Below, in pieces: positions 1-32,000 of a stretch of DNA of 32,000 bases (the stretch's first letter is position 1; each line of letters opens with the position of its first letter). The stretch lies in the NCBI GenBank assembly GCA_048882505.1, contig JBHLRO010000029.1:3714-35713 (forward strand), in the 5' to 3' direction. The stretch is from Candidatus Thorarchaeota archaeon (GTDB lineage Archaea; Asgardarchaeota; Heimdallarchaeia; Hodarchaeales; Hodarchaeaceae). Position numbers and translations under genes: made by a program. Under the pieces are notes generated by a model, which saw only the letters and a program-made list of their open reading frames with translations, ran no database searches and was not told the origin of the DNA.

Positions 1-182
1 GCTACACCCTTAATGGAGCTTATGCTTCCTTTGAAGAAAATCTCAAAGGATCTATCGAACCCGGCAAATATGCAGATATTGCAGTTCTTTCAGAAGATTT
101 GAGTTCTATCGCTCCAGATGAAATCAGGAACGTCAAGGTTGATCTGACGATGGTGGAAGGTATTGTTAAATGGAAGAGATAA
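1..182 (+). CDS. Amidohydrolase family 3 (YtcJ-like), C-terminal fragment, truncated by window start
   Basis: Frame from base 3 reads YTLNGAYASFEENLKGSIEPGKYADIAVLSEDLSSIAPDEIRNVKVDLTMVEGIVKWKR*, the typical YtcJ-type C-terminus (YTxNxA...KGSIEPGKxAD); TAA at 180-182. Confidence 0.9.
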   Translation, partial: YTLNGAYASFEENLKGSIEPGKYADIAVLSEDLSSIAPDEIRNVKVDLTMVEGIVKWKR

Positions 183-529
183 AATGATAGAGATTTTCTG
201 AATTGCTAAATTACTTGAAAAAGAAGCTCTGTGGGGAGAATCAACCGGCCAAAACTTGATTAATAGGCATTATTGACGGGCCAGACTATTCTTTGGTAGT
301 TTTATGCTAGGCGCCTTTTCATTATCCTGGCCCTCTGTTAGATTTATCAACGGTTGAATTACTGGGGTATTCAGCATTGTTTATTATCTGCGGCGGGCCA
401 AGTCATATCCAGCCTAGAAAAACTAGAAAAAGGGAAATATCCTCTTTAATTCAGAGTCTAGCACGTTAATCCGGACATTCATCCTATCAAAGCGTCTAAT
501 TTGTTCCGAAATCAAAGGAGTTACATGAA

Positions 530-1735
530 TTGAGTAAATACAAGTTACTTATGAAATCTATTGTCTTCAGTACCCGATCACGGCGGCGATTCTTCACATT
601 CGTGATTGTATTTTCCATTCTTTCGGGAGCCACAATCATCCTCTTGAGTTATTTCGATAATTTCTCACGAGAAGGTCTATTGGTGCACAGAGGAGTTGTA
701 ATAAATACTGAAGGATTAGATACGATTACTCTTGACCAGGTCCAAACAGATCTCGGAGTAAATGATGGCCAACCAGTCACGGGGGCGGAAATCGTCATTT
801 TCTTCAAATATGTAAACTTCGGCTCCAATTTGAGGATTTTCAGCCTAAATTCAAATTATCCCTGGGCGTTTAACGCTCTAAATCCAAACCATTTGGTGAG
901 CGGTAGCTTCCCAACAGGTAAGTATGAAGCTCTAGTTTCTGAAGATGCTTTGGTTCCACTGAACGATACTGAGGGGGCTATCAACATTTACACGAAACCC
1001 GTGATAGGTACCAAACTCACTATCGGTGCAAGTACGGATTCTGATTTTGAGTTGACGGTGTCTGGAATTTTTCGGAAGCCTGTAACCCCAATAATCAGCT
1101 CAGATAGTCGAGAATGGATACTGCTTACAGAGGGAGCCTTTGCAGAGCTCGTAGGAGGACAACATCTCGCTTTGGATTCCAGTGAAATTGGTGTGCTCTC
1201 AGTAACAATTATCGCAGGAGGAGACATATTTGGAGGAGAGGCTTACAGCAATGTGGATGCTTTGGCAACCACCTTTCAGGAAGAAATAACTGGAAATCCG
1301 CATTTATACGATATTGATTTTGTTGAAAAAATCGCGAAAGATAGTACTCGAGATAGTGCAATAATTTCCCTTCTCTTTGGTTTATTTGGAACCTTCATGG
1401 TGAGTACGTTGTATGCTTACCTGATAACCCGCTTTCGCAGACGAGAAGTCGCCATATTGAAGGCCATGGGTTATTCAAAATGGGATGTTAGAACAGTTGT
1501 TCTGACGGAAATCCTAGTGGTAGCAATAACGGGATTTCTGATAGGATTACTCGCGATTCAGGCATACTTTTGGAACCCCCTGGGACGTGAAACGTCATAT
1601 TTTTATCTAATTGCCTATTCTTCAGCAACGTTTCTTGCTTTCGGCGCAGTCGTTCTATCTACCGTACCTGGTTTCATCTTGATCTCGGCCCGAATTCTCT
1701 CCGTTCGTCCCATAGAAATTTTTAGACAGAAATAA
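530..1735 (+). CDS. ABC transporter permease, FtsX/MacB (type VII) family
   Basis: N-terminal TM, ~230-aa extracytoplasmic domain, three C-terminal TMs with the RRREVAILKAMGYSKWDV motif; AAGGAG RBS before the TTG; 14 bp upstream of an ABC ATPase. Confidence 0.9.
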   Translation: MSKYKLLMKSIVFSTRSRRRFFTFVIVFSILSGATIILLSYFDNFSREGLLVHRGVVINTEGLDTITLDQVQTDLGVNDGQPVTGAEIVIFFKYVNFGSNLRIFSLNSNYPWAFNALNPNHLVSGSFPTGKYEALVSEDALVPLNDTEGAINIYTKPVIGTKLTIGASTDSDFELTVSGIFRKPVTPIISSDSREWILLTEGAFAELVGGQHLALDSSEIGVLSVTIIAGGDIFGGEAYSNVDALATTFQEEITGNPHLYDIDFVEKIAKDSTRDSAIISLLFGLFGTFMVSTLYAYLITRFRRREVAILKAMGYSKWDVRTVVLTEILVVAITGFLIGLLAIQAYFWNPLGRETSYFYLIAYSSATFLAFGAVVLSTVPGFILISARILSVRPIEIFRQK

Positions 1736-1749
1736 GGTGAAAGTGGCTA

Positions 1750-2430
1750 ATGAGCAATTCAAATATTTTAATTGAAGCAAAGGATCTTACAAAAGAGTAC
1801 ATGCGTGGAAGAAATGAGGTTGTTATTGCCCTTAACGATATAGACCTCAAAATCCCCAAGGGAAAACTTGTGATGGTAACAGGTCCCTCAGGTTCAGGGA
1901 AAAGTACTCTACTCAATGTTCTATCGGGTTTGGATAAGCCTACCGAAGGAAAAATCCTCTATGAAGATGAAAACATTGCAGATTGGGAGGAGGAACGTAT
2001 ATCGCAATTTAGACAGCAAAATATTGGTTTTATATTTCAAAATTGGGAATTAATCCGCACTATGAAAGCCCTCGAAAATATTGAATCTCCCCTGTACCCT
2101 CTTAAAATCAAAGGTAAGGACATTCGGACACGTGCGGCCGCTCTGCTTAGACAAGTCGGATTATGGGACAAGGCAGATAACTATCCCGATGAGTTAAGCG
2201 GGGGTGAGCAGCAAAGAGTAGGGATAGCCCGAGCTTTGGTGGGAAAACCTCGGATTATCTTCGCAGATGAACCTACTGGAAATCTAGATCAAGATAATGC
2301 CACTTCCACAATGCGCCTGCTTAAAAGTTTCACAAAACGGGACACTGCTATTCTAGTGGTCACACATAACGAGGAACTAAAAAAATACGCTGATGAATCC
2401 CATCAATTGTCATCGGGCAGATTTGTCTAA
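1750..2430 (+). CDS. ABC transporter ATP-binding protein, LolD/MacB/FtsE-like
   Basis: Walker A GPSGSGKS, signature LSGGEQQRV, Walker B IIFADEP, H-loop VTH; AAGGTGA RBS. Confidence 0.95.
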
Positions 2431-2480
2431 ATCATAAGCCTAAAAGGAGCTAGGGTTCTCCGCCATAACGGAGGTCTAAT

Positions 2481-3233
2481 ATGCTCGAAACCGAGAGACA
2501 GGGTGGGGTGGGAATCATTAGGCTTAGTCGAGGAATTACTAATGCCATCAATTCCGAATTGGTAGCTGAATTAACTGCCGCCCTTGAAGATATGATATTA
2601 AATGATTCAGAGATCAAAGTTATCCTCCTTACAAGCAGTAACGACAAGTTTTTTGCGATTGGCTTTGATTTACCAGAAGTCCTAGAGTTATCGCGTTCGG
2701 AATTCCAGGAATTTTATCAAGGATTCAATAAGTTAACCTTATTACTGTACAAGACACCTAAACCAACTGTGGCCGCACTGACAGGTCACGCTACGGCTGG
2801 AGGTTGTATTTTGGCTCTCTGCTGTGACTATCGCATTATTGGACAAGGACGTACCTTAATGGGGTTGAATGAAGTCAAATTGGGAGTTCCAGTCCCCTAC
2901 CCTGGAGACGTCATCCTCCGTGATTTGGTGGGGACTCGTCATGCCCGTGAAATCATGGAAATCGGAGAGTTCTATCAACCTGACAAGCTTTTAGAACTGG
3001 GGATGGTAGATGAAATTGTACCAAAAGCCGAGGTCAGAGCAAAGGCTCTAGAAAAAGCGCATGAGTACCTTTCATTACCGTCTCCAGCTTTTCAAGTTAT
3101 TAAGAAAAATCGGATTCAACCAGTTATGGATCGTATCCAAGAGAAGTTGGCCGTTAAGGAACAGCAATTTCTCGCTTGTTGGTTCTCTGAAGAGACTCAA
3201 TCTACTTTGAGGAAAGCAATGGAAAAATTCTAA
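2481..3233 (+). CDS. Enoyl-CoA hydratase/isomerase (crotonase) family protein, probably an enoyl-CoA delta-isomerase
   Basis: FAIGFDL oxyanion motif, GHATAGGCILALCCDYRI, GLNEVKLG; GGAGGT RBS. Confidence 0.9.
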   Translation: MLETERQGGVGIIRLSRGITNAINSELVAELTAALEDMILNDSEIKVILLTSSNDKFFAIGFDLPEVLELSRSEFQEFYQGFNKLTLLLYKTPKPTVAALTGHATAGGCILALCCDYRIIGQGRTLMGLNEVKLGVPVPYPGDVILRDLVGTRHAREIMEIGEFYQPDKLLELGMVDEIVPKAEVRAKALEKAHEYLSLPSPAFQVIKKNRIQPVMDRIQEKLAVKEQQFLACWFSEETQSTLRKAMEKF

Positions 3234-3254
3234 CCAGAGGCGGCGGTTTCCTTC

Positions 3255-4049
3255 CTAGAATCCACTTACTATGGCGTCTGCGAGTTTATCAATATACTGT
3301 GTGAACGGATGATCAGGATACTTAAGGGAAAAGATCGTTCGTGATCCCTCACGAGCTACTTCACAATAACATGGGATACTGGTAATTACTCGCATTCTCA
3401 TCTCAGATTCGATAGTGGCTTGAAACTCATTCACCAATTTTAGGTCCGTTTCGCTCCAAACACCATGTTCAGGCGGACAGGTTTCGGCCACAACACGGTT
3501 CAGTACCACGTAATTTTTGGCATCAAGTAACGAGTAAAGTTGGGTTACCATACTCTTTGTTCCGCTGATATCAAAATCATCGGCCTTTAAAACGAGACAT
3601 GTGGCATCGGAGATGACCAACCCATCAATACTCTCCATTTGTACCCCTGGACTTGTGTCAATTATTGTATAGTCAAATCCAGACTCAGTTAGCTCGTCTC
3701 TGAGCCGGAGAATGCGTTTCAAGGACCTTTGTCGTTGTTTCTTGTCCGCTCGCACGATTTCTCCCATTTTACGAAAGTCCGTGGATGCAAAAGCTGCGTA
3801 TAATGGAATCTTGTACTCCTCTTCGAACGACTTCAAAATGTCCTCGCCTGTTAGATCAGGGTCAAAGAGTAAGTCATTGATCGTGACATCTGTGTCAATT
3901 CCGCATAGGGTCTGAAGATTGGGCCCTCGGAAATCAAGATCCAAGATACATGTCTTGTGCCCCTGGCGAGCAAGAATAGTTGCTAAGTTGGCACTTAGAT
4001 GGGTTTTTCCTGTTCCCCCTTTATAGCTGTGGAAAGCAATAATCTTCAT
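3255..4049 (-). CDS. MinD/ParA-family Walker-A ATPase
   Basis: Deviant Walker A KGGTGKT, LDLDFRGPNL, switch IIDTSPG, VVLNRV; AGGTGTGA RBS; no obvious C-terminal amphipathic membrane-targeting tail. Confidence 0.92.
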   Translation of the reverse strand: MKIIAFHSYKGGTGKTHLSANLATILARQGHKTCILDLDFRGPNLQTLCGIDTDVTINDLLFDPDLTGEDILKSFEEEYKIPLYAAFASTDFRKMGEIVRADKKQRQRSLKRILRLRDELTESGFDYTIIDTSPGVQMESIDGLVISDATCLVLKADDFDISGTKSMVTQLYSLLDAKNYVVLNRVVAETCPPEHGVWSETDLKLVNEFQATIESEMRMRVITSIPCYCEVAREGSRTIFSLKYPDHPFTQYIDKLADAIVSGF

Positions 4050-4093
4050 TAATCACACCTTAATCGAATTCTAATCCTTAATGTGGGCAAAAA

Positions 4094-4774
4094 TTAAATT
4101 TCCTCTTCATCTGATATCCTGATTGCCATCCGCGTTTTTTTCATGGCATGATTTAAATCATCATCAGAACCGTTGCCATTTTCTCTAGATCCCTCTCCGG
4201 AATAGAAAAGCACTTTCTTTCCCTCTCTCATTTTAGAAATTAGTCCTTTATCAGTAAGTTGGTTGAGATAATCGGATTCGGTCGGCCTTGATTTACCCGT
4301 TCTAGCGGCGACCTCTTGCGCTGTTACACCGCGTTCAGCCTTCATAACAGTCCCGTAGGTACCTCGTAAGTGACGGGGTACCTGCATTAGTATATCCAAT
4401 CCTGTTGATATCTTCGAGGAATTGGTAGACGATCCGGGCGTCTTGAGCGACACTTTCTCAATCATCCGACGGTTCACTTTGGCCATATGTTTTATTTCTC
4501 TAATGTCTGCGAAGATTCCTTTGATCTCCCCATGAATTCCCGTAATTAATACCTCGATTGACGTGCGGGTCTGCTGTAACGCGTTATTAACCTCCTCACG
4601 TACCTCTTGTAACTCTTTCTTGAGAGCATTATATAATTCATCAGGAATGGGTTTGTCTTTTCGATCCGCGTTTGTTCCATCCGGGGAATCCATAAACCCA
4701 AAACCTAAATCATCTGGAGAGTATTCAACCTTATTTATTTTCCTTAAGGAAAATCGATCTCCAAATTTCGGCAC
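4094..4774 (-). CDS. Coiled-coil + C-terminal winged-helix DNA-binding protein
   Basis: Heptad-rich LYNALKKELQEVREEVNNALQQ segment, Ser/Thr linker, then VTAQEVAARTGKSRPTESDYLNQLTDKGLISKMREGKKVLFY (HTH + wing); GTG start. Confidence 0.8.
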   Translation of the reverse strand: MPKFGDRFSLRKINKVEYSPDDLGFGFMDSPDGTNADRKDKPIPDELYNALKKELQEVREEVNNALQQTRTSIEVLITGIHGEIKGIFADIREIKHMAKVNRRMIEKVSLKTPGSSTNSSKISTGLDILMQVPRHLRGTYGTVMKAERGVTAQEVAARTGKSRPTESDYLNQLTDKGLISKMREGKKVLFYSGEGSRENGNGSDDDLNHAMKKTRMAIRISDEEEI

Positions 4775-4880
4775 TTATGACACCACGAAAATTCCAACCG
4801 ATAAAATAAAAGTTTTAAATCGGCGAACATCTAGAGCCGCCCTTATTTACCCAGTACTATCCGTAAACGAGACTGTTTCG

Positions 4881-5144
4881 CTAGTTCAGGGCGTAATAAT
4901 GAGACCGTAGATCTCGAAGGTCGGGTACTCTTCGTACGAGGGCATCTTCGATCAAAATCTTTAAGGCGTATCTAATTGTTCGGTTACTTAACGTGGTGTG
5001 ATTACCGATTTCTTGTGGCTTAAGGGCGCCATTTACTTTTAAAAGGTAGTACACTTCCCGTGCAGATTTGGGAAGATGCGTAATCCGAGTATCATCATCA
5101 TCAAGTAGTTGATTTCCGAGCTCATCTCTTGAATCAATCGCCAT
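4881..5144 (-). CDS. Small winged-helix (MarR/ArsR-like) DNA-binding protein
   Basis: LPKSAREVYYLLKVNGALKPQEIGNHTTLSNRTIRYALKILIEDALVRRVPDLRDLRSHYY matches the compact archaeal wHTH pattern; GGAG RBS. Confidence 0.85.
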   Translation of the reverse strand: MAIDSRDELGNQLLDDDDTRITHLPKSAREVYYLLKVNGALKPQEIGNHTTLSNRTIRYALKILIEDALVRRVPDLRDLRSHYYALN

Positions 5145-5262
5145 ACCGATTTCTCCGAGTATGTTGAATTGTTGATGATTTGATGATAGGGATTTAAAAA
5201 CCTTCCTCTTATCTTATTTCTCACCGAATACTCCGATCTATGGCAATTATCTTGTTGATGAT
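5145..5262. repeat. Two imperfect ~35-40 bp direct repeats flanking the TATA box of the wHTH gene
   Basis: ACCGATTTCTCCGA (5145-5158) vs ACCGAATACTCCGA (5223-5236); exact TTGTTGATGAT at 5169-5179 and 5252-5262; an additional tandem TTGATGAT at 5180-5187. Confidence 0.6.
5190..5206 (-). promoter_or_regulatory. Putative BRE/TATA promoter of the wHTH gene
   Basis: Minus strand GGAAGG-TTTTTAAAT about 50 nt upstream of the ATG at 5144. Confidence 0.5.
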
Positions 5263-5463
5263 GTAACTGTCATACAGCCTCATGTATGAGTCCGTTTCGC
5301 CCTAATGAAAGGAAAATCGTATGAAGTGTTCTGTGTAACACAATCTGCCCTTCAATTCTCCGCCTTGTTTTTTCGTCGGATATTTTGAGCTCATCATGGT
5401 TTTAATGAAAAAGCTCGACATATTTAATTCAACCTAAGCGGCATTGTCTGATGGGGTAATCTT

Positions 5464-6276
5464 ATGAACTTTGGCTGTGTTTTTCCGAAATCAGACCCTC
5501 TGAAGGCCATCGAATTCGCCAAGGAGGCCGAAAAATGTGGGTGGAACGGATTTTTTGTTTGGGAACCGATCTATGGAGCTGATGCATGGGTAACGCTTTC
5601 AGCAATTGCCAGTCAAACCAAAACCATCAAGCTTGGAACCCTTATTAGTCCATTATCGCGGATGCGACCATGGAAGATAGCTAGTGAGGTTTTGACCCTT
5701 GATATCATTTCCCGTGGAAGAGTAATATTGGCAGTTGCTTTAGGAGCACTTGATACGGGATTTGCAGAGTTTGGAGAAGTAACAGAGAGAAAAACAAGGG
5801 CTGAATTACTAGATGAAGCATTAGAAATCATTACGAATTTTTGGAAGGGAGAATATACATACAGTGGCAAGCATTATGATATCAAGGAGTGTACCTTTTT
5901 TCAACAAGTTCCTCCACCAAAGCCAATCCAGAAAGAACTACCTATTTGGGTTGTTGGTGCCTGGCCACGAACTAAATCATTGAAACGGACAATGAAATAT
6001 GCTGGCATTCTCCCAAATGTCCTGAATGAACGAAATCAACACGAAGAAGTAACTCCTAAACATATTCAGAAAATAAGAGAATTTATGATCGAAAGAATTG
6101 AAGAAAAACCATTTGACATTGTAGTTGAAGGTACAACCTCAGAAAGCTCTTTGAAAGCGAAAGAAACTGTTCTTCCTTTTAAAGAAGCAGGAGCAACTTG
6201 GTGGATCGAATCCCAATGGATGGCCGAATCCTTAGACGAGGTCCTCAACAGAATCAAAGCTGGGCCACCGATGTAA
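5464..6276 (+). CDS. LLM-class (luciferase-like) flavin/F420-dependent oxidoreductase
   Basis: AKEAEKCGWNGFFVWE, DAWVTLSAIASQTKTIKLGT, TLDIISRGRVILAVALG, PKPIQ..LPIWV motifs. Confidence 0.9.
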   Translation: MNFGCVFPKSDPLKAIEFAKEAEKCGWNGFFVWEPIYGADAWVTLSAIASQTKTIKLGTLISPLSRMRPWKIASEVLTLDIISRGRVILAVALGALDTGFAEFGEVTERKTRAELLDEALEIITNFWKGEYTYSGKHYDIKECTFFQQVPPPKPIQKELPIWVVGAWPRTKSLKRTMKYAGILPNVLNERNQHEEVTPKHIQKIREFMIERIEEKPFDIVVEGTTSESSLKAKETVLPFKEAGATWWIESQWMAESLDEVLNRIKAGPPM

Positions 6277-6302
6277 CTTGAAACCATAGAAGGTTGATCA
6301 CC

Positions 6303-6404
6303 ATGGGTACTTTGGAAGGATACGAAATGTACCCATCAAGAAATAAATTTGGACGTCAAAAAAGGGGTCACAAATGGTGGAAACAGAAACCGAGGGATCT
6401 GTAA
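6303..6404 (+). CDS. Possible 33-aa peptide MGTLEGYEMYPSRNKFGRQKRGHKWWKQKPRDL
   Basis: ATG 6303 to TAA 6404, in the gap between the LLM gene and the ABC operon, preceded by RBS-like AAGGTTGAT; below the ORF-track cutoff; no homology evidence. Confidence 0.35.
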   Translation: MGTLEGYEMYPSRNKFGRQKRGHKWWKQKPRDL

Positions 6405-6466
6405 AAAACCTGAAGTGACTGACTAAAACGTATTTAAACAATTTCCCTAGATCACCAAGAAGTGAG

Positions 6467-7450
6467 TTGATCCCCGTGGGAAATGATATTGCGATAAAAG
6501 TGTCGGGACTAACAAAGATTTTCGGGAAGGGGGAACAACAGGTTAAAGCAGTCGATAATATTAGCCTGCAGATTAATCAAGGGGAGATCTTTGGGTTTCT
6601 GGGGCCCAATGGAGCAGGAAAGACAACCTCCCTAAGAATGATGGTGGGTCTTTTAGAGCCAACGAAAGGAGAGGTTGAAATCTTAGGTATTAATCCCAAA
6701 GAAGGCCAAAATGAGATTAAGCGAGTTCTGGGGATTATCCCGCAAGAGATCAGCCTCTATCCAGAGTTGACTGTGGAGGAAAATATGAAATTTCTCGCGG
6801 ATGCCTATAAAATCCCGAAAGAAGTTGCAAAGGAACGCATTAACCGGTTAATCCAAGCACTGGGCTTAGAAGACAAACGTAGAACCTACGTGAAGAATCT
6901 TTCAGGCGGATTAAAGCGTAGAACAAACTTGATTGTTTCTTTAATACACGATCCGGACATTATCCTCTGTGATGAACCTACACCAGGCTTAGATCCTCAA
7001 TCCCGCGTTGTAGTGTGGGATTTCATCAAGAATCTAAAGGAAAAGCACGGAAAAACTGTAATTCTGACGACGCACTTTATGGAGGAAGCAGATCGTCTCT
7101 CGGATCGAGTGGCGATTATAGACCACGGAAAGGTCCTGGTGATGGATAATCCAGCAAAACTCAAAGCTTCTATTGGGGAAGGGGATTTGTTAGAGCTCGA
7201 GCTAGCAGATGCCAATGAAGAACAGCTAGAAACTTTTGTTAACGATTTAAAGGGATTTGGTAAACCCATAGAAGATGCCTATTCTTCAGGAGGCCGGATC
7301 TTAGTTCGTGCGTTAGATATAGTTCGTAATTTGGCAAAAATCCTCAATTCAATAGAGGACAAAGGCGCAGTTGTGGAGAATATGTCGATTCGAAACACAA
7401 CCCTAGAGGACGTCTTCATCAATTTAACGGGACGAGCGCTTCGTAATTGA
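6467..7450 (+). CDS. ABC-2 exporter ATP-binding subunit (DrrA/CcmA-like)
   Basis: GPNGAGKT, LSGGLKRR, ILCDEP, TTH, C-terminal TLEDVFINLTG; TATTTAAA at 6431-6438 upstream. Confidence 0.95.
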   Translation: MIPVGNDIAIKVSGLTKIFGKGEQQVKAVDNISLQINQGEIFGFLGPNGAGKTTSLRMMVGLLEPTKGEVEILGINPKEGQNEIKRVLGIIPQEISLYPELTVEENMKFLADAYKIPKEVAKERINRLIQALGLEDKRRTYVKNLSGGLKRRTNLIVSLIHDPDIILCDEPTPGLDPQSRVVVWDFIKNLKEKHGKTVILTTHFMEEADRLSDRVAIIDHGKVLVMDNPAKLKASIGEGDLLELELADANEEQLETFVNDLKGFGKPIEDAYSSGGRILVRALDIVRNLAKILNSIEDKGAVVENMSIRNTTLEDVFINLTGRALRN

Positions 7451-7456
7451 GCATAG

Positions 7457-8839
7457 GTGCACAATTTGGTTCAATTAGCTTTTCTAAGTGTCACTGGACT
7501 GTACGGAAAGGCACTTCTCAGATCTAGATGGACAATCGTTGTCTTATTGGTTATGCCCGGATTCATGGGTTTTATGTTTTGGTTTGCTTTTGGAAACGTA
7601 GGTTTACAGGGAGCTACAACCTACTCTATAGGTGTAATTAACAACGATGAAGGGATAGCAGAGGATCTGGCAGCTTTTCTAGAAGCAGCCAAGGGTTTTG
7701 GCTATGATAGCGGAATAACATCATCTACTCTCGAGTTAGGCTTTGCCTCCGATTTTATTGAAATTTTAAACACCACTGAATACCCTACAGAGGCTAATAC
7801 TGATTCAATACGAATTTTTAGGGTACAGGAGTTCAATAATTTATCTGAAGCACGGAGAGCCGTAGAAAACCAGGTGATTGATGGTTTGGTGATATTTAAT
7901 CCTGATTTTTCCAATATGACTTTAAGTGCCATCAATGAGGTTCAAAAAATCAAGATTGGATCGTTTATAGATGAGGATCCGAATTGGATCTCTTTCAATG
8001 GTCCCGAATTTCCGAAAAATTACAACAGCTCTCTTACCCTATTAGGAGACGAGAATAACTTCAACTATTTTATTGTCCAGAACATTTTGACCAGTTTCTT
8101 CACAAGTTATGCGGAGTCAATTGCTTCCCTCGACTATACGGGGGGTCATCTAAAGTTAGAGATTGGCGGGATAACCTTGCAGGACTATAGTCTCTTTGAT
8201 TCAGTCATGCCTGGAATACTCGTTTTCGCAATTTTGACGCAAGCTAGTATGATTGCTGCCACCCTTGTTGGCGAAGTCACAGAATCAAAAACCATCAGTC
8301 GTATTCGACTGAGTGTGTTATCCCCATGGGAATATGTACTGGGAGTAGCGTTACTAAACTTTTTGGGTTCATTCATCCAAACTGTTGTCTTACTTGGCGT
8401 ATCAATTGTATTCCTGGGTTTCAATCCCGCGGGGGACGTTATTCAGGGGATTCTTATCCTTATGGCTTTAACAGCCTTTACAACAGGATTAGCTTTTATT
8501 TTTGGAGGCATTTTCCATTCAGCTGATATGGCTGGACAATCCGCGGGCTTTATAATGACTCCATTGGCATTCATGTCTGGTGCGTTCTTTGAAATCCCAG
8601 GAATTACCTTAATTCCCGCGTTTTTCCCAACAGCTGCAGGAATTCCACGAGATTTCATCCTTTGGGACCTGTTACCTCCAACACATGCTGTGAACGCCTT
8701 ACGCTCAATCTTGCTTTATAATTTTAGTTTGATTGAAGAGATTGCCAGTTTTTTGATGATTTTAATTACAGGATTCCTTTTGCTCGGAATAAGTATGGTT
8801 TTTTACTCAAAACGCAGGTTTTCCGGTGATATTACATAA
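7457..8839 (+). CDS. ABC-2 exporter permease with large extracytoplasmic domain (start may be TTG 7466)
   Basis: TM1, IGVINNDEG, ~200-aa loop, then five TMs with SRIRLS and PLAFMSGAFF..PPTHAVNALR motifs. Confidence 0.9.
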   Translation: MHNLVQLAFLSVTGLYGKALLRSRWTIVVLLVMPGFMGFMFWFAFGNVGLQGATTYSIGVINNDEGIAEDLAAFLEAAKGFGYDSGITSSTLELGFASDFIEILNTTEYPTEANTDSIRIFRVQEFNNLSEARRAVENQVIDGLVIFNPDFSNMTLSAINEVQKIKIGSFIDEDPNWISFNGPEFPKNYNSSLTLLGDENNFNYFIVQNILTSFFTSYAESIASLDYTGGHLKLEIGGITLQDYSLFDSVMPGILVFAILTQASMIAATLVGEVTESKTISRIRLSVLSPWEYVLGVALLNFLGSFIQTVVLLGVSIVFLGFNPAGDVIQGILILMALTAFTTGLAFIFGGIFHSADMAGQSAGFIMTPLAFMSGAFFEIPGITLIPAFFPTAAGIPRDFILWDLLPPTHAVNALRSILLYNFSLIEEIASFLMILITGFLLLGISMVFYSKRRFSGDIT

Positions 8840-8852
8840 TCAGGTGATGAAA

Positions 8853-10160
8853 GTGAACGTTGCTGTCTCAATTCTCATTAGAACGGTGAAACAAACCATA
8901 CGTGATCCTTCACGAATCCTCTTAATCGTTGGGTTCCCATTCGTTTTTATTGCAGTTTTCGCCTTTATATTTGCAGATTTTGGGGGCCCACAAGCCTTTT
9001 CTATCGGGATCATCAATAACGACGATGTAGATCTGAGTACATTCCAGAGTGATTTTTCTCCTTATGTCCCCGAAGCATCCAACAACACTATCAACCCTTT
9101 TGTGCATGGCTTTGGTCACCTGTTTTTAGAAGGTCTGCAGGGAAATACAGAACTAAAATTGTCAAACCTGACGTTTCGGTTAACTCCGTTCGATTTATTG
9201 GAAGATGCAAAAGCTGCTGTTCAAGCAAGAGCTGTGGTAGCGGTAGTACAAATTAAAAATGATTTCTCATACGGTATTCTCTCGGGAATTAACTCTATGG
9301 TTGCCACTCTGAATGGAACTCCAATCACCCCAGATCCTCAAGTTAATAATTGGAATGCCACGATTTTTATTGAGGGTGACCCAACATATCAGACCTTCCA
9401 AACCGCACGGACGGAGATTGAGGCTGCATTTAAAGTGTTCCAAGGACATTATTACGGCATAGAACGCGCAGGCGGTAATCTTGGTATTCGTTACCAACTA
9501 GTACAAAGCGTGGAACTACGGGTGTTCGATAACTTCGTGGCAGGATTCTTCACATTTGGTGTCGTTCTAAGTGCATCTTCAATCGCAGGAATCATTGGGA
9601 TAGAAAGAGCAGAGGGAACCTTGGATCGGTTAAAACTCTCTGATACCAGTTCTCTAGAAATGCTTACCGGGTTGACAATGGGTCATGTTATAGCCGTAGG
9701 AACGCAGATGGCTTTCATGTTTTTGGCTGCCCTATTTTTTGGATTTCGAGGCCAAGGGGATGTCCTATCAGCTTATTTGATAGGCATCCTAACAATTTTC
9801 CCAGTCCTAGGCCTTGCATTCTTCGTTGCGGCCTATATTCCAAATGGTAGAGATGCGAACTCGGTCATTGCTATCCTTTCCGCACCTATTGGGTTTCTTT
9901 CGGGATCTTTTCTAGAAGTCCCTGCGGTTCCATTAGTCCCTAATATAATTCCTGATGGCACAGGTGGGCTTCGTGCCCTTCAATTATGGGATTTCTTTCC
10001 ATTTGCACCAAGTGTGAGCGCTATAAAGAAGATTTTGTTATCAGAATACTCTCTTATACAGGTCCTCCCAGAAGTTTTCCTCCTTGTGTTAGGGGGAGTA
10101 TTATTTTATGTTCTGGGAGCCATATTTTTCCTTAAACGCGTGTTAAAACCCGTAAGATGA
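8853..10160 (+). CDS. ABC-2 exporter permease, paralog of the previous gene (start GTG 8853 or ATG 8847)
   Basis: IGIINNDD, ERAEGTLDRLKLS, PIGFLSGSF; AGGTGA RBS at 8842-8847. Confidence 0.9.
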   Translation: MNVAVSILIRTVKQTIRDPSRILLIVGFPFVFIAVFAFIFADFGGPQAFSIGIINNDDVDLSTFQSDFSPYVPEASNNTINPFVHGFGHLFLEGLQGNTELKLSNLTFRLTPFDLLEDAKAAVQARAVVAVVQIKNDFSYGILSGINSMVATLNGTPITPDPQVNNWNATIFIEGDPTYQTFQTARTEIEAAFKVFQGHYYGIERAGGNLGIRYQLVQSVELRVFDNFVAGFFTFGVVLSASSIAGIIGIERAEGTLDRLKLSDTSSLEMLTGLTMGHVIAVGTQMAFMFLAALFFGFRGQGDVLSAYLIGILTIFPVLGLAFFVAAYIPNGRDANSVIAILSAPIGFLSGSFLEVPAVPLVPNIIPDGTGGLRALQLWDFFPFAPSVSAIKKILLSEYSLIQVLPEVFLLVLGGVLFYVLGAIFFLKRVLKPVR

Positions 10161-10262
10161 AGAAAAGGTAAAATAATATTCTTGGTATTGTCATAGTACG
10201 TGATTAACTACCCTGAAGTTAATTATCGTGTTAAGGAAAACCATTAATTGGCGGTATGGACG

Positions 10263-12338
10263 ATGGCACGTCAAGATAAACCCTTATATCCGCAAACGGA
10301 ACAGATTCCCGTAATAAACACTCTCCATGGGATGGAAATTACCGATAATTATCAATGGCTCGAAGATACCGATAGTGAAAAAGTTAAAACGTGGGTAACA
10401 AATCAAAATGATTTTTCAAAACCCTATCTTGAGAGTATCCCAATTCGGAAAGATATTCGGGAACGAATTCAGGAGCTTTATGAGTTCGAGCAGGTTTTGG
10501 ATGTAATCGAACGGGAGAATGGCTGGTTTTTTCGAAAGAAACATGTGGATAAACAACAGCCCGTCCTATACTTCCGTTCAAAGAAAGATCCAATGCACGA
10601 TCGGGTTCTGATTGACGCCAATGCGCGCGATCCTTCCGCGTTAACGACAATAGACTACGTATATCCTTCACATGACGGGACATTGCTCGCTTATGGGCTT
10701 AGCAAGGGAGGCGATGAATGGTCGACCCTGTATCTTATGAATGTTGAAACAGGGGAAGATTTTGGCGAAAAAGAATGCATTCAACGGGCTAAATATTCGC
10801 ATGTTTCCTGGAAAAAGAACAAAAAGGGATTTTATTATACACGATTCTTTCATCCTGGGGAGGTACCTGAGGGAGAGGAGAATTTTCATTCACATATTCG
10901 CTTCCATAGTTTGGGAAGCGATCCCGATCAGGATCCTATAGTCTTCAGATACGCAGAAGAACCCACGGCATATCCTGATTATGTGTTATCCCCTGATGAA
11001 ACGTTCATGGTGGTCTATATCTATCGTTTTGTTTCATCAGATCTTCATCTAATAGACCTAGCTAATGATAACCGTATAATCCCTATCGTAACAGGAAGTA
11101 AATGGTTATTCTATCCGTACGTGAGTTCTAAGCATATTTATGTTCTTAGCAATTACAAATCATCCAATTATGGTCTATACCGTTTCACTAGGAACGAGAC
11201 AAATCTCAGCGATTGGGAGGAGGTGATTGCACCAAGAGAATATGTATTACAGGACATAGAATTAGTGTATCAAAATATTGTGGCACTATGGATGCACAAT
11301 GTAAGCAATAAGTTGACTCTGCATGATTTTGATGGAAAAGAGCTCGATACAATTTCTATTCCGAAAAACGGTTCGATCCAGACCTTCCCTCCGGGTTCAA
11401 TGTTATTTGGATCCTTGGACACAGAATACTTATTTTTTAATTTTCAGACCTTTCTCCAGCCTCCTGTGACCTATCAGTATCACATCCCGTCCCAAACCCT
11501 AGTTCACTTCTTTAAACATGATATTCGAATTCCTTCAGATGAATTTAAGATTACCGAGGAATATTTCCCTTCGAAAGATGGAACCAAAGTGCATATGTTC
11601 ATTATTAGCCGCCCTAACGTCGAAAGGAATAAGAAAAATCCCACAATACTGTATGGGTATGGCGGATTCGGTATCAGTATTTCCCCGACCTACAGTCCAA
11701 ATTTTCTTCATTGGATAGAAAGAAATGGAGTGATTGCAGTAGCAAACATCCGTGGAGGTGGTGAACATGGTGAAAAGTGGCATCAAGCAGGAATGCTTGG
11801 AAGAAAACAGAACGTGTTTGATGACTTCATTGCTGCCGCTGAATATTTAGTGAAAAGCAATGTGTGTTCTCCTGAAACTTTAGGAATGTATGGTGGAAGC
11901 AATGGAGGTCTTCTAGTAGGAGCAGTTCTCGTTCAACGTCCTGAGCTATTTGCTGCCGTCTATTGTGCCGTACCCCTTCTTGATATGCTTCGTTATCATC
12001 GTTTTTTGCTTGGAAAAACCTGGGTTCCTGAATATGGTGATCCAGACAATCCCGATCACTTTCATTGGCTTCAGGCATATTCCCCTTATCACAATGTAGA
12101 CCCCCAAGGCACTTATCCCTCAGTTTTATTCAAGACGGCCACGAATGACAGTCGAGTGGATGCTAGTCATGCTTTTAAAATGGCAGCGTTAATGCAGAAT
12201 CTTTCATCTGCATCAGAACCCATTCTATTGAAGGTAGACACAAGCGCTGGACACGGTGTGGGACGATCCCTCACGAAACTTGTGAATGACAGTACTGATC
12301 TCTTAACGTACTTTTGCTGGCGATTAGGGGTGAAATAG
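10263..12338 (+). CDS. Prolyl oligopeptidase (S9A), cytoplasmic (ATG 10263 preferred over TTG 10248)
   Basis: N-terminal DNYQWLED, beta-propeller region, YGYGGF, NIRGGGE, catalytic GGSNGG (Ser), NDSRV (Asp), AGHG (His); no signal peptide. Confidence 0.95.
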   Translation: MARQDKPLYPQTEQIPVINTLHGMEITDNYQWLEDTDSEKVKTWVTNQNDFSKPYLESIPIRKDIRERIQELYEFEQVLDVIERENGWFFRKKHVDKQQPVLYFRSKKDPMHDRVLIDANARDPSALTTIDYVYPSHDGTLLAYGLSKGGDEWSTLYLMNVETGEDFGEKECIQRAKYSHVSWKKNKKGFYYTRFFHPGEVPEGEENFHSHIRFHSLGSDPDQDPIVFRYAEEPTAYPDYVLSPDETFMVVYIYRFVSSDLHLIDLANDNRIIPIVTGSKWLFYPYVSSKHIYVLSNYKSSNYGLYRFTRNETNLSDWEEVIAPREYVLQDIELVYQNIVALWMHNVSNKLTLHDFDGKELDTISIPKNGSIQTFPPGSMLFGSLDTEYLFFNFQTFLQPPVTYQYHIPSQTLVHFFKHDIRIPSDEFKITEEYFPSKDGTKVHMFIISRPNVERNKKNPTILYGYGGFGISISPTYSPNFLHWIERNGVIAVANIRGGGEHGEKWHQAGMLGRKQNVFDDFIAAAEYLVKSNVCSPETLGMYGGSNGGLLVGAVLVQRPELFAAVYCAVPLLDMLRYHRFLLGKTWVPEYGDPDNPDHFHWLQAYSPYHNVDPQGTYPSVLFKTATNDSRVDASHAFKMAALMQNLSSASEPILLKVDTSAGHGVGRSLTKLVNDSTDLLTYFCWRLGVK

Positions 12339-12343
12339 AAATC

Positions 12344-12377
12344 TAGATAGAGATATCTACGCGGCCGGATTTTTTTA
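12344..12377 (+). terminator. Putative terminator / palindrome after the POP gene
   Basis: TAGATA-GAGA-TATCTA palindrome (12344-12359) followed by a T7 run (12371-12377). Confidence 0.35.
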
Positions 12378-12397
12378 GCCATAGTGTTTTTTGATAA

Positions 12398-13399
12398 ATG
12401 ACTGGGAGTCAAGTTGGACTTATGCTGGATTCAATAGATTTAGCTTTACTCTATGCATTAAATCAGAAATGCCGTTCGTCATTTTCAGAATTGGCATCTA
12501 GGCTTGAATTGCCTGTACAAGAGATAAAGGACCGAATGAGTCGCTATCTTCGTGAACGAATCATCCAGAAGTTCACTGTTGTCCCAACCCCTGCGTTGTT
12601 TGGAGCAAAGGAGGCCGTAATCCATTTTTCAAGCGGTGCTGGAAATGAGCAAGAACCAATAGACCTAGATCGGATTACGCTGATGGGGGTTTTTTCACCG
12701 GTAACTTTGATCTCAACCGGTACTCTCACGGAAGGGTTTGCGATCGTTCATTATCGGTCAGAAATTGAACTCGCAGAGGTAGTATCTCATTTTCGGCAGG
12801 TTTGCCCCTTCTTCGCCCAACTAGCCGCATTTCCTGTCCAAACTTTGACACAAGATGTTCTTAAAAGGCCGAAGAAGAGTCTCCTTGAGTTTGAAAAAGT
12901 TGATTGGCTAATTCTCACCCACCTACGAGAACAGGGTCGACTCCCATTAGGTGATCTTTCAATAAGGACGCATTTGCCAGTAGAAACTATTGTAGAACGG
13001 CTGGATTTTCTCCGAACTCATCAATTAATTGACGAAACGATTTGGCTAAATCCCGCTCTTTCCCACAAAAGAGGCACCTGGACCTTATTTAAAACCGAAC
13101 TAACTTTCTTTACCTCCCTTCTTCTAGAAGAACTGGAAGGCGAAATCACAAGAAATTCATGTTTTTGGCCCCCAAGTTTTTGGAAGGTGGAGGATCAGAA
13201 CATCCTAATTTTGGGATTCTTTTGTTCCTCGTACACTGAGGTGGAGAAAATCCAGAGTACATTAACGGAGATACCTGGATTGAAGAGTATTGAGAAACTT
13301 ATGGGCGGAACCACCTATTATTTCCAAGACTATAGAGATGAATTGTTGGAAGAAAAAAAGGCACACGGATGGTTTTCTCCCGAACAATGGGTTGTCTAG
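12398..13399 (+). CDS. Tandem (double) Lrp/AsnC-type HTH transcriptional regulator
   Basis: Two HTH_AsnC-like units: LDSIDLALLYALNQKCRSSFSELASRLEL and EKVDWLILTHLREQGRLPLGDLSIRTHLPVETIVERL, each followed by a RAM-like alpha/beta segment. Confidence 0.8.
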   Translation: MTGSQVGLMLDSIDLALLYALNQKCRSSFSELASRLELPVQEIKDRMSRYLRERIIQKFTVVPTPALFGAKEAVIHFSSGAGNEQEPIDLDRITLMGVFSPVTLISTGTLTEGFAIVHYRSEIELAEVVSHFRQVCPFFAQLAAFPVQTLTQDVLKRPKKSLLEFEKVDWLILTHLREQGRLPLGDLSIRTHLPVETIVERLDFLRTHQLIDETIWLNPALSHKRGTWTLFKTELTFFTSLLLEELEGEITRNSCFWPPSFWKVEDQNILILGFFCSSYTEVEKIQSTLTEIPGLKSIEKLMGGTTYYFQDYRDELLEEKKAHGWFSPEQWVV

Positions 13400-13497
13400 C
13401 CAAGGCCGTTGTGAAAAGTAATTTGGGAGGCCAGAAACAAGGAATCAAGAACAAATTCATCTATTAACAGAAACTCCTACGAGTGCTGAATTCCACC

Positions 13498-14832
13498 TTA
13501 AGGTTCCTTTTTCGATCTCGTTTGAACAATCGAGAAGAGGATGGCCGCAAGGCCTGCTAAACCCAGCATAAATCCACCAAGTTGAGTGACTTGGGCCAGG
13601 GAAAGTCCTTCTTCCAATAAGAAAGATCCTAGTAATGATCCTATCCCAAAACAAAAAATACCCACGGATTTAAAAACACCGATTATGTTTTCTGGCTGGA
13701 GATTATGTTCATGCTCATGGGAATGCATACCTAAAATGAATCCTGTGCCTTGGGTAAATCCCAGGTCAAGGTGAGCATGCAAGTGGCGGTAACTCTGATC
13801 TTCAAGCTCAAAGGTCAGCGCTGCCTTGTTTCTTGCTGGCTCAAGAAGGCCTTCAGACAATCCGGCCAGGAATAGGACGCTAAATAAGAGTAAGAGAATA
13901 GCAATTCCTGGATAAAGAAGAATGATGGATCCTTTTAATAAAAGACTTATAACAAGGGGAATAGAATAACCTATCTTGTCAATAAGACGTCCTGCCAGGA
14001 TTTGGCTTAGCCCCCAAGTAATATCGGCAAAAAAATATCCTAAACTGATACTAGGGGTGTCAAAGCCATTTTGATTTAATAGAATCGATAAATTGGGGGT
14101 ATAAAAGCCGTGTGCAAAGTCATAGATTCCGTATATGAGCGCTAGTAAAAGAACGGAGGGAAGTAACATGAAGTTCTTTATCCATGAGTTTAAATGGAAA
14201 TGTGGCAGGATCCACTTTCGGTTCGAGGAAATTTGCTTTTTTTGCTCATACCTAGGCAGTAGTGGCATGAGCATGCCCCAGGCTAATAAAGAGAGGGTAA
14301 AACCGATTGCGGCAATGACTTGCAGGATTTGAAGGGAGGATAGCATAGGAATTATTACCTCGATCATTTGCCACCCGATTCCAGCAAGAACCTGACCCAT
14401 TGCAAGTCCAGAAAAAACGGCAGCGAACAACCCTCCAAGAACCTCCCCCTCACGTGTGGCAAAGCGCATGGCGATTTTGATCAGAGCTAAGAAATAAAAA
14501 CCGTATGCCATTCCTTCAAAAAACCGTACCCACACAAAAACGGAAGGATCTGTCATAAAAGCCATAAGAGATGCAGTACCGAGTGTACATACTCCTGCAA
14601 TTAAAAAACGGGATTGAATAGAAACCAATAGAGAGGTTAGAACGAGAAAGACAATAAGCTGTCCAACCGCGAGAATAGAGCTCCCTATTGAGACCAAGGA
14701 AGTAGATCCTCCCATCAGAATTATTTGGAAAGGAAATATAAAACGTAATGCTCCCAGACTAAGATGCAAGAGAAAAATTCCTATACAATAGACTTGTAAC
14801 CGACGATCAGTCAATAGTAACCATGATGACAC
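13498..14832 (-). CDS. MFS transporter with His-rich loop insertion
   Basis: About 12 hydrophobic segments, VRFFEGMAYG and motif-A-like GRLIDKIG; His cluster at 13705-13785. Confidence 0.88.
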   Translation of the reverse strand: MSSWLLLTDRRLQVYCIGIFLLHLSLGALRFIFPFQIILMGGSTSLVSIGSSILAVGQLIVFLVLTSLLVSIQSRFLIAGVCTLGTASLMAFMTDPSVFVWVRFFEGMAYGFYFLALIKIAMRFATREGEVLGGLFAAVFSGLAMGQVLAGIGWQMIEVIIPMLSSLQILQVIAAIGFTLSLLAWGMLMPLLPRYEQKKQISSNRKWILPHFHLNSWIKNFMLLPSVLLLALIYGIYDFAHGFYTPNLSILLNQNGFDTPSISLGYFFADITWGLSQILAGRLIDKIGYSIPLVISLLLKGSIILLYPGIAILLLLFSVLFLAGLSEGLLEPARNKAALTFELEDQSYRHLHAHLDLGFTQGTGFILGMHSHEHEHNLQPENIIGVFKSVGIFCFGIGSLLGSFLLEEGLSLAQVTQLGGFMLGLAGLAAILFSIVQTRSKKEP

Positions 14833-14962
14833 AAGGAATCATCTCCTACCCAAGAAAAGAGCTTGAAATAGGTAGAAAAAGAATCGTTTTTTGAAATTGT
14901 GATTTGATTACAACAAAATCCTGATTTAAAAGTCAGTATTCTTTGCAGGCTACCTCCTCTGA

Positions 14963-16447
14963 TTAATGCGACTCAAATAATACATCAGAAGTTAATGTGA
15001 TTAGGTCCGCGGCTTCCATTTGAGAAATGGCACGCCCATCGGAATCTTGGGTCAAAAAAAGTTTCCAAAAACCAGAGGAAAGTTGGTCATAAACTTTTAG
15101 AGCTTCTTTACGTTGTCCTAATTCATTGAGAAGAACTCCCTTCAAAAACAAATATGGTTCCAACATCGGGCCACTGCGAGCGGCCGGTAAATCAGCCAAC
15201 AGTTTTATGGATCTTTTTAAAGCGTCCCCTGCATCCTTGGGGATCCAAAATCTGAGTGAGTTCGCTATATCGTTGCTGATACGATCTACAAATGAAAATT
15301 GTTTTACAGAAATCGCTCGTGGTCGAAAGAAAGCCTCGATAGAAACAGTCATTGAAGCACCACTGAAGAAAATTCGGATTTCTTTTGTGACTTTCAAGCT
15401 ACGATCCACTAGTAGAATTTGAAGTGGAATTTCGTCCATTTGAGGAGGAATTGCGGTGACCTTCAACCTAATGGGGTATCTGCCCGCTACCTTTCTACTG
15501 ACTTTAAAATCGAAATGAAAGTCAGGACGTGGAACCCCGCGCAAGTAACGATCGTAAAAGTTTTTTACCTGCCAGATATATTCCTCGGGCCATATTTTTT
15601 GTGCAGAACCAGAGGTCACACCATGAACCCACCACAGCTGGTTCGGACACTTCAAATACATGGCATTATAGTTTTTCCATATTTCAGTATTAGGAAAGGT
15701 CTGGTCTTCTCGTACAGCAATCATAAGTGTAGGGCAGGCATGAAGGTTATTAACAACAATCTCCCTTTTTTGCCAGGTGGTATCCCAAAGAACAGGCCAA
15801 AGTACAAAAGCTAGGATCAACTTGGTTAACCGAAATGGAATTCTCCTATTGAACTGAAGTTTTCCTGCAATATAATTCCAAACCCCTACGGGGCCGTCCT
15901 CCAGAATTACGGCCTTAATCGGCTGATTTCTGATCACCTGGGAGGCAAGATAGGTACCAAAGCCGCTGCTATAGATTCCTATCTGACGTTTATCTATTTC
16001 TGGTCGTGTAGTCAGATATTCAAATGCTACTTGTATTATGTTTTCACAGGTCTTCGGAGCGAGCGTTAATTCGTTAAATTTACGTTTTTCTTCATCCAGA
16101 TGATGGTAGAGAGGCATTAAAACATTATATCCTAGAGATTGAATGATGGATCCAGTTTGAAGACTCTGTGTATAATCAGATCCGTAAAACCAGTTTGGAA
16201 CCACTAAAATACTTGCCTTAGATTCACTACTTGGGAAAAAGATCGCATGTCGGGGTGGTGAGCCATTTGATGGGATCTCCACCAATTCTACTTGTATATT
16301 GCATTCATCTGGATGAACAAAAGGGAATTCTTGTCCCTGGGCAAATATCCAGAACAAAAGGTGAGGTATTATCTCCAAGTAACGAAGAATGATGATAGTG
16401 ATTAATGACAAACCTGTAAATCCAACGATGATTTCCACCAGAGCCAT
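14963..16447 (-). CDS. Membrane-anchored alpha/beta-hydrolase-fold protein lacking the nucleophile Ser, with C-terminal beta domain and TPR-like helices
   Basis: N-terminal TM; SLGYNVL, EYLTTRPEIDKRQIGIYSSGFGTYLA, IKAVILEDG, CPTLMIAVRED follow the hydrolase fold order; ATG 16447 has a GAGG RBS. Confidence 0.7.
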   Translation of the reverse strand: MALVEIIVGFTGLSLITIIILRYLEIIPHLLFWIFAQGQEFPFVHPDECNIQVELVEIPSNGSPPRHAIFFPSSESKASILVVPNWFYGSDYTQSLQTGSIIQSLGYNVLMPLYHHLDEEKRKFNELTLAPKTCENIIQVAFEYLTTRPEIDKRQIGIYSSGFGTYLASQVIRNQPIKAVILEDGPVGVWNYIAGKLQFNRRIPFRLTKLILAFVLWPVLWDTTWQKREIVVNNLHACPTLMIAVREDQTFPNTEIWKNYNAMYLKCPNQLWWVHGVTSGSAQKIWPEEYIWQVKNFYDRYLRGVPRPDFHFDFKVSRKVAGRYPIRLKVTAIPPQMDEIPLQILLVDRSLKVTKEIRIFFSGASMTVSIEAFFRPRAISVKQFSFVDRISNDIANSLRFWIPKDAGDALKRSIKLLADLPAARSGPMLEPYLFLKGVLLNELGQRKEALKVYDQLSSGFWKLFLTQDSDGRAISQMEAADLITLTSDVLFESH

Positions 16448-16504
16448 TATCCTCACGCACTTCGATAACCAAGAAACACCTTATCGCAAATTAAAACATT
16501 ATGA

Positions 16505-16930
16505 TTATGTTCTTTTATTCTCTTCCTTTCTAATGAGCCTCAGTTCCTTCTCCAGCGCATTCATCGAGAGGCCGATATTTTTTACGAGTTCATAGTGCTG
16601 GTGAAGTTGTAGATTGATAGGTTCAATCAGGTTCCTGAATTTTTCTTGAAAACTTTTGATAAGTTGGATCTTATTCTTCTTCTGGTTGAATGGACTCTGT
16701 TTCTTCAATTGACGTTCTCTTTGAAGTGCTGCTCTGCGGGAATGATAGAATTCGAGATAAGCTAATTCAATTGGTTGTTTATTCGTTAAACGAGCACCTT
16801 TCGTGGCAATCAATCCACTATGGGAAGCAATTCTCTGGCCAAGTCGATGGGTATACCCCGTGTAGATTTTTCGATTAAAACCTTGAGCTTTTTCTCCGAC
16901 AAGAAGCATATATACAAAATGTGAAACCAA
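16505..16930 (-). CDS. GIY-YIG nuclease (UPF0213-like) with C-terminal helical extension (start TTG 16930 or ATG 16951)
   Basis: FVYML...IYTGYT..L.QRIASH...KGARLT...ELAYLE...ALQRERQLKK; catalytic Tyr, Arg, His and Glu present. Confidence 0.9.
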   Translation of the reverse strand: MVSHFVYMLLVGEKAQGFNRKIYTGYTHRLGQRIASHSGLIATKGARLTNKQPIELAYLEFYHSRRAALQRERQLKKQSPFNQKKNKIQLIKSFQEKFRNLIEPINLQLHQHYELVKNIGLSMNALEKELRLIRKEENKRT

Positions 16931-17039
16931 AATGAACTCAACACCCTTCATTCCGGAACTTTGAGTAAGCAAATGAAACTCAGATTGCATGTTATTTATA
17001 TTTCCCTGCAAAAAAACGCCAGCTAGAGAGGTTCAAAGG

Positions 17040-20000
17040 ATGCCCAGTCTAGATCCTCCTCATCAAGAATCCAAACCCCCTAGTATTGTTAAATCCTTTG
17101 TTGATCGTGTGTGGAGATGGATTCTTGTCATCAGGTTTCCTTTATTGATCGCTCTGCTCGCTATTCTTGTGAAGGTTGCTTTTAGCGGGAGTATTGCCAT
17201 GTGGGATGAAGGATGGTTTGTGGCAATCGCCAGCCGTATGGCGGACGGTTTATCTGACCCTATGCTTCCACTGTACTATCCTTCTGAAGATGGAGGTATC
17301 AACTTCTTCGATAAACCCCCTGTGGCCTTTTGGGGGGGTGCCATATTGATGTGGATCTTTGGCCGAACAACTTTTGCAGCCAAGGGGATTATAGCCCTAG
17401 GAGGAGCGGGGCTGGCTGTCACTACCTATCTTTTGTTCAGCCATCAATCAGAAAATAAAAGCGCGGGCGTCATTGCAGGGCTTTTGGTGGCCCTTGCTCA
17501 TTTCTTGTCTTTTTATTCTAGAACTGCTTATATAGATCCCTTCGTGGTTTTTATGGGAGCTTTGGTCATGGTTCTGGCCATTCGGACTATCGATGCTGTT
17601 TTTGTAGAGAAGAACATGAAAAAAGGCTATATCTTGATTATAATAACCGGAATCGTGAATATATTCAATATCATGACAAAGGCCTGGCAGGGAATTCTTA
17701 TTGGTCCAGCGATTGTGATTTATTTAGTTGTTCGCTATATTGAACGTGATGTACAGCTTGAGGAATTATCTGGAATTATTAATGAAACACGAAGTAAAAT
17801 GAAGCGAGACGGAGGGGAGCTTCAGGATACTACAGGTGATTCTACATCCCACATATCCTCTCAAAAGGGAGCATCCGATTCTGAAAGCAATATAGATTCC
17901 GATAAAAATTCGAGGTTAGACTCTAAAGACGATAGAGAAGCTGATCCCTATTATCAAAGAAAATCAATCTGGTTGTACGCTCTTCTGGGTGGCATTACTT
18001 CTTTTCTTGTAGCGGGCTTTCTTTCAAACCTATTGGTAGCCAGTACATTCCTAGCTTTGATATCAGGGATAGCTTGCTATTTCATGGTTGTCCGATTTGA
18101 ATCGGATGAGCGGCCTGGGGTGAGGTGGAAGCTAGCGATAGCCAGCAGTATGGGAGGAGGAGTTGGAGGGATTATTGGCGGCATTATAGTAAAAATCTTT
18201 TTCGACAGAATGATTGATCCGATTCTATCTATCGCGCAAGAACTAGGAACAAAAGAAGTTTCTTGGGGGCCATTTGGAGGTATCATCTCATTCTTGTCAG
18301 ACTCTCTTACATCTTTGGAAGGGTGGGCCGTCATTCTTTTAGAAGTTCTTTCAGCACTGATTGGAGCTTTCTTTGTTTTTGCGGTTACATTTCTTTTTAG
18401 TGGATTTATTCTGGATCTTCTTCGTCGAAAAGGAAGATTTCTGATCGTTTTTTATGATTTATTAGATTTAATTCCTTTGGGGATCATTGGAGCGTGGTTT
18501 GGAGTATGGTTTTTTTTCCTCCTCCTCGAAGGTGAGATTTTCGATCGAAATGCCCTTGCTATCACGATTGTTGGTACTGCGGTTTCCCTGCTCTTAATTC
18601 CTTTGATAATCGCATTTACGGTTCTAAAGGATCGCGCAATTACATATTTTAATATTAAACGATCGTCCCGCTCCCCTCATGAACAGGGTGAGTTTATTAA
18701 ACGCCTGGTATTCCTTACAATTACAATCATCGTCATAATGATCAGTTTTTATCCCTTTGTTGCCTGGATACAATTCCTAGACACGAACATTGCGAATGGA
18801 ACCTTTCCGTGGCCGATTCGCACGCCAGGAGAACTTGCCGGAGATCCGTTAAAACCAGAAAAGGTGACATATGATTTTCTATTCTTTACTTATTATATCG
18901 GGTGGCGTTACACTCATGGAACGAAATACACTTTGGCAGATAGCATTGGTGGAGCTGTGAACGATTATACTATCATTATTATGTTACCGTTTTTTATTGT
19001 AGGTATTTGGGCGTTTTTCTTGTCTGAAAAACGTAATCCTGCATTAGGAGCCTCTCTAATAACATGGTTACTCACCATACCCCTTGTTTTCTTTCCCGCT
19101 CAATCCCAACTCAATTATTACTATATACCACTTGTAATTCCGTACTTTGCAATTGGCGCGAAGGGGATAGAGTTTATCTACTCTTCTGAACGCTGGCGGA
19201 TCACGGTAACCGATAATGTGGAGAAACTCCTTGCTGCAACCTATTTTTATATAGAAATTGGTTTTACTCTTCTTCTGCCTACATTAGCGACGTTTTTAGA
19301 TTATATTCTCGGATTTTTGACAGGAATGACCTCTATTTACGTACTAATTGAATCTATAGATATTATAGGCCCCACCCTTCTCCTAGCGGGGATTTTTTTA
19401 ATCCCTTTCACTTTTCTGGTATTTCGAGTTTTAAAAACGTTTCCAGGGATAATAGCAATTGGGTTTGCTTACCGCTTATTTGTGCTTTCTTGGATGAAAG
19501 AGGAGAATATCAAGATTCTTTACGATGTGATTTTTCATGATCTTCTCATTACCCTAGTTCAATTGGATTTTGTATGGATTCAGGAAGTTTTGGAATTTGG
19601 GGCACCATTGGTTACCCTGTTTGGAATTATTTTATTGATTTTTGGATTATCTTGGTTGAAACCTAACACAAAACCACAAGCTTTCATTTTTCTTGGGCTT
19701 GTACTTTCGGCCATGCTCGTTAATATATCGGTAACAGCCCATTACGACCAAATATTGGATCTTAGGTTTGAGGAAATGGCGGGGTATATCAAGAATCATG
19801 GTGGTCAATACAACCATTCAACCTGGGTGATTCCTGAAGGTGGAGCCCAGTTTTCTATGCGATACTATTTGGCAGTAGAAGTGGTGGATACTAAAAAAAC
19901 TCTATTCAGTAGTAATTCCGCAACTCGCATGGCGAATTATTACAATGACCATACCTATATAAAATTCTGGGTTATTACTAACCAATCACACTGGGACTTG

Positions 20001-20171
20001 CCTATTTATTCTGAGGAATATCCGAATGCCTATCGTTGGCTAACCACGAACCCTCATTTCGCAAATGTCGATGCAATTGTGGGCCTACCCACCTGGTATA
20101 AGATGCACCTATTTGTAAATCGAACTTGGATAACCGAGCAGGGGTATGAGTGGACAACTTTCCAAGGATGA
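17040..20171 (+). CDS. Large GT-C fold glycosyltransferase (ArnT/PMT, GT83/39-like)
   Basis: WDEGWF..IASRM, FFDKPPVAFW..MWIFG, RTAYIDP, MTKAWQG, YYYIPL; ~20+ hydrophobic segments; ATG 17040 preferred because it avoids overlap with the divergent gene. Confidence 0.85.
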   Translation: MPSLDPPHQESKPPSIVKSFVDRVWRWILVIRFPLLIALLAILVKVAFSGSIAMWDEGWFVAIASRMADGLSDPMLPLYYPSEDGGINFFDKPPVAFWGGAILMWIFGRTTFAAKGIIALGGAGLAVTTYLLFSHQSENKSAGVIAGLLVALAHFLSFYSRTAYIDPFVVFMGALVMVLAIRTIDAVFVEKNMKKGYILIIITGIVNIFNIMTKAWQGILIGPAIVIYLVVRYIERDVQLEELSGIINETRSKMKRDGGELQDTTGDSTSHISSQKGASDSESNIDSDKNSRLDSKDDREADPYYQRKSIWLYALLGGITSFLVAGFLSNLLVASTFLALISGIACYFMVVRFESDERPGVRWKLAIASSMGGGVGGIIGGIIVKIFFDRMIDPILSIAQELGTKEVSWGPFGGIISFLSDSLTSLEGWAVILLEVLSALIGAFFVFAVTFLFSGFILDLLRRKGRFLIVFYDLLDLIPLGIIGAWFGVWFFFLLLEGEIFDRNALAITIVGTAVSLLLIPLIIAFTVLKDRAITYFNIKRSSRSPHEQGEFIKRLVFLTITIIVIMISFYPFVAWIQFLDTNIANGTFPWPIRTPGELAGDPLKPEKVTYDFLFFTYYIGWRYTHGTKYTLADSIGGAVNDYTIIIMLPFFIVGIWAFFLSEKRNPALGASLITWLLTIPLVFFPAQSQLNYYYIPLVIPYFAIGAKGIEFIYSSERWRITVTDNVEKLLAATYFYIEIGFTLLLPTLATFLDYILGFLTGMTSIYVLIESIDIIGPTLLLAGIFLIPFTFLVFRVLKTFPGIIAIGFAYRLFVLSWMKEENIKILYDVIFHDLLITLVQLDFVWIQEVLEFGAPLVTLFGIILLIFGLSWLKPNTKPQAFIFLGLVLSAMLVNISVTAHYDQILDLRFEEMAGYIKNHGGQYNHSTWVIPEGGAQFSMRYYLAVEVVDTKKTLFSSNSATRMANYYNDHTYIKFWVITNQSHWDLPIYSEEYPNAYRWLTTNPHFANVDAIVGLPTWYKMHLFVNRTWITEQGYEWTTFQG

Positions 20172-20245
20172 ATTTTACCCATTCTACAAAGGCGAATAAG
20201 GCTAATCGCGTTCTTTTGTTTGATCTAGATGATCCAAGGGTTTTG

Positions 20246-20689
20246 TCAAAGAATATCCGCAAGAATTTCTCCTGCATCCCGCACAAATCTCGAACAATTT
20301 GAGAAAGCTTTATTCTCTCGCGCAGTTTGAAGCTTTTCTTCAGTCGAAATATCATAACCAATAAGATCCTTACATAATAGAGTCCCGTTTCGGTGTTTGA
20401 ACCTATTCATGAATCGCTCCCCCAGTCCATTTACGGTGGGCGCATCCCGTTTCGAGGATTCCGTCTTTCCTGCCTTCCCATATTTTAGGCTGATTGCCAT
20501 TAACCCGCCAGTTATTGCCCCACACACGTTTCCCGAGCGAGCCACACCTCCTGAAAAGATTTCAGCAAGATTAAGACAGGTGTCCTCATCTAAATCCATC
20601 CCTTGCGCAAATGTTGAAAACAGAGCTTGTGCACAATTATCCTTTTCTTCAAATCTTCTTACTGCCGCTTCGATAAAGTCATCTGCCAT
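20246..20689 (-). CDS. C-GCAxxG-C-C family putative redox protein
   Basis: NCAQAL, GGVARSGNVCGAITGG, LLCKDL, NCSRFV; GAGG RBS before ATG 20689. Confidence 0.9.
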   Translation of the reverse strand: MADDFIEAAVRRFEEKDNCAQALFSTFAQGMDLDEDTCLNLAEIFSGGVARSGNVCGAITGGLMAISLKYGKAGKTESSKRDAPTVNGLGERFMNRFKHRNGTLLCKDLIGYDISTEEKLQTARENKAFSNCSRFVRDAGEILADIL

Positions 20690-20869
20690 AATCAATTTCC
20701 TCATCGTGAATTTTTCGATCATTCGAAGGTTTATCGGATATAAGGTTGCTATATCTATGCGTGCGAGAAGAATAGCCTTGTATTTAAAATCCTATTAGTT
20801 TTTATGGGATGTGTCCCAACAAACCGTCTCTCGCTATACGGGGGATTTTATAGTGAATTGTGAGTCACT

Positions 20870-21775
20870 TTGGATTTGACGAAGCAAGATCTTAAGGATT
20901 TGGCCCTAGCAGGAAGGATTTCTTGTCTTACACTGGATGCTGTAGCAAATTACGTTCGCCCGGGGACATCAATCGGTACCCTTCACGATACCTTGGTTAA
21001 GCTTATCACGAAAACCCCGGGAGCTAGGCTGGCATTTCCTCCAAATATTTCTGTAAATGAGTGTGCAGCCCACGATACTGCGGCTCCTAAGGAATCACGG
21101 GTAATACCAAAGCGCGGTTTGGTTAAAATCGATATCGGTACAAATGTGAATGGGATGCTCTCCGATACCGCCCGAACATTTTCTATGGACGGAAAATACG
21201 GACATCTCACGGCAGCACCGAAAATTGCCCTAAAAAAAGCGATAGAGATAATCAAACCTGGTGTACGAGTGTCAGAGATTGGGGAGGTAGTTCAAGAAAC
21301 GATTGAAGGTTTTGGGTTCAAACCGATCGCGAATCTTACTGGGCACCAGATGAAGAAAGGACTTCTTCACGCAGGTTTATCTATTCCAAGTGTTAAATCC
21401 TTTCCTTTGGCCAAACGCTCCAAATTAAAAGTTGGAACGATAGTAGCGATAGAGCCATTTGCCACTACAGGCGAGGCTGGACTGGTAGAAGATGCGCAGA
21501 GTCCCGCATTAATCTACTCGGTAGGAAATGGTAACCCAAAGACGCCGATTGGTCGTCGTTTGACTGGGCAATTTCAAAAGCTGCCCTTTTCATTACGGTC
21601 TGCTTACTTTTCCTTCCAGCAAGAAAAAATCGAATTAGAGGAAATTACACATAGTCTTAGTAAGGATAAATTCCATGGATATAAACCGTTGGTGGAAAGA
21701 ACGGGAGGATTAGTGAGCCAAGCAGAACACACCATCCTTGTTATGCAAGAGGGAGCAAAAGTAATTACTCGATGA
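20870..21775 (+). CDS. map: Methionine aminopeptidase type II
   Basis: FPPNISVNECAAH, KIDIG, SDTA, NLTGH, AIEPFAT, QAEHT (all five metal ligands) plus the type II insertion. Confidence 0.93.
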   Translation: MDLTKQDLKDLALAGRISCLTLDAVANYVRPGTSIGTLHDTLVKLITKTPGARLAFPPNISVNECAAHDTAAPKESRVIPKRGLVKIDIGTNVNGMLSDTARTFSMDGKYGHLTAAPKIALKKAIEIIKPGVRVSEIGEVVQETIEGFGFKPIANLTGHQMKKGLLHAGLSIPSVKSFPLAKRSKLKVGTIVAIEPFATTGEAGLVEDAQSPALIYSVGNGNPKTPIGRRLTGQFQKLPFSLRSAYFSFQQEKIELEEITHSLSKDKFHGYKPLVERTGGLVSQAEHTILVMQEGAKVITR

Positions 21776-21919
21776 ATGTTCTACTTTCAGATACGTTAAT
21801 AATTTCTAGTATTCTGTGGATTGAGAGAAAATTCTTGATTCTTCGAGTAAGAATGTTTAGGTCCCTGGAAATTCTTGCTTTTAATTCAAGACCACATATT
21901 CCTAAAGCAGGAATTGGGA

Positions 21920-22684
21920 TCAAATGATCTTGTGGTTTTTTAAAAATTCAAAAACGAACTTATTGAAGAATTCTGGTTGTTTTGGTGTATCATGATCTCC
22001 ATCGAGGTTAATCCTCTGAACGTGAGAAAGATGTTTTTCTAGGACTTCGAACGCAATTGAGGGGTTTACTGTGTCCTGATTTCCTGTTATCATTAGAATA
22101 GGGACCTTAATCTCTAAAAGCTGATTTAGATAAATTTTTGATCCCCCTCGATTCCGTTTGATCTGGATTTCAGTGTACGAAAATAATTTTTGGATTCTTT
22201 TGACAATCTTCCATAGCCACGAAGCGCTTCTCTTCTTTTGATCACCAGAGCGCTTTTCCTTACTCAAAAAATTCCAAGCTCTGGTAGTTTTGCTCATGAA
22301 GGGTCTTGGACTAATCAGAACAATGGCTTTGACGTCCTCAGGATGCCCTAATGTATACATTAACGCTAATGTTCCCCCAATACTGTATCCCACCAGGATC
22401 TGCCCTTGAAGTCCCAATTCATCCTTGATAAGAGCACGAATATCAAGAAGATGGTCTTCGGTCTTGTGTTTCTCCACCTTTTTCCCTAGGGAGGATTTCG
22501 CAAATCCCCTGAGATCTGGTGCAACCAATTGAAACTGGCTATTCAAATCAATATCGTTGAGTTGGGCTCCCCAATGCGACACCGAACTTCCTAGATAACC
22601 ATGAATAAATACCATGGGAGGTTTATTATTTTCGCCTGTGATTTGGTAAAATAGCTTGTATCCTTCGCGAAAATAATATGGCAT
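21920..22684 (-). CDS. Alpha/beta hydrolase (abhydrolase_1) with intact Ser-Asp-His triad
   Basis: FIHGYLG, APDLRGF, GYSIGG, GNQD, GDH; ATG 22684 preferred over TTG 22726. Confidence 0.9.
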   Translation of the reverse strand: MPYYFREGYKLFYQITGENNKPPMVFIHGYLGSSVSHWGAQLNDIDLNSQFQLVAPDLRGFAKSSLGKKVEKHKTEDHLLDIRALIKDELGLQGQILVGYSIGGTLALMYTLGHPEDVKAIVLISPRPFMSKTTRAWNFLSKEKRSGDQKKRSASWLWKIVKRIQKLFSYTEIQIKRNRGGSKIYLNQLLEIKVPILMITGNQDTVNPSIAFEVLEKHLSHVQRINLDGDHDTPKQPEFFNKFVFEFLKNHKII

Positions 22685-22910
22685 TCGTGTTCGGGCCCCT
22701 AGCAATTCTGGCTTTCTACTTGTCAAAAATAATTATCAGAATGGAACTTTCAACTATAATAAAACCAAAAGGAGTGAGATTTTTATAACCTTATATCAAC
22801 ATAATAAATGTGATAATCACGTTTAGGATTCACGCTGGGAAATCTTATAGATTCATGGTTTTGTCCCTTTAAAGGATAATCAATCCATAGTTAGTGGATA
22901 AGGGATTTTT

Positions 22911-24122
22911 TTGAGCCAATTGAGTTTTACAAATAGAGACATTGGACTTTTCAGTATCTTTACTGTTTTAATATTGACATTTGCTCTATTTAAGGATGCT
23001 TTTCGTCACAATCCCTTAATTTTAACCTTTTTTATGGGCATTGGTTTAGTCTACGCAATTTTGGCGAGCGAGAAAGCTGTAGGTGGAATGGATGCCGTTG
23101 GCAAGAGGGCCAAGCTTACTCCTTACGTTTCGGGAATGCTATCTAGTTTAGCCAGCAATACCCCTGAGCTGGTAATCGGGTTCTTTGCAATTCTCTCAGG
23201 CCAAGTTGAGTTCGCAATTGCATTTATAATCATTGCAACCGGTTTTAACATCCTTATGCTGGGAATTCTTATCATTATTGGAAATTTCCGTCGAAAAAAG
23301 AGTATTTCCATCCCTCCCGAGGTTGTTGAGGTTGAAATCCCCATTGTTCGGGTGGCTATTGTCTTTGTGGGAGCTATCTGGACACTAGGTATTGTCCTTT
23401 TTGCCTTGGAGGCAATCGAAATTGCGACCGAAGCTGAAGCTGTTATACCGTTCCTTCCATACGAAGCAAGCGCTTTGATGGTAATTGTCTATCTCTTCTA
23501 TCTTTTTTTTATCCTACGTCATAATCTCCAGCACCGTGTTCAATCATCCCCCAGTGCCTCCTCCGCTTCTAATCAAGCTGAAACTAACAGAGGCTTTCTA
23601 CTGTTCATTCTTGTTCTTGCGTTTACGGCCATTTTTTTTGCAGGAGAAATGATTTCCTCTTCCGTTGAGCTATTCTTAGAGAGTACTCAACAGATAGGGA
23701 TTTCTATAAACGAATTTCAATTGGCCTTCGTTATCGGAGCCGCCGCATCCATTCCAGAACACGCTATTGCTCTACTTGCCGTCAGACACGAAGGGGGGAT
23801 AGAGCTCGGTTTGGGTAATCTCATAGCAGGATCCATGCAGAATCTACTCTTAATGACGGGTCTTGTCTCCTTGTTTTCTTTTCTGGGGGCGATTCTAGGC
23901 ATTCCTGGTAATGATCTTCGTGGGATACCTCTAATACACTTTGTTGAAGGTGAAGTCCCTATTCCGTTTCTCCTCGTTCAGTATGGTTTCGCATGGCTGC
24001 TCCTATTTCTGATCAAATCTTCTATGACGGACGATCAGAAGCTGGATTTCTACGAGGGGTTTACAATTACCATAGCTCAATTATTTGTCTTTATTATATT
24101 CTTACGTGGGATCCTTGTTTAG
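22911..24122 (+). CDS. Ca2+/cation antiporter (CaCA superfamily)
   Basis: Two alpha-repeats ASNTPEL and AASIPEH, GSMQN motif, ~11 TMs. Confidence 0.85.
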   Translation: MSQLSFTNRDIGLFSIFTVLILTFALFKDAFRHNPLILTFFMGIGLVYAILASEKAVGGMDAVGKRAKLTPYVSGMLSSLASNTPELVIGFFAILSGQVEFAIAFIIIATGFNILMLGILIIIGNFRRKKSISIPPEVVEVEIPIVRVAIVFVGAIWTLGIVLFALEAIEIATEAEAVIPFLPYEASALMVIVYLFYLFFILRHNLQHRVQSSPSASSASNQAETNRGFLLFILVLAFTAIFFAGEMISSSVELFLESTQQIGISINEFQLAFVIGAAASIPEHAIALLAVRHEGGIELGLGNLIAGSMQNLLLMTGLVSLFSFLGAILGIPGNDLRGIPLIHFVEGEVPIPFLLVQYGFAWLLLFLIKSSMTDDQKLDFYEGFTITIAQLFVFIIFLRGILV

Positions 24123-24169
24123 TAGAAGTCTCCCCATGTTGTATTAGTGGATAAACAGGTGAGACGACA

Positions 24170-24871
24170 ATAAAATCGCTCGATAAGTCCCCAGAGACCA
24201 TTTCACGAATGTTCTCATCTATCGCGTCACGCTATAATCTGATGAACAACGTGATGACGGGGTTTACCCATCACTTAACTCGAAGATTTGCCTTCTCTCT
24301 CGCCAAATTTAAGACCGGCCAGCGTGCAGTCGATCTTGCAACAGGTACAGGAGATTTTGTAAAGCTATTAAATGCTAAAGGCGGCGAAAAGTCGGTTGTT
24401 ATTGGGTGTGACCTATCTAGGGAAATGCTTGGTCTGGCGAAGAAACATAATCATCGAACTGACTTTATACAAGCAGATATTAACACTCTTCCATTTTTAG
24501 ACAATTCTTTTGATCTATCTACGATATCATATGGTCTCAGGAATGTTCAAGATCCTCTACTCGTGCTTACAGAAATATTTCGAATAACCCGCCCAGGAGG
24601 CCATCTTATAATTGTTGAATCGAGCATCCCGATGAATACGGGAAGTCGGTTTCTTATTTGGTTTCATTTCACAAAAATTGTCCCGCGTTTGGCATCGTTT
24701 TTTCGTTTAAGCACAGCTGCCTACAATTATTACTTCGAATCCGTCAAACAGTTTCCAATAGGAACAAGATTTTTTCATCTACTAAGAAACGCAGGATGGA
24801 GTCATGCGACATGGTATACAAGACTTTTCGGAGCTGTCTCGATCTATCTTGTCACGAAAGGGGTATCCTAG
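24170..24871 (+). CDS. menG: MenG/UbiE-family C-methyltransferase (first ATG at 24209; in-frame ATA at 24170)
   Basis: MFSSIASRYNLMN, DLATGTGD, GCDLSREML, ADINTLPF.DNSFD, YGLRNV, RITRPGG. Confidence 0.85.
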   Translation: MKSLDKSPETISRMFSSIASRYNLMNNVMTGFTHHLTRRFAFSLAKFKTGQRAVDLATGTGDFVKLLNAKGGEKSVVIGCDLSREMLGLAKKHNHRTDFIQADINTLPFLDNSFDLSTISYGLRNVQDPLLVLTEIFRITRPGGHLIIVESSIPMNTGSRFLIWFHFTKIVPRLASFFRLSTAAYNYYFESVKQFPIGTRFFHLLRNAGWSHATWYTRLFGAVSIYLVTKGVS

Positions 24872-24880
24872 CTTTGATCG

Positions 24881-25747
24881 CTATTCATTCAATAGCTCGG
24901 CTTCACCGTGGGTCAGGACTGAATACCCATCTTGATTATCAGTCCTAAATCCCAGAATTCGACTTTCATTGGTTTTCTTGATTAACCAAGCATGAGTTGT
25001 TAGGAAGTCCCCCATAAAAACGGGTCTGGAAAATCGCGTTTTTATACTTTTGAGTTTGGTTGGACTTGTATCTGTCCCATTTAATATTGCCTGTGCGGCA
25101 AACGCCATTGTACAAAGGCCCTGTAATATCACATCTGGTAAACCCACCATCCGAGCAAAATCTGGGTCAAGATGTATTGGATTCATGTCACCAGATGCTT
25201 TTGAGTACCGAATGGCTTGGTCTGGTTCAACAACCATCTTTTCTTGGAAGAGAGGTTCCTGAATTTGAGACGGGGATGGTATCTTTTGAGTTTTCGATTT
25301 GGATATCACCTTTTCTTGATTTTTGAAGAATAAACCTGCCCGCATTACAAAAATCAGATCAGAATGGTCATGTCCTTCGATTCTTACCCACAGCACTTCG
25401 CCAGATGATTTGACATCAATGGATTCGAGTTGGATGGAAGTCCGGATTTGGTTACCTGGTTTTAAGGGTCGAGTATAAGTGATCGAATGTTCTCCATGAA
25501 CCATTCGTGAGAAATCAAGATTTAAAGTTGGGTCTTGTACCAGTTTATTACTGACTAAGAACATCGTGGTCACAGGGAAGAGAGGCGGGACTAGGCGCAG
25601 CGATTCATTGGTTTCGAAATAACTTGGATTCGTCTCATTTGTAGCCTTGGCAAACTCAAGAGTTCGAATTGGATCAATAATTTCAATCGAACCAGAATAA
25701 TTTCTGCCAATGATGGACGAATCGAGAATTTGAGGGGACTTATTCAT
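24881..25747 (-). CDS. Double hot-dog MaoC-type (R)-specific enoyl-CoA hydratase/dehydratase
   Basis: N-terminal hot-dog domain (MVHGEHSITYTRPL) and C-terminal YSKASGDMNPIHLDPDFA..GL..VILQGLCT, RFSRPV. Confidence 0.9.
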   Translation of the reverse strand: MNKSPQILDSSIIGRNYSGSIEIIDPIRTLEFAKATNETNPSYFETNESLRLVPPLFPVTTMFLVSNKLVQDPTLNLDFSRMVHGEHSITYTRPLKPGNQIRTSIQLESIDVKSSGEVLWVRIEGHDHSDLIFVMRAGLFFKNQEKVISKSKTQKIPSPSQIQEPLFQEKMVVEPDQAIRYSKASGDMNPIHLDPDFARMVGLPDVILQGLCTMAFAAQAILNGTDTSPTKLKSIKTRFSRPVFMGDFLTTHAWLIKKTNESRILGFRTDNQDGYSVLTHGEAELLNE

Positions 25748-25876
25748 GGGTAACTCTTCCAATCATATAATCAGCGCTTTAAGATTTGAGCAACAAATGC
25801 AGAATTTGCCAAGTTAAATCAACCTTATCCCGATTTTAAAGAGAAGACATAATACAGGAGTTACTCGTGCGGAATT

Positions 25877-25896
25877 AGTATAAACATCTTTATACT
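25877..25896. promoter_or_regulatory. Perfect 8-4-8 palindrome, candidate operator in a divergent promoter
   Basis: AGTATAAA-CATC-TTTATACT between the MaoC gene and the TPR gene. Confidence 0.55.
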
Positions 25897-25942
25897 GATC
25901 ATATTTATATACTAGTTCAACCCTAATGAAGATTGTTAGTCA

Positions 25943-27148
25943 ATGAAATCCGCCTCCACCATTCCAGAGATTAGCTATCATCTGCATCGGTTGTCCTTGG
26001 ACCTCCAGAATGACCTAACCGAGTATTCTCAACGAAATCATTGGGCCACCAAGGATTTACATGAGATTTGTAATGATCTGGAATTGTTTATTGAATCTCG
26101 CTCAACCGATGAACCAACTTATGGTGTACTCCTATTTATATACGCCCAATTACTCTTTTTCTCTGGAAATCTTACTAAACTAAATGATCTTTTTGCATTG
26201 ACAGCCAATACACCAACCATGGGTGTTCAGCTTTACTATGCAATTGGTTTGGTATTTCAAGGTCATACACAAGAGGCCGAAGAGATTTTGGAGCGCATTC
26301 GTAAAGATCAAAATTTCAACGAACTAGATGATAGTTTTCAATTGGAGGTTTTAGGGATAGATTTGTTTATTCACTCTATCAAACGTGAATATCTCAAAGT
26401 TGCACAGAAATACGAGAAACTAATTAGTTTTGCGATTTCAAAGAATCTGGCTACAGATGAGGCTGGAACCCACCTTCTTACCCTCCCTAAAATACGGCAT
26501 GCCTATTCTCTTCGAGGAAGTGGGAAGGTGGGAGAGGCAATTAGGTTATTAAAAGCCTGTCAAAGAGATTTGGGAACATTTCCTCATCGATATTACCAGG
26601 TGATGACACTTACCCGTCTTGGTCATTGTTACCACAATGGTGGAAGAATAAAACGAGCTATCGAGCTATACGATGAAGGAATTGATATTGCCTTGGAAAT
26701 ACAAAGTTGGGTCTTACTTTCTATCCTTTACAATCGCGTTGGATTTGTGATGATTCAGAACGAAAATTCCTCAAGAGCTAAAGATTATTTTGAAAAGGCA
26801 TTAACATACGCAGAGATGGCTGGAGCCATTTGGCTAACTATTGGGCCTTTGGCTAATCTGGCACGTTGGAAAATAGCACAAGGGAAAATAAAAGAGGCAA
26901 TCGATGACTATCATCAATTTGCCAAGGTTGCTGAAGGCGTGGGTGATCACCGGGAATTATGTTATGCCCAACTCGGGCTGGCTGATCTATATGAAAAAAT
27001 CGATGATATTCCAAAATCAATGTACTATTTAGGGAAAGGTGTTGAGCTTGGGGTTAAGCTCGGGATTCTCGAAATTATTCCTCAGGACCGTCAACGTAAA
27101 AGCTCCAGACAAAGATGGTCTCGCCATAAGGACGAGGAGAAAAATTAG
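25943..27148 (+). CDS. Tetratricopeptide-repeat protein
   Basis: Repeats with ~40-aa period: LTRLGHCYHNGGRIKRAIELYDEGI, YNRVGFV..SSRAKDYFEKAL, LANLARWKIAQGKIKEAID, QLGLADLY. Confidence 0.85.
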   Translation: MKSASTIPEISYHLHRLSLDLQNDLTEYSQRNHWATKDLHEICNDLELFIESRSTDEPTYGVLLFIYAQLLFFSGNLTKLNDLFALTANTPTMGVQLYYAIGLVFQGHTQEAEEILERIRKDQNFNELDDSFQLEVLGIDLFIHSIKREYLKVAQKYEKLISFAISKNLATDEAGTHLLTLPKIRHAYSLRGSGKVGEAIRLLKACQRDLGTFPHRYYQVMTLTRLGHCYHNGGRIKRAIELYDEGIDIALEIQSWVLLSILYNRVGFVMIQNENSSRAKDYFEKALTYAEMAGAIWLTIGPLANLARWKIAQGKIKEAIDDYHQFAKVAEGVGDHRELCYAQLGLADLYEKIDDIPKSMYYLGKGVELGVKLGILEIIPQDRQRKSSRQRWSRHKDEEKN

Positions 27149-27187
27149 CTAGCCAAATAAACTTTCGAAGTACCGAGGATAACTGCC

Positions 27188-28129
27188 ATGGGCAGTCAGG
27201 ATTTAAATCCCAAGCCTTTCTTTGGTGCAACCACCACTGAATTACAGGAGGCTAATTTGGCAGTTCTGGGTATCCCTTGGGATGCTTCTTCCTCATTTCA
27301 AACAGGAGCCGCCTCAGCCCCCCATTATATTCGAAATGCTACATCAGGCCAACTGTATAATCCATACACCGAAGATCTCGTGAATCTTAAGGAGAAATGG
27401 AAGATATATGATTGGGGTGACGTTCAGGTCCCCGATGATGTACAAGAAGCAAAAGATTACCTAGTTAAGATTCATGCTACCTTGAAAACCGTTCTACAGG
27501 AGAAAAAGGACATAAATTTTCTTTTTCTCGGAGGAGATCACCTTTCTACATATTTTTCTCTTACCAGTCTTTATGAATTGGGAATTTTCCGTAACCTGGG
27601 TTTAATCTATCTTGATGCCCACCCTGATCTTTATTTGGAATATGAAGCTAGCCCGTACTCTCATGCTTGTGTTGTCCGACGACTGATCGAGGAAATTCAG
27701 CTTGATCCAATAAATATCTTTCAGGTAGGAATACGTGCAACAACTCCTTCACAAGCGGATTTTGCCAAAAAGATGGGAATAACAACTATCTCAGCACGTG
27801 AATTTCAGCAATTGGGAGCTGATGCTGTGGCAAAAATAATAAGCAACCTTCTAACAAATGCAGTGGACAGCATCTATCTTTCCATAGATCTTGATGTATT
27901 GGACCCGTCCTGTGCTCCTGGCGTACCTAATCCAGAAGCAGGGGGACTGCTTACGCGTGATCTTGTAACGTTCATCCAAACATTGCCAAAAACTCCAGTT
28001 CGAGCTTTTGACATAGTCGAACTTCTTCCCGCAAAAGATATGACCGGAATCACAGGATTTGCGGCAGCGAAGATTATTAGAGAATCTTTGGGTAAGATCG
28101 ATCCTTTTTCGGATATATCGGAAGATTAA
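27188..28129 (+). CDS. speB: Agmatinase / ureohydrolase
   Basis: GIPWD, GGDHL, DAHPDL, SHAC, SIDLDVLDPSCAPGVPNPEAGG, DIVEL (all Mn ligands present). Confidence 0.9.
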   Translation: MGSQDLNPKPFFGATTTELQEANLAVLGIPWDASSSFQTGAASAPHYIRNATSGQLYNPYTEDLVNLKEKWKIYDWGDVQVPDDVQEAKDYLVKIHATLKTVLQEKKDINFLFLGGDHLSTYFSLTSLYELGIFRNLGLIYLDAHPDLYLEYEASPYSHACVVRRLIEEIQLDPINIFQVGIRATTPSQADFAKKMGITTISAREFQQLGADAVAKIISNLLTNAVDSIYLSIDLDVLDPSCAPGVPNPEAGGLLTRDLVTFIQTLPKTPVRAFDIVELLPAKDMTGITGFAAAKIIRESLGKIDPFSDISED

Positions 28130-28165
28130 TTTTTGGACGATATCCATTTACCAATGCCAGTAGGA

Positions 28166-28202
28166 TATAAATCATTGATCCTCTTGGATTGACGATCCAA
28201 GA
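28166..28202 (+). promoter_or_regulatory. TATA-like box plus perfect 8-5-8 palindrome upstream of the Moco operon (operator or terminator hairpin)
   Basis: TATAAAT at 28166-28172; TCTTGGAT-TGACG-ATCCAAGA at 28182-28202. Confidence 0.45.
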
Positions 28203-28347
28203 AAACTTTTCAACAAATTAGCGGATCCCAAATTCTTGAAAACGACTAATTATTGTTAAGGGATTAGGTTCTCATCGCGTGAACATTTATGAAGAGAGAT
28301 AAGGTAATTACAATAATTGGCCCTAGTATCGTGTTTTAGGTGGTATT

Positions 28348-29679
28348 TTGGTCGTGGAATTTGAAGATGTTCGTCTCAAGGGATTTGCAAGACGTATCAC
28401 GGTCAATCAGGCGATTGATATCTGTATGGCAAGTTTTCCTGTATTTAAACCTGTAGTCGTCTCACTAAAAGCAACTTCCATTACCAATCGTATATTAAGA
28501 CAGGATATCAGATCACTACGCCCTGTACCCCCCTTTGATCGCTCGGCAGTAGATGGATATGCGGTAATTGCAAACGAAACCTGGGGAGCTTCAGAAAGTA
28601 ATCCGATAACGTTCGAAGTCATTGGAGAAGTTGAAATAGGGACTTCTCCAGCATTAAAATTAGAATCAGGAAAAGTAATTCAAATCCCAACAGGCGGAAT
28701 GATTCCTAAAGATGCCGACGCGGTAGTCATGGTTGAGGATACGAATATCATTGCATCAGAAGGTAATAAGCCAAAAATAATTGAGATCACAAAATCAATT
28801 CACCCGAGAAAGAATGTTGCCCGTGCTGGGGAGGACTTGCAGGCGGAGCATCTTCTCCTGTCAAAAGGGCGAAAATTAAAAGCGGTAGATCGCGCATTTC
28901 TTCTCTCAGCAGGAATTATAAAGATTAATGTGAGCCCAATCCCTTCTATTGCAATTTTTTCGACTGGAAATGAATTAGTTGAAGCTTGGCATTCGGAATT
29001 GCTTCCAGGTAAAATTCCTGATGTTAATTCAGTCAATCTCTTCGAATTTTGTAGAGAAGAAGGGTGGAACCCTCAGATTCAGGGAGTCATCCCTGATGAC
29101 AAAACGATACTCAAGGAAGCGCTCCTTAAAGCAGTCCAGAAATTCGACGTCATCCTTCTTAGTGGAGGATCTTCGGTGGGAAAACGTGATTTTACTCCCC
29201 CGCTTCTGAATGAACTGGGTAAGGTCATCTTTCATGGCATCGCTATGCGCCCAGGTGGGCCCGTTATTGCGGCAAATATCAGCAATAAGATCGTTTTTGG
29301 ATTACCTGGATTTCCCGCGGCGGCAATAATTGCATTCAGATTCATATTTCGGCCAGTGATTTATGGGCTTCTCGGGCTTGATCCTAGTTATAGCCCTATC
29401 ACCCTGGAGGCACGTATAACTCGGAATGTAGGGTCCAAACTAGGCCGTTTAGATTTTTTAAGAGTAATCCTGAAAAAAGTAGATAATGGGCAGTTAGTTG
29501 CCAAACCAATGGAGATAGGTGGTTCTGGCTTACTTCGGAGCATTGTTCATGGAAATGGAATTTGTTTAATACCAGAAACCTCCGAAGGTCTTAAGGAAGG
29601 GGATTTAGTGGATGTAATTGTATTGGATAGAGACCAAATCAATTATGGTGCTAATGTAGCAGAAGATTTCTCTTTATAG
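28348..29679 (+). CDS. moeA: Molybdopterin molybdenumtransferase MoeA
   Basis: PPFDRSAVDGYA, IPTGGMIP..ADAVVMVE, STGNEL, SGGSSVG, GLPGFP. Confidence 0.95.
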   Translation: MVVEFEDVRLKGFARRITVNQAIDICMASFPVFKPVVVSLKATSITNRILRQDIRSLRPVPPFDRSAVDGYAVIANETWGASESNPITFEVIGEVEIGTSPALKLESGKVIQIPTGGMIPKDADAVVMVEDTNIIASEGNKPKIIEITKSIHPRKNVARAGEDLQAEHLLLSKGRKLKAVDRAFLLSAGIIKINVSPIPSIAIFSTGNELVEAWHSELLPGKIPDVNSVNLFEFCREEGWNPQIQGVIPDDKTILKEALLKAVQKFDVILLSGGSSVGKRDFTPPLLNELGKVIFHGIAMRPGGPVIAANISNKIVFGLPGFPAAAIIAFRFIFRPVIYGLLGLDPSYSPITLEARITRNVGSKLGRLDFLRVILKKVDNGQLVAKPMEIGGSGLLRSIVHGNGICLIPETSEGLKEGDLVDVIVLDRDQINYGANVAEDFSL

Positions 29680-29698
29680 AATTTTGGAGTGAATATTA

Positions 29699-31651
29699 TT
29701 GAGCAAGAAAAGGGAATTTCTTGATTTGATCTCCATTGAGAAAGCCCAACATATTCTTTCAGATGCTTTTTCCTGGACACCAAAAATAGAAAAAATCCCT
29801 CTGGTAGAGGGTAAAGGTAGGATTTTAGCAGAAGATGTGACTGCGAAAATTGATAGCCCCCCGTTTGATAGATCACTGATGGATGGCGTAGCCGTTCGTG
29901 CAGAGGATACGTTTGGCATTGAAGAAGCGGAACCCCGTACTTTCCGTATCATTGAAACCGTTTCAGCTGGAAAAACAGCAAAAAGGTCATTGGAAGAACC
30001 AGATACTTGTATTGAAATCGCCACAGGAGCTCCAATCCCTCGTGGGGCCAATGCAGTTGTGATGGTCGAGCATACATCAAAGGTGGAACCAGAGAAGGTA
30101 AAGGTCTACAGATCGATAACTCCTTACGAGAACATTGATCCCGCAGGATCCGATATTATGCTCGGGGAAACGATACTACGCAAAGATGATCACTTGACAC
30201 CCGTACGTTTAGGTATCCTTGCAGCACTAGGATATGATCGAGTTCCAGTATGGACCCGCCTAAAAGTCGGCATTCTCTCTTCAGGAGATGAATTACGCGC
30301 CCCTGGGGAATCACTTCCGATAGGATGTTTATATGATTCGAACTCGACTGTTCTAATGGGGCTTGTAGAGGACTGTGGAGCTAACCCAGAGTTCCTTGGG
30401 ATTTGTCCTGACAATATGAATGATTTTATTGAAAACCTGACTAGAAATCTAAGGACACAAGATATCATTTTAATTTCTGGAGGCACGTCAGCAGGGGAAG
30501 GAGATTTTTCTTATCGGGTTATAACTGAATTAGGGGGAAGTTTATTATTTCATGGAATCTCGATGAAGCCAGGAAAGCCATTGGCGGCAGGTTTGGTGGA
30601 TGGCACGCTCATCCTTACATTACCTGGATTTCCAGCTTCCTCCATCTTTTCGTTTAATGAGGTTGTTGCACCTCTTATTAGTAGTTGGACTAAAACTTCT
30701 CGACCTCAAAGCCAGACAATTCAAGCTAAAGTAGGCCAAAGATTTCGAAGTACACCTGGTCGAACTCACTTTAGATTGGTACATATACTAAAAAAAGGAG
30801 TAGATTATCATATTTTTCCTGTTAAAGGAAATAGCGGTTCCGTTTCGATGTTGGAACGAGGCGATGGATATATTATCATCCCTGCTGAAGTTGACTATCT
30901 TAGTATGGGAACCACGGTACCCGTTTCCCTACTACGAGAGGAACTTTCGATTCCAGATGTTGTGTTTATTGGAAGCCACGATATCCTTATTGATTTGCTT
31001 TTCAATGATTTTCGAGATACACATCCTAAGTATGTCACAAAACTCATTTCAACTGGGTCAACAGGGGGATTGGCGGCTCTCAAACAGGGAGCCTCCGATA
31101 TCGCGGGGATTCACCTGTTAGATGCATCTACTAACACGTACAATATCCCGTATCTAGAAACCTGGGAATTAATGGAAACTGTTACAATTATAAAAGCCTA
31201 TAATCGGGTACAGGGATTATATGTTCCCAAAGGAAACCCAAAAGGTATAAGTAAATTAGAAGATCTCGTTTCTCCCGACATTCTGTTTTTAAACCGAAAT
31301 GAAGGAAGTGGAACGCGAGTATTATTTGATTCGCTATTAAAAAAGACCCTCGATGATCAAAACATTTCACAGCAAGTCAACGGGTACTCATCAGTGGCAT
31401 ACTCACATAGTGCGACCGCGTCCAGCGTAAAACATGGAAAAGTAGATGTAGCGATGGGTATCCAATACTATGCGGAATATTTTGGTCTTGATTTTATCCC
31501 ACTTGGAGAGGAAGAGTATGACCTAATTATAAATAATTCAAGTCTTGAAAAGCCAGCCGTGAAGGCTCTTCTAGCTATATTTTCATCCACTCGCTTTCGC
31601 GATCAAGTGGAAACCAAGATCCCCAATCTTAAATGGGCTGATGGAAGCTAA
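29699..31651 (+). CDS. moeA: MoeA fused to a periplasmic-binding-protein-like domain (archaeal MoeA2)
   Basis: PPFDRSLMDG, IATGAPIP, SGGTSAG, KPGKP, LPGFP, then GSHD, GSTGGL, AGIHL, NRNEGSGTR (PBP_like domain). Confidence 0.95.
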   Translation: MSKKREFLDLISIEKAQHILSDAFSWTPKIEKIPLVEGKGRILAEDVTAKIDSPPFDRSLMDGVAVRAEDTFGIEEAEPRTFRIIETVSAGKTAKRSLEEPDTCIEIATGAPIPRGANAVVMVEHTSKVEPEKVKVYRSITPYENIDPAGSDIMLGETILRKDDHLTPVRLGILAALGYDRVPVWTRLKVGILSSGDELRAPGESLPIGCLYDSNSTVLMGLVEDCGANPEFLGICPDNMNDFIENLTRNLRTQDIILISGGTSAGEGDFSYRVITELGGSLLFHGISMKPGKPLAAGLVDGTLILTLPGFPASSIFSFNEVVAPLISSWTKTSRPQSQTIQAKVGQRFRSTPGRTHFRLVHILKKGVDYHIFPVKGNSGSVSMLERGDGYIIIPAEVDYLSMGTTVPVSLLREELSIPDVVFIGSHDILIDLLFNDFRDTHPKYVTKLISTGSTGGLAALKQGASDIAGIHLLDASTNTYNIPYLETWELMETVTIIKAYNRVQGLYVPKGNPKGISKLEDLVSPDILFLNRNEGSGTRVLFDSLLKKTLDDQNISQQVNGYSSVAYSHSATASSVKHGKVDVAMGIQYYAEYFGLDFIPLGEEEYDLIINNSSLEKPAVKALLAIFSSTRFRDQVETKIPNLKWADGS

Positions 31652-31668
31652 AAGGCCGGTGTCGTTCT

Positions 31669-32000
31669 ATGGCGATTAACATATCTGATAAACCTATACA
31701 AAAACGGACTGCGGAGGCCATGGGGAAATTATTTCTATCTCCGGGCTCAATTAATCGTATACAAACAAAAAGAGTTGAAAAGGGGGATCCGCTAGAAAAT
31801 GCCCGTTTGGCAGCGATTCACGCGGTCAAAAAAACTCCTGAACTGGTATTCATGGCCCATCCAATTCCAATAGAAGGAGTTAAGACTGAACTCAACGTAA
31901 ATGAGACTGAGAATGCGATTGTCTTAACTTGTTCAGTCACCTCAACAGCTAAGACAGGCGTGGAAATCGAGGCCTTGGCAGGTGTAATGAATGGCTTGCT
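31669..32000 (+). CDS. moaC: Cyclic pyranopterin monophosphate synthase MoaC, truncated by window end
   Basis: Manual translation: MAINISDKP..RTAEAMG..KGDPLENARLAAIHAVKKTPELVFMAHPIPI..KTGVEIEAL; directly follows the moeA genes. Confidence 0.9.
   Translation, partial: MAINISDKPIQKRTAEAMGKLFLSPGSINRIQTKRVEKGDPLENARLAAIHAVKKTPELVFMAHPIPIEGVKTELNVNETENAIVLTCSVTSTAKTGVEIEALAGVMNGL

Follow-up and report, generated by a model that had tools for sequence, protein, structure and literature searches.

A three-gene chromosomal locus of Hodarchaeales with iterons at a putative promoter and a predicted ATPase-wHTH contact

What role does a ParA/MinD-type ATPase play when it is encoded next to two winged-helix (wHTH) proteins in the chromosome of an Asgard archaeon? 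In bacteria, ATPases of this type organise DNA, division sites and organelles; to our knowledge, few such systems have been studied in archaea and none in Asgard archaea. The locus addressed here lies on the minus strand of the window, the whole stretch of 32,000 nucleotides that was analysed, where positions 3255-5144 hold three genes in the same direction, encoding an 87-aa wHTH protein, a 226-aa coiled-coil-wHTH protein and a 264-aa KGGTGKT ATPase. The first-pass annotation had read these genes as a candidate for an undescribed partition or positioning system in a host that might be an Asgard archaeon. Its description of the parts is borne out: the three open reading frames are where it had put them, with the last two 44 bp apart; its calls of a wHTH, of a coiled coil with a wHTH and an acidic tail, and of an ATPase domain are upheld by HMM matches and AF2 models; and the host indeed belongs to Hodarchaeales.

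The explanation that we tentatively prefer, with confidence a little short of even, takes the three genes as a single chromosomal module, passed on vertically, at the heart of which is an autoregulated ATPase switch held on DNA. We favour a housekeeping function on DNA, be it regulation or positioning, over classical chromosome partition or defence; a partition role is possible, and unsupported. What appears to be new is a set of iterons, recognised by sequence comparison, at the wHTH87 promoters, together with a docking of the ATPase onto a wHTH that is predicted by modelling.

The three genes and the predicted contact between ATPase and partner

The first gene, wHTH87 (4881-5144, minus strand), encodes an 87-aa winged-helix protein whose matches to MarR/HTH profiles fall below threshold. 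In an alignment of 15 orthologues the acidic N-terminus is variable and the core invariant (LPKSA..NGALKP.EIG...LS[NH]RT[IV]RY.L.IL...R[VI]PDL.DLR.H.Y), with 56-94% identity across species. A search of PDB sequences with wHTH87 matched no partition protein.

The second gene (4094-4774, minus strand, GTG start) encodes the 226-aa partner, or adaptor. Its AF2 model has a disordered N-tail (residues 1-44), a long helix of 66 residues (45-110, nt 4445-4642), a linker, a wHTH (125-192, nt 4199-4402) and a disordered acidic tail (195-226); an alternative start at Met28 (ATG 4691-4693) agrees with the N-terminus of more distant orthologues. Despite being the fastest-evolving gene of the locus, with 33-72% identity across species, and at 33-44% identity for the protein taken as a whole, it keeps 19 invariant columns in the wHTH core, and the recognition helix KSRxxESDYLNQL is invariant in the genus too. 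By hhalign the partner is related to partners found in Bathyarchaeia (99.5% probability, E 2.6e-23, 42% identity in the wHTH core), and its wHTH to that of longin-wHTH partners (94%, E 1.2e-7). The adaptor profile matched no partition protein among PDB sequences at E values up to 1.

The third gene (3255-4049, minus strand) encodes a MinD/FlhG-like deviant-Walker-A ATPase of 264 aa. It scores above the cut-offs of the Pfam families AAA_31, ParA and CbiA and has the features of the ParA/MinD deviant-Walker-A (SIMIBI) class, namely KGGxGK[ST] with the signature lysine, a DxD switch and the Walker B aspartate. These correspond to the Walker A KGGTGKT at residues 10-16 (nt 4002-4022), the DLDF switch at 37-40 and the Walker B IIDTSPG at 128-134; a basic helix spans 103-122, and a CxC (227-229, nt 3363-3371) stands in IPCYC, within the clade signature IPC[FY]C. 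None of the catalytic motifs varies among 21 aligned and 78 scanned sequences. The ATPase falls below the cut-offs for MinD proper (TIGR01968, 58.4 bits vs 201.75; TIGR01969, 47.1 vs 212.9), for the ParA partition ATPase NF041546 (50.4 vs 180) and for the KGGVGR-variant NF047398 (62.2 vs 90). Its nearest folds by Foldseek are FlhG, archaeal MinD, FleN and MinD, with FlhG/FleN the nearest or near-nearest solved folds (4rz3, E 8e-15, TM 0.74; further matches 5j1j and 8p53) at an identity of only ~20%. The last helix (248-263) is amphipathic, has a pLDDT of ~90 and is modelled as part of the fold, at the place of the C-terminal helix in the MinD-type structures matched by Foldseek; in agreement with the first-pass annotation, no separate membrane-targeting tail is evident in the model. 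Across species the ATPase is 81-92% identical and so conserved like the neighbouring ABC ATPase (79-89%); the neighbouring FtsX reaches 56-60%.

Adaptor and ATPase probably share one transcript, since the 44-bp spacer between them (4050-4093, minus strand) has an AGGTG ribosome-binding site 7 nt 5' of the ATPase ATG and a scan of its sequence returned no promoter-like or terminator-like site. A TATA-like box, TTTTTAAAT (5192-5200, minus strand), which recurs at the same position in orthologous promoters, probably marks a promoter of wHTH87's own, and another TATA-like element, ATTTAAAAC (4812-4820, minus strand), 38-46 nt 5' of the adaptor GTG, is probably a second promoter, ahead of the adaptor. 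A scan for sigma-70 promoters and terminators gave a result at chance level. The locus has no gene besides the three and thus no MinC/MinE candidate; the GC content of the cassette is that of its surroundings, and its neighbours are transporters and metabolic genes.

Binding between the ATPase and the 226-aa protein, which the first-pass annotation had implied, is predicted: their complex scored 0.61 and the best of three controls 0.00, the score being the confidence of the model itself. The 0.61 mark was attained by 58 of 80 solved complexes and by two of 110 mismatched pairs, counts that are rough since custom alignments were used and ATP was included. The runs agreed in at least 75% of contacts, with a partner pLDDT of at least 64. 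In the predicted contact, the ATPase grips helices 1-2 of the partner wHTH, which carry the invariant GLDxL..PxHLRxT motif. The predicted contacts on the partner side fall within residues 122-145 (STGLDILMQVPRHLRGTYGTVMKA; 4340-4411, minus strand), a stretch that holds six of the 19 invariant columns (the family-invariant L126, D127, P133, H135, L136 and T139) and is alignable to the Bathyarchaeia and longin-type partners. On the ATPase side, the helix that follows Walker B, the partner-binding region in MinD, forms part of the predicted docking site. We found no experimental study of the ATPase-partner pair in the literature.

Iterons over putative promoters and the question of partition

Iterons of 9 bp, TGTTGATGA, with 10-11-bp phasing, overlie the wHTH87 promoter in all 14 of 14 species. 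The arrays are short and chromosomal, consist of 3-5 direct repeats and lie between TATA box and start codon, with copies directly 3' of TATA-like boxes. In the present locus a proximal pair (5169-5187; TTGTTGATGA-TTTGATGAT on the plus strand) lies 4 nt 3' of the TATA-like box, ~25-45 nt 5' of the wHTH87 ATG, and a distal iteron (5252-5262; TTGTTGATGAT on the plus strand) is found 83 bp from the proximal copy. The 150 bp 5' of wHTH87 hold the motif at 24.3 copies per kb, vs 0.70 per kb elsewhere in the 14 loci. The case for the iterons rests on this cross-species comparison because the window alone has no enrichment of the 9-mer (11 matches with one mismatch in the 32 kb vs 9.8 expected); a repeat search in the window alone returned two-copy short repeats only. 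Across the genus, the strict three-copy pattern found few arrays and the two-copy pattern did no better than a reversed control.

An iteron at -25 to -46 of the adaptor start occurs in seven of the 14 species, none of them in the subclade of the present species. In the rest of the whole genome there are just two strict arrays, at unlinked promoters (G000 C1:174560-174600 and C3:11453-11483) and each between TATA box and start codon. These two extra targets are conserved in G016 and limited to G000 and G016, so that a genus-wide regulon is not supported. The two genes concerned are 47% and 60% identical between genomes that are otherwise 90-99% identical. For one of the iteron-controlled proteins, of 151 aa, homology to the longin domain that the fused partners carry was considered and is not supported (BLASTP E 0.11, hhalign 7.5% probability); a longin fold for this protein is pointed to by Atlas leads alone. 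Iterons are absent in G023, a genome with adaptor and ATPase and no wHTH87, and likewise at 72 loci from beyond the order, in Bathyarchaeia and further lineages. Promoters in Bathyarchaeia, which have no iterons, carry a conserved TTTCGTAAGACTTAATAAA element.

Judging by co-occurrence, wHTH87 is a candidate iteron binder and autoregulator; a point on the other side is that the adaptor, too, has a recognition helix that is invariant in the genus. The first-pass annotation had held that its proposal would fall if the wHTH proteins were ordinary regulators of unlinked genes, and the iterons at two unlinked promoters go part of the way in that direction.

Could the iterons instead be a centromere? 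In a true partition or positioning machine, wHTH87 would polymerise on them and the coiled-coil protein would bridge to an ATPase that moves or spaces DNA, a reading that we regard as unlikely. The gene order matches, as the first-pass annotation had remarked, that of aspA-parB-parA of the Sulfolobus plasmid pNOB8, a partition system of small wHTH DNA binder, adaptor and Walker-type ATPase; small DNA binder, adaptor, ATPase and a DNA site upstream of the first gene are all present here. The likeness ends at the parts: wHTH87 and the adaptor have no detected similarity to AspA, ParB or any solved chain, as the first-pass annotation had expected in calling the components non-homologous, the cassette is chromosomal and the pNOB8 system plasmid-borne, its DNA sites are direct repeats in phase that overlie promoters, and the ATPase fold is nearest to MinD/FlhG. 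SegA and SegB structures are deposited in the PDB; sequence searches there with the ATPase (E up to 0.001) and with the partners retrieved neither a SegA nor a SegB chain. Plasmid centromeres can double as operators; ParR-parC of R1 and TubR-tubC of pBtoxis, where TubR is a wHTH protein, are such iteron centromere/operators, and the cassette shares with them 3-5 direct repeats of 10-11-bp period 5' of the operon and a presumed small binder. It differs in that its arrays are short, chromosomal and also placed before unlinked genes, and in having a Walker ATPase as motor where the others have ParM or TubZ.

The predicted docking, the very strong conservation of the ATPase and the lysine-rich, disordered N-tail of the partner, present in every orthologue and resembling known ATPase-activating peptides, would also suit such a machine. 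However, all iteron arrays, those of the two unlinked genes included, lie in the interval from TATA box to start codon; G023 and Bathyarchaeia have the core pair and no iterons; and the ATPase fold is MinD/FlhG-like rather than ParA/Soj-like. No orc1/cdc6 gene is near the cassette, which is at least 440 kb from every such gene in four single-contig genomes, and no copy of the cassette turned up in G009, which belongs to the same genus and is a single-contig genome of 96% completeness. Neither the origin proximity nor the broad retention of a chromosomal partition system is thus seen, and nothing points to the chromosome segregation role that the first-pass annotation had suggested. The most elaborate form of the idea is a Hodarchaeales chromosomal iteron partition or positioning machine built of parts non-homologous to known ones, in which a wHTH filament on 11-bp TGTTGATGA iterons would be the centromere, joined by a coiled-coil wHTH adaptor to a CxC MinD-like motor, the docking logic also serving longin-type partners elsewhere among Asgard lineages; this too strikes us as improbable.

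Distribution and the immunity reading

The triplet is found in this order in 16 of the 22 genomes of the genus (15 besides the present one) and on metagenome contigs. It is single-copy, occupies a fixed syntenic chromosomal site and lies in no defence island. Orthologues of wHTH87 (E 1e-27 or better) are confined to cassette-bearing genomes and always stand directly upstream, so the co-occurrence that a single system calls for is observed. The cassette is dispensable, not having been found in G009 and occurring in only ~40% of sampled Bathyarchaeia. The core pair, an ATPase with a partner whose end is formed by one particular wHTH, has a wide distribution in Archaea and occurs in 100 of 251 Bathyarchaeia genomes, where a different small wHTH (HTH_45) stands upstream; the partner family comprises 854 clusters at 50% identity. 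Sister lineages (family codes f11 and f28) have longin-type partners of ~203 aa with a weak Fuz_longin_1 match, and the present genome has two more such pairs.

This architecture has been described in a purely computational preprint (Li, Burroughs and Aravind, bioRxiv 10.64898/2026.10.19.760177, October 2026) as a mainly archaeal ParA-wHTH system, in which a ParA-clade ATPase adjoins a wHTH with an elongated N-terminal helix and for which immunity is predicted. Immunity is the sole published reading of the architecture; some variants have a profilin/longin-like N-terminal domain, the wHTH is called 'rapidly evolving', and the ATPase is placed in ConB2, the second 'conflict' clade of ParA ATPases, with a 'PG motif' downstream of sensor-1 and a hallmark Lys-to-Arg change in Walker A. 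The cassette agrees with this description in its helix (45-110) followed by a wHTH (125-192), in an ATPase adjacency kept in Hodarchaeales, Bathyarchaeia and elsewhere, and in the longin-type partners on the same wHTH in sister lineages and twice more in the present genome. The term 'undescribed' used by the first-pass annotation therefore no longer holds in full. The preprint mentions no iterons, and the ConB2 Lys-to-Arg change contrasts with a Walker A that reads SYKGGTGKT in 78 of 78 members of the cassette ATPase clade, which has its own IPC[FY]C signature. At the place of the 'PG motif' the cassette ATPase has DxDFR[AG]P[SN], compared with the preprint's description only.

An anti-mobile-element system, whose wHTH partner would recognise invading DNA for the ATPase to coat or sequester, is accordingly worth weighing; we rate it as more doubtful still than partition. 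Beyond the shared architecture, the adaptor is the fastest-evolving protein at the locus, presence is patchy in the genus and in Bathyarchaeia, a VapBC pair adjoins the cassette in one relative, and the very fast change of the two extra iteron-controlled genes would fit a conflict system too. Against this, the locus has no effector gene, and PADLOC returned generic wHTH or Csa3-type matches there and no specific family; the single copy at a fixed syntenic site is beside an ABC transporter rather than in a defence island; the ATPase clades track archaeal lineages on long stems; the wHTH core is conserved, with its invariant columns and its identity to Bathyarchaeia partners; and the Lys-to-Arg hallmark of ConB2 is found in none of the 78 members. 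Synteny, strong conservation and the lack of a defence context thus lean away from the immunity that the preprint predicts.

That the three genes are not one system, wHTH87 being an ordinary local transcription factor beside an independent two-gene ATPase-partner module, would accommodate the core pair without wHTH87 in G023 and with HTH_45 in Bathyarchaeia, the two to six wHTH87 paralogues per genome, its probable own promoter and its seeming control of unlinked genes (as suggested by the iterons), but we consider it quite improbable in view of wHTH87 orthologues in exactly the cassette-bearing genomes and of the iteron ahead of the adaptor in half of the species.

A possible mode of action and its meaning

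With the single autoregulated module as our preferred explanation, one may propose how it works. wHTH87 would bind the phased TGTTGATGA iterons that cover its own promoter from TATA box to start, in seven of 14 species also those over the adaptor-ATPase promoter, and in the present species pair those at the two unlinked promoters too; because the iterons overlie its own promoter region, this co-occurrence suggests autoregulation or local repression. The 226-aa protein probably dimerises via its 66-residue helix, presenting two wHTH heads, and in the model each head would dock by its first two helices into a hydrophobic groove of the ATPase (helices 103-122, 138-145 and 161-175). Since the confidently predicted contacts include neither the recognition helix nor the wing, both may remain available to DNA. 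The ATPase carries all catalytic motifs of the MinD/ParA sandwich dimer, and by analogy with ParA-ParB or FleN-FleQ, ATP-driven dimerisation and hydrolysis might cycle the association of the partner with DNA or with the ATPase itself.

In FleN/FlhG-FleQ, too, a MinD-type ATPase binds a DNA-binding protein, as is predicted here; however, the cassette partner is a coiled-coil wHTH protein and FleQ an AAA+ enhancer-binding protein, and the cassette has no flagellar or archaellar context. With McdA-McdB, MinD-MinE and ParA-ParB the cassette shares a deviant-Walker-A ATPase and a partner with a disordered, charged N-tail and a coiled coil, the difference being a contact predicted via a folded wHTH, not a short peptide, and no known cargo.

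Longin-type domains regulate GTPases in eukaryotes, and Hodarchaeales are the cultured closest relatives of eukaryotes; paralogues of the module use longin-type domains. Cultured Hodarchaeales exist now (bioRxiv 10.1101/2025.02.26.640444). The module offers testable specifics in its 9-bp iteron, its docking motif of 24 residues and its distinctive clade of ATPases, and learning how it acts would decide between the immunity predicted in the literature and a housekeeping reading.

The three-gene locus and its repeats

In this Hodarchaeales (Asgard) host, three co-oriented genes on the minus strand lie exactly where the first-pass annotation had placed them. The first (4881-5144) encodes an 87-aa protein, wHTH87, with MarR/HTH Pfam matches below threshold. 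The second (4094-4774, GTG start) encodes a 226-aa partner with TrmB, IclR and MarR-type winged-helix (wHTH) matches at residues 140-190, and the third (3255-4049) a 264-aa ATPase for which AAA_31, ParA and CbiA exceed the Pfam threshold. A ribosome-binding site, AGGTG, lies in the 44-bp spacer between the partner and ATPase genes, which contains nothing terminator-like, and the GC content of the cassette is close to that of its surroundings. The triplet order is kept in metagenome contigs and, among the 22 genomes of the genus, in 15 besides the window's own, a count that includes G014 although its contig end falls inside the cassette, and wHTH87 orthologues occur only in genomes with the triplet. 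The site is fixed, beside an FtsX/ABC transporter; the cassette was not found in the single-contig, 96% complete genome G009. Across the genus, identity to the window's proteins is 81-92% for the ATPase, 79-89% for the neighbouring ABC ATPase, 56-94% for wHTH87, 56-60% for FtsX and 33-72% for the partner. One relative has a VapB/VapC (PIN) pair inserted between the ATPase and ABC transporter genes (L001:4848-5524).

Upstream of wHTH87, on the gene's strand, lie a distal iteron ATCATCAACAA (5262-5252) and proximal iterons ATCATCAAATCATCAACAA (5187-5169), the latter 4 nt past a TATA-like TTTTTAAAT. The repeats of the window alone make a weak case; the 9-mer TGTTGATGA recurs, in either orientation, across 14 orthologous loci, in 2-5 copies spaced by 10-11 bp immediately past the TATA-like box, and reaches a density of 24.3 per kb upstream of wHTH87, compared with 0.70 per kb elsewhere in these loci. 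In seven species a further copy is located at -25 to -46 relative to the partner start. No iteron arrays were found in the compared genome G023 or in 72 loci from outside the order (Bathyarchaeia and other lineages), all of them without wHTH87. Since the arrays lie at wHTH87 promoters and are absent where wHTH87 is absent, and since the recognition helix of wHTH87 (LS[NH]RT[IV]RY) is invariant, we infer that the iterons would be wHTH87 sites.

Only two strict arrays occur elsewhere in the 4.3-Mb genome, each made of 3-4 TGTTGATGA copies with a period of exactly 11 bp and situated between a CTTTATAAGG box and a start codon. One, together with an extra two-copy site ~190 bp upstream of it (C1:174369-174600 of the window's genome, G000), precedes the gene for a 215-aa signal-peptide protein (C1:174613-175260); the other (C3:11453-11483) precedes the gene for a 151-aa protein for which leads point to a longin fold (C3:11519-11974). 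Orthologues of both genes are adjacent in G016, each with its own array (C6:522-550 and 1322-1350), and share just 47% and 60% identity across these two genomes, which are otherwise 90-99% identical. Near a contig end in another genome (L129; G004 C130:14107-14300), four perfect TTTGTTGATGA repeats are directly followed by three TTTCCACACCACATGACAAAAA copies.

The ATPase-partner pair across Archaea

The core of the cassette is a two-gene pair, ATPase and wHTH partner, that is widespread in Archaea. G023, in the same order, has a 146-aa coiled-coil-wHTH protein followed by an ATPase of 62% identity, with no small wHTH. In Bathyarchaeia a coiled-coil-wHTH protein of 120-170 aa precedes the ATPase (35-40% identity), mostly with a 4-bp overlap, and a conserved 97-aa HTH_45 protein is often encoded upstream; the ATPase is present in 100 of 251 sampled genomes, nearly always as a single copy. 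Another Asgard family has ATPases of 33-39% identity followed by a ~203-aa protein that combines a longin-like domain with a wHTH. Profile comparison relates the Hodarchaeales partner wHTH to that of Bathyarchaeia (99.5% probability, E 2.6e-23) and to the longin type (94%, E 1.2e-7). When 1.84 billion representatives were searched with a partner profile, 854 clusters were recovered at E <= 0.001 (421 of them at E <= 1e-10), mostly of 100-160 aa, with a few of 330-480 aa carrying a C-terminal wHTH. The window's genome contains two further pairs (C3:64683-66220 and C13:3263-4740), with MinD-like KGGVGKT ATPases 26-30% identical to that of the cassette, each followed by a longin-like partner bearing the same LPxxLR-type wHTH, making three paralogous pairs. 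The stretch C22:50199-51772 of this genome encodes an Mrp/NBP35-type ATPase with a CPNC motif and, downstream of it, a 151-aa protein with an N-terminus resembling that of the longin-like partners.

Two observations concern the Bathyarchaeia loci themselves. At L057-L127 a nearly invariant promoter element, TTTCGTAAGACTTAATAAA, precedes the partner gene by ~60-90 nt, followed by TGTACAC(G/A)TGNAAAACA near the start; conservation of TTTCGTAAGACTTAATAAA is far above that of flanking intergenic DNA. In three complete chromosomes (G302, G303 and G304; loci L102, L084 and L106) the distance from the cassette to the best-scoring orc1/cdc6 gene is 46-52% of the chromosome, approximately opposite, and that to a second one is ~20-23%, a spacing that may be plain synteny given the kinship of these genomes.

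The ATPase reaches no curated NCBIfam cut-off; its best scores are 62 bits for the KGGVGR variant (cut-off 90), 58 for archaeal MinD (202) and 50 for ParA partition (180). Its model (pLDDT 86.7) is nearest in fold to FlhG, archaeal MinD, FleN and MinD, then Soj. SYKGGTGKT, DxDFR[AG]P[SN] and DTSPG are common to all 78 scanned ATPases. Nearly all of these, from Hodarchaeales to Bathyarchaeia, also have [IV]PC[FYM]C, a motif that stands in place of MinD's IPxD-type loop and has its CxC at residues 227-229 (window 3363-3371, minus strand). CooC, Get3 and Mrp have CxC or CxxC sites with metal or redox roles, and by likeness to these the motif may have such a role here too. A quick maximum-likelihood tree separates the clade from the paralogues in the window's genome (SH-aLRT 100) and divides it into lineage-specific subclades on long stems.

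The partner and its predicted docking

AlphaFold2, run with a 19-orthologue alignment, predicts that partner residues 1-44 are disordered, that 45-110 form a single helix followed by a disordered linker, and that the wHTH (125-192) precedes a disordered acidic tail (195-226). Nineteen columns are invariant among orthologues. The first 27 codons (MPKFGDRFSLRKINK..., window 4691-4774) are confined to the host species' subclade, with the frame kept through 3n indels; in this subclade the upstream spacer is short (~110 nt) and lacks the partner-gene iteron of the seven other species. For the orthologue at L002, one gene caller chose an internal Met as start.

Two ATPases folded with two partners (residues 28-226) and two ATP gave a complex scoring 0.61, a verdict of 'supports binding', against 0.00 for the best of three controls. 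Among solved complexes 58 of 80 attain this mark, and among mismatched pairs 2 of 110; these counts are only rough here because our own alignments were used and ligand was present. The score expresses the confidence of the model itself rather than a measurement, and memory of solved MinD/ParA complexes may contribute to it. Runs share at least 75% of contacts, with partner pLDDT of at least 64. The contacts join ATPase residues 96-118, 138-145 and 171-176 to partner residues 122-145, wHTH helices 1-2, a stretch that holds 6 of the 19 invariant columns (L126, D127, P133, H135, L136, T139) and is alignable with Bathyarchaeia and longin-type partners. The recognition helix (163-175) and wing lie outside the confident interface. 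None of the matches from the sequence and fold searches was a solved complex of a ParA/MinD-type ATPase with a wHTH partner.

Possible function and place among ParA-wHTH systems

We tentatively favour an autoregulated MinD/FlhG-type ATPase switch whose target would be the coiled-coil, DNA-binding partner; FleN-FleQ and ParA-ParB serve as working analogies. This preference follows from the points that weigh against partition and defence. A partition or positioning system, as proposed in the first-pass annotation, agrees with the gene order, with the upstream position and phasing of the direct repeats, with the disordered lysine-rich N-tail and with the predicted docking. However, every array is operator-like, two being at unlinked genes under putative control, in four single-contig genomes no orc1/cdc6 gene lies within 440 kb of the cassette, the cassette is dispensable, as G009 and the Bathyarchaeia count indicate, and the core pair occurs elsewhere without iterons, so that we consider partition unlikely.

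Defence, predicted for such systems in a preprint (Li, Burroughs and Aravind, bioRxiv 10.64898/2026.10.19.760177), would suit the fast evolution of the partner and of the iteron target genes and the patchy presence, but it appears more doubtful again: there is no effector, PADLOC gives no specific match, synteny is fixed with no defence island, the ATPase is as conserved as the ABC ATPase, its clades are congruent with lineage, and the partner wHTH core is conserved. That the locus comprises two unrelated units is improbable.

The core architecture of the cassette has already been described computationally. In that preprint, 'ParA-wHTH systems' are mainly archaeal, with ParA adjoining a fusion of an elongated N-terminal helix with a 'rapidly evolving' wHTH and, in some variants, V4R or profilin/longin-like domains. 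The partner architecture agrees with that of the cassette, whose clade probably belongs to these systems; the arginine that replaces the Walker-A lysine as the hallmark of their ConB2 branch contrasts with the lysine retained here. A literature search found no experimental paper on the ATPase-partner pair. With the core architecture known from that work, what is new is the third component, wHTH87 with its iterons, the predicted docking motif, the definition of the clade by KGGTGKT and CxC, and the evidence for vertical inheritance.
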